Shown one piece after another: positions 1 through 64,000 of a stretch of 64,000 nt of DNA. The DNA comes from Chitinophagales bacterium (GTDB lineage Bacteria; Bacteroidota; Bacteroidia; Chitinophagales; JADIYW01): NCBI GenBank assembly GCA_023957235.1, contig JAMLHI010000007.1, positions 35,738-99,737 of the forward strand, written 5' to 3'. The first letter of the stretch is position 1. Every line of letters begins with the position of its first letter. The notes under the pieces are model-generated. The model did no database searches. It was given only the letters and a program-made list of their open reading frames with translations, and had not been told where the DNA came from. Position numbers and translations under genes: made by a program.

Positions 1-346
1 GTATCATGACAACATCCTTGCCTTCTGTATTGTATTTTACCCAAGCTGAAAACTCCTCTGGTCTTTCTTTATATGCAATTCCATTTCTTCCAATATTTGA
101 AAGAGCTAAAGCAGATGCAACTAAATCAGAACTGCCCTGTATAGCAACTGGCTTTAAAAATGCAGCATATTTGCCTGAATGTGCATCATTGCTTTTTGTA
201 CATGCTCCCAAGTCATTTAATTGATCTAATGACCACCATCCTGTAGGGTCTTCATTGGCCCATGATTCAAAATCTGGATTAGGCACTTGTGCTTTTAAAA
301 TAAATGCACATAATAAAATAGTAAAGAGTAAAAATTGCTTTTTCAT
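1..346 (-). CDS. Partial secreted protein that runs off the window start; N-terminus resembles Bacteroidota surface/T9SS-type carbohydrate-binding modules
   Basis: Hand-translated from ATG at 346: MKKQFLLFTILLCAFILKAQVPNPDFESWANEDPTGWWSLDQ..., open to base 1. Signal peptide followed by a PNxxFExW...PxGW motif. Not in the ORF track because it is truncated. Confidence 0.75.
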   Translation of the reverse strand, partial: MKKQFLLFTILLCAFILKAQVPNPDFESWANEDPTGWWSLDQLNDLGACTKSNDAHSGKYAAFLKPVAIQGSSDLVASALALSNIGRNGIAYKERPEEFSAWVKYNTEGKDVVMI

Positions 347-508
347 AATGTGAGTATAATTTATTTAAAATTAATATGGAAAAATGTTAAAAGCAATAGA
401 AGAGGTATATTATATTCAATATTTGTATATCGATTTATGATTGTAATTGTCCTTAAAATGGGATACATTATTTTAAGCAATCTTCTCTATCATTGTCTGA
501 ACTGTCAT

Positions 509-841
509 TTCTCAATACTTCTTTCCTGAATACCGTCATCTCGACCAAAGGGAGAGATCTCCTTTGGGAAAGCCTTTAATCTTAGAGATTTAGCTTCGCT
601 GATTTTCAATTCTCACTCCACTGCGTTGCGTTTCGAAATGACGGGACTATAAAACTTCTCAATACTTCTTTCATGAACATCGTCACTTCGACGATAGAAG
701 GAGTCTCTTTTAGGAACGCTGTTCATGAACACCGTCATCTCGACTATAGGAGGAGTCTCTTTTGGGATCGCTGTAAATCTTAGAGATTTAGCTCCGCTGA
801 TTTTCAATTCTCACTCCACTGCGTTGCGTCTCGATATGACG
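509..841. repeat. Cluster of CGTC-tagged palindromic (REP-like) elements with local duplication
   Basis: CGTCATCTCGA (534) ... TCGAAATGACG (ends 643) and CGTCATCTCGA (733) ... TCGATATGACG (ends 841) share a near-identical core of about 65 nt. A partial copy starts at 681. The lead-in TTCTCAATACTTCTTTC is repeated at 509 and 656. Confidence 0.85.
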
Positions 842-878
842 TTTTTAAAAGTTCGATATGCCCAAGATTTATTGACTG

Positions 879-1028
879 GACGGTGAGGCATGCTTATTGA
901 GCTTGCCGAAATACTCGAACCGTCATTTTGAAAGTAGTCATTTCGAGCATCTAGACAGGTGTTTCAGTGAGTTTATCGAACTGCTCGATGGCTAAGTCTC
1001 AATGACCGGAAAAGAACCTCAATGACCG
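879..1028. repeat. Nested imperfect palindromes of a TGAG...CGAA type plus a duplicated CTCAATGACCG
   Basis: GACGGTGAG...CTCGAACCGTC (879-924) encloses ATTGAGCTTGCCGAAAT (896-912). TCGAGCA...TGCTCGA (943-988) encloses CAGTGAGTTTATCGAACTG (965-983). CTCAATGACCG occurs at 998 and 1018. Confidence 0.6.
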
Positions 1029-1040
1029 ATCACACTTCTG

Positions 1041-2558
1041 CTATAATTTTTTAAATAGTCCTCCAAATTCCATCATTTTCATCAATTCAGAAACTTTAAT
1101 TTTGCCAGTCATAAAGGCTTCTTGAGGATTGATTTTTCCAGTTTTCACTGCGATATAGGTTTGGTCATCTGTTTCAACTATACAATCTACAGAAGTTGCA
1201 TCTAAGTTACTATTAGACTGAATCTCTAAATTTCCATTGTTGATGACTACTAAATAATTGATAGAATCAAATTTAAAGAGCATTTTTAGGTTTTTGTCTT
1301 TCGCCTTATCAGCCTTAAATCTTGAAGGTAAAGTTGAAAAAATACTATCTACCGAATCATAAATTGGCTGTTCTTTTGCATTGTTTGAAGTAGCTCTATC
1401 ATAATTAGTGTCTTCTATAACCATTTTGGCAATGATTTCACGCATGATTTCCGAAGTGCCACCACCAATAGTTCCAATCCTTGAATCACGAAAGGCTCTG
1501 GCTATTTTATAATCCTCCATATAGCCATATCCGCCGAAAAATTGTAATACTTGATAGGCTGTTTTGTCTGCTAATTCAGAAGCTAATAGTTTAGATATTG
1601 AGCTTTCTTTTACTGCATATTTTTTTTCATTATGCATTCTACAAGTTTGCAAAACATAGAATTTTGTAGCTTCTATTTCTGCAGCCAATTGAGCCACTCT
1701 ATGTCTTAATACTTGAAATTTATTAATCGGTCTCCCAAATGCTTCACGCTCACTCATATACTTGATACCATAGTCTAACATACCTTCGCAAGCTGAATAA
1801 CCCATTATCGAACCAGCCAAGCGCTCCAATTGCAATCCTCCCATCAAATAATAAAATCCTTTCCCTTCTTCTCCTAATAAATTTTTAGTAGGAATTTTTA
1901 CATTGTCAAAATGCAATTCAGCAGTATCAGATGCATGCCATCCTAATTTTTTGAGTTTATTTTTGGTAATACCCTCACTATTCAAATCTAAAACTAACAA
2001 ACTTACGCCCGCAGCTCCAGCACTTGGATTGGTTTTGCAAACCAATATCACAAAATGTCCATAAATACCATTGGTAATGAAAGTTTTACTTCCATTCACC
2101 ACATAATTATCTCCTTCTTTAATGGCTTTTGTCTGAATATTTTGAACATCGCTTCCTGCACCAGGTTCAGTGATTCCAATACAACCAATTTTATCACCAG
2201 CAATGGCGGGCCGCATAAATTCTTCTTTCAAATAATCACTGCCATGATGTAAAATATAAGGTGTACTCATACAAGTCTGAACTGCTGCTGTAATGGCTAA
2301 TCCACCAGAAAATACTTTAGATACTTCTTCTAACATCACAACGGTATAGAAAAAATCTAAATTGCTGCCACCGTATTCTTCTGGATAAGCTAATCCGAAA
2401 TAGCCCATTTCTCCGAACTTTTTCCAAAATTCACGCGGTATTTTACCCTCTTGTTCCCATTGGTCAATATGTGGTGTGGCTTCTTTTTCTAAAAAATCTT
2501 TTATAGATTTTCTGAATGTTTCATGGTCCTCGTTAAAGTAATAAGATAGTGCTGACAT
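1041..2558 (-). CDS. Acyl-CoA dehydrogenase (LCAD/AtuD-type) with C-terminal SCP2 sterol-carrier domain
   Basis: ITEPGAGSD, NGSKTFITNG, QLERL and IGGGTSEI motifs; C-terminal INPQEAFMTGKIKV is an SCP2 signature. Confidence 0.9.
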   Translation of the reverse strand: MSALSYYFNEDHETFRKSIKDFLEKEATPHIDQWEQEGKIPREFWKKFGEMGYFGLAYPEEYGGSNLDFFYTVVMLEEVSKVFSGGLAITAAVQTCMSTPYILHHGSDYLKEEFMRPAIAGDKIGCIGITEPGAGSDVQNIQTKAIKEGDNYVVNGSKTFITNGIYGHFVILVCKTNPSAGAAGVSLLVLDLNSEGITKNKLKKLGWHASDTAELHFDNVKIPTKNLLGEEGKGFYYLMGGLQLERLAGSIMGYSACEGMLDYGIKYMSEREAFGRPINKFQVLRHRVAQLAAEIEATKFYVLQTCRMHNEKKYAVKESSISKLLASELADKTAYQVLQFFGGYGYMEDYKIARAFRDSRIGTIGGGTSEIMREIIAKMVIEDTNYDRATSNNAKEQPIYDSVDSIFSTLPSRFKADKAKDKNLKMLFKFDSINYLVVINNGNLEIQSNSNLDATSVDCIVETDDQTYIAVKTGKINPQEAFMTGKIKVSELMKMMEFGGLFKKL

Positions 2559-2562
2559 GTTT

Positions 2563-2602
2563 AATTTAGTAATTTAATAATTTAACAATGAAGTGATTTA
2601 AG
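2563..2602. repeat. 8-bp-period tandem repeat downstream of the four-helix-bundle gene
   Basis: AATTTAGT AATTTAAT AATTTAAC AATGAAGT GATTTAAG; the last unit contains the gene's stop codon. Confidence 0.7.
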
Positions 2603-2957
2603 AATGATTACTTAATTTTTTTGATGTGCTAATAATTTTAGCTAATATTTTTCTGATTTCAAGGAGGTCGGCAATTAAATTATCACAATCAGGATAACTA
2701 TCAACTGCTTTACATATTTCTAACCAGTATTCTGTTTCTTCTAATTCTTTTAAAGCTATTTTTATTTTATGAATAAAATCGGATTTACTTTCTGCATTTT
2801 GTGCTTCTTTGATATTTGCACCGATAGATGTTCCAGATTTTAATAACTGTTTAGAAATAACATATTTTCTTTTCGTTTCTAATAATTCACAATACAAAAC
2901 GATTTGAACAGAAAAATTAAAAGTAAGTGTTAGAATAATATTTTCCTTTCTATCCAT
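2598..2957 (-). CDS. Four helix bundle protein (23S rRNA IVP / TIGR02436-like family)
   Basis: QLLKSGTSIGANIKEAQNAESKSDFIHKIKIALKELEETEYWLE is the family signature. Confidence 0.9.
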   Translation of the reverse strand: MDRKENIILTLTFNFSVQIVLYCELLETKRKYVISKQLLKSGTSIGANIKEAQNAESKSDFIHKIKIALKELEETEYWLEICKAVDSYPDCDNLIADLLEIRKILAKIISTSKKLSNHS

Positions 2958-3002
2958 TACTGAATTATTTCATTACTAAATTTCTTCATTAATGAATTAA
3001 AC
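2955..3002. repeat. 8-bp-period tandem repeat upstream of the four-helix-bundle gene, overlapping the ACAD 3' end
   Basis: CATTACTG AATTATTT CATTACTA AATTTCTT CATTAATG AATTAAAC. Confidence 0.65.
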
Positions 3003-4477
3003 TGCATCATTTTGCCTAAATCAGAAACTTTAACCTTTCCAGACATGAATGCTTCTTGTGGGTTTTGTTTTCCAGTCTCAATAGCAATATAAGTTTCTGT
3101 GTTCGTATTAATTATTAGGTCGTAAGTGTTATGCGTTTTTTCTTTTTGGACAGTCAAATTCCCATCTTTAATGATAAGCGAATAAAACAAATTGTTTTCA
3201 AATTCAAAAAGAATATCCATTTGTACACTTTCAGCTTTTTCCTTCTTCAATCTATCAGGCAAAGTCGCAAACAATTCTTCAATAGTAATGCTTTTTTGAG
3301 GAGAATTTTGATCTGTGGATTGATAACTTTTATCATCGATTACCATTTTTGCAATAATCTCACACATGATTTCAGATGTTCCTCCTCCAATTGTGCCTAA
3401 TCTAGAATCTCTGAAAAATCGAGCTGCTTTGTACTCTTCCATATAACCGTATCCACCAAACATTTGCAAACATTGATAAGCTAATTTATCTGATAATTCT
3501 GTTGCTAACAGTTTAGACATAGAAGCTTCTTTGACACAATATTTCTTCTCACTATGCATTTGACAAACCAAATAAGTATAAGTTTTAATGCTTTCTAATT
3601 CAGCACTCAATTGAGCAATTCTATGCCTTAAAACTTGAAATTTATTGATAGATTTTCCAAAAGCCTTACGTTCACTCATATATTGTAAAGTATATTGCAT
3701 CATTAATTCGGAAGAACTAATCGCACCCAACGACATCGTTAATCTTTCTAATTCAAACCGTTGCATGATATAATAAAACCCTTTATTCTCTTCACCTAAT
3801 AAATTTGTGATAGGAACTTCAACGTTATCGAAAGCAATTTCGGCGGTATCACTTGCACGCCAACCTAACTTATTCAAATTATTTCGACTTACACCTTTTT
3901 CATTTCCTTCTACCAATATCATAGAAATGCCACTTGCACCTTCGCCAGTTTTACAAGCGACAATCATAAAATCTGCTAAATAGCCATTCGTGATAAAACA
4001 TTTACTTCCATTGATGATATATTTATCGCCATGCTTCGTTGCGGTCGTTTTGATTCCTGCAACATCGCTCCCTGCGTGAGGTTCTGTGATAGCCAAACAG
4101 CCTACTATTTCTCCTGCAATAGCCTTCGCTAAATATTTATCTTTCAAATCTTTTGATGCTTCATATTTCATGTGAGAAAGTGCTAAATAGGGATGTGCAG
4201 AAACACTAGCACTAAAACCGCCACTCCAACATTTGGCGACTTCTTCAATAAATATCACATCATACCAGAAATCTAAATTGGAACCACCATATTCTTCTTC
4301 TTGAGTTAGTCCGAAGAAGCCCATTTCTCCAAATTTCTTATAGATTTCTCTTGGAACACAACCATCTTCTTCCCATTGCTCGACATGTGGTATAACAGAG
4401 GCATCTAAAAAATCTCTTAATGTTTTTCGGAATAGTTGATGTTCTTCGGTTAGGTAATATTGTTCTAATGCTGTCAT
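2957..4477 (-). CDS. Acyl-CoA dehydrogenase (LCAD/AtuD-type) with C-terminal SCP2 domain, paralog of 1041-2558
   Basis: AITEPHAGSD, NGSKCFITNG, ELERL and IGGGTSEI motifs; QNPQEAFMSGKVKV SCP2 motif. Confidence 0.9.
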   Translation of the reverse strand: MTALEQYYLTEEHQLFRKTLRDFLDASVIPHVEQWEEDGCVPREIYKKFGEMGFFGLTQEEEYGGSNLDFWYDVIFIEEVAKCWSGGFSASVSAHPYLALSHMKYEASKDLKDKYLAKAIAGEIVGCLAITEPHAGSDVAGIKTTATKHGDKYIINGSKCFITNGYLADFMIVACKTGEGASGISMILVEGNEKGVSRNNLNKLGWRASDTAEIAFDNVEVPITNLLGEENKGFYYIMQRFELERLTMSLGAISSSELMMQYTLQYMSERKAFGKSINKFQVLRHRIAQLSAELESIKTYTYLVCQMHSEKKYCVKEASMSKLLATELSDKLAYQCLQMFGGYGYMEEYKAARFFRDSRLGTIGGGTSEIMCEIIAKMVIDDKSYQSTDQNSPQKSITIEELFATLPDRLKKEKAESVQMDILFEFENNLFYSLIIKDGNLTVQKEKTHNTYDLIINTNTETYIAIETGKQNPQEAFMSGKVKVSDLGKMMQFNSLMKKFSNEIIQ

Positions 4478-4534
4478 ATTTTTATTTTTTTCTCTCTGAT
4501 ACTAAGAACACGAAGTTTTATAGTTTTAATTATC

Positions 4535-5401
4535 CTATTGATTTATCGTTTTTAAATTTAACATTTCTCTTGTTTCTGCAATACTTGCAATTTCTCTATC
4601 TAACATCCGTGCCAATTTTACGCCCCATTCTACACATTCACCATTTGACTTTGCCATTTCACCGTTGGGTAAATAAAAATTATCTTCCAAGCCTACACGA
4701 AAATTTCCACCCATAGTACAAGCGGTTGCTGCCAACTGCCATTGTTTTCTGCTAATGCCTATCACTTGCCAAAATGCACCTTCTGGCACTTGTTTGATTT
4801 GATGAATCAAGTTTTCTGTAGTAGCCGGAATCCCTCCAAGCACACCCATTACCAAACTATAACAAGCATTGTCAGGAATTAAGCCCATTTCACGAAGTGG
4901 TTCAACATTATAAATATGTCCAGTGTCAAAACATTCCATTTCTGGACAAATATTATTTTCATTCATCGTTTTGACCACTTTTATCATTGTATCAAATGAG
5001 TTTTCAAACACGGCGTTCCAATAAAATTGTTTTTGTTTTTTTGAAAAAATGGCATAGTTCATACTTCCCATATTGAATGCTGCCATATCTGGTTTAGTAA
5101 CTGGTAAATGCTTTATTCTCTCTTGAACTGAAAGTCCAATAGCACCAGTAGAAAAATTGATAATCACATCAGCAGAATGTTTGCGAACTTCCGCTTTTAT
5201 TTCTTCAAATACTTCAGTTCTCCAGCTTGGAATACCGTTATCTTCTCTTGCATGAATATGTACGATACTCGCACCGGCATCTACAGCACGTTTAGCTTCT
5301 TCACCAAGTTCTTTCGGTGTATAAGGAATTGCAGGACAATGTGCTCTGTTAGTAGCAGCACCTGTAAGCGCCGCACTTAATATTAGTTTTTTGTTTGTCA
5401 T
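4535..5401 (-). CDS. Beta-keto acid cleavage enzyme (BKACE / DUF849 / Kce family)
   Basis: AALTGA...IPYTP, Zn-binding HIH, FSTG, NMGSMN and RVGLEDN motifs. Confidence 0.9.
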   Translation of the reverse strand: MTNKKLILSAALTGAATNRAHCPAIPYTPKELGEEAKRAVDAGASIVHIHAREDNGIPSWRTEVFEEIKAEVRKHSADVIINFSTGAIGLSVQERIKHLPVTKPDMAAFNMGSMNYAIFSKKQKQFYWNAVFENSFDTMIKVVKTMNENNICPEMECFDTGHIYNVEPLREMGLIPDNACYSLVMGVLGGIPATTENLIHQIKQVPEGAFWQVIGISRKQWQLAATACTMGGNFRVGLEDNFYLPNGEMAKSNGECVEWGVKLARMLDREIASIAETREMLNLKTINQ

Positions 5402-5434
5402 GATATTATTTTATTTCTTCGTGTTTTTAATAAT

Positions 5435-6259
5435 TTATTCGCCTTTCCATTCAGGCTTTCGTTTTTCTTTGAATGCCAAAAGACCTTCTGTGGCATCTTT
5501 ACTTTTTAGGCAGTCCATCAACATTGAATGTAAATATTTATGTTTTTCTTCAGCATTTTTTGTTTTCATTTCTTGGAATGCTTTTAAACCTAAGCGTAAA
5601 GCAGTTGGCGATTGCTCTTTGATTTCTACAATTAATTCTTGTACTCTTGATGCTAAATTTTCTTCTTTCACAACTTCAGATACAATTCCAATTTCTTGAG
5701 CCTCTTTAGCATTTAAAATTTTTGCTCTTATACATAAATCTAATAGCTGTCTTGCTGACATTAAAGGCTCTAAAGTTGCCATTACTTGAAAAGGGAAAAT
5801 GCCTCTTTTTACTTCTGGCAAGCCAAATTTTGCAGACTCAACTGCAATAACGTGTGTGCAGCCGCCTATCATTAAAAAGCCACCAGCATATACATCAGCG
5901 TGTACTTGTGCGATACAAGGCTTGTGTAATCCATTGAATTCATCGCCTAACTTAATGACATCTTTAGGCATTGGAATTGTCGATGCTTTTTCAGCAATAT
6001 TTTCTCCAGCAAATGCTTTTAAATCGGCGCCAGCACAAAAAGTAAGTCCATTAGCTTTTAATACTACACACCAAATAGCATTGTTGTAATGCGCATAGGC
6101 TAATGCATAGGCAAGTTCATTGACTAAGAATAAATGAAATGCATTTCGTTTTTCAGGACGATTCAATGTTATGGTTAATACATTATCATTCTCTTCTACG
6201 ATGATATAAGCGAAGTTTTGTGATGTGAAATTGCTTGTTTGTTCTTGTGTGTATTGCAT
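5435..6259 (-). CDS. Enoyl-CoA hydratase/isomerase (crotonase)
   Basis: TLNRPEKRNA, FCAGADL, AGG, FGLPEVKRG and C-terminal EGLLAFKEKRKPEW. Confidence 0.9.
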   Translation of the reverse strand: MQYTQEQTSNFTSQNFAYIIVEENDNVLTITLNRPEKRNAFHLFLVNELAYALAYAHYNNAIWCVVLKANGLTFCAGADLKAFAGENIAEKASTIPMPKDVIKLGDEFNGLHKPCIAQVHADVYAGGFLMIGGCTHVIAVESAKFGLPEVKRGIFPFQVMATLEPLMSARQLLDLCIRAKILNAKEAQEIGIVSEVVKEENLASRVQELIVEIKEQSPTALRLGLKAFQEMKTKNAEEKHKYLHSMLMDCLKSKDATEGLLAFKEKRKPEWKGE

Positions 6260-6284
6260 TATGATTTATTGTTTTAATTTATCG

Positions 6285-6506
6285 TGTCATTCCTGCGAAA
6301 GCGGGAATCTCATTGTTCGTTGTTTATTTTCATGTGAGATTCCCTTTTGCAAGGGAATGACATTTTTTCTTAGTGTCATTCCAGCGAAAGCGGGAATCTT
6401 ATAGTGTTTTGTTTTAATTATTTTTCTTCTGTTTTTTCGTGTGAGATTCCCTTTTACAAGGGAATGACATTTTTTCTTAGTGTCATTTCCACGAAAGTGG
6501 GAATCT
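6285..6506. repeat. Left array of 26-bp palindromic REP-like repeats (A-B-A-B-A), consensus TGTC-ATTCC(N)-N8-GGGAAT-CT
   Basis: Forward copies at 6285, 6374 and 6481; inverted copies at 6337 and 6444; invariant 11-nt linker TTTTTTCTTAG. Confidence 0.95.
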
Positions 6507-6862
6507 CATTTTTTTATTGAGTAATATTTTTTAGTTTCTAAATAATCGATAACATCACTTTCAGAATACCAGTCTTTTGCTAAATCAATTCGTTCTTTGT
6601 TTATTGTGACAATCAATTCGTCTTTCCATTTTCTATTCCATTTTTTCAATTGTTTTTCTCTAAGTATAGCATCATTGATATCTTTAAATTCCTCATAGTA
6701 AATTAGTTTTTTTATTTTATATTTTTTAGTAAAAACAGAGCCATCACCTTGTTTGTGTTGTAAAATTCGATACCAGATGTTGCTTGTTACTCCAATGTAT
6801 ATGACATTTCCAAGATTGTTGGAAATAATATATATGCATGGTTGTTTTTTGTCTATTCTCAT
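6506..6862 (-). CDS. Stand-alone GIY-YIG nuclease family protein (UPF0213/YhbQ-like)
   Basis: CIYII...IYIGVTSN...R..QH...FTKKY...LIYYEEF...A..REKQLKKWNRKWK: both Tyr motifs plus the catalytic Arg and Glu are present. Confidence 0.9.
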   Translation of the reverse strand: MRIDKKQPCIYIISNNLGNVIYIGVTSNIWYRILQHKQGDGSVFTKKYKIKKLIYYEEFKDINDAILREKQLKKWNRKWKDELIVTINKERIDLAKDWYSESDVIDYLETKKYYSIKK

Positions 6863-6874
6863 TTTATATTTTTA

Positions 6875-7149
6875 TGTCATTCCAGTAAAGGTGGGAATCT
6901 TATTGTTTGTTGTATATTTTCATGTGAGATTCCCTTTTACAAGGGAATGACATTTTTTCTTAGTGTCATTCCAGCAAAGGTAGGAACCTTATTATTCGTT
7001 GTTTATTTTCATGTGAGATTCCTTTTTACAAGGGAATGACATTTTTTCTTAGTGTCATTCCAGCAAAGGTGGGAATCTCAATATATATTGTTTGTTTTAT
7101 TGTTCATTTATATTTTTTTCGTTGGATTCCCTTTTACAAGGGAATGACA
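6875..7149. repeat. Right array of 26-bp palindromic REP-like repeats (A-B-A-B-A-B), 89-bp period
   Basis: Forward copies at 6875, 6964 and 7053; inverted copies at 6927, 7016 and 7124; same linker as the left array. Confidence 0.95.
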
Positions 7150-7150
7150 T

Positions 7151-7198
7151 AATTATTTCATTATTTCATTATTTCATTCCTTCATTCCTTCATTATTC
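7151..7198. repeat. Orphan 8-bp tandem repeat
   Basis: AATTATTT CATTATTT CATTATTT CATTCCTT CATTCCTT CATTATTC; contains the carboxylase stop codon. Confidence 0.8.
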
Positions 7199-9163
7199 CT
7201 TCATCTTCAACAATAGCGTTCCACTTTCAATAAATTGTTTTTCAGTAACATATACCTCTTCTATTTCACCATCTGAATGAGCTTCAATTGTACTTTCCAT
7301 TTTCATAGAAATCATTTTTAATAATGCATCACCAGATTTTACAAAATCGCCAGCTTTCACCAAAACAAGAGTAATATCACCAGGCATTGGAGCCACATAA
7401 GCTCCTTTGACAATATCTTCTTTTGGAGTAGGAAAACGTTCAAGGCTGTTTAATACAATTTGACCAAGTTGTGGTGATTGTATAAAATAAAGTGAACCAT
7501 TTTGAGATATATAAAATTTACGGCGAATACTATTGATTTCTAGTACAAGCATATTTGATAGCAAAGGAAGGTGCTTGGAAACAAAATTTTTATCAGCAAA
7601 TGAAATATGCAACTCATTATTTTTAGCGATGTATGAGACCGGAAACTCATACCCTAAATAACTATATTTCTCTTGTTGTGCTTGAAAAAAATTATTACGC
7701 CATCCACTAGGGACATTTTGTGCAATTTTTTTCTCTTTTTGACGATGTAGAAATCTAAAATGAACCAATGCACTAGTCAATATATCTAAAGTATCTTGTG
7801 GATATTGTTCTCCTTGATAAATAAAATTTTTATCTAAGAAATGTGTGTCAAATCGACCATTTTGAAAGTCTTCATTTTTTAAGACAGCGACTAGAAAATT
7901 TTTATTGTTAGTAAAACCGCTACAAACAGTTTCTTGCAATGCAGATTTTAATTTCAATATTGCCTCATTTCTGTTTTTCCCTTTTGCTATTATTTTGGCA
8001 ATCATTGGATCGTAATAGGTAGAAATTTCAGAACCACTTTCGATACCAGTGTCATAACGCAAACCATCTGTAATAGAAGGAATCCAATCAATAATTTTTC
8101 CATTTACAGGTAAAAAATTATTACTCGGATCTTCAGCATATAAACGCACTTCAATAGCGTGGCCATTTTGCGAAATGTCTTCTTGCTTAAAATTAATTTT
8201 ATCGCCTTGTGCTACTTCAATTTGTAACCGAACTAAATCTAAACCTGTTACTTCTTCAGTGACTGGGTGTTCAACTTGTAAACGCGTATTGACTTCTAAA
8301 AAGTAAAAGGAAAAGTCTGGTGTCACTATAAATTCGACAGTGCCAGCATTATCATAACCGATAGCTTTTGCTGCTTGTATGGCAGCTTTTCCCATTTCTT
8401 CACGTAGTGCCAAAGTCATAATAGGTGAGGGGCTTTCTTCTAAGACTTTTTGATACCTCCTTTGTATAGAACATTCTCGCTCGAAAAGATGAATGGCATT
8501 GCCATGCTTATCTCCGAAAATTTGAAACTCTATATGACGAGAACTGTCAAAGTATTTTTCAATTAATAAAGTGTCATCTCCAAATCCATTGAGGGCTTCA
8601 CTTTTTGCAGCTTCGATAGACTTATCCAATTCAGGCTCACTTCTGACGATGCGCATCCCTTTTCCTCCTCCTCCTGCAGACGCTTTGAGTAATATTGGAA
8701 ACCCAATCTCAATAGCTTTTTGTCGAATAACACTATGCGACTGGTCTTCACCTTGATACCCTGGAATAGTTGGGACACCATATTTTTGCATAATTTTTTT
8801 TGCACCTATTTTGGAGCCCATTTGTCTAATTGCCTCAGGATGAGGGCCTATCCATATTAGACCAGCATCAATAACTGATTGAGCAAAATCTGCTCTTTCT
8901 GACAAAAATCCATAACCTGGATGAATAGCATCGGCTGCTGTTGCTTTGGCAGCAGCAATTATTTTTTCTCCTAATAAGTAGGATTCACTAGGTTGTTTGC
9001 CTCCGAGGCGAACTGCTTCATCTGCTTTTTGTACAAAGAGAGCGTTTTCATCAGCATCAGAAAATACAGCTACTGTTGAGATACCCATTTCGCAACATGT
9101 TCGCATAATTCTGACGGCAATTTCTCCACGGTTAGCAATTAGAATTTTTTTTATGGTTGACAT
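7193..9163 (-). CDS. Biotin-dependent acyl-CoA carboxylase alpha subunit (biotin carboxylase + BCCP; AtuF/LiuD-like)
   Basis: LIANRGEIA, HPGYGFLSE, GGGGKGMR and EVNTRLQVEHPVTE motifs; C-terminal SMKME biotin-lysine motif. Confidence 0.92.
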   Translation of the reverse strand: MSTIKKILIANRGEIAVRIMRTCCEMGISTVAVFSDADENALFVQKADEAVRLGGKQPSESYLLGEKIIAAAKATAADAIHPGYGFLSERADFAQSVIDAGLIWIGPHPEAIRQMGSKIGAKKIMQKYGVPTIPGYQGEDQSHSVIRQKAIEIGFPILLKASAGGGGKGMRIVRSEPELDKSIEAAKSEALNGFGDDTLLIEKYFDSSRHIEFQIFGDKHGNAIHLFERECSIQRRYQKVLEESPSPIMTLALREEMGKAAIQAAKAIGYDNAGTVEFIVTPDFSFYFLEVNTRLQVEHPVTEEVTGLDLVRLQIEVAQGDKINFKQEDISQNGHAIEVRLYAEDPSNNFLPVNGKIIDWIPSITDGLRYDTGIESGSEISTYYDPMIAKIIAKGKNRNEAILKLKSALQETVCSGFTNNKNFLVAVLKNEDFQNGRFDTHFLDKNFIYQGEQYPQDTLDILTSALVHFRFLHRQKEKKIAQNVPSGWRNNFFQAQQEKYSYLGYEFPVSYIAKNNELHISFADKNFVSKHLPLLSNMLVLEINSIRRKFYISQNGSLYFIQSPQLGQIVLNSLERFPTPKEDIVKGAYVAPMPGDITLVLVKAGDFVKSGDALLKMISMKMESTIEAHSDGEIEEVYVTEKQFIESGTLLLKMKE

Positions 9164-9302
9164 TATTTCTTATTTATATATTGTAGTGAAGATGATAAAC
9201 TGTTCATGAGATGTTTTAGGAGGGTATTCAAAGTAGATATTTGCCTGAAAGTTGAAAGGATAATTAGCCATTTTTAGCATATTTGATTTTTAATTCTAAA
9301 AC

Positions 9303-10904
9303 TTACATACGAAATACACCCCAAGCATTTGTGCCTTTTATTTCTTGAAGATTTGTCAGTGTGAGAATAAGTCCCATAATATTTCTTGTATCTCGAGGGT
9401 CTATCACACCATCATCCCATAGTTGACCTGTTGCAAAAAAAGCGTTAGATTGTTTTTCAATTTCTCCTTTCATATATTCTTTCATCTGGGCAGCTTGTGC
9501 TTCATCATATTTTCCTCCTGATTTCATTGCACCTTCTCGAGCGACCAATTCCATTACACCAGCTAATTGTTCTGCTCCCATGACGGCAATCATACTATTA
9601 GGATAAGAAAATAAAAATCGAGGATTGTACGCACGTCCACACATTGCATAGTTTCCAGCACCATAAGATGCACCCACTATAATAGTAAACATTGGGACTT
9701 CGCTGTTAGAAACTGCATTTATCATTTTGGCACCATCTTTTATAATTCCTGACTGCTCATAATCTTTGCCCACCATAAACCCTGTTATGTTTTGTAAGAA
9801 TAGGATAGGGGTGTTGTTCATGTTGCATAGCTGGATGAAATGAGCTCCTTTATTGCTGGAATCATTAAAAAGTACGCCATTATTGGCGATGATTGCAATT
9901 TTAAATCCATGAATAAATGCAAATCCACAAACTAAAGTTGTTCCCCATTCTTTTTTGAATTCATGAAATTCCGAGCCATCAACAATTCTAGCTATCACTT
10001 CACGACTGTCAAAAGGTACTTTAATATCAGCAGAAATAATGCCCAATAATTCATCAATAGGATATAATGGTTCTTTTATGGTAGAAGGGGAAAGAATCGT
10101 TTGTGTAGGAATATCCAAATTATTCATTAACTCTCTCGCAATACGTATGCCGTCAATTTCGTTTTGCGCCAAATAATCAGCAACACCTGATACTTTAGCG
10201 TGCATATCTGCACCACCAAGAGTTTCATCATCTACAACTTCATTCGTTGCCATTTTGACCAAAGGAGGACCCGCTAAGAATACTTTTGCATTATTCTTTA
10301 CAAATATTGTGTAGTCAGACATTCCAGGAATATACGCTCCACCAGCAGTTGAATTTCCAAAAACGATAGATATAGTTGGTACTCTTTCTTTGGAGTGTCT
10401 AGTGATATTTTTAAAATTATTACCACCAAGATTAAATACTTTGGCTTGGTCAGGCAGGTTGGCTCCTGCGGATTCGACTAGATTAATTGTCGGTAATTTA
10501 TTTTCTTTCCCTATTTCACTGAGTCTCAATGCTTTTTGTAAAGAAGAAAGATCAATAGCACCACCTTTATTTGTCCCAATATTGGAGGTGATTAAACACA
10601 TTTTTTGAGCAACAAAACCTATACCTGCAACTAAAGTACCTGATGGTCCAAATCCTCCTTGAACACCTAATCCAGCTAATGGCATTAATTCTAAAAATGG
10701 ACTATCTTGGTCTATAAGCATCTCAATACGTTCACGGGCGGTCATTTTCCCTTTAGAATGAGCTTTTAAAATTCGCGTCTCGTCTCCTTGGAATAAAGAT
10801 TTTTTTAAATTCTTATTGAGTAATTCTATTTTCTCCAACATTTTTTGATAATTCTCTTTATAGGTAGAGCTGTTGGGATTGATTTTTGTATTGATGATAG
10901 ACAT
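9303..10904 (-). CDS. Acyl-CoA carboxylase beta (carboxyltransferase) subunit, geranyl-/methylcrotonyl-CoA carboxylase type
   Basis: ESAGANLP, GNSTAGGAY, FLAGPPLVKMAT, QNITGFMVG, SYGAGNYAMCGR and DGVIDPRDTR motifs. Confidence 0.9.
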   Translation of the reverse strand: MSIINTKINPNSSTYKENYQKMLEKIELLNKNLKKSLFQGDETRILKAHSKGKMTARERIEMLIDQDSPFLELMPLAGLGVQGGFGPSGTLVAGIGFVAQKMCLITSNIGTNKGGAIDLSSLQKALRLSEIGKENKLPTINLVESAGANLPDQAKVFNLGGNNFKNITRHSKERVPTISIVFGNSTAGGAYIPGMSDYTIFVKNNAKVFLAGPPLVKMATNEVVDDETLGGADMHAKVSGVADYLAQNEIDGIRIARELMNNLDIPTQTILSPSTIKEPLYPIDELLGIISADIKVPFDSREVIARIVDGSEFHEFKKEWGTTLVCGFAFIHGFKIAIIANNGVLFNDSSNKGAHFIQLCNMNNTPILFLQNITGFMVGKDYEQSGIIKDGAKMINAVSNSEVPMFTIIVGASYGAGNYAMCGRAYNPRFLFSYPNSMIAVMGAEQLAGVMELVAREGAMKSGGKYDEAQAAQMKEYMKGEIEKQSNAFFATGQLWDDGVIDPRDTRNIMGLILTLTNLQEIKGTNAWGVFRM

Positions 10905-10994
10905 TATTGATTATTGGTCTTTTTATTTTTTATTCTTTAAATAGGTTATAAATTTAAAGGCATAATTAAACTCTTTATTCATACTAATTTAACG

Positions 10995-11032
10995 AAAAAG
11001 TTTTACCAAACAAACGATTGGTAAAACTTTTT
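10995..11032. promoter_or_regulatory. Perfect 15-bp inverted repeat upstream of the acyl-CoA operon; candidate repressor operator
   Basis: AAAAAGTTTTACCAA-acaaacga-TTGGTAAAACTTTTT, about 90 bp upstream of the ATG at 10904, in a divergent intergenic region. Confidence 0.6.
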
Positions 11033-11402
11033 ATTTGAAAATTAGATTTGTCCTATAAATAAAAGAAATGATAATTATTCGCACAAAGAACCATAATATC
11101 TCAATATTGATATAAAATTTTGCAGAAAGACAAATATGATAATAAATGTTCTTGTAGTTTTCAAATTTGTAACACTGCTAAATAGGAGGGTATTTAAGTT
11201 GCCAAATTTTTCAATACAATGAAATTTGGGAATAGGTATTCGTTATGAATGAATGCATTGAAATAACTACAGTTTGCTTTTGGGAAATGTATTATTTCTA
11301 TAATTTATTGCATTAAAAAAAAATCATTATCATTGATTTTTATATTTTTGGTGGCTCTAAAAAAGGAAGAGATTTTATTTTTTAAAATGATAGATTTAAA
11401 TT

Positions 11403-12119
11403 ATGGCAGAATTAGAAGTTGCTAAAAATCTAAAAAAAGCAATAGAAATGGCAAAGTCATCGCAACACTCTCAAATTCATAAATTGAAGGAAGTTGCTTT
11501 TGAAATAATAATTATAGTATTTGCAGTTTCTTTATCCATCTATTTGCACACTTGGAGTGAACATAGAGAAGAAAAGCACCAAGCTTCAATGTTTTTGAAT
11601 GGACTTTCTAATGATTTATTAAAAGATATTGAAGAAATGCAAAGTGATTTGGAGGCCTTCAGACAACAGAAAATCTTATTCACTTATATTTCTCAGTTAC
11701 CTAACAATGCAATTGCAAATGCTGATAGCATTGCCAAATACCATTCTTATCTTTTTAGTTATACTGGATTAGGGAAAAACAATGGTAGGTATGAAGGATT
11801 TAAATCTTCTGGAAAATTACAATATATTGAAAATCAATCTATATTAAATTTAATTTTGGATTATTACGAGGAAAGTATTCCTTTACTTAAAATTTCAACT
11901 GAATATTATAAAAACCAAAAAACTAAGTTGTCAGACTTTGTAATAGACAATTCAATTGATTACCCACAAGGTAATCTGATGAAAGTTTTAGCTAGTGAAC
12001 AGATAAAAAATAGATGTCGAATTTATTTGTCTTCTGTTGACCAGATTATATCTTCTTATGAAAAATGTATAGATAATTGTCATCAAATTATTGAAGATAT
12101 CGGTAAAGAAGCTCATTGA
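11403..12119 (+). CDS. Membrane-anchored hypothetical protein (DUF6090-like)
   Basis: EIIIIVFAVSLS transmembrane segment, W..E..E followed by L..DL..D helix, and YEGFKSSGKL motif. Confidence 0.65.
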   Translation: MAELEVAKNLKKAIEMAKSSQHSQIHKLKEVAFEIIIIVFAVSLSIYLHTWSEHREEKHQASMFLNGLSNDLLKDIEEMQSDLEAFRQQKILFTYISQLPNNAIANADSIAKYHSYLFSYTGLGKNNGRYEGFKSSGKLQYIENQSILNLILDYYEESIPLLKISTEYYKNQKTKLSDFVIDNSIDYPQGNLMKVLASEQIKNRCRIYLSSVDQIISSYEKCIDNCHQIIEDIGKEAH

Positions 12120-12303
12120 TTCTGGCTTGCCCTAAAATACGCTTTATCTCAAATGGATATAAAAGCAAAGCTATAGCAGGATTATAATAATATATTAAAT
12201 TAGAGCAAGGTTTATCAATTTTTTTATTGGGATGAGAATAGCTTCTCTCGTTTCAAGTATTTCTATTTTGCTTTATTGAATTTTATCAGCTATTTTTATC
12301 CAA

Positions 12304-14982
12304 ATGAAGAAGATTGTAGGTATTGTTTTTATCTTTTTGGAAATAGGAGTATTGAAGGCTTCAAGTGCCATTAATGACTTGTCTAATATTAATAATCATT
12401 TTATCACGTTCCAACAAGCCAATTATGCTAGAGACGGTTCTAATAATGATGGGACAAATACTGGCAGTTTTTTAGATACGATTAAAAGCGGTTTGGTCAA
12501 TCAACCCAATGGAACTCCCAAAGGAGGAGTGGAGTATGTTTTGGCAAATATTGAAGGGCCTGCTCGACTTGAAAGATTATGGTGTGCTGATGTAAGAAAT
12601 AGCGATGCCCTCATTAGATTTTATTTTGATGGAGAGACTCAACCTAGGTTTTCAGCCAAAATTTCTGAACTATTCTTTGATAAATCTACTGTATTTGATG
12701 AGTATTTGGCAAGAAATATTTATGAAAGTTCTGGAGGCAATATTTTGTATGCTTCCATAAATATTCAAAAGAACCTGGTGATTACCTCAGAGTCAAATAT
12801 GTATTATCAAGTTAGTTATTTATTGTTGCCTAAAGATACAATGATAGCATCTTGGTCAAATACAAATGATATTACTCAGTCAAATTTATTCTCTTTGAGT
12901 GGTCACTATCCTAAATCAAATATTGGTAGCCTTCAGCAATACAAAATATCTCAATCTCTGTTATCTCATCAAACAATTGAGCTATTTCACAATGTGGGTT
13001 CAGGAACTATTGAAGGCATTGAATTAGATATTCAAGATCTAAATTTTGATTATGCTGATAGGACTTATGACAAAGGAATTGTGAGGAAAGGTGTCGCACA
13101 ATTTACTATGGCAGTAAATGGACAGGCAGATTCTATTTATTTGGTGAATAAAATGAATAAAAATAGTATTCTAGGGTTGCTAAAGAATATGAATGCCAAT
13201 GTTTATGTTGATAATCAACTTGTTGGTACTTGGTCAATACAAAATCTTAGAGATTATCATTTTTGGGAAGATGAACGATATTTAATACCTCAATCATTTT
13301 ATCAGGGGAAGAACAAAATTAAAATTACTATTCAATATCACTCAGGTGAAATATGGAATGAGTTTAGATACCAGACAGTCTGTGATGGAATAGTCTATGA
13401 TGAATTAGAAATTAAAAGTGAGAGTAGTAGAAATATTCATGGTTATATAGCTACAGATATTCAAAAAGGGGTGTTTAATGATTTTATTGGTTCGGCTACT
13501 ACTAGGTATCAGACTCCTGAAGATATCCGTCAAAAGAATGAACAAATTTTAGATAGTTTGTATATATCTGTTTATTATGATAATGCTTCTACACCTTCAA
13601 TTCATGCACCTATTGGTTTGTTTTTTGGCACAGGAATAAATGATGCAGCATATATGGATGCACTTTTAATGGGAAACAATAATAAGACTTATTATAATTA
13701 TCTGACTATGCCTTATTGGAAAAACATCAGAGTAGAACTTCAAAATAAGTCTTCAATAGATATCCAAGAATTTAAAAGTAATATTTTATTTACTGATGAA
13801 AAGCTGGATAACAATTCGCACGGTTATTTAAAAGCGGAACGAAAACATGAAAATAAGCATGAAAACGATCCTACTGATTTTACTTTTTTAAATACTTCCG
13901 GTAAAGGGAAAATTATTGCTTTAGTCCTTCAGGGTGTGACCGACTCAGTGATTATTGGCCTTTACTCATATTTAGAAGGAGATGAAAGAATTTATGTGGA
14001 TGATGCCCAGACACCTTATGTTTATGGTACAGGTACTGAAGATATTTTTAACGGTGGGTTTTATTTTATTTTGGATGAATTTTGTGATCCATTGGGTGGT
14101 TTATCTAATTCTGGCAAAAGTCAAAATAGGAATATGTATCGTTTTTATTTGAATGATGCCATTTATTTTAGAAAAAATATTTTAGCAAATATTGAACATG
14201 GTCCTACAAATGACCGACAGGCGATTTATAATAGTCTATGTTTTTATTATTGGCAAAATGATACAATGTACAAGCAGACAGATAGTATAGATATTGGGCA
14301 ACTCAGCAGTGAGAATTTACATGACTATATTGTAATAGGACTTAATGAACTGGTCAGCAAATCTTCTTTTTTTGAAGGCTCTGATGATAAAACATTGATT
14401 TATCAGGAAGGCCGAAATATTACAGGGGAAGAAAATTTTATTATTAGTATAGAGCCTGAAAATGAAGGAGTTCGCCTTTTGAGAACATTTGATTACAGTA
14501 TCAAAAATCAGAAAGCAGATGTATTTGTCAATCAAGAATATGTGGGAACTTGGCTCAATGCAGGAAGCAACCCTTATCAATATTTTAGAGATGATATTTT
14601 TGAGATTCCAGAAAAATATACTCAAAATCAGTCAAAGCTCAATATTAAAATAGTAACTCAAAGTGACAAGTGGACATCTTTTAAATATAAAGTTTTTACA
14701 ATGCTGTATCCCAAAACAGTTACTGGAGTTCAGAATCCTATTCCATTCAATTCAAATATCCATTTGTATCCCAATCCATGCACAACATATTTTACATTGT
14801 CTTCTGATAAAATTATTCAAGTGATAAATATCTTTCAAATAGATGGGACCTTAATTCAATCCTTTATTGTCAAGAACAATACTTTTCAAATGGATGTCAG
14901 GCAGTTTTCCAAAGGCATTTATTTAGTTGAGGTGATAAATGAATCAGCTGTTCGTACGGTAAAAAAAATTATTATTGAATAA
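12304..14982 (+). CDS. T9SS-secreted DUF2961 (glycoside hydrolase family 172-like) protein
   Basis: Signal peptide; IRFYFDGE, YLEGDERIYVDD and GTGTEDIFNGGFY motifs; C-terminal LYPNP...GIYLVEV...KKIIIE sorting domain. Confidence 0.8.
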   Translation: MKKIVGIVFIFLEIGVLKASSAINDLSNINNHFITFQQANYARDGSNNDGTNTGSFLDTIKSGLVNQPNGTPKGGVEYVLANIEGPARLERLWCADVRNSDALIRFYFDGETQPRFSAKISELFFDKSTVFDEYLARNIYESSGGNILYASINIQKNLVITSESNMYYQVSYLLLPKDTMIASWSNTNDITQSNLFSLSGHYPKSNIGSLQQYKISQSLLSHQTIELFHNVGSGTIEGIELDIQDLNFDYADRTYDKGIVRKGVAQFTMAVNGQADSIYLVNKMNKNSILGLLKNMNANVYVDNQLVGTWSIQNLRDYHFWEDERYLIPQSFYQGKNKIKITIQYHSGEIWNEFRYQTVCDGIVYDELEIKSESSRNIHGYIATDIQKGVFNDFIGSATTRYQTPEDIRQKNEQILDSLYISVYYDNASTPSIHAPIGLFFGTGINDAAYMDALLMGNNNKTYYNYLTMPYWKNIRVELQNKSSIDIQEFKSNILFTDEKLDNNSHGYLKAERKHENKHENDPTDFTFLNTSGKGKIIALVLQGVTDSVIIGLYSYLEGDERIYVDDAQTPYVYGTGTEDIFNGGFYFILDEFCDPLGGLSNSGKSQNRNMYRFYLNDAIYFRKNILANIEHGPTNDRQAIYNSLCFYYWQNDTMYKQTDSIDIGQLSSENLHDYIVIGLNELVSKSSFFEGSDDKTLIYQEGRNITGEENFIISIEPENEGVRLLRTFDYSIKNQKADVFVNQEYVGTWLNAGSNPYQYFRDDIFEIPEKYTQNQSKLNIKIVTQSDKWTSFKYKVFTMLYPKTVTGVQNPIPFNSNIHLYPNPCTTYFTLSSDKIIQVINIFQIDGTLIQSFIVKNNTFQMDVRQFSKGIYLVEVINESAVRTVKKIIIE

Positions 14983-15194
14983 TTCAACTATTATTTAAAG
15001 GTGTTTTCTGAGAAGAGTACTATTACGGAATCAATGTGCTTTTTCTTAATATAGCAAAATGGACAAGTGATATCAAATGAGATTTCAAGTTTCATTTTAG
15101 AGTATCCATATATCAAAGCATATTAAAGATAGGCAAATATCAATATTTTAAATTTGGGTATGGTGAATGTCTGAAATTCTTTACATTTGCAAGT

Positions 15195-16745
15195 ATGACA
15201 AATGATCAGAAATTGGAGTTTCTTAAATCTCATAAGGAAAAAGCATTACTAGGAGGAGGAGAGAAAAGAATTCAATCACAACATAAGAAAGGAAAGTTGA
15301 CTGCACGCGAACGTGTAGAATTATTGCTAGATCCTGGAACTTTTGAAGAGATAGGTATGTTGGTGACACATCGGAGTTCAGATTTTGGATTAGAGAAAGA
15401 ACTTTATCTAGGAGATGGAGTAGTTACTGGATATGGTAATATTGAAGGACGATTAGTTTATGTTTTCTCTCAGGATTTTACTGTTTTTGGAGGTTCGTTG
15501 TCTGAAACTCATGCTGAAAAAATCTGTAAGATTATGGATTTGGCTATCAAAACGGGAGCTCCAGTCATTGGTTTGAATGACTCTGGAGGTGCCCGTATTC
15601 AGGAAGGTGTAGTATCATTGGGCGGATATGCAGATATCTTTTTAAGAAATGTACAATCGTCTGGTGTAATTCCTCAAATTTCAGCCATTATGGGGCCTTG
15701 TGCTGGGGGGGCTGTATATTCTCCTGCAATGACAGATTTTACAATGATGGTTGATCATACTTCTTACATGTTTGTCACCGGACCCAATGTTGTTAAAACA
15801 GTTACCCATGAAGAGGTAACATCAGAAGAATTAGGAGGAGCTAAGACACATGCTTCCAAGTCTGGCGTTACGCATTTCACAGCTAGTAATGAAGTGGCAT
15901 GTATTCAGATGATTCGCAAATTATTGAGTTATATGCCTCAAAATTGTGAAGATGATGCTCCTGTTTATCCTTATGAAAGCAAAGAGTCAGAAATAAGAAA
16001 TAGCTTGGCAAATATTATTCCTGCCAATCCCAATCAGCCTTATGATATGAGAGATGTGATTGAAAACCTTGTTGACAACGATTCATTTATGGAGGTGCAT
16101 AAGGATTTTGCTGAAAATATTGTAGTTGGATTTGCAAGATTGGGTGGTCGTTCTATTGGAATAGTTGCTAATCAACCTGCCTATCTCGCTGGAGTTTTAG
16201 ATATCAATAGTTCAAGAAAGGCAGCAAGATTTACTAGGTTTTGTGATGCTTTTAATATCCCATTACTTGTATTGGTAGATGTTCCGGGTTTCTTGCCGGG
16301 TACAGATCAAGAATGGAATGGCATAATTGTGAATGGAGCTAAGTTATTATTTGCATTGAGTGAAGCAACAGTGCCCAAAGTAACAGTTATTACAAGGAAA
16401 GCATACGGTGGAGCTTATGATGTAATGAATTCCAAACATATTGGAGCAGACTTGAATTTTGCTTGGCCTACTGCTGAAATTGCTGTTATGGGACCCAAAG
16501 GAGCTGCAGAAATTATTTTCAAAAATGAAATCTCAAAAGCCGAAAATAAAGAGGCCAAACTTCAAGAGAAAGTGGATGAATATACTGTGACGTTTGCCAA
16601 TCCATACAGAGCAGCAGCACGTGGATTTATTGATGAAGTGATAGATCCTAAAGATACTCGACTCAAATTAATTAAAGGATTTAAAATGCTTGAGAATAAA
16701 GTAGCGACTATGCCTAAGAAAAAACATGGTAATATACCACTTTAA
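15195..16745 (+). CDS. pccB: Propionyl-CoA carboxylase beta chain / methylmalonyl-CoA decarboxylase alpha (carboxyltransferase)
   Basis: [38 protein letters not shown] and KKHGNIPL motifs. Confidence 0.9.
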
Positions 16746-16787
16746 AGATGGATGCTATTGATATTGATAATTATTTGAAGGAGAATT

Positions 16788-17489
16788 CTATTTGTATTGT
16801 TCTTCGTAAAGTATTTCCAAATCTCTCCATAGTTTATCCTGCTGTGGTACAGGTGCTGTAATATTGATGGTTTCTTTGCTCACAGGATGAATAAAATTGA
16901 TTTTTCTCGCATGCAGATAGATAAACCCACCTTTATTGGTTCGAGAATATCCGTATTTTATATCGCCTTTGATTGGGCTACCAATATATGATAATTGGCT
17001 TCTGATTTGATGATATCTGCCAGTGTGTGGCAAAACTTCCAAAAGACAATACCTTTCAGAGGATAATATATTTTGATAGTCTAGAATGCAAAGTTTACTT
17101 CCATTTACTTCTTTAGAAAAAGTTTTTGCTTTTAATTTTTCAGCATCTTTAATGGTATAAGTTTTTATAGTCCCTTGTTGTTCTAAAGGAGGATTCTGAA
17201 CTACTGCCCAATATGTTTTTTGAACTTTTTTTTCTTTAAAAAGAGCATTCATCCTTTCAAGAGCTTTGCTTGTACGGGCAAATATGACAATCCCTGATAC
17301 TGGTCTATCTAATCGGTGTATAACTCCTAGAAATACTTCTCCAGGTTTATTATATTTTGCTTTGATATATTCTTTTACTTCCTCAGAGATAGGGGCATCA
17401 CCTGTTTTATCACCTTGTACCAATGCTCCAGCTGGTTTATTGACAATTATCAGATGATTATCTTCATAAAGAATAGATACTGAAGTCAT
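16788..17489 (-). CDS. RluA-family RNA pseudouridine synthase
   Basis: VNKPAG, HRLDRPVSG, TGRYHQIR and GDIKYG motifs. Confidence 0.92.
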   Translation of the reverse strand: MTSVSILYEDNHLIIVNKPAGALVQGDKTGDAPISEEVKEYIKAKYNKPGEVFLGVIHRLDRPVSGIVIFARTSKALERMNALFKEKKVQKTYWAVVQNPPLEQQGTIKTYTIKDAEKLKAKTFSKEVNGSKLCILDYQNILSSERYCLLEVLPHTGRYHQIRSQLSYIGSPIKGDIKYGYSRTNKGGFIYLHARKINFIHPVSKETINITAPVPQQDKLWRDLEILYEEQYK

Positions 17490-17578
17490 TTTTCAAAGAT
17501 ACATTTTTTTACCTGCTGAAATTGAATCAAAAATATTTAAGAAAATTGTCAATGAGTATAAGTGTTCAATTTCGCATA

Positions 17579-18442
17579 CTATTTTTTCTTGCCTATCCAA
17601 AATTGTTGTCCTTTCTTCATCTCAGGTTGTTGCTCATGAATAGGAGAGTCATAATGATAACTATATTCATATTCAAGTGTATTCGTATAGCCAGTAGTTA
17701 TATCTTTATTGACTTCCATGTGAAGAAACCCATGAGGATCATAAGTATAAATAATAGTGTATTCAGGAGTTTTTGAATCCTCTTTAAAATAACTCATAGA
17801 TAAAGGAAGTCCATAGCCATTGGGTGGATATTGATATGTAATAGTATGAATATCTCTCCCTAGATAATAATAAGTCTCTTTTACTACTTTATAAAATCTG
17901 TTGTATCTGTATTCATATTCTTCCATCGTTCCATATATTTCCTTGCCTGTTAACTCTCCTGTAAGAGAATCTCTTTCTGGAACCATAGCCTTCCCTAATA
18001 TTCCTAAAATTAATCCTTGTTCATTTGATTGAATCTCGTAATCTTTGGGGTAAGGATAGATTGTTGACATTTTGAGCCATTTGTTTCCAGAATTGTAATA
18101 GATATATTCAATTGGATCGCGTTCAGGTCGAAGTATTTGTTTTCTGCTGATTAGCCCATTACTATTATATTCGTATTTAATAATCGTATGACCATCATAT
18201 TCATTAACACCAAACTCTACTTCTTGGGCTATATTTCCTAGTCCATTAAATAAATATATTTTCCTGAGATATTGGGTGGTTTGAGTACCATCACTCACAT
18301 TTTCATAGACTCTACAAGTGTCCACTTTGTAGTAACTAATTATTTTAGGATCAAATTTGGATACAATACTAATAGATTGTGCTCGGATAGAATTGAAGCA
18401 AATGAAAAATAGGACGGCCAGTATATATTTTGATGTAGACAC
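17579..18442 (-). CDS. Secreted hypothetical protein with Tyr-rich beta-hairpin (YD-like) repeats
   Basis: Signal peptide; recurrent YEYN..G, YTYD..G and YEYSY motifs. Confidence 0.6.
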   Translation of the reverse strand: MSTSKYILAVLFFICFNSIRAQSISIVSKFDPKIISYYKVDTCRVYENVSDGTQTTQYLRKIYLFNGLGNIAQEVEFGVNEYDGHTIIKYEYNSNGLISRKQILRPERDPIEYIYYNSGNKWLKMSTIYPYPKDYEIQSNEQGLILGILGKAMVPERDSLTGELTGKEIYGTMEEYEYRYNRFYKVVKETYYYLGRDIHTITYQYPPNGYGLPLSMSYFKEDSKTPEYTIIYTYDPHGFLHMEVNKDITTGYTNTLEYEYSYHYDSPIHEQQPEMKKGQQFWIGKKK

Positions 18443-18444
18443 GA

Positions 18445-19383
18445 CTAATATATTTCTTTATGCATTTTGCTTTTCTTAGTTGGTTCTACAGCATCATATT
18501 GTCTATTGATATATGCACCAATTTTTTTAACTGCTTCATTGGCTTCTGGACTAAGACCAGCCATATATTGGAATACATGCATCATGCCTTCCCAAATTTC
18601 CATTTCAACAATTACGCCTGCTAATTTCATTTTTTTTGCAAGTCTAGTAGAGTCATCCAAGAGTACTTCTTCTGTTCCTACTTGTATTAAAACTGGTGGA
18701 AAATTATTGAAACTGCCATATAGTGGAGAGATAAAAGGATGGTCTAATGGTTCGCTTCCAGCATATTTTTTTGCAAATACTTCCAAGAGCTCTGGTCCAA
18801 TCAAAGGATCTCTATCTTTTTTTCTCACTACACTATCTCCCGAACTAGTCAAGTCTGTCCACGGAGAAATTAATACTAAAGCTGCAGGAAGCTTAAATCC
18901 TTCATCTCTAAGTATCATTGTTGTTGCAAGTGCTAATCCTCCGCCTGCTGAATCTCCTGCAATAACGATGTTCTTTCTGCCTTCATTGACCAAACCTTTA
19001 TATACTTTAATGGCGTCTTCTATCGCAGCAGGAAAAGGATCTTCTGGGGCTTTTCTATAAGTAATACCTAAAACAGGATGACCAGAAGCTCTTGCAATAC
19101 GTCCAATTAAGCCGCTATGTGTGTTATATGAGCCTACACAATACCCTCCTCCAGGCAAATATAAAATAGTCTTGTCGTCACTAGATTTTGTCGGAGTAAA
19201 CCAAGCAGAAGGAACACCTTCATACATTAATTCTTGCTTGTTAACATGTCGCGGAAATTTAACCATTTTGGAAATTCGTTCAAATCCGTTTCTATGAGTG
19301 ATAGTTTCTGTTCTATTGACAAATAGACTTCTTCTAAAGGCTTTAACAATAAATTGTATAGTTCCAGCTTGAAAACTATTCAT
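18445..19383 (-). CDS. Alpha/beta hydrolase, HSL-family esterase/lipase
   Basis: PGGG (variant of HGGG), GDSAGG nucleophile, E..LDD and HVFQ. Confidence 0.9.
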   Translation of the reverse strand: MNSFQAGTIQFIVKAFRRSLFVNRTETITHRNGFERISKMVKFPRHVNKQELMYEGVPSAWFTPTKSSDDKTILYLPGGGYCVGSYNTHSGLIGRIARASGHPVLGITYRKAPEDPFPAAIEDAIKVYKGLVNEGRKNIVIAGDSAGGGLALATTMILRDEGFKLPAALVLISPWTDLTSSGDSVVRKKDRDPLIGPELLEVFAKKYAGSEPLDHPFISPLYGSFNNFPPVLIQVGTEEVLLDDSTRLAKKMKLAGVIVEMEIWEGMMHVFQYMAGLSPEANEAVKKIGAYINRQYDAVEPTKKSKMHKEIY

Positions 19384-19711
19384 ACTATTTCTTTAGTTTA
19401 TTATTACAAGTTAGAAAATTATTATGAATAATTATACTATTCACCTAACTGCTGGATAAATATCTATTATGGTAATTTATTAATATATTGTATATAAGTG
19501 ATAAATACATTAAAGAAATATTTATTTCTATTAAGGAGTTATTTTATGGAGGCTTAAAATACTGAATCAATAAAATTTTAAAGTTGAAAAAAGGTGATTT
19601 TCTGTGGTGTTTGATGAAATTTTAGAAATAATGTAAAGGAAGTGAATAAAATGGCACCTATAAAAAATAGAATTCTTATCTTAGCTATTTGAAATAAAAT
19701 ATTGAATAATC

Positions 19712-20101
19712 ATGGAAATAGTAGGAGTGTTGACAAAGAAATTGCCTGTTGAAAGTGGCACTAGTGCTAATGGAACTTGGCAAAAACAATTGTTTGTTAT
19801 AGAAACAGAAGAACAATATCCTAAAAAGATTTGTTTCTCTGCTTGGAATAGGAGAGTTGAAGAGTTGACCAATTTTTCTGAGGGCAATAAGTTGAAAGTA
19901 TCCTTTGATATTTCTTCAAGAGAGTATAATGAGCGTTGGTACACTGATGTCAGTGCATGGAGAATAGAAGCTGCTTCAAATGCTGGAACTAGTCAAGGAC
20001 AATATTCTACACCAGCACCTGCTACTGCACCATCTTATTCTGCACCTGCAAGTCCAGCTCCAGACAATGAACAGCATGCTGATGATGATTTACCATTTTA
20101 G
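19712..20101 (+). CDS. DUF3127 family protein (SSB-like OB fold with acidic tail)
   Basis: WQKQ.FVIET...YPKKICF..W, SREYN..WYT...W and C-terminal DDDLPF. Confidence 0.85.
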   Translation: MEIVGVLTKKLPVESGTSANGTWQKQLFVIETEEQYPKKICFSAWNRRVEELTNFSEGNKLKVSFDISSREYNERWYTDVSAWRIEAASNAGTSQGQYSTPAPATAPSYSAPASPAPDNEQHADDDLPF

Positions 20102-20130
20102 TAATTTGAATCTCAGAAGATAATAAATGA

Positions 20131-20159
20131 AGGATTGCCTATGGCAGTCCTATTTTTTT
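20131..20159 (+). terminator. Intrinsic terminator after DUF3127
   Basis: AGGATTGCC-tat-GGCAGTCCT followed by ATTTTTTT. Confidence 0.7.
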
Positions 20160-20186
20160 ATAATAATTTTATTGCGTATTAATTAG

Positions 20187-20900
20187 ATGAGAGTTATTTT
20201 TTTGCATCATGCAGGTGGCGACAAGTATTCTTGGAGGAGATATAATGATTCATTACCATCAACAATAGAAAAGACATATTTAGAGCTTCCTGGTCGAGGA
20301 GATAGATTTTCCGAACCCTTATTAGAAAACACTCCATCGATAGTAGAAGATTTATTTAATCAAATATTACCTTTTTTAAAAGAGCCATATATTTTGGTAG
20401 GAAAAAGTATGGGTGCTCTTCATGCTTATTTACTAATGCAAAAAATCTATAAAATGAACTTGCCCTTGCCCAAACATGTGTTTTTAGGTTCGCGCAAGGC
20501 ACCAGATCACTATCTTCAGCAAATTAAGATTGCTGGTTTGAATAGTGAGGGTTTTTGGAAAGGCGTGGAAGCTTATGGTGGTGTGCCATCATCATTGTTG
20601 CAACACAGAGAATTAATGGATTTATACGAACCGATACTTAGAGCAGATTTTCAATCTTTAGAAAGTTATGAATATAAGGAGGCTAAACCCTTGCCGGTGG
20701 CTGCTACAGTCATGGTAGGAAGAGAAGATAATATTCGATTAAATGAAGTAGGTTCGTGGCAGAATTTTTTCTCAGTGGAAACAAATTTTTTAGAACTACC
20801 TGGCTCTCACTTTTTTATGCATGAACAAGCTTATACTATTTGTAAAATGATCGAAGAAATATGGGCTTGTAATGATGTAGAAGAGGTGAATAGATGCTAA
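20187..20900 (+). CDS. Type II thioesterase (GrsT-like)
   Basis: HHAGG, ELPGRGDR..EP, GKSMG, PILRADF and PGSHFF motifs. Confidence 0.85.
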   Translation: MRVIFLHHAGGDKYSWRRYNDSLPSTIEKTYLELPGRGDRFSEPLLENTPSIVEDLFNQILPFLKEPYILVGKSMGALHAYLLMQKIYKMNLPLPKHVFLGSRKAPDHYLQQIKIAGLNSEGFWKGVEAYGGVPSSLLQHRELMDLYEPILRADFQSLESYEYKEAKPLPVAATVMVGREDNIRLNEVGSWQNFFSVETNFLELPGSHFFMHEQAYTICKMIEEIWACNDVEEVNRC

Positions 20901-21023
20901 TCTAAATCTTACTAAGCTGATTGTCAGTTTATATCATGTATGCACCTTTACCCAATGCACTACTATTGATCTAGATGGATAATAGGGAGATGTTTTATTT
21001 TCCTCAAGTATCTAATTTTAGTA

Positions 21024-21749
21024 TTATTTTGGCAATTGCATTGTTATATCCATGATGAGTATCATTGATTTTGTTTGAGTGGACTTGATGACAACTTCTT
21101 CAGCATTCTCTATACTAATAGCATCTCTTCTATGAAGAATATGACCTTCTATTTCAAATGAACCTTCAATGACAAACAGGTATAGCCCATTCCCTTCTTT
21201 TTGAGTTGGATGAATGACTGAGATATTATTGTCAAATTTTCCTAAATAGAACCAAGCGTCTTGATGTATCCATACACCTTGATTTTTTTCATTTGGAGAT
21301 AATATCTGTACAAGTTGATTGTTTTGAAATATATTTGAATAATCCCATTGGTCATATCTAGGTTTTAGATTTTTCTCTCTTGGGAATAGCCAAATTTGTA
21401 AAATTTCTGTTGGCGTATCACTTAAATGATTGAATTCACTATGGTAAATTCCTGTTCCTGCACTCATCACTTGAATTTCTCCAGTGCGAATTACAGATGA
21501 GTTTCCCATGCTGTCTTTATGTTCCAATGCACCTGATAGAGGTATGGTGATGATTTCCATATTGTCATGAGGATGCCTTCCGAATCCCATTCCTCCTTCT
21601 ATATAATCATCATTTAATACTCGTAATGTTCCAAAGTGTATATTTTCAGGATTGTAATATTGCGCAAAACTAAATGAATGATGAGTTTTCAACCATCCAT
21701 GATCTGCTCCACCGCGTAATGATGCTGGATAAAAATGGATATTTTTCAT
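21024..21749 (-). CDS. Pirin family protein (YhhW-like)
   Basis: HSFSFA.YY, LRVLNDD, HPHDNMEI and MSAGTGIYHSE. Start placed at MKNI (21749) rather than 21788. Confidence 0.9.
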   Translation of the reverse strand: MKNIHFYPASLRGGADHGWLKTHHSFSFAQYYNPENIHFGTLRVLNDDYIEGGMGFGRHPHDNMEIITIPLSGALEHKDSMGNSSVIRTGEIQVMSAGTGIYHSEFNHLSDTPTEILQIWLFPREKNLKPRYDQWDYSNIFQNNQLVQILSPNEKNQGVWIHQDAWFYLGKFDNNISVIHPTQKEGNGLYLFVIEGSFEIEGHILHRRDAISIENAEEVVIKSTQTKSMILIMDITMQLPK

Positions 21750-21993
21750 AATACTTGTTTTTACAACTATTGTATATACAAATATCATGCAAAAAAAGTA
21801 TTCTTAAAATAAACACGTCAAAAATGAGTGTCATTTAAGATTATTTAGGAATTAATGAATCAGAACAATTCGTGATGAAAAAAGTGAATATCAGAATATT
21901 GCTAACAAATCACTTCACATGTATAAAAACTCCCAATGCTTACTCAATACTTTTTTGATAAAGTATATTGAAAAGATATTCGTATTGTTCTTT

Positions 21994-22314
21994 TTAAACA
22001 TCATTTTTATCAGAGGAATTATTATTATAATCTCTCTCTTCATGTTGATTTTCAAAATCAAAATCTGGAAGAAGTTCAGTTTTTATATAATCAACTGTTT
22101 CTTGCAGAGTATTGACAAATTTGACAAAATCTTCTTTATAAATAAAAATTTTATGACGCTCAAAATCATCATTAGGCAACTTTTTGCTTTCTGTAATTGT
22201 GAGAAAATAGTCATTACTTTTTGTGGACTTAATGTCAAAAAAATAAGTTCTTCTTTTTCCTGCTTTTAACCTTACAGAATGAATGTCATTTCGGTGCTTC
22301 CCTTCGTTTTCCAC
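21994..22314 (-). CDS. DUF3276 / PUR-family nucleic-acid-binding protein
   Basis: AGKRRTYFFD, DYFLTITESKK and HKIFIYKEDF motifs. Confidence 0.88.
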   Translation of the reverse strand: MENEGKHRNDIHSVRLKAGKRRTYFFDIKSTKSNDYFLTITESKKLPNDDFERHKIFIYKEDFVKFVNTLQETVDYIKTELLPDFDFENQHEERDYNNNSSDKNDV

Positions 22315-22381
22315 TTTTTCTTTTTATTTGCATTCAACAATAGTGTAAAAAAAGTAAATATTACTTAAATATAAAAGCATT

Positions 22382-24169
22382 TTATTTTGAATCTACTTCT
22401 TCTTGAATTTGTAATTGATATAAATCATAATATAAGCCCTTTTTATTGTACAAATCTTCATGTTTACCATTTTCAACAATAGTTCCATTGTCAAGAACAA
22501 TAATTTTATTAAAATTTTTAACCGTAAAAAGCCTGTGAGTTATTGAAATAACCATTTTATCATTCCAATTATTTTCAAAATTGGATAAGATGATATTTTC
22601 AGTTTTTGCATCAACAGCAGAAAGGCAATCATCCAAAAGGAGTGTATTGGGGTTTTTTATTAAAGCTCTTGCTATACTGACTCTTTGTTTTTGTCCACCA
22701 GAAAGCATGACACCTCTTTCGCCTACAATTGTATCAAATTTTTTAGGAAGTGAAATAATATCGTCATATACGCTAGCTAATTGAGCATAATGCTCTATAT
22801 CCTCTTGAGTAGCATTAGGGTTTCCAAAACTGATATTATGATTGACACTATCCGAAAACAAGAAGACCTCTTGTGGTACATATCCTAATAGATTTCTGAA
22901 ATGGCTTAATTGTATCTCTTTAAGAGGTAAATTGTTGATATAAATTTGTCCAGACAGAGGGTCATAGTTTCTGACTAGCAATTCTGCAATGGTACTTTTA
23001 CCAGAGCCCGTCTTGCCAACAATTGCTATTTTTTCCCCTGCTTTGATTTCGAAAGAAATATTTTTAAGTGCCACTATTCCTGTATCTGGATATACAAAAC
23101 TTACATTGTCAAATCTTATACTTTCAATTTTATTGATGATATATTTGTCTCCGCTGACGATATCTGGAGTGACTTGCAAAAATTCATTAATTCGCTTTTG
23201 TGATGCAGCTGCTCTTTGAACCAATGAAACTGCCCAACCTAATGAAGCTACCGGCCATGTCAGCATATTGATATATACCACAAATTCAGCAATGTTTCCA
23301 GCTGTAAATCGACCTCTTGCCACTTCGTTGCCACCAATATAAATGGCTAATAAGGTACTGATACCCACTAATAGAAGCATGAGTGGGCTAAAAAACGACT
23401 CTACTTTGGCAAGGCTAAGAGATTCATTTCTGTATTGTGAGGTCAATTCTTCAAATTCTTGTTGTACAGCATGATCTCTAGCAAATCCTTGAATAACTTT
23501 AATCCCCGAATATGACTCCTGCGCTTTTGAAGTTAGTGAAGAAAGTGTTTTTTGAATTGATTCACTTTTGATATTGACAATTTTACTCACTTTAAATATA
23601 GAATAGGAGAGTAATGGCAGTGGAATTAATGTCCAAAAAGTAAGGTAAGGATTGATACTTGCCATAGAATAAATGACGAGTGAAAATGTAACTATCAGTC
23701 CTGAAATATACATGATGGCGGGTCCAATATACATCCGCACACGAGAAACATCTTCTGAAATTCTCGACATCATATCTCCTGTAGAATTTCTTTTGTAAAA
23801 GGAAGGTGTCAGTTCTTGGTAATGTAAATAGAGTTCATTTTTTTGATCAAATTCTACATGCCTAGACATTACTATTAATGTTTGACGCATCAAAAACATC
23901 AAAATTCCACGAATTAGGGTGGTAATAATAATGATTATTGAAATAACAGCAATCAAGATAAATATCATGTCTATGTACAAATGAGAAATGTTCAATCCAT
24001 TGAAAACATAAGAAAAAGGAAGATAAATCTGTATTTGCTCAATTCCAATTCTGATGAGTTGAGGGAGAAAAAGAGCAAAAATATTTGAAGTAATAACAAA
24101 TATCATCCCCAACCCTAAAAGAACTCGATACTTATATAAATAATGATTGAGGGCGAATAAAGATTTCAT
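22382..24169 (-). CDS. ABC transporter, fused permease/ATPase (MdlA-like exporter)
   Basis: N-terminal transmembrane domain; GKTGSGKS, LSGGQKQR and LLLDDCLSAVD motifs. Confidence 0.92.
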   Translation of the reverse strand: MKSLFALNHYLYKYRVLLGLGMIFVITSNIFALFLPQLIRIGIEQIQIYLPFSYVFNGLNISHLYIDMIFILIAVISIIIIITTLIRGILMFLMRQTLIVMSRHVEFDQKNELYLHYQELTPSFYKRNSTGDMMSRISEDVSRVRMYIGPAIMYISGLIVTFSLVIYSMASINPYLTFWTLIPLPLLSYSIFKVSKIVNIKSESIQKTLSSLTSKAQESYSGIKVIQGFARDHAVQQEFEELTSQYRNESLSLAKVESFFSPLMLLLVGISTLLAIYIGGNEVARGRFTAGNIAEFVVYINMLTWPVASLGWAVSLVQRAAASQKRINEFLQVTPDIVSGDKYIINKIESIRFDNVSFVYPDTGIVALKNISFEIKAGEKIAIVGKTGSGKSTIAELLVRNYDPLSGQIYINNLPLKEIQLSHFRNLLGYVPQEVFLFSDSVNHNISFGNPNATQEDIEHYAQLASVYDDIISLPKKFDTIVGERGVMLSGGQKQRVSIARALIKNPNTLLLDDCLSAVDAKTENIILSNFENNWNDKMVISITHRLFTVKNFNKIIVLDNGTIVENGKHEDLYNKKGLYYDLYQLQIQEEVDSK

Positions 24170-24401
24170 TTGTTACAAAAATAATAAAAAACGCTTGTAT
24201 ATACAGCAATGCATTGTTTGTTACACGCAAATCTATTTCATATTGTACAATTTACTTTTGATAAATCGAGAAGTTTCCGATTTATATAGGATTCAATAAT
24301 ACATCTAAAAATACGGAAAATAAATTTTATTATATATTCAACTTATACTTGTAATTATTTAATTAAATTATTGAATATTAAGTATCTAAGATTGTAAATT
24401 A

Positions 24402-25409
24402 TTATACTTGAATTAAAAATTGAATTGTATCTATGCCATCAGCATAATCATTGAGTTGAGGTATTTGAGTTGCTCCAAAACTGACGTGTCTATCTGATTT
24501 TTCAAAATTTACCACACACTGAATCTGCTCATTTTGTTCGTTGAGCCATTGAATAATTTCAGATTCATCCTCATAGTAAGCAAGATTGATACAGGATATT
24601 GGAGAAGAAATAGAGATATTATCTACCATGTTGACAAAATCACAATCCACAATTGGTGTTCCATTCATTAAATAGATAGTCCTCTGATAATCAAAATTAT
24701 TTTTATAGGAATGAAAATTCAATAATGTAGAGAAAGGTTGCCAAGCAGTAATAAGATTTTCAATATGATATCCTTTGGGAAGCCAAATCAAGGAAATATT
24801 TCGACATCCTAGTCCAAAATATTCAAATACATCCTTGCCCAATTGGAATAATGTATCCTTGTCTTCATTTCCTTTCAAGACTGCCACTGAATGCCTATTT
24901 TTTCTGATGATATTCGGCTTTTTACCGAAGTAATACTCAAAATATCTTCCGCTATTATTGCTTCCAGTAGCAATCACTGCATTTATTTCTTTCCATCTAT
25001 TATCAATATGGATAAATGACTCCCATTCCTGATTGATGATTGTCAGCTGGTTTAATAAATGAGGAATAAGAATATTATCTTTTTCGGAAGTTTTCAAATG
25101 TAAATGATGACCGCTTATCAATACACATATTATATCATGGAACGATACTAGGGGAATATTCCCTGCAGCTATAATGCCAATATTTTTAGGAGTTATTTTA
25201 CTGAAATCATATTGACTGAGCCAAGTATTTAATTTCTCAGCACTTAACATCTGAAAGGCTATCGCTTGAAGTGCTTTATAACAATTTTCGACAGTAAACC
25301 AATGATTTTTAATTCCCGCCAATCTAATAGCTTGTTGTAATTTTTCATTGTCTTCTGAGATATATTGGCCTAGTTTAACGAGAGAGTTAACTCGATTTAT
25401 CAATTCCAT
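24402..25409 (-). CDS. Acyl-CoA reductase (LuxC-like)
   Basis: AGNIPLV.FHD, IATGSNNS.RYF, YFGLGCRN and YADGIDT motifs. Confidence 0.85.
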   Translation of the reverse strand: MELINRVNSLVKLGQYISEDNEKLQQAIRLAGIKNHWFTVENCYKALQAIAFQMLSAEKLNTWLSQYDFSKITPKNIGIIAAGNIPLVSFHDIICVLISGHHLHLKTSEKDNILIPHLLNQLTIINQEWESFIHIDNRWKEINAVIATGSNNSGRYFEYYFGKKPNIIRKNRHSVAVLKGNEDKDTLFQLGKDVFEYFGLGCRNISLIWLPKGYHIENLITAWQPFSTLLNFHSYKNNFDYQRTIYLMNGTPIVDCDFVNMVDNISISSPISCINLAYYEDESEIIQWLNEQNEQIQCVVNFEKSDRHVSFGATQIPQLNDYADGIDTIQFLIQV

Positions 25410-25470
25410 AAAGTAATAATTCGTTTATGTTTAGTATTTTTGCTCTAACAGATACAAAAGTAATAAGACT

Positions 25471-25818
25471 ATGGCTATTATAATCACAGATGAGTGTATA
25501 AACTGTGGAGCGTGTGAACCAGAATGTCCCAATAATGCAATTTATGAAGGAGGAGTAGAATGGGCAATGTCAGATGGGACAGGAGTAAAAGGAATATTTA
25601 AACTAATGAATGGTTCTGAAATTGATGTCAATGCTAAGCAAAAGCCTATTTCTAATGAAATTTATTATATAGTTCCAGATAAATGTACTGAATGTGTTGG
25701 TTTTCATGAAGAACCTCAATGTGCGGCAGTATGCCCTGTTGATTGTTGTGTTCCTGACCCTGATGTAGTTGAGTCTAATGAGCAATTGCTTGCGAAAAAA
25801 GCAAAACTCCACTTATAA
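25471..25818 (+). CDS. 4Fe-4S dicluster ferredoxin (YfhL-like)
   Basis: CINCGACEPECP and CTECVG...QCAAVCP. Confidence 0.93.
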   Translation: MAIIITDECINCGACEPECPNNAIYEGGVEWAMSDGTGVKGIFKLMNGSEIDVNAKQKPISNEIYYIVPDKCTECVGFHEEPQCAAVCPVDCCVPDPDVVESNEQLLAKKAKLHL

Positions 25819-25896
25819 GAAGATAAATGTGGCTTTTCAATTATAAATAATTGTCTTTTCGTTTTTCAATGAAATATGCACAATTGATACTAATAT

Positions 25897-27183
25897 ATGG
25901 GAGATAAGATTGGTTTTTCTGATTTAGGACTTCATCAGACACTGCTAAAAGCATTGGCAGATGCCAAGTATATTCAACCTACTGATATTCAGTTGGAGTC
26001 CATTCCATTGATATTAAATAGAAATGATGTACTGGGCTGTGCACAAACAGGTACCGGTAAAACAGCTGCTTTTATTTTGCCGATATTGCATCAGATTTTG
26101 ACACTTTTAGAACAAAATACGATACAGAAAAAAGAACTTAAATGTATAGTATTGGTTCCTACGCGGGAATTGGCTCTTCAAATTAATGAATATGTAGCTA
26201 AGATGGTCAAATATTCCAATATTCGTCATTGTGTCGTTTTTGGTGGAATTGATATTGATGGGCAGATTCAACAGTTGAAAAAGATTCATCCCCAGATTTT
26301 GATAGCTACACCTGGTCGTTTATTAGATATATATAGACATAGATTTATCAGTTTTAAACATGCCAAATTTTTGGTTTTGGATGAAGCAGATAGGATGTTG
26401 GATTTAGGATTTAAAGACGATTTACATCAGATTATTGATTTACTGCCAAAAGCTAGACAGACATTAATGTTTTCAGCTACTTTAAATGAAAAAACAAAGA
26501 TTTTGGCAAAAAATATCTTAAGAGAACCTACATATATTAAGGTTTCTCCTGCAGCTTCTACCTCTTTTCAAGTCAAGCAATATTTATATCCAGTTGCAAC
26601 CATTCATAAGAATGATTTGGTCATTCATCTGATTAAAAAGATGAAGCCTAAAAGTATGGTTATTTTTACGAAGACTAAAGCAGGAGCCAATCAATTGGTC
26701 AAAGAACTCGAAAAGGTAAACATCAAAGCTGAAGCACTTCATAGTGACCGCTCCCAACAAGTGAGGATAAGAATATTGGCAGAGTTTGCTAAAAAGAAAT
26801 TAAATATTTTAGTGGCTACAGATGTAGCTGCTAGAGGGTTGGATATTGAAGGGATAGATTATGTTGTTAATTTTGATGTGCCACTACATGCAGAAACCTA
26901 TGTACACAGAGTAGGAAGGACGGGTAGAGCAGAGGCTAAAGGAAAAGCATTTACTTTTGTTACGCCCGAAGATTGGAACCTTGTAGAAAAAATTCAGGAC
27001 TTAACGAAAGAAAATATCCCATTTGAAACGGGGCATCCTTATACGATTTCCTTAAATTTTACAAATCAGGCACTTCTCGAACAGCCAATTGAGTTACCTC
27101 AACCTCCTGTAAAAAAGAAAAAGCCGACATCTAAAGAAAGAAGAGCTAAGAAGGCATTACAAGAGAGAAAAGGTAAGTCTTAG
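25897..27183 (+). CDS. DEAD-box RNA helicase (RhlE-like)
   Basis: AQTGTGKT, PTRELA, TPGR, DEAD, SAT, ARGLD and HRVGRTGR motifs; basic C-terminal tail. Confidence 0.93.
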   Translation: MGDKIGFSDLGLHQTLLKALADAKYIQPTDIQLESIPLILNRNDVLGCAQTGTGKTAAFILPILHQILTLLEQNTIQKKELKCIVLVPTRELALQINEYVAKMVKYSNIRHCVVFGGIDIDGQIQQLKKIHPQILIATPGRLLDIYRHRFISFKHAKFLVLDEADRMLDLGFKDDLHQIIDLLPKARQTLMFSATLNEKTKILAKNILREPTYIKVSPAASTSFQVKQYLYPVATIHKNDLVIHLIKKMKPKSMVIFTKTKAGANQLVKELEKVNIKAEALHSDRSQQVRIRILAEFAKKKLNILVATDVAARGLDIEGIDYVVNFDVPLHAETYVHRVGRTGRAEAKGKAFTFVTPEDWNLVEKIQDLTKENIPFETGHPYTISLNFTNQALLEQPIELPQPPVKKKKPTSKERRAKKALQERKGKS

Positions 27184-27241
27184 GAAACATCAAAAAGCTT
27201 TCTTGTTACAATTGGATAATTCTATCTCTGATTTTTTATAT

Positions 27242-28162
27242 CTATTTTAGAAAAATTCCCCACAAATATAAGGTAACTGCCGATAATGGAAGTCCATAAT
27301 TCACAAGAGAAGCAGATAATTTCGGGCTGAGATTGTATTCTGTAGCAATAATAAATGCTGTAATCATAGGTGGCATAGCTAGCTCTATAACGCTGACATC
27401 ATAAATCATCCCTTTAAGTCCAGAAAAATAAAATATAGTCCAAAATACCAAAGGTCCTAACAGCAGTTTATATACAAGTCCCCATCCAAATTGTTTGGTA
27501 TTAATTTCACTAAAACTAAATGAAAATTGCATCCCTATTGAAAGAAAAGCTAAAGGATTTGTCCAGCTACCTATGTAACTTAATATTTTGAGAATTTGTA
27601 TGCCACCCAATTCAATATCTCTAAAGATTTCAGAAGGCATCATTAAAGCAATGAAAAAACAAGTAAAAGCAGGAAAGGTAATCAGTTGCCATATCATATT
27701 CTTGATAGTCAATTTTTCGCCGCTGGCATAAGCAGCCAGACCGATTCCTAATGTGGAAAGACAAGCAAAAGTGCCGGGCTGATCAACAAATATGGCATAC
27801 TGAAGTCCTTGATCTCCAAATAACAATTTGGTTACAGGATAACCTACAAATGAAGTATTACCTAGTCCACAACCTAATGTTAGAGCCGCCCATGTTTTTT
27901 TATCCCATTTGTATAGATATTTTAATATCCCAAAAAACAATCCTGCTAAAATAAAAAATCCCCACCCTGAAATTGTTGGAGCTAAAAATTCAATCTTTAA
28001 ATCTATTTGACTGATTTTTTCTAATGTAATTGCAGGGATAGTGAAATATAAAATAAATTTATTGACTTTTTTGAATGCATCTTCAGGCAATAGGTGCCGT
28101 TGTTTGATGATGAAACCAGCACTAAGACAAAGCAGTAAAAAAGCAAGAGTCTCTTGAAACAT
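27242..28162 (-). CDS. AEC (auxin efflux carrier) family transporter
   Basis: About 10 hydrophobic segments; GNTSFVGYP and AMPPMIT motifs. Confidence 0.85.
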   Translation of the reverse strand: MFQETLAFLLLCLSAGFIIKQRHLLPEDAFKKVNKFILYFTIPAITLEKISQIDLKIEFLAPTISGWGFFILAGLFFGILKYLYKWDKKTWAALTLGCGLGNTSFVGYPVTKLLFGDQGLQYAIFVDQPGTFACLSTLGIGLAAYASGEKLTIKNMIWQLITFPAFTCFFIALMMPSEIFRDIELGGIQILKILSYIGSWTNPLAFLSIGMQFSFSFSEINTKQFGWGLVYKLLLGPLVFWTIFYFSGLKGMIYDVSVIELAMPPMITAFIIATEYNLSPKLSASLVNYGLPLSAVTLYLWGIFLK

Positions 28163-28196
28163 TCCACAAAAATAAAAGGTGATTGTTTTCTTACTA

Positions 28197-28781
28197 TTAC
28201 ATCCATTTTATTTTTTCACCAATAGAGCTATGTCTTTTACCATCTTCAAGGTCATCATTATCCGTTTTACCAAGAAAAATAAATCCTAGCATAAGGTCCT
28301 TATCTTCTAATCCAAAGGCATATTTAAAAGATGGATGATAGCACATTCCTCCAGTACCCCAAAAACAGGCAACGTTATGAGAAGTAGCAACTAATAACAT
28401 ATTTTGAATGGCACAAGCTACAGCAGCCACTTCTTCTTGCTCTGGAAGACCGGGAACATTACTTCTTGACATTCCTACTACAATAACATGAGAAGCTTTA
28501 TCTGCTCTATGAAGTAGCTTCTGATATTTTTTTTCAAGAAAATTATTTTCTGGAGTATGCTCTTTATATAATTGAGCATGAAGCTTTCCAAAATTTTTCA
28601 CCTTATTGGGTTCAAAGATAAAAAGTCGCCATGGTTCGGTCGTTTTATGATTCGGAGCCCAGTTAGCCGCATCTAATATTTCCTGAACGATTTGTTTATC
28701 CACTGGTTTTCCATTGAAATGATCAGGAGAAGTTGTTCTTCTTTTTTTTATAATTGCTCTAACAATTAAGGATAGTTCCAT
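28197..28781 (-). CDS. Nitroreductase family protein (YdjA-like)
   Basis: RRT, WAPNHKTTEPWR, AIQNMLL and WGTG motifs. Confidence 0.9.
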   Translation of the reverse strand: MELSLIVRAIIKKRRTTSPDHFNGKPVDKQIVQEILDAANWAPNHKTTEPWRLFIFEPNKVKNFGKLHAQLYKEHTPENNFLEKKYQKLLHRADKASHVIVVGMSRSNVPGLPEQEEVAAVACAIQNMLLVATSHNVACFWGTGGMCYHPSFKYAFGLEDKDLMLGFIFLGKTDNDDLEDGKRHSSIGEKIKWM

Positions 28782-28811
28782 AGCTTTGAAAAATTGTTTT
28801 AAAGATAAGAA

Positions 28812-29777
28812 ATGATTGTTATAACTGGTGCTTCAGGTTTTATTGCTAGTGTACTCCTTGCATTTTTAAATGAGAGAGGCTTTAAAGATATTATTCTTGT
28901 AGATGATTTTAGCACTCCTGAAAGGTATAAAAATATTTTTTGGAAATCTTATTCGCAGATAGTTGAAAGAGATGAATTTCAATCATTTTTAAATGTGAAT
29001 TCAAATCACATTAAAGCAGTTATTCATTTAGGCTCAAAATCTGGATATATCCATAATGACTGGGAAAAGAATAGTGCTGAAATGTTGGCTATGCATAAAT
29101 ATTTATGGAACTATTGTTTTTCAAATCAAATCAAGTTTATTTATGCTAGTTCAGGTGCAGTATATGGAGATGGAACATTGGGTTTTGATGATGATGACAA
29201 GACTACCCTTTCATTGAAGCCTCAACATCCTTATGCTCAAGTTAAATTGGAGATTGACCAATGGTCATTGAAGCAAGGTGTGCAAATTCCTTTTTGGTAT
29301 GGACTTAGAATGTCAAATGTATATGGTCCAAATGAATACCACAAGGGCGCAAATGCTTCTATTGTTTTAAAAGCATATTTTGAAATATTAGAAAAGCGGA
29401 CGATGACATTGTTTGCCTCTCCTTTTAAAAATATAGCTGATGGAGAAATGTCAAGAGATTTTATTTATGTCAAAGATGTGGCTAAAGTGATAGACTTTTT
29501 AATTAGTAGTCATGTTCCTTCGGGAATTTATAATGTGGCAACTGGTGTTGATATAAGTTTTAATTCCGTAGTCAATTCTGTATTTGAAGACCTAGAAATA
29601 GCTCCTCAAATTTTATATCAGCCAGTGTCTGATAGATTAAAAAATAATTTTCCTCCTCAAGTAGCATTGCCTATTCAGAAGTTGAGAAGGATAGGATATG
29701 AAAATGAAATGCTATCTCTTCAGGCAGGAGTGAAAGAATATTTGAAAAAATATCTAAAAAGAGGGGAGTTTTATTGA
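28812..29777 (+). CDS. rfaD: ADP-L-glycero-D-manno-heptose 6-epimerase-like SDR (divergent)
   Basis: MIVITGASGFIA, DIILVDD, YASSGAVYG, YxxxK, NVYGPNEYHKG and RDFIYVKD motifs. Confidence 0.65.
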   Translation: MIVITGASGFIASVLLAFLNERGFKDIILVDDFSTPERYKNIFWKSYSQIVERDEFQSFLNVNSNHIKAVIHLGSKSGYIHNDWEKNSAEMLAMHKYLWNYCFSNQIKFIYASSGAVYGDGTLGFDDDDKTTLSLKPQHPYAQVKLEIDQWSLKQGVQIPFWYGLRMSNVYGPNEYHKGANASIVLKAYFEILEKRTMTLFASPFKNIADGEMSRDFIYVKDVAKVIDFLISSHVPSGIYNVATGVDISFNSVVNSVFEDLEIAPQILYQPVSDRLKNNFPPQVALPIQKLRRIGYENEMLSLQAGVKEYLKKYLKRGEFY

Positions 29778-29974
29778 CCCATTGATTGAATTTTTCTCAT
29801 CCAACTTGAATACTTTCAATTGAGTGGGTATTGCTTTTTTAGGAGGGGTCAAATACTTTATTTAATGATTCATCTCAAAAATCAGCACTGAATTCTTATT
29901 TTAATAGCTAAAGCATCATATTGTTTCCAATTTTTACTCTAATATTTTTAAATTTGTCGATTCGATAAAGAATT

Positions 29975-32395
29975 ATGAAAATATCATTGAATTGGTTAAA
30001 AACCTTTATAAATATTGATTTAGAAAGAGAAGAATTAAAAGATTTATTAACAGATATTGGTCTTGAAGTAGAAGGAGTGGAGGAATTTGAATCTTTCCCT
30101 GGAGGGCTTAAAGGTTTGGTCGTAGCTGAAGTTTTAACATGTGAACCTCATCCTGATGCTGACAAATTGAAAGTAACTACTGTTTCAATAGGACAGGGAG
30201 AACCTCTTCAAGTTGTCTGTGGCGCTCCAAATGTTGCAGCTGGTCAGAAAGTCATATTAGCACCTGTCGGGACTACTCTTTATCCTATTGAAGGAGAGCC
30301 TTTTGAAATCAAAAAAGCCAAAATTCGTGGAGTAGCATCTAATGGAATGTTATGTGCTGAAGATGAAATTGGAATGGGTAAGTCACATGATGGAATCATT
30401 TTATTATCTGATAGTGTATCGGCTGGAACAAAAGTCAGCCAATTGTATAATATAGAGAACGATATCGTTTTTGAGATAGGGCTTACACCCAATCGAACAG
30501 ATGCACAATCGCATTATGGAGTAGCAAGAGATTTATCTGCTGTATTAAGCTATAGATATCATCAAACAAATTCTTTAAAAAAGGGAGTGTATCATCTTGA
30601 AAAAGGTACTGGCAGTTCATTGAAAATAGAAGTAAGGGCAAAAGAACTAGCTCCAAGATATACAGGAGTTGTTATTGAAGGAATCAAAGTGGAAGATTCG
30701 CCACAATGGCTTCAAAATCGCTTAAAAGCTATAGGTCAGAAACCTATTAACAATGTTGTAGATATTACAAATTATGTTTTACATAGTTATGGTCAGCCAC
30801 TTCATGCCTTTGATTTGAATGCTATAAAGGGAAATCAAATAATTGTAGATACGCTTCCCCAAGGCACTTTGTTCAAGACATTGGATAATGTAGAGTTGAA
30901 ATTGAATGAACAAGATTTGATGATTTGTAATGCAGAAGAAGGAATGTGTATCGCAGGAGTTTATGGCGGTATTCATTCAGGGGTGAAAAATTCTACTACT
31001 TCCATTTTTTTAGAGAGTGCATATTTTCATCCTTCTGCTATCAGAAAAACCTCAATGGCACATCAACTTAGGACAGAAGCTGCTCAACACTTTGAAAAAG
31101 GAGTAGATCCTACAGATACTTTGGAAGTCTTAAAAATAGCCGCTCATCTTATTATTGATATTGCAGGAGGAAAAGTCACTTCTGATTTTTTGGATATTTC
31201 CAATCGTGAATTTCATAAGAATGATGTAGAATTGATTCCTCAAAAAGTAAGGAATCTGACAGGAGCGTCTATTTCTAATGAAGATATAATAAAGATTTTA
31301 AACCTATTGGAAATTGATTCGGAAACAAACCAAGAACCATGGCAATTAAAAGTGCCTTTGTATAGAGCAGATGTTACTCGTGATATAGATGTTATTGAAG
31401 ATATTTTAAGAATATATGGATATAACAATGTGCCTATTCCTACAAGCATCAATGCAGCAATTCCTATAAAAAAAGGAAAAGATAAAGATCAGTTGTACAG
31501 AGTTGCATCTAATTTTTTGGCAAGCAATGGTTTTTATGAAATCTTAACCAATTCATTGACACGTTCCAAATATCTTGATGGTTGGGTTAAAGTTGAGCAG
31601 CAAATAAAATTATTGAGTAGTATTAATGTTGAACTCGATGTATTAAGAACTAATATGTTGTTTAGTGCATTGGAAGTCATGAGCTATAATATTAACCGCT
31701 CTCAGAAGAATCTAAAGCTTTTTGAGTATGGTAAGACATATACTCAAAATGAAGGTAAATATCAGGAAGATTTGCATTTGTACTTAATAGCGACTGGTAA
31801 TCAATTGAATGGCAACTGGAATACACCTTCAAATAAAATTGATTTTTATTATCTAAAAGGTCTAGCAGAAAGTGTACTCAATAGATTAGGAATCTTTCAT
31901 ACTACTTTGGTAGAATGCCACGATGCTATACATGAATATACATTAAATTATCTAGTAGGATCATCAGAAGTTCTTCAAATTAGTAAGGTTTCAAATAATA
32001 TAACCAAGAAATGGGATATTAAGCAAGATGTATTTGTTGCGGACTTTAATTGGGATAAAATCTTCAAATTATCTCAAAAAAACAATCTCTCAAAAATAGT
32101 TGTATCAAAATTTCCATCAATTCGCAGAGATTTAGCACTTTTATTGGACAAAAATATTAAATTCACAGACGTTCAGCAAATTGCTCTCAAAATTGGTAAA
32201 AATCAATTGCGCCAAGTGGATTTATTTGATGTTTATGAAGGAGAAAAAATAGCTGAAAATAAAAAATCTTATGCAGTTAACTATATCTTTAGAGATGATG
32301 ATAAAACAATGACTGACAAGGATATAGATAAAATAATGAGTAAATTGATTGAACAATATTCATATCAACTAAATGCAACAGTAAGAGGACAATAA
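29975..32395 (+). CDS. pheT: Phenylalanine-tRNA ligase beta subunit
   Basis: MKISLNWL, HPDADKL, VCGAPN, TPNRTD, NNVVDITNY and FP.IRRDLA motifs. Confidence 0.97.
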   Translation: MKISLNWLKTFINIDLEREELKDLLTDIGLEVEGVEEFESFPGGLKGLVVAEVLTCEPHPDADKLKVTTVSIGQGEPLQVVCGAPNVAAGQKVILAPVGTTLYPIEGEPFEIKKAKIRGVASNGMLCAEDEIGMGKSHDGIILLSDSVSAGTKVSQLYNIENDIVFEIGLTPNRTDAQSHYGVARDLSAVLSYRYHQTNSLKKGVYHLEKGTGSSLKIEVRAKELAPRYTGVVIEGIKVEDSPQWLQNRLKAIGQKPINNVVDITNYVLHSYGQPLHAFDLNAIKGNQIIVDTLPQGTLFKTLDNVELKLNEQDLMICNAEEGMCIAGVYGGIHSGVKNSTTSIFLESAYFHPSAIRKTSMAHQLRTEAAQHFEKGVDPTDTLEVLKIAAHLIIDIAGGKVTSDFLDISNREFHKNDVELIPQKVRNLTGASISNEDIIKILNLLEIDSETNQEPWQLKVPLYRADVTRDIDVIEDILRIYGYNNVPIPTSINAAIPIKKGKDKDQLYRVASNFLASNGFYEILTNSLTRSKYLDGWVKVEQQIKLLSSINVELDVLRTNMLFSALEVMSYNINRSQKNLKLFEYGKTYTQNEGKYQEDLHLYLIATGNQLNGNWNTPSNKIDFYYLKGLAESVLNRLGIFHTTLVECHDAIHEYTLNYLVGSSEVLQISKVSNNITKKWDIKQDVFVADFNWDKIFKLSQKNNLSKIVVSKFPSIRRDLALLLDKNIKFTDVQQIALKIGKNQLRQVDLFDVYEGEKIAENKKSYAVNYIFRDDDKTMTDKDIDKIMSKLIEQYSYQLNATVRGQ

Positions 32396-32685
32396 TGAAA
32401 GAGCTATCACAAAAGTGGGATCAAATCGTATCGAAAGTTTATCTTCTCTTAGATCATAATCGAAAGATGAAGACTGAGCTTGAACAATTGAAATCCCAGA
32501 TTGTGAAGTTAAATCTTGAAAAATCAGAATTGTTAAAAGAGAAAGAAGAGTTAAATAAAAATATAAATGTTTTAAAGCTGGCTAAAGGTGTTGGCCTTTC
32601 AGATCAGGAGAGAACAGAAGTGAAGAAGCAAATCAAGCATTATATAAATGAAATTGATGATTGTATAGCCAAAATGAATGCATAA
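32395..32685 (+). CDS. Coiled-coil protein (ZapB-like)
   Basis: Heptad-rich, ends I.EID.CIA; lies between pheT and zapA. Confidence 0.7.
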   Translation: MKELSQKWDQIVSKVYLLLDHNRKMKTELEQLKSQIVKLNLEKSELLKEKEELNKNINVLKLAKGVGLSDQERTEVKKQIKHYINEIDDCIAKMNA

Positions 32686-32687
32686 TA

Positions 32688-32981
32688 ATGATAGATAATC
32701 ATATTAATATCCAATTGGTTTTGGCAGGACGACAATACAAACTAAAAGTTGATCCTGCTGAAGAAGCTATCGTTAGAAGTGCGGCGAAAGACATCAATGA
32801 TCAAATAATTGATTACCAGCAAAAGTTTCCAAGCAAAGACAAACAAGATTTTTTAATCATGTTGTTGTTGCACCAAAAAGTAGAATCTTATAGAAAATCA
32901 GGTAATCAATCACAGTCTGAACAATGGATAGACAGACTTAATGAGCTTGACGATTTGTTGACACGAAATCTCCCTGAATAG
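32688..32981 (+). CDS. zapA: Cell division protein ZapA
   Basis: I...GRQY.LKV...EE...R.AA..IN and DKQD.L motifs; start placed at MIDN (32688). Confidence 0.85.
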   Translation: MIDNHINIQLVLAGRQYKLKVDPAEEAIVRSAAKDINDQIIDYQQKFPSKDKQDFLIMLLLHQKVESYRKSGNQSQSEQWIDRLNELDDLLTRNLPE

Positions 32982-33037
32982 AAAGCTAATTTTACTTTTA
33001 ATCAGCACATTGTTCATTATAAATGTGAGATTAAAAA

Positions 33038-34618
33038 ATGGTAATTATTTATGTAGTAGTAGGTATTATAGCTCTTGCTGCTGGTGTTTTCTTGGGTAAA
33101 ATGCTTTTCAAAGCGAATGTTGAACAGCAAATTGCACGTGCTCAGGCACTTGAAGACAAAGCAAAAATTGAAGCTGAATCTCTTTTGAAAGAAGCAAAAA
33201 TTGAAGCTGATGCCTACAAAAAGGAAAGAGCAATGGAAGCCAAAGAGCGTTTCCTCAAGCTCAAAGAAGAGCATAATCTAGAAATTGATGTTCGTAATAA
33301 AAAGGTGCTAGAAGGAGAAAATAGGATTAAACAAAAAGAACAATCTCTTAACCAAAAACTTGAAAATGTCAATCGTAAAGACAAAGAATTGAATGATGAA
33401 AGAGATAAATTGTTAAGTTTTCAGGAAGCCGTTGCTAGAAAGAAAGATGAACTAGAAAAATCCCATTCTGAACATGTAGCTAAACTTGAGCAGATTTCTA
33501 AAATGACTGCTGATGAAGCCAAATCTCAATTGGTCGAACTTATGAAAAGTAAGGCACAGACTGAAGCTATGGCACACATCAAAATCGTGATGGATGAGGC
33601 TAAATTACAGGCAAGCAAAGAAGCTAAGAAAATTATTATTCAGTCTATTCAAAGAACAGCCGCAGAAAATACAATTGAAAATACAGTTTCAGTATTTAAC
33701 CTGACAAGTGACGATCAAAAAGGTCAAATTATTGGTAGAGAAGGTAGAAATATTCGTGCTTTGGAAGCAGCAACAGGAGTGGAGATTATCGTAGATGATA
33801 CCCCTGAAGCTATTATTATTTCGGGATATGATCCTTATAAAAGAGAGATTGCTAGATTATCTCTTCAAAGACTTGTTTCTGATGGACGTATTCACCCTGC
33901 GAGAATTGAAGAAATTGTTGCTAAAACTGAACGTCAATTAGAAGCTCAAATACTAGAAATAGGAGAAAGAACAGTAATAGATTTAGGGATACATGGTTTG
34001 CATCCAGAACTTATCAAGTTGGTGGGCAAAATGAGATTCCGTTCTTCTTATGGACAAAATTTGTTACAACACTCTCGAGAAGTAGCTAATCTTTGTGCTA
34101 TCATGGCTTCTGAATTGGGCTTGAATGTTAAATTGGCTAAACGTGCTGGATTATTACACGATATAGGCAAAGTGTCAGATGAAGATCCTGAATTATCTCA
34201 TGCCTTATTGGGTGCAAAACTGTGTGAGAAATATGGTGAAAACTCTACAATCGTCAATGCAGTTGGAGCGCATCATGATGAAATGGAAATGTTAACTATG
34301 ATAGCTCCAATAATTCAAGCTTGTGATGCTATATCTGGTGCTAGACCTGGTGCTCGTAGAGAAATTATGGAAACCTATTTGAAACGTATTCAAGAGCTTG
34401 AAACAGCTGCAATGTCTTACAATGGAGTTTCTAAAGCTTATGCTATTCAAGCAGGTAGAGAGTTGCGTGTAATCGTTGAAGCCGATAAAACTTCAGATGA
34501 AGATGTAGAACAATTGTCTATCAAAATTGCTCAACAAATTCAGGATGAAATGACATATCCTGGACAGATTAAAGTGACTGTAATCAGAGAAACAAGAGCA
34601 GTATCAGTAGCTAAATAA
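33038..34618 (+). CDS. rny: Ribonuclease Y
   Basis: N-terminal transmembrane helix, coiled coil, KH domain ([10 protein letters not shown]) and HD domain (GLLHDIGK). Confidence 0.97.
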
Positions 34619-34633
34619 TTTTAATTAATAAGG

Positions 34634-34675
34634 ATAAGAAAAGAGGCTGTCTATTGGGACAGCCTCTTTTCTTAT
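34634..34675. terminator. Bidirectional intrinsic terminator between rny and the HMA gene
   Basis: Perfect 18-bp stem ATAAGAAAAGAGGCTGTC-tattgg-GACAGCCTCTTTTCTTAT between convergent genes. Confidence 0.85.
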
Positions 34676-34692
34676 ATAGATATCATTCAATA

Positions 34693-34899
34693 CTAGATTA
34701 TCTCTGCTTTAAACCCAGCCTTTTCTATAACACCGATAATATCTTCAGCTTTTAAATGTTCACCTTGAACAGTAATTATTTTAGGAGTTTGATTCAAATC
34801 AGCTTTCCAATTTGAGATTTGTGGCATTGCGTCTAAAAATGGTTTGACTTTAGCTTCGCAACCACCACATTTTAATGTGGTTTTAAATTTTAATTCCAT
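34693..34899 (-). CDS. Heavy-metal-associated (HMA) domain protein, CopZ-like
   Basis: FKTTLKCGGC...AGFKAE. Confidence 0.85.
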   Translation of the reverse strand: MELKFKTTLKCGGCEAKVKPFLDAMPQISNWKADLNQTPKIITVQGEHLKAEDIIGVIEKAGFKAEII

Positions 34900-34993
34900 A
34901 AAGCAAGTTTATATTTTTTCAACACCATTTTATGTGTTTTGTTTGATTTTGAAAGCATTTATTTTTATAGCTGATGAAGAAGCAAAATAATAT

Positions 34994-36379
34994 TTATAAT
35001 AAAGTGCCTTTCAAAATGACAGCAGCTATTGTAAAATAAATGATTAATCCAGTGACATCTACTAATGTGGCCACAAATGGAGCAGAGGAAGTAGCGGGAT
35101 CTATATTGTATTTTTTGAGGATAATAGGAATCATCGAGCCAGTCAATGTTCCCCAAAGGATAATTCCAATCAAAGAGCAAAATACAGTTAGTGCTATTAA
35201 AAACCAATGCTCTCCATAATTGTACCAGCCTAATTGTTGCCAAATTGAAATACGCAAAAATCCAATTGAACCTAAAATAATTCCTAATGTTATTCCAGAA
35301 AGGATTTCCCTTTTCATTACAAACCACCAGTCTTTTACAGTCAGTTCTTTCAATGCCAAAGCTCTAATAATAAGCGTTGCTGCCTGCGAACCACTATTTC
35401 CACCACTTGAAATTATCAAGGGAACAAATAATGCCAAAACTACTGCTTGTGAAATTTCATATTCAAAATAACCCATTGCTGTGGCTGTTAGCATTTCTCC
35501 TAAAAATAAAATTACTAGCCAAGTAGCTCTTTTTTCCGTCAATTTAAAAAATCCTGTTTTGACATAAGGGAAATCTAATTTCTCCACACCACCAAATTTC
35601 TGAATTTCTTCTGTCTCCCTTTGTTCAACCACGTCCATGATATCATCAATGGTAATCACACCGAGTAATAAATTTCCTTCATTTACTACTGGAATTACTA
35701 CACGGTCATAATCTTTAAATTTTTGAATAGCGGTTTCTTGTGTGTCACTTATATTTAAAGCAACAAAATCTCCATCCATAATGTCAGAAATTTTCATTTC
35801 AGGAGCATTTAAAACAAGCCTTCGAACCTGAATGTCGTCTATCAGCTTACCTTCTTCATCAACTACATAAATTACATTGGCTGCTTCTGTGTCTTTATGA
35901 TTTTCTCTTAAATGTCTGCTAGCTTCTGCAACTGTCATGTTTTCAAAAATGGTAGCATAATCTGTATCAATTAATCTGGCGACACTATTTTCTGAATATC
36001 CTAAAAAATCTTGAGTTTCTTTACGATTGTCTTCATCCAGATAATTAATATATACTGCCTTCTCTAAATGTGATAAATCACTAAAAAAGCTGATACGCTC
36101 ATCACTACTTAAATTGTTCAATAAGTAGGAAGAGCATTGCTGAGAAAGATTTCTGACTAATTTGTGTTGTAATAAAATATCTAAATAAGGAAAAGTATAG
36201 ACTTGTGTGTCATAATCCAATTTGCTAAATGAAGCTAGTGCATATTTAAAAGGTATAGACTCTATAACTTGAGCCAATTCTGCAGGGTGTACCTTTTCTT
36301 TCTCTTTGTCAAAAAGTGTAAAGATGTCAAAATCATTACTCCAAACTATATTTTTTACTTTATCTAGCATTTCAACCAT
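34994..36379 (-). CDS. mgtE: Magnesium transporter MgtE
   Basis: N-domain, CBS pair, SSGGNSGSQ and DPATSSAPFVATLVD. Start uncertain (36379 ATG or 36388 TTG). Confidence 0.95.
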   Translation of the reverse strand: MVEMLDKVKNIVWSNDFDIFTLFDKEKEKVHPAELAQVIESIPFKYALASFSKLDYDTQVYTFPYLDILLQHKLVRNLSQQCSSYLLNNLSSDERISFFSDLSHLEKAVYINYLDEDNRKETQDFLGYSENSVARLIDTDYATIFENMTVAEASRHLRENHKDTEAANVIYVVDEEGKLIDDIQVRRLVLNAPEMKISDIMDGDFVALNISDTQETAIQKFKDYDRVVIPVVNEGNLLLGVITIDDIMDVVEQRETEEIQKFGGVEKLDFPYVKTGFFKLTEKRATWLVILFLGEMLTATAMGYFEYEISQAVVLALFVPLIISSGGNSGSQAATLIIRALALKELTVKDWWFVMKREILSGITLGIILGSIGFLRISIWQQLGWYNYGEHWFLIALTVFCSLIGIILWGTLTGSMIPIILKKYNIDPATSSAPFVATLVDVTGLIIYFTIAAVILKGTLL

Positions 36380-36743
36380 ACAACTCAATTAATTAGGTTA
36401 ATAATTATTTTGTTTATGATATTCCGTTTAAGAGCCTTTTTAAATTAAAGTACTTCAAATCAAAAATTACTCTCAATAGAAATTAAAATGAACTGAACGC
36501 CGTCATTTTCAATTCAGCGCAAATATCCTTGAATTTTATTGACTTATAGCATGATTTTAAAAATATTATTTAAAAATATTATCCTCTTCAAAATACTACA
36601 AAATTTCCCAACTTAATAAAAAGCACTTTATACATTCAGTTACTTTGTATTCATTATTCGATGAAATCACTATATATATAATTTGATATAATCTTTCATT
36701 TTCAAAGCACAGTTATCAATTTATATTCCTCTTTGAATAGCTA

Positions 36744-38369
36744 TTATTCTTTCAAGAAAGGGTATTTGTAATCTGTTGGCGAAAGAAAATTTTCTTTGAT
36801 ATTTCTTGGTGAAACCCACCTCAACAGATTCATATAAGAACCCGCTTTGTCGTTGGTGCCTGATTTTCTTGCTCCACCAAATGGTTGCTGACCTACAACA
36901 GCACCAGTTGGTTTATCATTGATATACAAATTACCTGCTGCATTTCTTAATATTCTTTTTGCTTGTTCTACTACAAGACTATCATTGGCAATAATTGCAC
37001 CTGTCAAAGCATAGGCAGAGGTTTCATTCGCTTTTTCTAATATTTCTACAAATTCATTTTGTGGATATACATATATTGTTAATACTGGTCCAAAAATCTC
37101 TTCTGTCATTGTAATAGAGTCTGGATTTTGGGTCAATATAACAGTAGGCTGAATGAAATAACCAATTTTGTCGTCATAGGTTCCTCCTGCAATAATCTGA
37201 TTGTATGAAAGACTTCTAGCTTTTTCAATATAAGCAATGATTTTATCATAAGCTCTTCGATCAATTACTGCATTGACGAAGTTTTCAAAATTTTCTGGAG
37301 AGCCTACTTTGATTTCTTTCAGCATGATATCCATTTCTTGCCATACAGATTCCCATATATCAGATGAAATATAAGCACGAGAAGCCGCTGAGCATTTTTG
37401 TCCTTGATACTCAAAAGCTCCTCTTACCAATGCTGTTGCAACAACCTTCGGGTCTGCGCTAGAATGAGCTATAACAAAATCTTTTCCCCCTGTTTCTCCA
37501 ACAATTCTAGGATAAGTTTTGTATCTGTCTATATTTTGACCAATTGTCTTCCAAAAATAATTGAATGTATTTGTTGAACCAGTAAAATGTAATCCAGCAA
37601 AATAGGGGTGTTTTAAAGCAATATCTGAAAGTTCGGGTCCATCGCAATAAACCATATTGATTACTCCATCTGGAAGTCCTGCTTCCATCAAAATTTCCAT
37701 AATGACAAATGCAGAATATACCTGAGTCCCTGATGGCTTCCATATCACTGTATTGCCCATGAGTGCTGGGGCTGTAGGTAGATTGCCAGATATTGCAGTA
37801 AAATTAAATGGTGTAATGGCTAATACAAATCCCTCTAAAGGACGATAATCTAATGTATTTCTTTGCCCGGTTGTTGATATAGGTTGGTGTGCATAAATTT
37901 GATACATATAGTGAACATTGAACCTAAGGAAGTCAACAAGTTCACATGCGGCATCTATTTCTGCTTGATATGCATTTTTAGATTGAGCCAATATCGTAGC
38001 GGCATTAATTTTTGCTCTGTATTTGGTAGCGATAAGGTCAGCTGCTTTCAGAAATATTCCTGCTCTCGTATGCATATCTGTATTAGCCCAAGTAGCAGAT
38101 ACATCAATTGCTGTATTGATTGCATATTCTATATCTTCATCTCCAGCATAATAATATGCACCGATAGGATGCTGATGATCATAAGGAGGTGTAATTTCAA
38201 TGAGTTCTTCTGTTTCAATAAAATGACCGTTGATGACCATTGGTATTTTTTGATAAATATTTCTTTTTTTCTGGATTTCATTCAACAAATCTTTTCTTTC
38301 CTGACTTCCAGGTTCATAATTAAGGATTGGTTCATTGATTGGAAGAGAAGAATTAATAATCGTATTCAT
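36744..38369 (-). CDS. pruA: L-glutamate gamma-semialdehyde (P5C) dehydrogenase
   Basis: AEIDAACE, PFNFT, FTGST, ETGGKD, FEYQGQKCSA and SGTNDKAG motifs. Confidence 0.95.
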   Translation of the reverse strand: MNTIINSSLPINEPILNYEPGSQERKDLLNEIQKKRNIYQKIPMVINGHFIETEELIEITPPYDHQHPIGAYYYAGDEDIEYAINTAIDVSATWANTDMHTRAGIFLKAADLIATKYRAKINAATILAQSKNAYQAEIDAACELVDFLRFNVHYMYQIYAHQPISTTGQRNTLDYRPLEGFVLAITPFNFTAISGNLPTAPALMGNTVIWKPSGTQVYSAFVIMEILMEAGLPDGVINMVYCDGPELSDIALKHPYFAGLHFTGSTNTFNYFWKTIGQNIDRYKTYPRIVGETGGKDFVIAHSSADPKVVATALVRGAFEYQGQKCSAASRAYISSDIWESVWQEMDIMLKEIKVGSPENFENFVNAVIDRRAYDKIIAYIEKARSLSYNQIIAGGTYDDKIGYFIQPTVILTQNPDSITMTEEIFGPVLTIYVYPQNEFVEILEKANETSAYALTGAIIANDSLVVEQAKRILRNAAGNLYINDKPTGAVVGQQPFGGARKSGTNDKAGSYMNLLRWVSPRNIKENFLSPTDYKYPFLKE

Positions 38370-38571
38370 TTCAAGATATTTTATCTCATATATGACAAAT
38401 GATCAATGAAAATGTTTTAATTACCTCATTTGATACTAGATGATATTCCTGTTATTCAATACCCTTTAGAAATTAATTACTAGATAATTCATTTCAACTA
38501 AGCATAAATAAAATTGAATTCAAGAATAAGATTGGATGACTTTGCTAGAAAATATCTTACTAAAATCAATT

Positions 38572-39507
38572 TTAAGTAAAAGAAAGCCATATACCAGCTA
38601 TCAGTTCCATGAGCATAGCTATACCAATATGTATTAATACCCCTGCAGCGATGGAGTTAGAACGATAACAAAGAAGTCCTAATATTATTCCTCCAAAGAA
38701 GGAACTAATACATTCACCCATAGGTTTGCCAAAATGGATAAAGCAATAAAACATTGCTGCAGGTATAATAGCTCTACTTCCAGCATATTTCACAAATGCC
38801 AATATCAAAAATCCTCTAAAGAAAAACTCAACATGAAAAAATTCTGAAGCATAACAAAATTCGTACAGTGTTATCCACCATGCTTTAGGCATTGTTTCTG
38901 TAATATATATTAATACTCTTCTAGCAGTTGGATAATACGTTTGAAAGTCATGACTAAATGATGCTGCAAAAACAATTGGCACCATTAAAAGGAGCAGATA
39001 AAAATAGATGGATATATGCGCATTTTTTAAACTAAAACCATAAAGATTTTGAAATTTCCTATCTCTCCAAAACCAAAATACAACAATAATAAATGATAAT
39101 ATAGACGACTGGACAATCTGATCTGCACATATTTTAATAATATTAGCAGTATAGTATTCAAAAAAATGTCGGTCTATCCATTCTTTATATTGATAAATAT
39201 AGCAGTATAAAGAAAACGAACCCAACGCAAGAAGAATTCTTCCCCAAAGACCTGGTTTAGATAACATTTTTCTACCTTCTTCATCATAGAAATAAGAAAG
39301 GTACATCGGTATAATAGAACAAGCATACAATATGAAGTATAAATAAAAATGCTTAAAAGAATGATAGTATTTATCAATAATTCCATTTTCAATATCAAAT
39401 AGGTAATTCAAATCAATAGCAATAGCTAAAAATATTGCTACAAATATTAGATGAAAAACATTCTGCTCTTTCCAATAGTCTTTTAGATATCCTATAATAA
39501 TTTTCAA
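38572..39507 (-). CDS. CPBP (CAAX protease/Abi) intramembrane glutamic endopeptidase
   Basis: EFFFRG, HFGKP.GE and a terminal H motif; multiple transmembrane segments. Confidence 0.85.
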   Translation of the reverse strand: MKIIIGYLKDYWKEQNVFHLIFVAIFLAIAIDLNYLFDIENGIIDKYYHSFKHFYLYFILYACSIIPMYLSYFYDEEGRKMLSKPGLWGRILLALGSFSLYCYIYQYKEWIDRHFFEYYTANIIKICADQIVQSSILSFIIVVFWFWRDRKFQNLYGFSLKNAHISIYFYLLLLMVPIVFAASFSHDFQTYYPTARRVLIYITETMPKAWWITLYEFCYASEFFHVEFFFRGFLILAFVKYAGSRAIIPAAMFYCFIHFGKPMGECISSFFGGIILGLLCYRSNSIAAGVLIHIGIAMLMELIAGIWLSFT

Positions 39508-39659
39508 AATTTACAATTACTTGATGATGAAATCTAAGATAGAAAGATTCTAATATTTTAATTCTTTTCATCAAAATATTGCTATTGAATTATGATGTAT
39601 ATCAGTATAGTTTTAAGTTCAATGTGAGTTGATTTTATTAATTTTCGATAAATTTTTGA

Positions 39660-40649
39660 ATGATTATGCAGCTAGTTGAATGTGTTCCCAACTTTTCTGA
39701 AGGGAAAAATATGGATATTATCCAATCTATTGCTCGGGCAATAGAAGATGTTCCTAACGTATGGTTGCTACATACTGACATAGGTGAGGATGCTAATCGG
39801 ACTGTTTTTACTTTTGTTGGGGATATCAATACCATTGGAATTGCAATTATTAATTCGATTAAAGTAGCTCAAAACTTAATAGATATGCGTGTTCATCACG
39901 GTGAACATCCTCGCATGGGAGCTTGTGATGTATGTCCTTTGATACCGCTGAATGATACTCCTGTTATTGAAGTGATTAATCTTTCTCATCGCATAGCCCA
40001 AAGACTAGGTGAAGAAGGCATACCAGTATATATGTATGAAAAATCAGCATCAAGCCAAGAGCGGCAAAATTTATCATTCCATAGAAAAGGAGAATATGAA
40101 GGACTTAAGGCAAAGCTTAAATCTGGCACTCATCTTCCAGATTATGGTCCCATTGAATTCAATGAAAAGTTTGGCGCAATGGTTTTGGGTGTGAGAGATT
40201 TTTTAATTGCATATAATGTTAATTTAGAAACAAAAGATATTTCGATTGCAAAAAAAATAGCTTCAACTATTCGTGAAAGTGGTTATTTGAATACAGTCGG
40301 AATTCGCATAAAAGGTTTGCTTAAAGGAGTAAAAGCAATAGGGTGGTGGATGGAGGCTTATCAATGTGCTCAGGTGTCCACAAATATTGTAGATATTTCA
40401 ATTGTAAATATCAAGCAGGTTTTTGATGCGGTGAAGAGTGAAGCCAATAAATATCAAGTAGAAGTATATCGCTCAGAATTAATTGGACTTGTTCCAGAAA
40501 TAATTATTTTGGATATAGCCAAAGAGCTTTTACCTCAGGAAACAGAAAAATCTAAATTATATCAATCAGTTTTTGATTATCTAGGTTTAAGTGATATAGA
40601 TGAGAATAGAATCTTAGAAGTGTTACTTAGCAAAAAACTAATGCTTTAA
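39660..40649 (+). CDS. ftcD: Glutamate formimidoyltransferase
   Basis: ECVPNFSEG, NRTVFT, HPRMGACDVCP and SELIGLVP motifs; lacks the cyclodeaminase domain. Confidence 0.9.
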   Translation: MIMQLVECVPNFSEGKNMDIIQSIARAIEDVPNVWLLHTDIGEDANRTVFTFVGDINTIGIAIINSIKVAQNLIDMRVHHGEHPRMGACDVCPLIPLNDTPVIEVINLSHRIAQRLGEEGIPVYMYEKSASSQERQNLSFHRKGEYEGLKAKLKSGTHLPDYGPIEFNEKFGAMVLGVRDFLIAYNVNLETKDISIAKKIASTIRESGYLNTVGIRIKGLLKGVKAIGWWMEAYQCAQVSTNIVDISIVNIKQVFDAVKSEANKYQVEVYRSELIGLVPEIIILDIAKELLPQETEKSKLYQSVFDYLGLSDIDENRILEVLLSKKLML

Positions 40650-40747
40650 TTTTGAATTACATACAAATTGATGTTCCAATGTTTGTCTATACAATTATTT
40701 AATTCAAATTTTATACTCTAGAAATTTCACAGTAAAAATTATTGTAT

Positions 40748-40778
40748 TACTTTTGTTCCCGAATGAACGTTCTATCGG
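40748..40778 (+). promoter_or_regulatory. Bacteroidota -7 promoter element plus palindromic operator overlapping the tetR start codon
   Basis: TACTTTTG at 40748-40755; CCGAATGAACGTTCTATCGG at 40759-40778 is near-palindromic and contains the ATG at 40763. Confidence 0.65.
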
Positions 40779-41344
40779 AAGTTAATAATAAAAAGATTGA
40801 GACATTATTTCTCACCACTTTGGATTTAGTAGCGAACTATGGTTTTCATGGGACTTCTATGTCTATGATTTCCAAAGAATCAGGCATTGCTATTGGTACA
40901 ATATATCATTATTTCAAGTCTAAAGATGAATTGATATCTAGCGTTTTAAATTATGCCAAGAAAAAAGGAATGGAGGCCAGTTTTGGTATGGACGATAGCC
41001 AGAAGGACTATTATTCTAGATTTAAGTTGATATGGACTCATTTATATGAACATCTGATTGCTCATCCAGAAATGATGAGTTTCATCAATCAATTTTATTC
41101 TTCTCCTTATTGTCGCCAAATTGATGATGACACCTATTGTTTTCAAGGAGAATTGTCATTGTTTATAAAAGAAGCTGAAAGAGATAATATAATAAAAGAA
41201 AATATTCCTCACCATATCATTAGTTCAATATTTCTAGGTAGCGTTGTCAATAGTGCTAGAGATTGGATAAAAAATCACAATAAATTGGATGAGATTGGAA
41301 TAAAGGCATTGATAGATATCATCTGGGAAGGAATCAAAAAATAA
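40763..41344 (+). CDS. TetR/AcrR family transcriptional regulator
   Basis: GFHGTSMSMISKESGIAIGTIYHYFKSKDEL helix-turn-helix. Confidence 0.93.
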   Translation: MNVLSEVNNKKIETLFLTTLDLVANYGFHGTSMSMISKESGIAIGTIYHYFKSKDELISSVLNYAKKKGMEASFGMDDSQKDYYSRFKLIWTHLYEHLIAHPEMMSFINQFYSSPYCRQIDDDTYCFQGELSLFIKEAERDNIIKENIPHHIISSIFLGSVVNSARDWIKNHNKLDEIGIKALIDIIWEGIKK

Positions 41345-42679
41345 ATGTTAGCAACAAAAATGAATTTTAAAAATTATCTTTTAGGACTGATAAGTATATC
41401 TTGTCTGAATGTACAAGCTCAAGAAGTTTTTCCTGAAAATGCAAGTTTGCAACAATGTATAGATTATGCACTAAAGAATCAGGCAAGTATTCATATAGCT
41501 GAAATTGATGAGCAAATAGCTGAGAAAGATATTGCCGCTTCATTGAGTGGATGGTTGCCTCAAGTGGGTATGGCTTCCAATTATAATCACAATCTCAAGA
41601 TTCCTTCTACCATAATTGGTAATCAAGTAATCCTGATGGGTATGAAAAATGTTTCCTCATTGTCTTTTCAAGCAGATCAACAAATCTTGAATCCACAATT
41701 GATTAAAGCGTCTAAATCAGCAAAGTATATCCGTGAATTGAATACTAAAGTTACCGAACAAAATAAAATCAATACGGTTGTTGAAGTCAGTAAGGCATAT
41801 TATGATATTTTGACCTCCAATGAACAGTTAGAAATTATTCAAGCAAATATTTTGAGAATTGAAAAGCAACTTTCTGATGCAACCTCTCGTTTTGAAGCTG
41901 GCTTGGTAGATCAGACAGATTATAAAAGAGCAAAAATTGCATTGAGCAATTCTAAAGCAGATTTGAAGAGAACAGAAGAAATGCTGAAATTCAAATATGT
42001 TTATTTGAAAGAATTAATAGGATTAGACGCTGCAAATGAAATTAGTTTATCTTTTGAACAAGAAGGGATAGATCAAGATATTTTGGAAAATACTCCTAGC
42101 GATTTGAATATTTCAAACAGAGTAGAGTATCAAATATTAGAAACGCAACAAAGGCTTCAACAATTGAGTACAAAATTTGCTAAAGTCAGCTATATGCCTT
42201 CAATGTCTGCATTTATCAATTATGGATTGGATTGGAGAGCGAATAAAATTGGTGATTTGTATAATATAACAACACCTAGGTCTGTATTTGGACTCAATTT
42301 TTCATTTAATATTTTTGATGGCAATAAAAAATTACAATATCTAAGAAAATCACAATTGCTAGAGTCACGTTTGGATTGGAGTGTAACCCAATTGAAAAAT
42401 CAAATCAATACTCAATATAAATTGGCTATCTCCGCTTATCAGGCAAATATCAATGATTGGACTACAGCAAAAGAAAATATGCAGATGTCGCAAGATGTCT
42501 ATGACATTATCAAATTGCAATATGACGCTGGAATTAAAAATTATCTTGAACTGATGACTGCCGATACAGATTTAAAAACTGCACAAATCAATTATCTAAG
42601 TGCATTATTTGCAGTGTTATCATCAAAACTTGATGTTCAAAAAGCTTTAGGTGAAATCAATATATCTACAAAACAATAA
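41345..42679 (+). CDS. TolC family outer membrane efflux protein
   Basis: Signal peptide, SLQQCIDYAL, WLPQV and duplicated OEP helices; sits in an RND operon. Confidence 0.9.
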   Translation: MLATKMNFKNYLLGLISISCLNVQAQEVFPENASLQQCIDYALKNQASIHIAEIDEQIAEKDIAASLSGWLPQVGMASNYNHNLKIPSTIIGNQVILMGMKNVSSLSFQADQQILNPQLIKASKSAKYIRELNTKVTEQNKINTVVEVSKAYYDILTSNEQLEIIQANILRIEKQLSDATSRFEAGLVDQTDYKRAKIALSNSKADLKRTEEMLKFKYVYLKELIGLDAANEISLSFEQEGIDQDILENTPSDLNISNRVEYQILETQQRLQQLSTKFAKVSYMPSMSAFINYGLDWRANKIGDLYNITTPRSVFGLNFSFNIFDGNKKLQYLRKSQLLESRLDWSVTQLKNQINTQYKLAISAYQANINDWTTAKENMQMSQDVYDIIKLQYDAGIKNYLELMTADTDLKTAQINYLSALFAVLSSKLDVQKALGEINISTKQ

Positions 42680-42692
42680 AATAATATCCTTC

Positions 42693-43808
42693 ATGAACCA
42701 AAATATTTTTTATTATTTACTTATCTTTTTAAGTGTTTTTACAGCTTGTAAATCTAAGGACAATTCAATTCCAGCACCTCAGGAAAGAATTATTCCTGTG
42801 AGTGTCGCAGAAGTGTCTGAAGAAATGGTTTCAAACATAGTCAATTATCCTGCAACAGTGGTGGCTTTGAACGAAACAGAGTTAAGAGCAGAAGTCAGTG
42901 GTTATATTACTGGCATATTTGTTACAGATGGTGCTCAAGTCAGCAAGGGACAAAAACTCTATGAAATTGACAGAATAAGATATCAAGCAGTACGTGATCA
43001 GGCAAAGGCAAATTTACAAATTGCACTAACAAATTTGGATAAAGTCAAAAAAGACTTGGACAGATATATTATGTTGGATGAAAAACAAGCAATAGCCAAA
43101 CAAATTGTTGATTATGCTCAGTTTGATTATAATAATGCAAAAGCTCAAGTAGATGGAGCAAAAGCCAATTTATTGAACGCTGAAACAAATTTATCTCGCT
43201 CTATTATCTATGCTCCTTTTTCTGGGACAATAGGAATCTCTCAAGTCAGAAATGGCGCTTTGGTTTCTGCAGGTGTTACACTATTAAATACTGTATCATC
43301 GACTCAACCCATAGCTGTTGATTTTATGGTGAGTGAAAAAGATATTCAGCAGTTTTTAGATTTTAAACAACAATCTAATATTCAGAGAGATTCTATTATT
43401 TCTTTAGGACTACCTAATGGTCAAGTATATAGTCATTTTGGAAAAATAATAACTATTGACAGGGCTGTAGATCAAAACACTGGAACAATTACTGTTAGAG
43501 CAGTTTTTGACAATTCTAAAGGTGAGTTGAGAGTAGGGATGAATGTAGATATTCGAATTTTAAACAAAATTACTACTCCAAAAATTGTTATTCCATACAA
43601 ATCCACTATGGAGCAATTGGGACAGACAATGGTTTATGTTGTATCAGATAGCAATACTGCACTGCCTTATATGGTCAAACTAGGCTTTAAAATTGGTGAT
43701 AAAGTGGTTGTGAATGAAGGATTATCAGTGGGTCAAAAGATAATTATTGATGGACTAATGAATCTTAGACCAAATGATAAGATTACTATCGACACCGCAT
43801 CAAAATAA
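42693..43808 (+). CDS. RND efflux periplasmic adaptor (MFP) lipoprotein
   Basis: Lipobox FTAC; RAEVSGYI, APFSGTIG and VDQNTGT motifs. Confidence 0.92.
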   Translation: MNQNIFYYLLIFLSVFTACKSKDNSIPAPQERIIPVSVAEVSEEMVSNIVNYPATVVALNETELRAEVSGYITGIFVTDGAQVSKGQKLYEIDRIRYQAVRDQAKANLQIALTNLDKVKKDLDRYIMLDEKQAIAKQIVDYAQFDYNNAKAQVDGAKANLLNAETNLSRSIIYAPFSGTIGISQVRNGALVSAGVTLLNTVSSTQPIAVDFMVSEKDIQQFLDFKQQSNIQRDSIISLGLPNGQVYSHFGKIITIDRAVDQNTGTITVRAVFDNSKGELRVGMNVDIRILNKITTPKIVIPYKSTMEQLGQTMVYVVSDSNTALPYMVKLGFKIGDKVVVNEGLSVGQKIIIDGLMNLRPNDKITIDTASK

Positions 43809-43837
43809 ACCTTGTTTTTTAGAAAGAATATAATTCA

Positions 43838-46800
43838 ATGATTTCAAATTTATTTATTAGACGCCCTATTACTTCCATTGTAATATCTATTATCATTATG
43901 ATAATTGGGGCTATTAGTATCAAAATATCTCCTATAAGTCAGTATCCTGATATTGCGCCACCTACTGTGACAGTGACTGCAAATTATACAGGTGCTGATG
44001 CTACAACCGTTGAACAGACTGTTACAACACTTATAGAAAGTCAGATAAACGGAACTCCCGGTATGACTTATATGACTTCCAACAGTACTTCTGATGGGCG
44101 TTCTTCAATAACTGTAACTTTTGATATTGGAACAGATATAGATGTAGCTACTTTAGATGTTCAGAACAGAGTGGGTATTGCAGAGCCATCGCTTCCTGAA
44201 GCAGTAAGGAGATTGGGTGTGACTACTCGTAAAGCCAATAGTGATGTATTGATGCTATTGGGGTTAAAATCTCCCAAAGGCACTTATGATCAAAATTTTT
44301 TATCTAATTATGTGAATTTATATGTTAGAGATGCTTTAATGCGTGTTAAGGGGGTAGGTGATGTGACAGCATTTGGACAACCTTTTAGTATGAGAGTGTG
44401 GTTGGATGCGGATAAGATGGCAAGGTTGAATATTAGCCCAGCAGAGGTCAATTCAGCGATAAGCGAACAAAATATCCGTATGCCTGGAGGTAGTGTAGGA
44501 GCAAGACCACAATTCAATACAACTACTTTTGAATATCCTTTATTGTTAGATGGAGATATTGATCAAGTAGAACAATTTAATAGTATAATTGTCAGATCAA
44601 ATTTTGACGGCTCTATTGTTTATCTAAAAGATGTTGCTAGAGTGGAATTAGGTCAGTTTTCTTATGCTACGTCCAATCGTGTGAATGGAGAAGTTGCCTC
44701 TATGATGATGGTCAATCAAATGCCTGGAGGTAATGCTGTGGAGACTGCTAAAGGAATTTATGCAGCATTAGAAGAGTTGAAAAAATCTTTTCCTGAAGAC
44801 GTAGATTATGTCGTTGCTTATGAAACGGTCTCTGTTGTAAAAGCATCTATCAATGAAGTAATTTATACATTGATTGAAGCTTTGTTGTTAGTTACTCTTG
44901 TTGTGTTTTTGTTTTTGCAGAGCTGGCGAGCAACATTAATACCATTATTGGCAATTCCTGTTTCTATTGTTGGAACATTTATTTTCTTTATTTTATTTGG
45001 TTTTTCAATCAACAACTTGACAATGCTAGCATTTGTTTTGGCAATTGGTATTGTTGTAGATGATGCTATTATTGTTGTTGAAGCTGTCCAGCATCATATC
45101 AGTTATAATAAAATGACAGCCAAAGCTGCCACCTACCGTGCCATGAAAGAAATTTCTGCACCAGTGATAGCAATTGCTTTAATTTTAGCAGCAGTATTTG
45201 TTCCAGTTGGGTTTATTCCCGGGATGGTCGGAAAACTATACCAGCAATTTGCGATTACAATTGCTGTTTCAGTATTAATATCAGCATTTGTTGCTCTTAC
45301 TTTGACACCAGCATTATGTTCTTTACTATTAGTGCCTGACCATATTGGTGCTGACAGTCGTGGTATCAATAAATTCTTTTATAAATTCAATACTTGGTTT
45401 GAAAAAACTACCAACAAATACGGTTCTGGTGTTGCATGGAGTATTAAAAAAGCTCCTCTGCTAATCATATTACTGATTTGTATGTATTTAGGTGCTGGAT
45501 GGATGTTTCAAAACAAATCTACTGGCTTTATTCCATCTGAAGATGGGGGGCAATTCTTGGTAGGTGTTACACTTCCTGAAGCTTCATCTGCTGAAAGAAC
45601 AAGTAAGGTGATTTATGATGTATCTCAATCACTTAGAGAAGAATTTCCAGAAATTAAGACGGTGACAGAAATTATTGGATTGAATATTTTGAACAGATCT
45701 TTTAAATCTAGTGGCGGAACTCTCTTTGTTCAACTCAGTAAATGGGAAGAAAGAGATAGAACTGCTGAAGAAATTGTCAATCTTATAAGAATCAAACTTG
45801 CCAATCATAAAGAAGCAAGTTTCTTAGCAGTGACACCTCCGGCTGTTCCAGGATTAGGAGGGACAGGTGGCTTCAATATGCAGTTAATAGATTTAAAATC
45901 TACAGATATCAGGGATTTTGAAGCAATTGCTGGTAAATTTATTGACGAACTCAGAAAAAGACCTGAAATTGGAATGGCTTATACTCTTTTCAATACTCGC
46001 ACACCCAACTATCAAATTGAGTTGAATAGAGAACAAGCTAAAAAAATGGGTGTATCTGTTAATTCTGTTTATGCAACACTATCAGCATATATGGGTAGTA
46101 GTTATGTGAATGATTTTACTAAATATGGAAGAAGCTTCAGAGTAGTTACCCAAGCGGACACTACTTATCGTATGGGGATTGATGATATTAACAAACTCTA
46201 TATCAAAAATAATATGGGGCAATCTATTCCTATGAGTTCTTTAGTGAGTTATAAGTTGGTACAGAACCCTTCAATTATAAACCACTTTAATATTTTTAGA
46301 TCTATTGATATTAGTGGTAGTTCTGCTCCTGGATATAGTACAGGTGATGCTATCAAAGCAATAGAAGAAGTTGCCACCCAGACACTTAATGAAGGCTATA
46401 CATACGAATTTTATGGTCTGACACTTCAAGAAAAACTTTCTGGAAATACGACTATCATGATATTTGCCTTGAGTTTGATGTTTGTATTCTTACTATTGGC
46501 AGCATTATATGAAAGTTGGTCTGTTCCCTTCTCAATTCTTTTGTCAGTGCCCATTGCAGTTTTTGGTGCGATAATGACTTTGACATTCCTTCCTAAAATT
46601 GATAATAATGTTTTTGCTCAGATTGGTTTAATCGCAATTATTGGATTAGCGGCTAAAAATGCCATTTTGATTGTTGAATTTGCCAAAGAGAGAGTAGATA
46701 TAGGAATGAATCTTTTAGATGCTACAATAGAAGCAGTCAAATTGCGACTGAGACCAATCATAATGACATCTCTTGCTTTTATTTTGGGAATTATTCCATT

Positions 46801-46999
46801 AATGAAATCTTCAGGTGCAGGTGCAATATCTAGGCAGACAATTGGTTGGACAGTATTTGGCGGTATGATGGTAGCCACTTTTGTTGGTATTTTTATAGTG
46901 CCGGTTTTGTATGTGCTAATCACCAAATTGGCTTATGGTAAAAAGAAACTTAAAGATTTAGAGGAAAATTATAATCCACAAAAACATGATGAATTATGA
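43838..46999 (+). CDS. RND efflux permease (HAE1, AcrB-like)
   Basis: FIRRP, QYPDIAPP, GIVVDDAIIVVE, KNAILIVEF and RLRPIIMTS motifs. Confidence 0.96.
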   Translation: MISNLFIRRPITSIVISIIIMIIGAISIKISPISQYPDIAPPTVTVTANYTGADATTVEQTVTTLIESQINGTPGMTYMTSNSTSDGRSSITVTFDIGTDIDVATLDVQNRVGIAEPSLPEAVRRLGVTTRKANSDVLMLLGLKSPKGTYDQNFLSNYVNLYVRDALMRVKGVGDVTAFGQPFSMRVWLDADKMARLNISPAEVNSAISEQNIRMPGGSVGARPQFNTTTFEYPLLLDGDIDQVEQFNSIIVRSNFDGSIVYLKDVARVELGQFSYATSNRVNGEVASMMMVNQMPGGNAVETAKGIYAALEELKKSFPEDVDYVVAYETVSVVKASINEVIYTLIEALLLVTLVVFLFLQSWRATLIPLLAIPVSIVGTFIFFILFGFSINNLTMLAFVLAIGIVVDDAIIVVEAVQHHISYNKMTAKAATYRAMKEISAPVIAIALILAAVFVPVGFIPGMVGKLYQQFAITIAVSVLISAFVALTLTPALCSLLLVPDHIGADSRGINKFFYKFNTWFEKTTNKYGSGVAWSIKKAPLLIILLICMYLGAGWMFQNKSTGFIPSEDGGQFLVGVTLPEASSAERTSKVIYDVSQSLREEFPEIKTVTEIIGLNILNRSFKSSGGTLFVQLSKWEERDRTAEEIVNLIRIKLANHKEASFLAVTPPAVPGLGGTGGFNMQLIDLKSTDIRDFEAIAGKFIDELRKRPEIGMAYTLFNTRTPNYQIELNREQAKKMGVSVNSVYATLSAYMGSSYVNDFTKYGRSFRVVTQADTTYRMGIDDINKLYIKNNMGQSIPMSSLVSYKLVQNPSIINHFNIFRSIDISGSSAPGYSTGDAIKAIEEVATQTLNEGYTYEFYGLTLQEKLSGNTTIMIFALSLMFVFLLLAALYESWSVPFSILLSVPIAVFGAIMTLTFLPKIDNNVFAQIGLIAIIGLAAKNAILIVEFAKERVDIGMNLLDATIEAVKLRLRPIIMTSLAFILGIIPLMKSSGAGAISRQTIGWTVFGGMMVATFVGIFIVPVLYVLITKLAYGKKKLKDLEENYNPQKHDEL

Positions 47000-47025
47000 T
47001 GTTTTGAAAAGCAAATAAAAATATT

Positions 47026-47056
47026 AGAGGCTATTTGTTATCAGATAGCCTCTTTT
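47026..47056. terminator. Intrinsic terminator after the RND operon
   Basis: AGAGGCTATTTG-ttat-CAGATAGCCTCT-TTT between convergent genes. Confidence 0.75.
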
Positions 47057-47060
47057 GATA

Positions 47061-47756
47061 TTACGAATGCCTGTTTTTTAATTCATTCATTAAATCTTCT
47101 AGATAATCTGTCTGTACTTCTTGAATTTCTAAAAGTTTTTTATTCTGGTGTACCAACAAATGGTCAATCTTTTCACTAAGTAATTTAATTTCTAATTCAG
47201 CTTTGAGATTAATCTTATAATCATGTTCTGCCCGTATTCTATCTTTTTGTTCTTGTCTATTTTGACTCATCATGATAATAGGAGCCTGAATTGCTGCTAA
47301 ACAAGAGAGTATTAAATTAAGTAAAATGAAAGGGTAGGGATCAAAAGGTTTTGTTGTCATCCACCATACATTGACAAGCATCCACAAAACTATAAAAAGA
47401 AAAAAGAAGATAATAAAAGTCCAACTTCCACCAAAACTAGCTACCGAATCAGCAACTCTCTGACCCAAAGAGAGTTCTTTCTCTAGCTCATCTTGGATGT
47501 TTTCAGAAAGGATACTGTTTTTTTGGATAGCGGTTAAGACATCTTTATCAATTGCTGCAATTTCTCCTTTTTCTTGTTCAATCAGGTAGGTGAGAAAATG
47601 CCTCCTATAATAATTTAATTCTGCAATAGAGATATAATCTTCTACAGAAATATCAGGGAATTCTCCTTTTATGAAATCAAAGATTGCAGCTCTGATATCT
47701 TTCACATGAACTTCTTCTCCTTTGTTTATCTCTACTTTTGAAACATAACTAATCAT
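47061..47756 (-). CDS. DUF1003 domain membrane protein
   Basis: FGGSWTFI and FDPYPFILLNL.LS..AAIQAPIIMMSQNR motifs. Confidence 0.92.
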   Translation of the reverse strand: MISYVSKVEINKGEEVHVKDIRAAIFDFIKGEFPDISVEDYISIAELNYYRRHFLTYLIEQEKGEIAAIDKDVLTAIQKNSILSENIQDELEKELSLGQRVADSVASFGGSWTFIIFFFLFIVLWMLVNVWWMTTKPFDPYPFILLNLILSCLAAIQAPIIMMSQNRQEQKDRIRAEHDYKINLKAELEIKLLSEKIDHLLVHQNKKLLEIQEVQTDYLEDLMNELKNRHS

Positions 47757-47879
47757 CTTTGCGTAATAATTTTGGCTTATTTATTCAAATTAAGAATAAA
47801 AACCAATACTTAAATAAAAAAATGAAATGAAAATGAAATCCCTTTAGTAATTACAACTAGTGATTTTCAAAAATTCTGA

Positions 47880-48218
47880 TTACAGTTGTTTGTTAAGATC
47901 TACTAAAAATAATTTGATGGCTTTTAGTTTTTCAAGTACATCCACATTAGATTCTAATTTTGCTGGTTCTGCCTCTTTCAGTTTTCTTCTGGCACCATCA
48001 AGAGTAAAACCTTTCTCTTTGACTAAATGATAGATTACTTTAAGATTGTCAATATCCTTTTTAGTAAACAAACGATTTCCTTTAGAACTTTTTCTAGGCT
48101 TCAATATCTCAAATTCAGTCTCCCAAAATCTGATAAGCGATTTTGACACTCCAAACATTTCAGCTACTTCTCCTATTGAATAGTATAACTTTTCTATTTC
48201 TCGTTCTTTATATGGCAA
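47880..48218 (-). CDS. MerR family transcriptional regulator
   Basis: KLYYSIGEVA, IRFWETEF, GNRLF and GFTLDGA motifs; likely TTG start at 48218 (MPYKEREIEK). Confidence 0.88.
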   Translation of the reverse strand: MPYKEREIEKLYYSIGEVAEMFGVSKSLIRFWETEFEILKPRKSSKGNRLFTKKDIDNLKVIYHLVKEKGFTLDGARRKLKEAEPAKLESNVDVLEKLKAIKLFLVDLNKQL

Positions 48219-48538
48219 AGTAAAAAGTTTATAATCCAGTGAATCAAATATATGAAGCACTAATATAAACAATTGATTTTAATTCATCCATATTATTTTT
48301 ATGAAGAAATAATTGAAAATCTCAAAAATTTATTCTATTGTTTATTTACATCAAAAAAATGATATTTATTATTCTTTCTGATGATTTGAAAAATCAACTA
48401 TTGAATAAATGTCTATTGTTTGCAATAATCGGTTTGTATTTATTTAGGTATCTAAGGAAATTCATTATTTTTGCATGTCAAAACACAAGAAAATGTATTT
48501 GATAATTTCTATCTTAAATAAAAACAATCCTATTCTCC

Positions 48539-51166
48539 ATGCAATATAAAAGTGCTAAAGAAATTAGAAAGGCCTTTTTAGACTTTTTTCAGAGTAAACA
48601 ACACCTTATCGTTCCTTCAGCGCCTGTTGTTGTAAAAGATGACCCTACGCTAATGTTTACAAATGCAGGAATGAACCAGTTTAAAGATTATTTTTTAGGT
48701 AATAAGATAGCTCCTTCTCCACGTATTGCAGATACTCAGAAGTGTTTAAGAGTGAGCGGAAAGCACAATGACCTTGAAGAGGTTGGAGTGGATACCTATC
48801 ATCATACTTTATTTGAGATGCTTGGCAACTGGAGTTTTGGCGATTATTTTAAAGAAGAAGCTATCGCTTGGAGTTGGGAATTACTCACTGAAGTATTAGG
48901 GTTGCCTAAGGATAGATTATATGCCACTGTATTTGAAGGCGATGTCAAAGAAGGTATTCCAGCTGATAATGAGGCTTTGGAATATTGGAAAAAATGGTTG
49001 CCAGAAGAAAGAATTCTTTTTGGAAATAAGAAAGATAATTTTTGGGAAATGGGCGATACCGGACCATGTGGCCCTTGCACTGAGATACATGTAGATTGTC
49101 GTCCAGATGAAGAAATTGCCTTACAACCTGGAAGTCAGTTAGTCAATGCAGATCATCCTCAGGTGATAGAAATATGGAACAATGTCTTTATTCAATTTAA
49201 CAGAAAGAAAGATGGCCGTCTTGAACTCCTTCCTGCTCAGCATGTAGATACAGGTATGGGATTTGAGCGTTTGGTAAGGGTCATTCAAGGCAAATCATCT
49301 AATTATGATACAGATGTTTTCTCAGGGACTATCGCAGCGACAGAAAGGTTGACTGGTCATAAATATGATGGTTCTGACTCAAAACAAGCCATAGCATTCA
49401 GAGTTATTGCCGACCATATTCGTGCTGTAAGTTTTGCTATTTCAGATGGTCAATTGCCTTCTAATACTGGCGCAGGATATGTGATAAGAAGAATATTGCG
49501 TAGAGCAGTGAGATATTATTTTTCTTCACTTGATAGAAATAGTCCATTGTTACATGAATTGGTAGCTGTAATTGCTGAGCAGTTTGAAGGTGTCTTCCCA
49601 GAATTGAAAAAACAAGAATCTTTTGTTTCAAAAGTGATTTATGAAGAAGAATCCAACTTTTTGAGAACACTAGATGCAGGATTGAAAAGAATAGATGTCA
49701 TTATAAGAGAAAATAATGATAAGGTGATTTCTGGACATGCTGCTTTTGAATTATTTGACACCTTTGGTTTTCCATTAGATTTGATAAGATTAGTAGCGTC
49801 AGAACATGGTTTTGATGTTGATGAAAAAGGTTTTGATGTTGAAATGGAACAGCAGAAAGCCCGTAGTCGTGCAGCTACAGAAATAGACATGTCAGACTGG
49901 GTGGTATTAGCTGAAGGTGAGAACAAATTCAAAGGATATAATACTTTAGAAACTCACTCCAAATTATTAAAATATAGAAAAGTTAAAGCCAAAGGTAAAG
50001 AGTTATTTCAGTTGGTATTAGACCAAACACCCTTTTATGCCGAATCTGGTGGACAAGTAGGAGATAAAGGAAAATTGTTTTTCGGTGCTGAAATCATAGA
50101 AGTAATTGATACTAAAAAAGATATGGATTTGATTATCCATTTTACTGAACAATTGCCTCAAAATCCATCTACTAATATTCAAGCTGTTGTTAATCAGGAA
50201 TTAAGAAAGGCTACAGCGATACATCACTCAGTGACTCACTTGTTGCAGTCTGCTTTGAGAAGTGTTTTAGGTAATCATGTAGAGCAAAAAGGATCTTTAA
50301 ACAATTCTGATTATTTAAGATTTGACTTTTCACATTTTTCAAAATTGTCAATAGAAGAAATACAAAAAGTAGAAAATATTGTAAATGATAAAATTCTAGA
50401 GAATATTCCTGTTGTTATCAAAGAGATGTCTAAAGATGAAGCATTAGAATTGGGTGCAACGGCTTTATTTGGAGAAAAATATGGGGATATTGTTCGCGTT
50501 GTCATTATGGATCCTAATTTCTCAATAGAATTATGCGGAGGTACTCACGTTGCTAATACTGGAGAGATTGGATTGTTCAAAATTATAGCCGAATCGGCAA
50601 TTGCTGCTGGTGTCAGAAGGATTGAAGCAGTGGCTGGACAAAAAGTAATAGAATTGATTAGAGACAAGGAAAATTATTTAAATCAGATATCTGAAACATT
50701 GAAATATCCTCAAGATATCAATAAGTCTGTGTTGCGATTGATAGAAGAAAACACCTTAATGAAAGCTCAAATTTCGCAATTTCAGGCAAATCAGTTAAAG
50801 CAACTAAAACAAAAAGCTAACCAATCATTTGAGAATCATAATGATATATCATTTGTTATCATGCAAATTGATGATCTGAGCCTAGATGCAACAAAGCAAT
50901 TAGCGACAGAGTTGAGACAAGAAAAAACAAATGCTATCATTATATTTACTGGTGTCAATAATGAAAAACCTTATATTACAATTGGTATTTCGGATGAATT
51001 AGTGAATAAAAAAGATTTAAATGCCAATAAAATGGTTAAAGAATTATCCATCAATATCAAAGGTGGAGGTGGAGGACAAGTATTTATTGCAACTGCTGGT
51101 GGTCAAGATATTAAAGGGGTTTCAAAAGTAGTTTCTTCTGCTAGAGAAATCATTAATAAATTGTAA
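48539..51166 (+). CDS. alaS: Alanine-tRNA ligase
   Basis: DPTLMFTNAGM, EMLGNWSFGDYFK, DTGMGFERL, ELCGGTH and GGGGG motifs. Confidence 0.98.
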   Translation: MQYKSAKEIRKAFLDFFQSKQHLIVPSAPVVVKDDPTLMFTNAGMNQFKDYFLGNKIAPSPRIADTQKCLRVSGKHNDLEEVGVDTYHHTLFEMLGNWSFGDYFKEEAIAWSWELLTEVLGLPKDRLYATVFEGDVKEGIPADNEALEYWKKWLPEERILFGNKKDNFWEMGDTGPCGPCTEIHVDCRPDEEIALQPGSQLVNADHPQVIEIWNNVFIQFNRKKDGRLELLPAQHVDTGMGFERLVRVIQGKSSNYDTDVFSGTIAATERLTGHKYDGSDSKQAIAFRVIADHIRAVSFAISDGQLPSNTGAGYVIRRILRRAVRYYFSSLDRNSPLLHELVAVIAEQFEGVFPELKKQESFVSKVIYEEESNFLRTLDAGLKRIDVIIRENNDKVISGHAAFELFDTFGFPLDLIRLVASEHGFDVDEKGFDVEMEQQKARSRAATEIDMSDWVVLAEGENKFKGYNTLETHSKLLKYRKVKAKGKELFQLVLDQTPFYAESGGQVGDKGKLFFGAEIIEVIDTKKDMDLIIHFTEQLPQNPSTNIQAVVNQELRKATAIHHSVTHLLQSALRSVLGNHVEQKGSLNNSDYLRFDFSHFSKLSIEEIQKVENIVNDKILENIPVVIKEMSKDEALELGATALFGEKYGDIVRVVIMDPNFSIELCGGTHVANTGEIGLFKIIAESAIAAGVRRIEAVAGQKVIELIRDKENYLNQISETLKYPQDINKSVLRLIEENTLMKAQISQFQANQLKQLKQKANQSFENHNDISFVIMQIDDLSLDATKQLATELRQEKTNAIIIFTGVNNEKPYITIGISDELVNKKDLNANKMVKELSINIKGGGGGQVFIATAGGQDIKGVSKVVSSAREIINKL

Positions 51167-51187
51167 TACAAAAACTTATAAACAATA

Positions 51188-52639
51188 ATGGAAGTAACAG
51201 TTTATGATAAATATGAAGCAGTAATCGGTTTAGAGGTACATGCTCAATTATTGACTAAAAGCAAGATATATTCAGCTGATTCTACTGAATATGGAGCTGC
51301 GCCTAATACTCAGATTAGCCCAATCACATTGGCGATGCCTGGTGTATTACCCAAACTCAATAAAGAAGTTGTGGATATGGCGATAAAAGTCGGATTAGCG
51401 CTGAATTGTAAAATTACTGAAGTCAATGAATTTGCACGTAAACATTATTTTTATGCAGACTTACCTAAAGGCTATCAAATTACTCAAGACAAAACACCTA
51501 TTTGCACTCATGGACAAATAGAAATAGATACTTCTGGAACTAAGAAAGAAATCGGCATTACTCGTATTCACATGGAAGAAGATGCAGGTAAAAACAACCA
51601 TGAATTGGATCCGTTTTACTCTTTGATAGATTTAAATCGAGCGGGAATGCCATTGATTGAAATTGTTTCTGAACCAGATATCAGAACTTCAGATGAAGCA
51701 TATAGTTATTTGACAGAGCTGAGAAAATTATTGAGATATCTCGATGTTTGTGATGGAAATATGGAGGAAGGAAGCATGAGATGCGATGCCAATATTTCCG
51801 TTAGACTTAGAGGCAATTCTACTTTTGGGACAAGAGTGGAAGTCAAGAACATGAACTCTATTCGGAATGTTAAAAGAGCAATAGATAGTGAAATTAAGCG
51901 ACAAATAGATTTAATAGAGAGTGGAGCTGAGGTTTTACAACAAACTAGAGGTTTTAATCCTTCTGATGGATCAACAGCACCATTGAGATCCAAAGAGTTG
52001 GCTAATGATTATAGATATTTTCCTGAACCTGATTTACCTCCAGTCATTGTTAAACAAAATCGAGTTAATGAGGTCAAATCCCAAATGCCCCCTTTACCCT
52101 CCGAATTGCTAGAAAAATTCACTTCGGAATTGGGGCTTTCAACCTATGATGCAAGAGTTTTAACAGACGAGAAAGACATAGCTTTATATTTCCTTGAACT
52201 CATTTCAGAAACTAATAATTATAAAGCAGCAGCCAATTGGATAATGGGGGAAGTGAAATCTTATTTGAACCAAAATGCTATTGAAATCAAAGATTTTATA
52301 CTTCAACCTCGTCATATACTTTCTATTATCGAATTAGTAGATAAGGGTTTGGTAAGCTCCTCAGGTGCAAAGAGATTGTTTGAAGCGATGCTAGAGCAGC
52401 CTGATGTGTCAGCTGTAGATTTGGCTAATCAATTGAATTTGATTCAAAACTCAAACATTGACCAGCTTAAATCTTGGGCAGAAGTAGCATTACTCAAATA
52501 TCCAGAAAAGGTCCTTGAATATCGAGGTGGTAAAAAAGGAATTTTAGGTTTGTTTATGGGAGAAGTGATGAAAATCTCAGGTGGTCAAGCTGATCCTAAA
52601 TCTACTAGTAAAATTTTACAAGAACTATTAGATTCTTAA
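51188..52639 (+). CDS. gatB: Asp-tRNA(Asn)/Glu-tRNA(Gln) amidotransferase subunit B
   Basis: IGLEVHAQL, YADLPKGYQITQ, HMEEDAGK, RCDANIS and YRYFPEPDL motifs. Confidence 0.97.
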   Translation: MEVTVYDKYEAVIGLEVHAQLLTKSKIYSADSTEYGAAPNTQISPITLAMPGVLPKLNKEVVDMAIKVGLALNCKITEVNEFARKHYFYADLPKGYQITQDKTPICTHGQIEIDTSGTKKEIGITRIHMEEDAGKNNHELDPFYSLIDLNRAGMPLIEIVSEPDIRTSDEAYSYLTELRKLLRYLDVCDGNMEEGSMRCDANISVRLRGNSTFGTRVEVKNMNSIRNVKRAIDSEIKRQIDLIESGAEVLQQTRGFNPSDGSTAPLRSKELANDYRYFPEPDLPPVIVKQNRVNEVKSQMPPLPSELLEKFTSELGLSTYDARVLTDEKDIALYFLELISETNNYKAAANWIMGEVKSYLNQNAIEIKDFILQPRHILSIIELVDKGLVSSSGAKRLFEAMLEQPDVSAVDLANQLNLIQNSNIDQLKSWAEVALLKYPEKVLEYRGGKKGILGLFMGEVMKISGGQADPKSTSKILQELLDS

Positions 52640-52655
52640 TGATTTGATTATCAGA

Positions 52656-54170
52656 ATGTTGAAATATTTAATCTCAATAATTATTTTAATTATTTTTTCA
52701 GGTTGCTCACATCAATTTGAAGGAACAGAAATTAATGTAAATCTTCAAAATGGTAATCATTCTTTATTATTATTGGAAGATGTTGCTACTAATGAGAAAG
52801 TGATAGTTGATAGCTCAATGGTACAGAATGGGATTGCCCGATTTAAAGTATATATTAATGATGGGATTTATCGTTTGAGGGAGCAACAATCTAATCAGAT
52901 GATATTTATTTATATCGGTAAACAGAAGGAAGAATTAAATGTCAACTGGAATTTAAGCAATCAATCATCCTATTCGATTTCAGGAAATAAGGAATCAGGT
53001 CAATTGAAAAGTATAGTTCAATTTTCTCAAAATAATTCAAAGCAATATATAGAAATAGATAGTATTGCAGCAAAAGATTCATTATCTGGAGATCAAGTCA
53101 CAGAGCTGAAAGCAGCCATTCGACAGAAAAATTTAGACTTTATCAAAAATTTTATTGACACAGTAAAAAATGGCGATATAGCGGCATTTGCATTGAATTA
53201 CATTGGCTCTTCACCAGACAATATTGCACTTCTAGTCAATTTATCAGAAAAAATTCATCAATCTTATCCTGATGCTAGGTATGCTACAATGTGGTTTGAA
53301 TCTCTTGATAGTTATAGAAACCAATTACTCAATCAAGTTAAAAACGGTTTGTCAATTGGTAGTGCTGCTCCAAATTTTGAAGGTGTCACAATTGAAGGAG
53401 ATTCAATTGCATTAAAAGATTTTATAGGAGAGTATGTTTTACTTGATTTTTGGGCTTCATGGTGTCAGCCATGCCGAAAGGAAAATCCCAATTTGCTAGC
53501 AGCTTATAAAGAGTTTAAAAATAGAAAATTTAAAATAGTTTCATTTTCGTTAGATGCTAAAAAAGAACAGTGGCAAAAGGGAATTGATATTGATAAACTC
53601 AAGGGATTTGTTCATGTCAGTGATTTATTGAAATGGAGAAGTCCTATAGTGAAATCTTATGATATTAAGGGTATCCCAGCAAATTTTTTGATTGACCCAA
53701 ATGGAAAAATTATTGGTAGAGATTTGCAAGGCAATCTTTTACAAAGTACCTTAAATCATATTTTACCTCCAGAAATGATTGAAATTATTGATTCTCTTGG
53801 TAATAGTAAATGGATTCCCAAACATCCAGTGCAAGATTCTACGACCAAACAAATCCTCCCTAATGGGAATAAAAATATTAGTACTCAGATGAATAAATCT
53901 GAAGTCAATAAAGTAGAAACTTCAACGCCATCTGTCAAACAGACTACTCCAATTGCTATTCAGACAGAAAAAGCAAAAGCAAACTCTTCTCCTTCAAATA
54001 CTACTAATAAGACAAATACTCCGAAAGTAAATCAGACACCTATACAACAAAAATCCATACAACCTTCAAATCCACTGCCAGAAAAGAACAAAACAAAATC
54101 TCAAAAGGAGACAGTTAAACCTGAACCTTTACCTAATCATATAGAAAAGCCTTTTGGAGGGCAGTTTTAG
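52656..54170 (+). CDS. TlpA/AhpC-TSA-like thiol-disulfide oxidoreductase lipoprotein with a long low-complexity C-terminal tail
   Basis: Lipobox FSGC, DFWASWCQPC and cis-Pro GIP; about 130-aa P/T/Q/K/S-rich tail. Confidence 0.85.
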   Translation: MLKYLISIIILIIFSGCSHQFEGTEINVNLQNGNHSLLLLEDVATNEKVIVDSSMVQNGIARFKVYINDGIYRLREQQSNQMIFIYIGKQKEELNVNWNLSNQSSYSISGNKESGQLKSIVQFSQNNSKQYIEIDSIAAKDSLSGDQVTELKAAIRQKNLDFIKNFIDTVKNGDIAAFALNYIGSSPDNIALLVNLSEKIHQSYPDARYATMWFESLDSYRNQLLNQVKNGLSIGSAAPNFEGVTIEGDSIALKDFIGEYVLLDFWASWCQPCRKENPNLLAAYKEFKNRKFKIVSFSLDAKKEQWQKGIDIDKLKGFVHVSDLLKWRSPIVKSYDIKGIPANFLIDPNGKIIGRDLQGNLLQSTLNHILPPEMIEIIDSLGNSKWIPKHPVQDSTTKQILPNGNKNISTQMNKSEVNKVETSTPSVKQTTPIAIQTEKAKANSSPSNTTNKTNTPKVNQTPIQQKSIQPSNPLPEKNKTKSQKETVKPEPLPNHIEKPFGGQF

Positions 54171-54190
54171 TAAAAGGTGGTTTTATAGGA

Positions 54191-54763
54191 TTATATTTTG
54201 ATTTTCCACATTCCTCTTAACTCGCCTAAATGATAACCAATAGCTTTATCTTTAGGATATTTTGACAGAATATTATTATATGTTTCACTAGAAATATCAA
54301 TATCTATTTGTCCATGACAAGACAGACAAGTAGGCATTCCTAAAACAATGGGTTTGTAGTAATAAATATTATCTCCATTTTGCTGAATAATGTGTTTCTC
54401 TTGAATATCCTTATTCGCCATTAATAGTTTTATTTCTTCCCATGCTTTCCAATCACTTTCTTCTTGTATGGCATTATTGGGATTGCGATTTTTATCACTC
54501 AATCTTTGAATAGAAGCTGTATAAATACTAGAAACTGAATCAGTTAGAGGCATGGCATTCAAATTACAAAAATCTATTGCACCTGTAACACCTGAATTTG
54601 TTATGGATTGAGATACATTTGCTAATAATATTTTTTGTGCATGTGTAGAGATACTATCCCCCTTCATTAAGTAGGACGCTTTTTCTTCTTTGCTGATTTC
54701 TTTTGCTTTTTGATTACAACTAGCTAAAGTCAACACAATTAATCCTAAAATAATTTTATACAT
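54191..54763 (-). CDS. DUF3365 (Tll0287-like) heme-c lipoprotein
   Basis: Lipobox LASC, RNPNN, CLSCHG and YP.DKA.GY..GELRG motifs. Confidence 0.85.
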   Translation of the reverse strand: MYKIILGLIVLTLASCNQKAKEISKEEKASYLMKGDSISTHAQKILLANVSQSITNSGVTGAIDFCNLNAMPLTDSVSSIYTASIQRLSDKNRNPNNAIQEESDWKAWEEIKLLMANKDIQEKHIIQQNGDNIYYYKPIVLGMPTCLSCHGQIDIDISSETYNNILSKYPKDKAIGYHLGELRGMWKIKI

Positions 54764-54999
54764 CTTGTAATAATTTAAGTAGCATCAATAAATAAACATT
54801 ACAAAGTTCATATAAAACTTTCATATTTTATGTTACCAAAGTTACATTACTACCAGTTGTGTTCAAATATTGAATTTTGAAAGAAAACAAACAAAAAATA
54901 TCCTTACTGAAGTCATGAAGAGTATTTAATTAGCTTCGCCATGTTAAAAAATGTTTATAAACATGAATACTTTTGAATACCTTTTAACTTTGTTACATT

Positions 55000-56088
55000 A
55001 TGACAGAAATAATATATCAAATTGACGAACAAGCAGAGGATTTCCTTTCTGCATATTTAAATAATGCTTCTCCCACTGGATTTGAGGAGAGCGGTCAAAG
55101 GTTATGGCTGAATTATATCAAAGCCTATTCGGATACTTATAAGGTGGACAATTACGGAACAGTAACAGCTATTGTTAATCCAGATGCGCCATACAAAGTT
55201 GTCATTGAAGCTCATGCTGATGAGATATCATGGTTTGTAAGTTATATCAATGACAATGGATTTATTTATGTGATTAGAAATGGAGGTAGTGATCACATGA
55301 TAGCGCCATCTATGAGAGTAAATATTCACACAGACAAAGGAATCGTTGATGGAGTCTTTGGTTGGCCAGCTATTCACTTACGCAAAGAAAAAGAACATAC
55401 CCCTAAAGTATCTAATATTACAATTGATGTTGGAGCTACTACTAAAGATGAAGTTTTAGAAATGGGAATTCATGTTGGATGTGTGGTCACTTTTAAAGAT
55501 GGGTTTTTCAAGTTAAATAATAAATATTATGGGAGTAGAGCATTGGACAATAGAATAGGAGGATTCATGATAGCTGAAGTAGCTAGGTTATTGAAATCCA
55601 ATCAAGTAAATCTTCCTTTTGGTCTTTATGTAGTCAATGCGGTACAAGAAGAGGTAGGCTTGCGTGGTGCTGAAATGGCTGTAGAATGGATCCAACCCAA
55701 TATGGCAATTATTACAGATGTCTGCCATGACACTTCTACACCTATGATTGAGGTCAAAGAGACAGGAGATACAAAATGTCATAAAGGTCCAGTGATAACT
55801 TATGCACCTGCTGTCCATAATAAAGTTAGAAAATTAATCATTGATGCTGCTGAAAGTGCAAACATCCCTTTTCAAAGAGATGCAAGTTCACGAGTGACTG
55901 GAACAGATACTGATGCATTTGCTTATGGCAATGGAGGTGTTCCTTCAGCATTAATATCCTTACCGCTACGATATATGCACACTACAGTAGAATTAGTTTC
56001 CAAAGCTGATGTTGCCGAAACAATTAAATTAATCTATGCAACTTTATTATCTATTGACCCTAATAAGTCATTGAAATATATTGATTAA
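55000..56088 (+). CDS. M42 family metallopeptidase
   Basis: AHADEI, ALDNR, VQEEVGLRGA, GTDTD and RYMHT motifs. Confidence 0.93.
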   Translation: MTEIIYQIDEQAEDFLSAYLNNASPTGFEESGQRLWLNYIKAYSDTYKVDNYGTVTAIVNPDAPYKVVIEAHADEISWFVSYINDNGFIYVIRNGGSDHMIAPSMRVNIHTDKGIVDGVFGWPAIHLRKEKEHTPKVSNITIDVGATTKDEVLEMGIHVGCVVTFKDGFFKLNNKYYGSRALDNRIGGFMIAEVARLLKSNQVNLPFGLYVVNAVQEEVGLRGAEMAVEWIQPNMAIITDVCHDTSTPMIEVKETGDTKCHKGPVITYAPAVHNKVRKLIIDAAESANIPFQRDASSRVTGTDTDAFAYGNGGVPSALISLPLRYMHTTVELVSKADVAETIKLIYATLLSIDPNKSLKYID

Positions 56089-56109
56089 AATTTTTAGGTT
56101 ACAAGACTG

Positions 56110-56140
56110 GCGACTATCTCAAAAAGGTAGTCGCTTTTTA
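56110..56140 (+). terminator. Intrinsic terminator after the M42 peptidase
   Basis: GCGACTATCT-caaaa-AGGTAGTCGC-TTTTT. Confidence 0.75.
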
Positions 56141-56185
56141 TTGCTATTTAGCCAGATAAAATGGTCAGATAAAAATTAAGTTTTT

Positions 56186-57121
56186 CTATTTTACTTCTTT
56201 ATAATAGTTAAAAATATCTTCTAAAGATTTTTTGGGTTTGAACCCAAATGTGTTTGAAAACAAGCTACCATCTATAATAACTGGATATCGATAAAAATTT
56301 AATAAAAAGGGTGGTAGAGTTTCCCATTTCATCAATTTACTAATCGTTTCAGTGAGTGCTAGAGGTATGGAGGGGATTTGAACAAAACGACAATTAGACT
56401 GTCTAACTGCATCTTGAAATCCAATATAATCTGCAGGAGCTACATTATATAGACCTGATACATTTTTCTCAAATGCCAAACAAATAGCATCTCTCATATC
56501 ATCAATATGAATAAATTGCATTAAAGGAGAAAATCCCCATAATACAGGTGCGGCTCTTGATGCCAATAATTTAGAAAATGTATTTTTCACTCCTGGTCCA
56601 GCAACATTACAAGGTCTTAAAATTGTAATATTCAATTCAGGATATTTATACATATATATATTGGCAAGATTATCCAATTCCACTGAATCAACGAGATCCA
56701 TAGTCAAATCTGCTGCCTTAATAGGTGTCTTTTCATCTAACAAAGAAGGATTAAAAGGACTTGCTCCATAAACAAAATAGGTAGATAATACAAGAACTCT
56801 AGGGACATTGTATTTTTTACACAAATCCAAAAGTTTTTTCGTGCCCATTACATTGGCATTATATCTTGTAAATCTATTAGATTCGCTGGCAGAAATCCTT
56901 CCCAAGTGAATTACTCCATCAAATTGATGATCTCTGAAAACATCTTCAAAGATTCTTTTATTAAAATCTACTTTATAACTTTCTACAGGAATTCCTAAAT
57001 CAATTTTAGTACGAAAATCTACAGCGATTACTTTATAATCTCTTTTTAACCTATTGATTACTTTTTGAGCCAAGGCACCAGCAGCACCTGTAACCATAAT
57101 TTTTTTCTTATTTGATTCCAT
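56186..57121 (-). CDS. NAD-dependent epimerase/dehydratase-like SDR
   Basis: VTGAAGALA, HLG, NVMGT, LRPCNV.GP and QFIH.DD motifs; no YxxxK. Confidence 0.8.
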   Translation of the reverse strand: MESNKKKIMVTGAAGALAQKVINRLKRDYKVIAVDFRTKIDLGIPVESYKVDFNKRIFEDVFRDHQFDGVIHLGRISASESNRFTRYNANVMGTKKLLDLCKKYNVPRVLVLSTYFVYGASPFNPSLLDEKTPIKAADLTMDLVDSVELDNLANIYMYKYPELNITILRPCNVAGPGVKNTFSKLLASRAAPVLWGFSPLMQFIHIDDMRDAICLAFEKNVSGLYNVAPADYIGFQDAVRQSNCRFVQIPSIPLALTETISKLMKWETLPPFLLNFYRYPVIIDGSLFSNTFGFKPKKSLEDIFNYYKEVK

Positions 57122-57126
57122 AGTTT

Positions 57127-57948
57127 TTAAAATATAGATTTTCGTTTTGATAATCCCAATTCGATAAGTTGTTTGATTTCGTCTTTTATAATATTAACTC
57201 TGGTTTTCACTTCACGTTCATTATAAATATCATTTTCAAAATGCAAAGGCTTTCCAAAATGAATATACACTTTGGTCGGCAAAATAATAGGTAATGCCAA
57301 AGGAAAATATGGTACACCTAAAAACTTTGCCAGTGGTTTAATGTCTGCAAAAGAAATGATAGACTCTTCACACCCAACAATTCCTACAGGCACTATTGGA
57401 GTATCGTGCTTCATTGCTAAATGCATAAATCCGTTACCAAATCTTTGCAATTTGTATCTATCTTTAAACAATTTACCTGATCCTCTTACTCCTTCAGGAA
57501 ATACTAAAATGGCTTCTTCTTTTTCTAATAATTTTTCACAATTATAAGGATCGCCCACCACAGAGCCAACACTATTCAACCAATTGCCTACAAATGGTAC
57601 AGTTGGAAAAAATTTTTCAACCATTGCCTTAGGGATGCGAGGAGCATAAGGATTTGTCAGTAATGCATAGCCAGTAAGAACTCCATCTAATGGTAATTGA
57701 CCACTGTGATTGGGCACAATGAGAACTCTCCCTTCTTTAGGAATGTTTTCAAGACCATAAGCCTCAACTCTGAAAAAATTCTCATATAATAATTTACCTA
57801 AATAGAAGGTATTCTCTATTCCTTTAATATTAAAGCCCCATGGGTCATAGCCAGAAGAACCCATATTATTTGGAAATAATTCTAAATATTTGTCCAATTC
57901 TTTGGAACGTAAACTTTCCCTCAATAAATCGGTAACTTTATTAAACAT
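57127..57948 (-). CDS. Lysophospholipid/glycerol acyltransferase family protein
   Basis: NHSGQLPLD, FPEG.RG and PIVPVGIVG motifs; N-terminal GYDPWG. Confidence 0.88.
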   Translation of the reverse strand: MFNKVTDLLRESLRSKELDKYLELFPNNMGSSGYDPWGFNIKGIENTFYLGKLLYENFFRVEAYGLENIPKEGRVLIVPNHSGQLPLDGVLTGYALLTNPYAPRIPKAMVEKFFPTVPFVGNWLNSVGSVVGDPYNCEKLLEKEEAILVFPEGVRGSGKLFKDRYKLQRFGNGFMHLAMKHDTPIVPVGIVGCEESIISFADIKPLAKFLGVPYFPLALPIILPTKVYIHFGKPLHFENDIYNEREVKTRVNIIKDEIKQLIELGLSKRKSIF

Positions 57949-58066
57949 AGCGAAGTGTAAAGTGAACTAAATATAGAATAATAAAATGATATAGATAATG
58001 CTTTAAAATAGATATAACAACAAGATAATTTTTATTACATTTAGCAAGTAAATAATTTATAAATTA

Positions 58067-58939
58067 ATGAGAAATATCACCCTGCTTTCAATCTCCATAT
58101 TGATGTTTTTTATCTTAATATCTTGTAAAAAGGAAACCAAACCATTGTTTGAACCTAATAAATGCAATGGATTCAGTGAATTCTGCGATAAAAAGTTGGA
58201 AAATATCACTACACTAATGACACATAATTCATACAATAATAGTGAAAAGCATTTTCTAGTTCCAAATCAAGACAATTCTATCTATAAACAATTGTCTGAT
58301 GGAGTAAGGGGATTGATGTTAGATGTATATAGCTCTGGCCAAGGACCTATCTTATATCATGGAATTCAACAAGGGGGAAAACAAACATTAATCTCTGCAA
58401 TGCTGGAAATCAATAAATTTTTGACAGAAAAACCTAATGAAGTTGTAACTATTATTTTTGAAAATTATTGTACTCATGAAGAGATACTTCAGGTAATGGA
58501 TACTTTGAAGATGAGAGATTTGATATATATTCATAATGGCGAATGGCCTACTCTGCAAGAAATGATTAGTAGCAACAAGCGACTTGTTCTGATGGTTGAA
58601 TTTGATATGGGTGGTGTTCCTCAAGAGTTATTATACGCTTGGGGTAATGTCTTAGATTCTAAATTTGAATTTCAATCAACCAATGCTATGGATTGCAGTG
58701 AGAATAGAGGCAAGAATGGATTAAGAACCTTTTATTTGTTAAACCATTGGATTTCTAATAGTCTTGGTCTTCCTGATAAATCTCAAGCAAAAAAGGCGAA
58801 TAGTTTTGACATCTTAGGTGAGAGAGTAAAACGATGTACAAATGAAAGGGGGCGAAAGATTAATTTTGTAGGTATTGATTTCTACAATTTAGGTGACGGA
58901 TTAGCAATAGTTGACAGCATGAATGGAGTGCAAAGATAA
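58067..58939 (+). CDS. PI-PLC X-domain-like phosphodiesterase lipoprotein
   Basis: Lipobox LISC; THNS, QL.DGVRGLMLD, LYHG, EVVTI.FE and NF..IDFY motifs. Confidence 0.8.
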   Translation: MRNITLLSISILMFFILISCKKETKPLFEPNKCNGFSEFCDKKLENITTLMTHNSYNNSEKHFLVPNQDNSIYKQLSDGVRGLMLDVYSSGQGPILYHGIQQGGKQTLISAMLEINKFLTEKPNEVVTIIFENYCTHEEILQVMDTLKMRDLIYIHNGEWPTLQEMISSNKRLVLMVEFDMGGVPQELLYAWGNVLDSKFEFQSTNAMDCSENRGKNGLRTFYLLNHWISNSLGLPDKSQAKKANSFDILGERVKRCTNERGRKINFVGIDFYNLGDGLAIVDSMNGVQR

Positions 58940-59004
58940 ATCTTAATACAGAGTTTAACATCTTTTTATTTTGATAAAATCTTTTAAATGCGTTTCTTTA
59001 AAGG

Positions 59005-62000
59005 ATGAAAAAAGCCTATTTCATATTATTTTTTATTTTACTATATAGAATTGCATATTCCCAAAATAACCCTGCTCCATATCCTCTTTCTTCCTCTCCA
59101 TATTATTTTAGTAGTTGGGGCGCTGATAAAGTAGCCAATGAATATCCGCCAAATATTCTTCTATTTCAATACAATATGGATGAAGAACCCAAAGAAAATG
59201 ATGAACCAAATGGATTGTGGCAATGCGTATATAATTTAGATTCTCGTTCTAGATTTGTTGGATTAGGAATGCAAGGAATAGGGATGGTCAATTCAAGTGA
59301 CCAGCAAGATTCCCCTTCAAGGTGTGGCAATAGTGAGTTTTTAGGTGGTAAAGTAGGAGCTGTTGTCCTTGCTCTGAATACAAGCAATATGCAAGAAATT
59401 GAACTTTCATGGAAAGTCAGAATGATTGAACAAGGAAATGGCTATCCAGAGCCTAGAGAATTTAAACTAAAACCACAGTACAGAATCGGAATCACTGGAT
59501 CATGGATAGATTTTCCTCTCTCAACAACCTATTCATCAAAAGGAAAAGAAAAAGGAGCATTAGTCAATTATTCAATTGTTTTTCCTTTTGATTTAGAAAA
59601 CAAGGGAAATGTCCAGATAAGATGGAAATATTATCAAGAATCAGCTAATCAAGGTGGTACTAGACCTTTTCTTTCATTAGATGATATAAAAGTTTCTGGT
59701 TTAAATACAAGTTCAGGTTATCAACCATTTGTATTTATCGACAGTGAAAATTTAGGTAATTTTGGTTGTTTATCAGAAAAGTCTTCTTTAATTGATTCTA
59801 TTCAGTTTTCGGCAATACAATTAACTGAACCTCTAACAATAACATCAAATAATAATTTTTATATTTCTTTAGATAGAAATAAAAATTTTTCTCAAGAAAT
59901 AGTTGTTCCTGTATTGAATGGACAAATTGATGATAAATATTTATACATAAAAAAAGAGTGTATAAGAACTGGTATAGAAAATGGAAATTTAAACTTTAAA
60001 ACTGATAAGTTTTTAAAGAATTTAATTTTAAAAGGAGAAGGATATTTTCAGATTTTTCTTAATGAAATTATGGCTTCAAATTTTTTATCTTACTTGGATA
60101 ATTCCACAAAAGATTATCCAGATTGGATAGAGGTTTATAATCCTAATGATACAAGCATAAATCTTCGTGATTATTATTTTTCTGACGATATCAATAACTT
60201 GAAAAAGCATAAAATCGGTATCAATCCGACTCATAATATTGCTTCCAAAGGGTTCAAAATATATATAGCCCAAGGAGAAGCCATCAGCCATAATCATTTA
60301 AATTTTGCTTTATCTACCCATGGGGAAACCATTTTTCTAGTAGGAAAAAATGGAAAAACGATTATTGATAGTGTAACCTATGATAATTTGAGTACAGATA
60401 TTTCTTATGGTAGAGAAATTGATGGTAACAATTCTTGGGTTTTGTTCAAGAAACCAACCCCTGGAGTATCAAATATTAGTGGAACTGTTTTACTGCAAAA
60501 ATCAGATCCTCCAATATTCTCAAAAGCTGGAGGAGAGTTTGAAAATGATTTTTTATTATCACTGTCTCAAAGTAATCCTAATGCTAAGATTTATTATACT
60601 ACTGATGGCTCTATCCCTTCAATCGAAAACTTAGGAGGCTTTACATATGAATATAAACAAAGTTATTATCGAGAACCAGGACATATAGCTGATTCTTATT
60701 TTAGACCTTATCGAACGAATATTTTTAATGCACCAATTAATTTAAACTTATACCTCAATAAGCAATTTTGGATGGGAGACATTAATTCTGCCATCACTTT
60801 AAACCCATTTATTCCAAAGAAACGTCAAGCCCCAGCAGTTGTAATTAGAGCAATAGCTATTGAAGACGGGAAGGAGCCAAGCGAGATAATTACTCATACA
60901 TTCTTTCACAAGGATAATGATATCTTTAAAAGTGATTTGCCAATTATTTCATTAACAGTCAACGAAGAACAATTTAGAGGTTTTGAGAATGGAATATCTG
61001 TACCAGGAATAGATTACGAGACATGGAGATATACTTATCCTAATGCAACAGGTTTAAGAGCTCCTGCCAATTTCAATAGAAAAGGAAGATTAGCTGAAAT
61101 ATCTGCAAATTTTGAAATATTCAATACTAGAAATAGCATTATTAACCAACTTATTGGAATAAGATTACACGGAAGGGGATCAAGATTATCAATTAATAAA
61201 AGCATAAGATTATATACAAGAGGATATTATGGTAATGAAAAGATTACATACTCTTTTTTTAAAAACCTACCTTATGAAGATTTTAAGAGGATTATCTTGA
61301 AAAACTCTTCGGTTAGTAGAGGTCAAGTCCTTTATAGAGATGAATTTATTCAACAAATAATGGCTTTTTCTAAATTAGATTATCAAGAAAATATGCCTTG
61401 CTTACTTTTTATCAATGGAGAGTTTTTGGGATTGTCTTTTGCGAGAGAAAGATTAGATGTTAATTATTTTCAAAGAAAATATGGATTTGAAGATAATGAT
61501 ATTGAAATCCTTGAAAATGCTAGTATGGTCAAAGAAGGTAGTGCAGTGGCATATAATTCATTTCTTGAACAATTAAAGACAGTGAATATACATACTCAAC
61601 AAGCATACAAGTTCTGTAATGAAAATATAGATATCGAAAATTATATTGATTATTATTTAGCAAAATTATACTCTGCAGAAATAGATTGGCCTCAAAACAA
61701 TATTATGTATTGGAGATATAAAAGAGATAAATACACTCCTCATTCTCCTTACGGTTTAGATGGGAGATGGCGATGGGTGAATTTTGATAATGATGGTGGC
61801 TTTATGGAGTCTCCCACTATTAATGCTTTTGACAGAGCTTTAAAACCGACAATAACTGTAAAAAATGAAGAAGGAGAAGAAGTAGAAGAAGATAACCCTG
61901 CTACTTTTTTATTTAGGATGATTATTCAAAATGAAAGGATTAAAACAGAACTAATTACTCGATATTCAGATTTATTAAACACTGCATTTTTACCTAAAAG

Positions 62001-63579
62001 AGTGAATGGTTTGATTGATTTATTTCAAAACAGGATAGATGGTGTTGTAGATTTTCATATAGCTAGATGGGAGATGCCTAATACTAGACAAGCTTGGTTG
62101 GATAATATTCAATTGCTTAGAGATTTTGCCAATGCTCGTCCTGAGAATTGTCGTAAACATATTCAGGAAACATTTGGGATGGGTTCTCTTTCCGAGGTTG
62201 TTTTAGATGTAGATGACATTAATAAAGGAAATATCAAAATTAATACTATTGAGATTAACGCCTCAACTCCAGGAATAGACATTAATCAGATATACCCTTG
62301 GAAGGGATTATATTTTAATAATTTTCCTATTTCTTTTGTCCCAATTCCTGCTGATGGATATAAATTTTCTCATTGGGAATTGACTGATAGCACATCAAAA
62401 GTAGATACTTTAAACTTTGATTTGATGAAAAATATAAAGGTAAAAGCATTTTTTGAAATTGATGAGAACTATATTTATGTACCTGAAGCAGCAAAAATTG
62501 ACCAATGTCCTTATGAGTTTTCTAATTGGCCAAGCAAGCAGATGATTGGTGCAATGCCACAAAATATGGCTTTTTATTCTACAAAATTTCCTGATTCAAG
62601 AGCCAATGGCCATCTTGACAGGCGATTAGACAGTATTCGATATGATTATTCTACCAAAACTAGAATTAACGGCTTAGGAAGTAGAGGATTATCTTTAATT
62701 AATACAGCCAAAGCAAATGATAATTATCTTGAAACTAGATTGGGAGCAGTTGCAGTAGCATTTAATACTGTAAATATACCAGCTACCGAACTCATCTTTA
62801 CAGCTGGTACAGTATGGCCTCAATCCAAGAAATATAGTTTAAGGCTTCAATATCGTTATAGTGACAAGGGTGAAGTATTTGATTTTTTGGACAACAAGGG
62901 TCAGTTAGTAGAATATCATGGTCAACAGAATGCTGAACATGAACAAATGTTTAAAGTGGATCTACCTAAAGAAATGATGAATAGAAAATATGTTCAATTA
63001 TTATGGAGGTATTATTATAATGGTCAACAATTAGATATGGGTTCTGATTCAAGAGATGAGCTGAGAATAGATGACATTATTATTCGTCAAAAAGCAATAG
63101 TGGAGATTAAAAATCTAGATGATTATCATAGTTTAATCATTGGTAATCCTAATAGCAAAACATTTCAATGGTACAAATGTGAAAACGACTCTCTGATATT
63201 GCTAGAAAACGAAACCAAATCATCGTTGAAAATCAGTACTTCTGGAACTTATGCTTTGGCAGTGGATTTTGGTGATTGCAAATATTTATCAGATTGCACT
63301 TATCTTTTTGTCAAGGAACATAAAAGGTTCTTACCTAGCATTTCAAGTTCCGTTGTGCCCAATCCAAACGATGGAATTTTTACAATCTTTTTTGATGAGC
63401 AAATTCATGACATTAGCATTAGAGTTGTAGATGCTTTAGGCAAACTAGTAGATAGTCAATTTATTCAAGAGGCTGAAAATATTGATTTTAATGGTAAAAA
63501 ATGGGGTAGTGGAATGTATATAATCGAGATATCTTCAATAGATGGTCGTAAATCACTTCATAAAATTGTCATTCAATAA
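59005..63579 (+). CDS. T9SS-secreted CotH kinase family protein with lamin-tail-like and FN3/chitobiase-like domains
   Basis: NEIMASN...DWIEVYN (LTD), IYYTTDGS.P, HGRGSR...KS.RLY, DWPQNN...W, DND.G; C-terminal PNPNDG...GMYII...KIVIQ. Confidence 0.85.
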   Translation: MKKAYFILFFILLYRIAYSQNNPAPYPLSSSPYYFSSWGADKVANEYPPNILLFQYNMDEEPKENDEPNGLWQCVYNLDSRSRFVGLGMQGIGMVNSSDQQDSPSRCGNSEFLGGKVGAVVLALNTSNMQEIELSWKVRMIEQGNGYPEPREFKLKPQYRIGITGSWIDFPLSTTYSSKGKEKGALVNYSIVFPFDLENKGNVQIRWKYYQESANQGGTRPFLSLDDIKVSGLNTSSGYQPFVFIDSENLGNFGCLSEKSSLIDSIQFSAIQLTEPLTITSNNNFYISLDRNKNFSQEIVVPVLNGQIDDKYLYIKKECIRTGIENGNLNFKTDKFLKNLILKGEGYFQIFLNEIMASNFLSYLDNSTKDYPDWIEVYNPNDTSINLRDYYFSDDINNLKKHKIGINPTHNIASKGFKIYIAQGEAISHNHLNFALSTHGETIFLVGKNGKTIIDSVTYDNLSTDISYGREIDGNNSWVLFKKPTPGVSNISGTVLLQKSDPPIFSKAGGEFENDFLLSLSQSNPNAKIYYTTDGSIPSIENLGGFTYEYKQSYYREPGHIADSYFRPYRTNIFNAPINLNLYLNKQFWMGDINSAITLNPFIPKKRQAPAVVIRAIAIEDGKEPSEIITHTFFHKDNDIFKSDLPIISLTVNEEQFRGFENGISVPGIDYETWRYTYPNATGLRAPANFNRKGRLAEISANFEIFNTRNSIINQLIGIRLHGRGSRLSINKSIRLYTRGYYGNEKITYSFFKNLPYEDFKRIILKNSSVSRGQVLYRDEFIQQIMAFSKLDYQENMPCLLFINGEFLGLSFARERLDVNYFQRKYGFEDNDIEILENASMVKEGSAVAYNSFLEQLKTVNIHTQQAYKFCNENIDIENYIDYYLAKLYSAEIDWPQNNIMYWRYKRDKYTPHSPYGLDGRWRWVNFDNDGGFMESPTINAFDRALKPTITVKNEEGEEVEEDNPATFLFRMIIQNERIKTELITRYSDLLNTAFLPKRVNGLIDLFQNRIDGVVDFHIARWEMPNTRQAWLDNIQLLRDFANARPENCRKHIQETFGMGSLSEVVLDVDDINKGNIKINTIEINASTPGIDINQIYPWKGLYFNNFPISFVPIPADGYKFSHWELTDSTSKVDTLNFDLMKNIKVKAFFEIDENYIYVPEAAKIDQCPYEFSNWPSKQMIGAMPQNMAFYSTKFPDSRANGHLDRRLDSIRYDYSTKTRINGLGSRGLSLINTAKANDNYLETRLGAVAVAFNTVNIPATELIFTAGTVWPQSKKYSLRLQYRYSDKGEVFDFLDNKGQLVEYHGQQNAEHEQMFKVDLPKEMMNRKYVQLLWRYYYNGQQLDMGSDSRDELRIDDIIIRQKAIVEIKNLDDYHSLIIGNPNSKTFQWYKCENDSLILLENETKSSLKISTSGTYALAVDFGDCKYLSDCTYLFVKEHKRFLPSISSSVVPNPNDGIFTIFFDEQIHDISIRVVDALGKLVDSQFIQEAENIDFNGKKWGSGMYIIEISSIDGRKSLHKIVIQ

Positions 63580-63612
63580 TACGATAATGATTTTTTGATT
63601 TAGATTTGTGTC

Positions 63613-64000
63613 ATGTACATCCCTGCAAGTTTAAATCGTGGAGACACTATAGGTCTAGTATGTATGGCAAGAAAAATTGACATAGATGCTATTCAATCAT
63701 CAATTCAATTTTTTGAACAATCGGGTTTTAAAGTTAAAATTGGCAAATCTGTAGGTGCTACTTATCATCAATTTGGGGGAGATGATGACCTTCGTCGAAT
63801 TGATTTGCAAATGATGTTGGATGATACAGAAGTAAAAGCCATTTTTTCTTGTCGTGGTGGATATGGGACGGTGAGGATTATTGATGATATTTATTATGGT
63901 AATTTCATATCCCAACCCAAATGGATAGTCGGATATTCTGATATTACAGTTCTCCATGCTCATCTCAATCATGTTATGGGTATCAGTACCTTACATGCAA
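63613..64000 (+). CDS. Partial LD-carboxypeptidase (peptidase S66)
   Basis: Hand-translated from ATG at 63613: MYIPASLNRGDTIGLV...RGGYG...GYSDIT; open to the window end. Confidence 0.9.
   Translation, partial: MYIPASLNRGDTIGLVCMARKIDIDAIQSSIQFFEQSGFKVKIGKSVGATYHQFGGDDDLRRIDLQMMLDDTEVKAIFSCRGGYGTVRIIDDIYYGNFISQPKWIVGYSDITVLHAHLNHVMGISTLHA

What the first reader, a model, noticed from the sequence alone, without database searches (positions are those of the whole stretch)
6285..7149. Stand-alone GIY-YIG nuclease embedded in an array of eleven 26-bp palindromes: a REPtron-like element without a RAYT
Seen: a 118-aa GIY-YIG gene with intact catalytic motifs is flanked by 5 (left) and 6 (right) copies of TGTC-ATTCC(N)-N8-GGGAAT-CT. 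The copies alternate between forward (A) and inverted (B), with an invariant 11-nt B-A linker and an 89-bp basic period. The whole block separates two operon genes that would otherwise be adjacent, and the stop codon overlaps the last base of repeat A3. Established: the layout (tetranucleotide tag plus hairpin, inverted doublets, flanking a nuclease gene) parallels REP/BIME/REPIN arrays around the HUH-family RAYT (TnpA-REP), and the ATTCCC-N8-GGGAAT core matches the Neisseria dRS3 consensus. Inference: the GIY-YIG protein is the cognate enzyme that nicks and spreads these hairpins, making this a REP-mobilising system built on a different nuclease fold. This is the best candidate for an undescribed system in the window.
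Basis: partly seen in the sequence, partly recalled or inferred. Interest (0 to 1): 0.85.

Follow-up and report, generated by a model that had tools for sequence, protein, structure and literature searches.

The report
Ssn nuclease gene among hairpin repeats
A small DNA-cutting enzyme gene sits among eleven copies of the hairpin sequence that enzymes of its family recognise; the arrangement is real, but this type of system was published in 2025, so it is a new example and not a new kind.

Summary
Window 6285-7149 contains 11 tagged hairpins (0.45 expected by chance). They alternate in orientation around a 118-aa single-domain GIY-YIG gene at 6506-6862, minus strand, and four invariant 11-nt linkers separate head-to-head pairs.

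It is not an undescribed system. It matches the Ssn/SRM system of Chenal et al. 2025 (PMC11893778). There, SsnA, a 94-aa GIY-YIG protein, binds its NTS hairpin (an extended dRS3 repeat) in single-stranded DNA and cuts just upstream. That paper already draws the IS/RAYT-REP analogy.

- **Protein:** 45% identical (E=3e-24) to a 94-aa homolog from the genus of Neisseria lactamica that lies among canonical NTS repeats. The three residues that paper mutated are conserved.
- **Repeat association:** 75 of 80 metagenomic homolog loci carry such hairpins within 330 bp.
- **Repeat type:** the copies fit the CGTC-1 REP description of Di Nocera 2013.

What this locus adds:
- The AT-rich hairpin variants escape the published SRM search string (0 of 11).
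- Relatives have cassette-free alleles of the same operon junction.
- Only 13 copies exist in this genome, so nothing shows genome-wide spread here.

This scan has found the same kind of system before on other DNA. Verdict: a new member of a known kind, of low interest.

The parts
6506..6862 (-). ssnA-like gene: 118-aa single-domain GIY-YIG nuclease, with a C-terminal extension of about 20 aa relative to the 94-aa Neisseria-genus homolog
   Evidence: PF01541 E=5.5e-16, residues 8-80. blastp E=3e-24 and 45% identity to L210:1483-1764. Y11, Y22 and E69 align with Y6, Y17 and E64. Extension seen in the alignment.
6285..6312 (+). hairpin copy A1 (TGTC tag, 8-bp stem with one mismatch, GAAA loop)
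6335..6362 (-). hairpin copy B1 (AT-rich inner stem, GCAA loop on its own strand)
   Evidence: DNA fold -6.7 kcal/mol, z=-3.9
6363..6373 (.). 11-nt head-to-head linker TTTTTTCTTAG between the tags of B1 and A2
6374..6401 (+). hairpin copy A2; the only copy that fits the published SRM string once its last position is freed
6442..6469 (-). hairpin copy B2
6470..6480 (.). 11-nt head-to-head linker
6481..6508 (+). hairpin copy A3; its last three bases are the complement of the gene's stop codon
   Evidence: DNA fold -4.0 kcal/mol
6875..6902 (+). hairpin copy A4, 12 nt upstream of the start codon on the gene's strand
6925..6952 (-). hairpin copy B3
6953..6963 (.). 11-nt head-to-head linker
6964..6991 (+). 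hairpin copy A5 (degenerate, 1 mismatch to the core pattern)
7014..7041 (-). hairpin copy B4
7042..7052 (.). 11-nt head-to-head linker
7053..7080 (+). hairpin copy A6
7122..7149 (-). hairpin copy B5, outermost copy next to the carboxylase gene
7193..9163 (-). upstream operon gene: biotin carboxylase with biotinyl domain (not part of the cassette; marks the insertion site)
   Evidence: same neighbour in G041, G021, G008, L211 and L214
5435..6259 (-). downstream operon gene: enoyl-CoA hydratase (not part of the cassette; marks the insertion site)
   Evidence: intergenic distance 7-85 bp in cassette-free relatives G044, G023 and G048

Best explanation
This is a Bacteroidota copy of the Ssn system. 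It consists of a small single-domain GIY-YIG nuclease gene (ssnA-like) bracketed by its own tagged hairpin repeats. Those repeats are of the NTS/SRM type, equivalent to CGTC-1 REPs and extended dRS3.

**Inferred from characterised homologs.** The protein binds the hairpin when the DNA is single-stranded. It reads the stem sequence and the C just after the stem, and it cuts a few bases 5' of the GTC tag. It does not act on duplex DNA or on RNA.

**Shown here from sequence.**
- The minimal unit is hairpin - gene - inverted hairpin, with the tags at the outer ends, as in L214, G041 and G008.
- The cassette lies in the intergenic gap of a carboxylase-hydratase operon, on the same strand as the operon. 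Co-transcription with the operon is an inference from that position.
- The hairpins look like terminators only on the opposite strand.

**Inferred from spacer patterns.** The 11-copy array grew by local tandem duplication of a two-hairpin unit of about 89-108 bp, not by transposition.

**Role in this genome.** The repeat is almost confined to this locus. The cassette is therefore most likely a persisting selfish or neutral passenger that is gained or lost as a block, rather than a genome-wide REP system.
For: **Family identity.**
- Only the GIY-YIG domain is present.
- blastp against a 94-aa homolog from the genus of Neisseria lactamica gives E=3e-24 and 45% identity over residues 2-79 of 94. 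That homolog is itself embedded in alternating canonical NTS copies.
- Y11, Y22 and E69 align with the Y6, Y17 and E64 whose mutation abolished cutting.
- Similarity to the UPF0213 type is much weaker: 25% identity and E=6e-7, and E=1.5e-4 against PDB entry 1ywl.

**Repeat identity.** The copies have a TGTC tag, an 8-bp stem starting AT, a 4-nt loop and a head-to-head dimer arrangement. This is how Di Nocera 2013 describes CGTC-1 REPs, which that paper equates with dRS3.

**Gene-repeat association.**
- 9 of 29 relatives' loci carry the hairpins, 8 of them on both sides. Density is 2.15 per kb within 300 bp against 0.18 per kb further out.
- 75 of 80 metagenome loci carry them, 56 on both sides. 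Density is 4.01 against 0.24 per kb.

**Selection on the hairpin.** The 28-nt B copy is identical in G000, G041, G021 and G008. The linkers between copies are unrelated in sequence and length: 11 nt, about 21 nt, 23-24 nt and about 59 nt.

**Insertion status.** 17 of 21 comparable loci lack the gene, with gaps as short as 7, 37 and 85 bp.

**Terminator-like sites.** 5 on the plus strand and none on the operon's strand, against 0.5 expected.
Against: - The published degenerate SRM search string hits 0 of the 11 copies. It hits 1 of 11 if the last base is freed, and 8 of 11 if two S positions are freed and the tail is dropped.
- The copies differ from the 28-nt N. meningitidis NTS consensus at 4 to 9 positions.
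- The reference protein of the paper (CAX49033.1) and CDD model cd10448 could not be used here. Family membership therefore rests on an unnamed proxy from the genus of N. lactamica.
- N. lactamica NS19 has NTS copies, but no homolog was found there with this query. Repeats can therefore exist without the gene.
- 20 of 29 homolog loci in relatives, mostly the more distant hits, show no such hairpins.
- No experiment exists for this protein or for the AT-rich B variant. The paper reports that changing the stem sequence while keeping the hairpin abolished activity in Neisseria. Recognition of two different stems by one enzyme is therefore an assumption.
Confidence: 0.85

Rival explanations
1. One reading: the cassette is an autonomous REP-mobilising element, and the GIY-YIG nuclease nicks the hairpins and thereby copies them (and itself) to new sites, as RAYTs are thought to do for REPs.
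For: - The gene is bracketed by inverted tagged hairpins, like an IS with terminal repeats.
- Presence at the operon junction is patchy. On a hydratase tree the label needs 4 changes, of which well-supported branches force 2. Sister genomes G021 (with cassette) and G018 (without) differ.
- In relatives the homologs are multi-copy, often carry stop codons and sometimes occur in tandem, as selfish genes do.
- A homolog with 68% identity lies at another locus (G024).
- Chenal et al. raise the same hypothesis.
Against: - This genome has only two gene-less copies outside the locus (C1:517565 and C1:517937).
- Array units share spacers within a genome but not between genomes, which fits local duplication.
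- All six homologs with at least 75% identity lie just downstream of the same carboxylase gene. That fits inheritance with losses, or site-bound homing, rather than transposition.
- GIY-YIG enzymes hydrolyse DNA. As far as I recall (not from any call), they form no covalent intermediate that could rejoin strands as HUH transposases do.
- No target-site duplication is evident at the boundaries.
Confidence: 0.15
2. The cassette is a host-serving ssDNA restriction device, as proposed for Neisseria: it cuts incoming single strands that carry the hairpin and so limits recombination around marked genes.
For: The family function was shown in N. meningitidis. Loss of ssnA raised transformation with NTS-bearing DNA five-fold.
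Against: With 13 copies, 11 of them around the gene itself, hardly any of the genome is marked. No data on competence exist for this organism. 16 of 41 related genomes lack any homolog at E<=1e-5.
Confidence: 0.12
3. Coincidence: the hairpins are ordinary intergenic REPs or terminators, and an unrelated homing-type GIY-YIG gene happened to land among them.
For: - The carboxylase-hydratase gap is a hotspot for unrelated small repeats in relatives.
- The exact NTS core occurs in many phyla (at least 120 stretches).
- It also occurs in a genome where no homolog was found with this query.
Against: The hairpins are enriched 12- to 17-fold next to homologs in two independent sets. The protein has no DNA-binding module of the kind homing GIY-YIG enzymes carry. 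Gene start and stop lie within 0-18 nt of hairpins in four genomes.
Confidence: 0.03
4. A RAYT (Y1 transposase) encoded elsewhere in the genome mobilises these hairpins, and the GIY-YIG gene is a passenger.
For: The genome encodes two Y1_Tnp proteins above the Pfam cut-off (C1:546655, E=8e-27; C15:188962, E=7.5e-7).
Against: Both are flanked by their own, different palindromes (CCCTTCGGG-type and GGGACACGCCTCAAGGCGTGTCCC-type). The GTC-tagged repeat is not near either of them.
Confidence: 0.02

Closest known systems
Ssn family of site-specific ssDNA nucleases with NTS/SRM hairpin repeats (SsnA of Neisseria meningitidis; Chenal et al. 2025, Nat Commun 16:2388, PMC11893778; abstract, Results, Discussion and two Methods sections read)
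   Same: - Single-domain GIY-YIG protein of about 100 aa with the same catalytic residues.
- Gene bracketed by oriented hairpins with a (C/T)GTC tag, an ATTCC...GGAAT stem and a C after the stem.
- Alternating orientation in clusters.
- Homologs and hairpins are found together across phyla.
   Different: - The protein has about 20 extra C-terminal residues.
- Half of the copies have an AT-rich inner stem (CTTG-TAAA-AG).
- None of the copies fits the published SRM search string.
- The repeat is nearly confined to the gene's own locus (13 copies) instead of hundreds.
- The host is a low-GC Bacteroidota-type genome. The closest named homolog is from a Chitinophagales MAG. The word 'Bacteroid' does not occur in the paper's main text; its supplements were not seen.
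CGTC-tagged REPs, family CGTC-1 (Di Nocera, De Gregorio and Rocco 2013, BMC Genomics 14:522, PMC3733652; abstract and the 'CGTC families' section read)
   Same: TGTC variant of the tag, an 8-bp stem beginning AT, a 4-nt loop, a short unpaired tail, head-to-head dimers, and large clusters as in Neisseria and Wolbachia.
   Different: That paper concluded that CGTC REPs lack a dedicated enzyme. It reported them in 5 phyla, mostly alpha-Proteobacteria.
REP/BIME/REPIN elements with RAYT (TnpA-REP, HUH Y1 transposase)
   Same: Tagged hairpins in inverted doublets flank a single nuclease gene, with gene-less copies elsewhere. The head-to-head doublet can also fold as one longer hairpin across the linker.
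   Different: The enzyme fold and chemistry differ (GIY-YIG hydrolase, not HUH). The tag is GTC, not GTAG. The genome's own Y1_Tnp genes use other palindromes.
Neisseria intergenic mosaic elements (NIMEs: repeat units bounded by dRS3). This name and description are recalled, not taken from any call; one search for the phrase together with dRS3 found no paper.
   Same: Arrays of units of about 50-150 bp, each bounded by inverted dRS3-type hairpins. The Neisseria-genus locus L210 shows the same alternation of two hairpin variants around its ssnA homolog.
   Different: Different phylum; here there is a single array at a single locus.

Membership tests
Ssn nucleases (Chenal et al. 2025) | Single-domain GIY-YIG protein, under 150 aa | tested here: met
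   118 aa; PF01541 over residues 8-80, E=5.5e-16, no other Pfam family
Ssn nucleases (Chenal et al. 2025) | blastp similarity to N. meningitidis SsnA at E<1e-10 with at least 75% coverage (the paper's Methods) | tested here: met
   Tested with a proxy, not with CAX49033.1. The proxy is a 94-aa homolog from the genus of N. lactamica, lying among canonical NTS copies. blastp gives E=3e-24 and 45% identity, covering residues 2-79 of 94, which is 83%.
Ssn nucleases (Chenal et al. 2025) | Top CDD assignment cd10448 (GIY-YIG_unchar_3) | not testable with these tools
   No CDD library is available. Indirect evidence only: much weaker similarity to UPF0213-type proteins, and no NCBIfam hit.
Ssn nucleases (Chenal et al. 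2025) | Catalytic Tyr, Tyr and Glu (Y6, Y17, E64 in SsnA) | tested here: met
   Y11, Y22 and E69 align with them
Ssn nucleases (Chenal et al. 2025) | Oriented NTS-type hairpins on both sides of the gene within 500 bp | tested here: met
   5 copies on one side and 6 on the other, within 290 bp. Each has a tag, an 8-bp stem, a 4-nt loop and a C after the stem.
Ssn nucleases (Chenal et al. 2025) | Match to the paper's degenerate SRM search string. This is a search aid, not a defining criterion: 29% of the paper's homologs have no hit. | tested here: not met
   0 of 11 copies match. 1 of 11 matches with the last base freed. 8 of 11 match with two S positions freed and the tail dropped, which also gives 2 stray hits in the window.
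Ssn nucleases (Chenal et al. 2025) | Cuts ssDNA only, a few bases 5' of its hairpin | not testable with these tools
   Needs purified protein and oligonucleotides
CGTC-1 REPs (Di Nocera et al. 2013) | CGTC or TGTC tag, 8-bp stem starting AT, 4-nt loop, short tail, head-to-head dimers | tested here: met
   All 11 copies start TGTC-AT. Loops are 4 nt. Four head-to-head pairs have an 11-nt linker. The family description was read.
RAYT/REP system (REPtron) | HUH Y1 transposase gene flanked by its REPs | tested here: not met
   The gene here is GIY-YIG. The genome's Y1_Tnp genes are flanked by different palindromes.
UPF0213 / YhbQ-type GIY-YIG proteins | Close similarity to solved UPF0213 proteins | tested here: not met
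   PDB 1ywl E=1.5e-4, 1zg2 E=0.019. 25% identity to the UPF0213-like 91-aa protein of N. lactamica. In the alignment that group has G-x-G-A-x-Y-T where the Ssn group, including this protein, has F-T-x-x-Y.
Homing GIY-YIG endonucleases (I-TevI type) | Nuclease domain joined to a separate DNA-binding module | tested here: not met
   No second domain was found. The C-terminal 20 aa have no family match.

The most novel reading that the evidence does not exclude
The hairpin-gene-hairpin cassette may be a site-bound homing element. In head-to-head doublets the two tags face one short linker, so an Ssn enzyme acting on extruded or replicating single strands could cut both strands within a few bases of each other. 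Repair from a cassette-bearing copy would then spread the gene into hairpin-marked intergenic sites. Mis-repair would duplicate array units. This would give the hypothesised mobility of Ssn cassettes a concrete mechanism. It could also explain why the same operon junction is occupied in genomes of three genera while sister genomes have it empty or hold a solo hairpin.
Probability: 0.15. Interest if true: 0.55.

Novelty: new member of a known kind. Interest (0 to 1): 0.2.

Why it matters
What this locus adds is modest:
- It is a Bacteroidota example whose AT-rich hairpin variants escape the published search string. Surveys using that string therefore undercount the repeat partners in low-GC genomes.
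- It gives a clean natural series at one operon junction: an empty 7-bp gap, a solo hairpin, a minimal cassette, and arrays of 6 to 11 hairpins. That series could be used to study how these cassettes are gained, lost and amplified.
- It offers a possible enzyme/site pair with a new specificity for ssDNA tools.

Tried and rejected
- **Generic hairpin finder.** A loose GTCA-plus-hairpin finder was too noisy in this 33% GC genome: 302 hits against about 150 expected from a first-order Markov simulation. I replaced it with a stricter rule: GTC, an 8-9 bp stem with at most 1 mismatch, a 3-8 nt loop, then C.
- **Published SRM string and strict NTS consensus.** The SRM string gives 0 hits in the window and 5 unrelated hits in the genome. 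The NTS consensus gives 0 in the genome.
- **NCBIfam and PADLOC.** NCBIfam gave no family. PADLOC gave only a marginal hit, E=0.0041.
- **Literature searches.** 'GIY-YIG' with 'REPIN' returned only papers citing an author of that name. 'GIY-YIG' with 'repetitive extragenic palindromic' returned 0 papers. 'GIY-YIG', 'palindromic', 'repeats' and 'Bacteroidetes' returned 2 irrelevant papers. 'SsnA' with 'GIY-YIG' from 2024 onward returned only the Chenal paper. The lead to that paper came from earlier notes of this scan.
- **Named reference.** I tried to reach a named N. meningitidis SsnA. The one genome-contig scan returned a single Neisseria record, N. lactamica NS19. No homolog was found there with this query, only a UPF0213-like 91-aa gene without NTS flanks. 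I then searched that genus instead.
- **Sequencing runs.** No RNA holder is listed. Contigs of four DNA runs from four studies break at the repeats, and none bridges the carboxylase and hydratase genes with or without the cassette. One contig of 173-187 nt, seen in three runs, joins a copy of the 7095-7150 end to a unit that differs from 6370-6470 at 12 letters. I could not tell whether it is a strain variant or another array.
- **Unassembled arrays.** No contig end of the assembly carries the repeat.
- **Not run.** I did not run structure prediction, fold search or complex prediction, because the family assignment did not depend on them.
Full report
**1. The observation**

- The pattern GTCATTCC-N10-GGAATC (up to 2 mismatches) occurs 11 times in the 64-kb window. 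All 11 lie between 6286 and 7148. Chance expectation is 0.45, and none of 100 shuffles reaches 11.
- Five copies lie left and six right of a 118-aa ORF on the minus strand (6506-6862). Orientation alternates throughout.
- Extended to 28 nt, every copy starts with TGTC followed by an 8-bp stem beginning AT, a 4-nt loop and the tail CTCA, CTTA or CCAA.
- Plus-strand copies ('A') have a GC-rich inner stem with a GAAA-type loop. Minus-strand copies ('B') have an AT-rich inner stem (CTTG-TAAA-AG).
- In all four minus-to-plus junctions the two tags face each other across the same 11 nt, TTTTTTCTTAG.
- Unit spacing is 89 nt (once between 154-nt units, once between 54-nt units) and 107-108 nt otherwise.
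- The ORF matches Pfam GIY-YIG (E=5.5e-16, residues 8-80) and nothing else.
- Its stop codon forms the last three bases of copy 6481-6508. Its start codon lies 12 nt from copy 6875-6902.
- The neighbours are a biotin carboxylase (7193-9163) and an enoyl-CoA hydratase (5435-6259), both on the same strand as the ORF.

**2. Comparison with other genomes**

The window lies in a 3.0-Mb, 33% GC assembly of 17 contigs.

*Own genome.* The repeat is rare: the 11 copies at this locus plus two gene-less B-type copies at C1:517565 and C1:517937. No contig end carries it.

*Related genomes.*
- Among 41 genomes (the window's own plus 40 relatives), 25 have a homolog at E<=1e-5. Homologs are often present in several copies, sometimes in tandem, and often carry stop codons.
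- I scanned the 29 loci returned for genomes other than G000 with a strict rule: GTC, an 8-bp stem with at most one mismatch, a 3-8 nt loop, then C.
- Nine loci have such hairpins within 300 bp of the gene, eight of them on both sides. These nine include eight of the nine closest hits.
- Density is 2.15 per kb near the gene, 0.18 per kb in the rest of the same loci, 0.03 per kb in 26 control loci and 0.017 per kb in the whole G000 genome.
- The 20 loci without hairpins are mostly the more distant hits. Some of those belong to the UPF0213-like type.

*Metagenomes.* With a rule that also allows 9-bp stems, 75 of 80 homolog loci from an independent metagenome scan have at least one hairpin within 330 bp, and 56 have them on both sides. 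Density is 4.01 against 0.24 per kb.

*Covariation.* The tag and the outer stem are kept while the inner stem and loop change with the protein.
- Homologs at 76-82% identity share the window's two variants.
- Homologs at 44-68% identity have other stems, such as ATCCTGAACTTGTTTCAGGAT or ATTGCGGGCTTGACCCGCAAT.

**3. Identity of the system**

Earlier notes of this scan pointed to Chenal et al. 2025 (PMC11893778). I read its abstract, Results, Discussion and two Methods sections. The paper reports the following:
- It defines the Neisseria NTS as a 28-nt oriented extension of the dRS3 palindrome ATTCCC-N8-GGGAAT.
- Homologs of one gene, ssnA (94 aa, single-domain GIY-YIG, CDD cd10448), are flanked by such motifs. 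71% have at least one and 42% have them on both sides.
- SsnA binds the hairpin only as single-stranded DNA and cuts a few bases upstream.
- Neither duplex DNA, RNA nor the reverse strand is cut.
- Y6A, Y17A and E64A abolish cutting.
- Cutting depends on the three bases before the palindrome, and binding depends most on the C after it.
- Loss of ssnA raises transformation with NTS-bearing DNA five-fold.
- The Discussion states that the NTS-ssnA-NTS architecture resembles insertion sequences and compares it with IS200/IS605, REPs and BIMEs.

Di Nocera et al. 2013 (PMC3733652; abstract and one section read) had already catalogued these hairpins as CGTC-1 REPs. Their description: a TGTC tag variant, an 8-bp stem starting AT, a 4-nt loop, head-to-head dimers and large clusters in Neisseria. 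They equated them with dRS3 and concluded that they had no dedicated enzyme.

**4. Membership tests**

I could not obtain the paper's reference protein or CDD.
- A pattern scan of reference genomes found the NTS core in at least 120 stretches from many phyla. One of these was a Neisseria lactamica record.
- That genome gave no homolog with this query. It has only a UPF0213-like 91-aa gene without NTS flanks.
- Within its genus, 12 of 41 genomes have homologs at E of 1e-18 to 1e-21.
- In 10 of the 12 loci returned, those homologs lie among canonical NTS, or the variant hairpin CGTCATACTCGGGCTTGACCCGAGTATC, which may be the paper's NTSvar.
- One of them is 94 aa long, with Y6, Y17 and E64 in place. 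It sits in an array of two alternating hairpin variants, just as the window's gene does.
- Against that protein the window's protein scores E=3e-24 at 45% identity over residues 2-79 of 94. Its Y11, Y22 and E69 align with the three catalytic residues.
- Against the UPF0213-like protein it scores only E=6e-7 at 25% identity.
- Solved UPF0213 structures are weak hits, E=1.5e-4 and 0.019.
- Homologs in Povalibacter and Devosia, two genera the paper names as repeat-rich, score about E=1e-20 and are flanked by the canonical core.

One point counts against membership. The paper's degenerate SRM search string hits none of the 11 copies.
- The A copies fail mostly at the final base.
- The B copies fail at two positions that require G or C.

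That string is a search aid, and 29% of the paper's own homologs lack a hit. I therefore read this as under-coverage of AT-rich variants, not as exclusion from the family.

**5. The insertion site**

I took hydratase loci from 30 genomes of the same family, the window's genome included. Twenty-one of these have the carboxylase end within 1.5 kb upstream of the hydratase gene.
- Four carry the ssn gene with hairpins: G000, G041, G021 and G008, from three genus groups.
- Seventeen do not. Their gaps range from 7 bp (G044), 37 bp (G023) and 85 bp with a single NTS-like hairpin (G048) up to about 1.1 kb filled with other repeats or ORFs.
- Two metagenome homologs at 75-76% identity also lie just after the carboxylase gene. 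One (L211) lies between both genes.
- The other (L214) is frameshifted and shows the minimal form: one hairpin, the gene, one inverted hairpin.
- All six homologs of at least 75% identity therefore share this position. A 68% homolog in G024 lies elsewhere.
- On a hydratase tree the presence label needs four changes, of which well-supported branches force two. G021 (with cassette) and G018 (without) are sisters at SH-aLRT 94. This is a single-gene tree with 13 of 27 inner branches weak, so it shows patchiness but not direction.
- The 28-nt B copy is identical in the four genomes. The linkers and spacers are uniform within each genome but unrelated between genomes.

I infer that the hairpins are under constraint and that each array grew by local tandem duplication.

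**6. How it probably works**

The following steps are inferred from the homologs, not shown for this protein.
- The protein recognises the tagged hairpin when the DNA is single-stranded, for example during replication, uptake or repair. It then cuts 5' of the tag.
- In the head-to-head doublets both tags face the 11-nt linker. Cuts on either strand would therefore fall inside that linker.
- The doublet can also fold as one 9-10 bp hairpin across the linker (-10 to -11 kcal/mol, z of -3 to -4). The single hairpins fold at -4 to -6.7 kcal/mol.
- Terminator-like hairpin-plus-T-run sites occur only on the plus strand: 5 against 0.5 expected, and none on the operon's strand. The array should therefore let operon transcription pass, and the gene is probably co-transcribed.
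- Whether the cassette does anything for this host is open. With 13 copies, it cannot mark the genome as NTS does in pathogenic Neisseria.

**7. Rivals**

- *RAYT-driven origin.* Disfavoured. Both Y1_Tnp genes of the genome have their own, different flanking palindromes.
- *Chance co-location.* Disfavoured by the enrichment figures in section 2.
Public read sets gave contigs that break at the repeats and nothing decisive.

**8. Verdict**

It is a new member of a known kind, the Ssn nuclease with its NTS/SRM (CGTC-1 REP) hairpins. This scan has reached the same conclusion several times on other DNA, including a Bacteroidota case. Interest is low.

Noticed in passing
G000 C11:350711-351322 (L002 1165-1776, minus strand); outside the window: A second GIY-YIG gene of the UPF0213-like type, 41% identical to the window's protein. 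It reads on in frame through palindromic repeats of about 45 nt (TTCGACAAGCTCAGGCACCAG / CTGGTCATTGAGCTTGTCGAA), giving a 203-aa ORF with a repetitive tail (HFDKLNDQ..LVPELVEGT). The same repeats also lie upstream.
   Followed up: partly
G000 C15:188962-189366 (L008) and C1:546655-546999 (L007); outside the window: Two Y1_Tnp (RAYT-like) genes, each flanked by its own palindromes. In L008 a 31-nt palindrome lies on both sides, 94% complementary between arms, in the classic REP-RAYT layout.
   Followed up: partly
G000 C14:27300-27900 and C1:179600-180500; outside the window: Arrays of three other CGTCA-tagged repeats (for example CGTCACTCCGACGATAGGAGGAGTC and CGTCATCTCGACCAAAGGGAGAGATC). They have only about 5-bp outer stems. 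They are far more numerous in this genome than the NTS-like repeat, and no nuclease gene was seen next to them.
   Followed up: no
window 7144-7197: A tandem octamer run (ATTATTTC / ATTCCTTC, five units) lies directly after the carboxylase stop codon. Similar AATAATGA-type octamers follow the same stop codon in relatives with and without the cassette, so they predate it.
   Followed up: partly
L043, L045, L046, L049-L051, L054, L059, L060, L062-L064, L068 (carboxylase-hydratase gaps of relatives): The same intergenic gap is a hotspot. In different relatives it holds unrelated repeat families (for example ACTTTGCG-type, CACGTAGTG-type and GCTCC-N-GGAGC-type) or inserts of 0.7-1.2 kb with ORFs.
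   Followed up: no
L069-L188 (genome contigs): The exact 24-nt NTS core (one free base, two degenerate loop bases) occurs in at least 120 stretches. They come from Proteobacteria, Bacteroidota, Chloroflexota, Planctomycetota, Patescibacteria, Nitrospirota, Acidobacteriota and even a Nanoarchaeota MAG.
   Followed up: no
L127 / G057 (Neisseria lactamica NS19): This genome carries NTS copies, yet no ssn homolog was found with this query. Its only small GIY-YIG gene is UPF0213-like and has no NTS within 1.5 kb.
   Followed up: partly
L213 3001-3267 and 3556-3822 (metagenome contig): Two tandem copies of an ssn homolog, each 57% identical to the query, with hairpins around them. Tandem copies also occur in G013, G030, G021 and G029.
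   Followed up: no
window 6370-6470 and 7095-7150, in runs X2, X3 and X5: A contig of 173-187 nt, at single-copy depth in three runs, joins a copy of the outer array end to a unit that differs at 12 letters from 6370-6470. It may be a strain variant of the array or another array copy.
   Followed up: no
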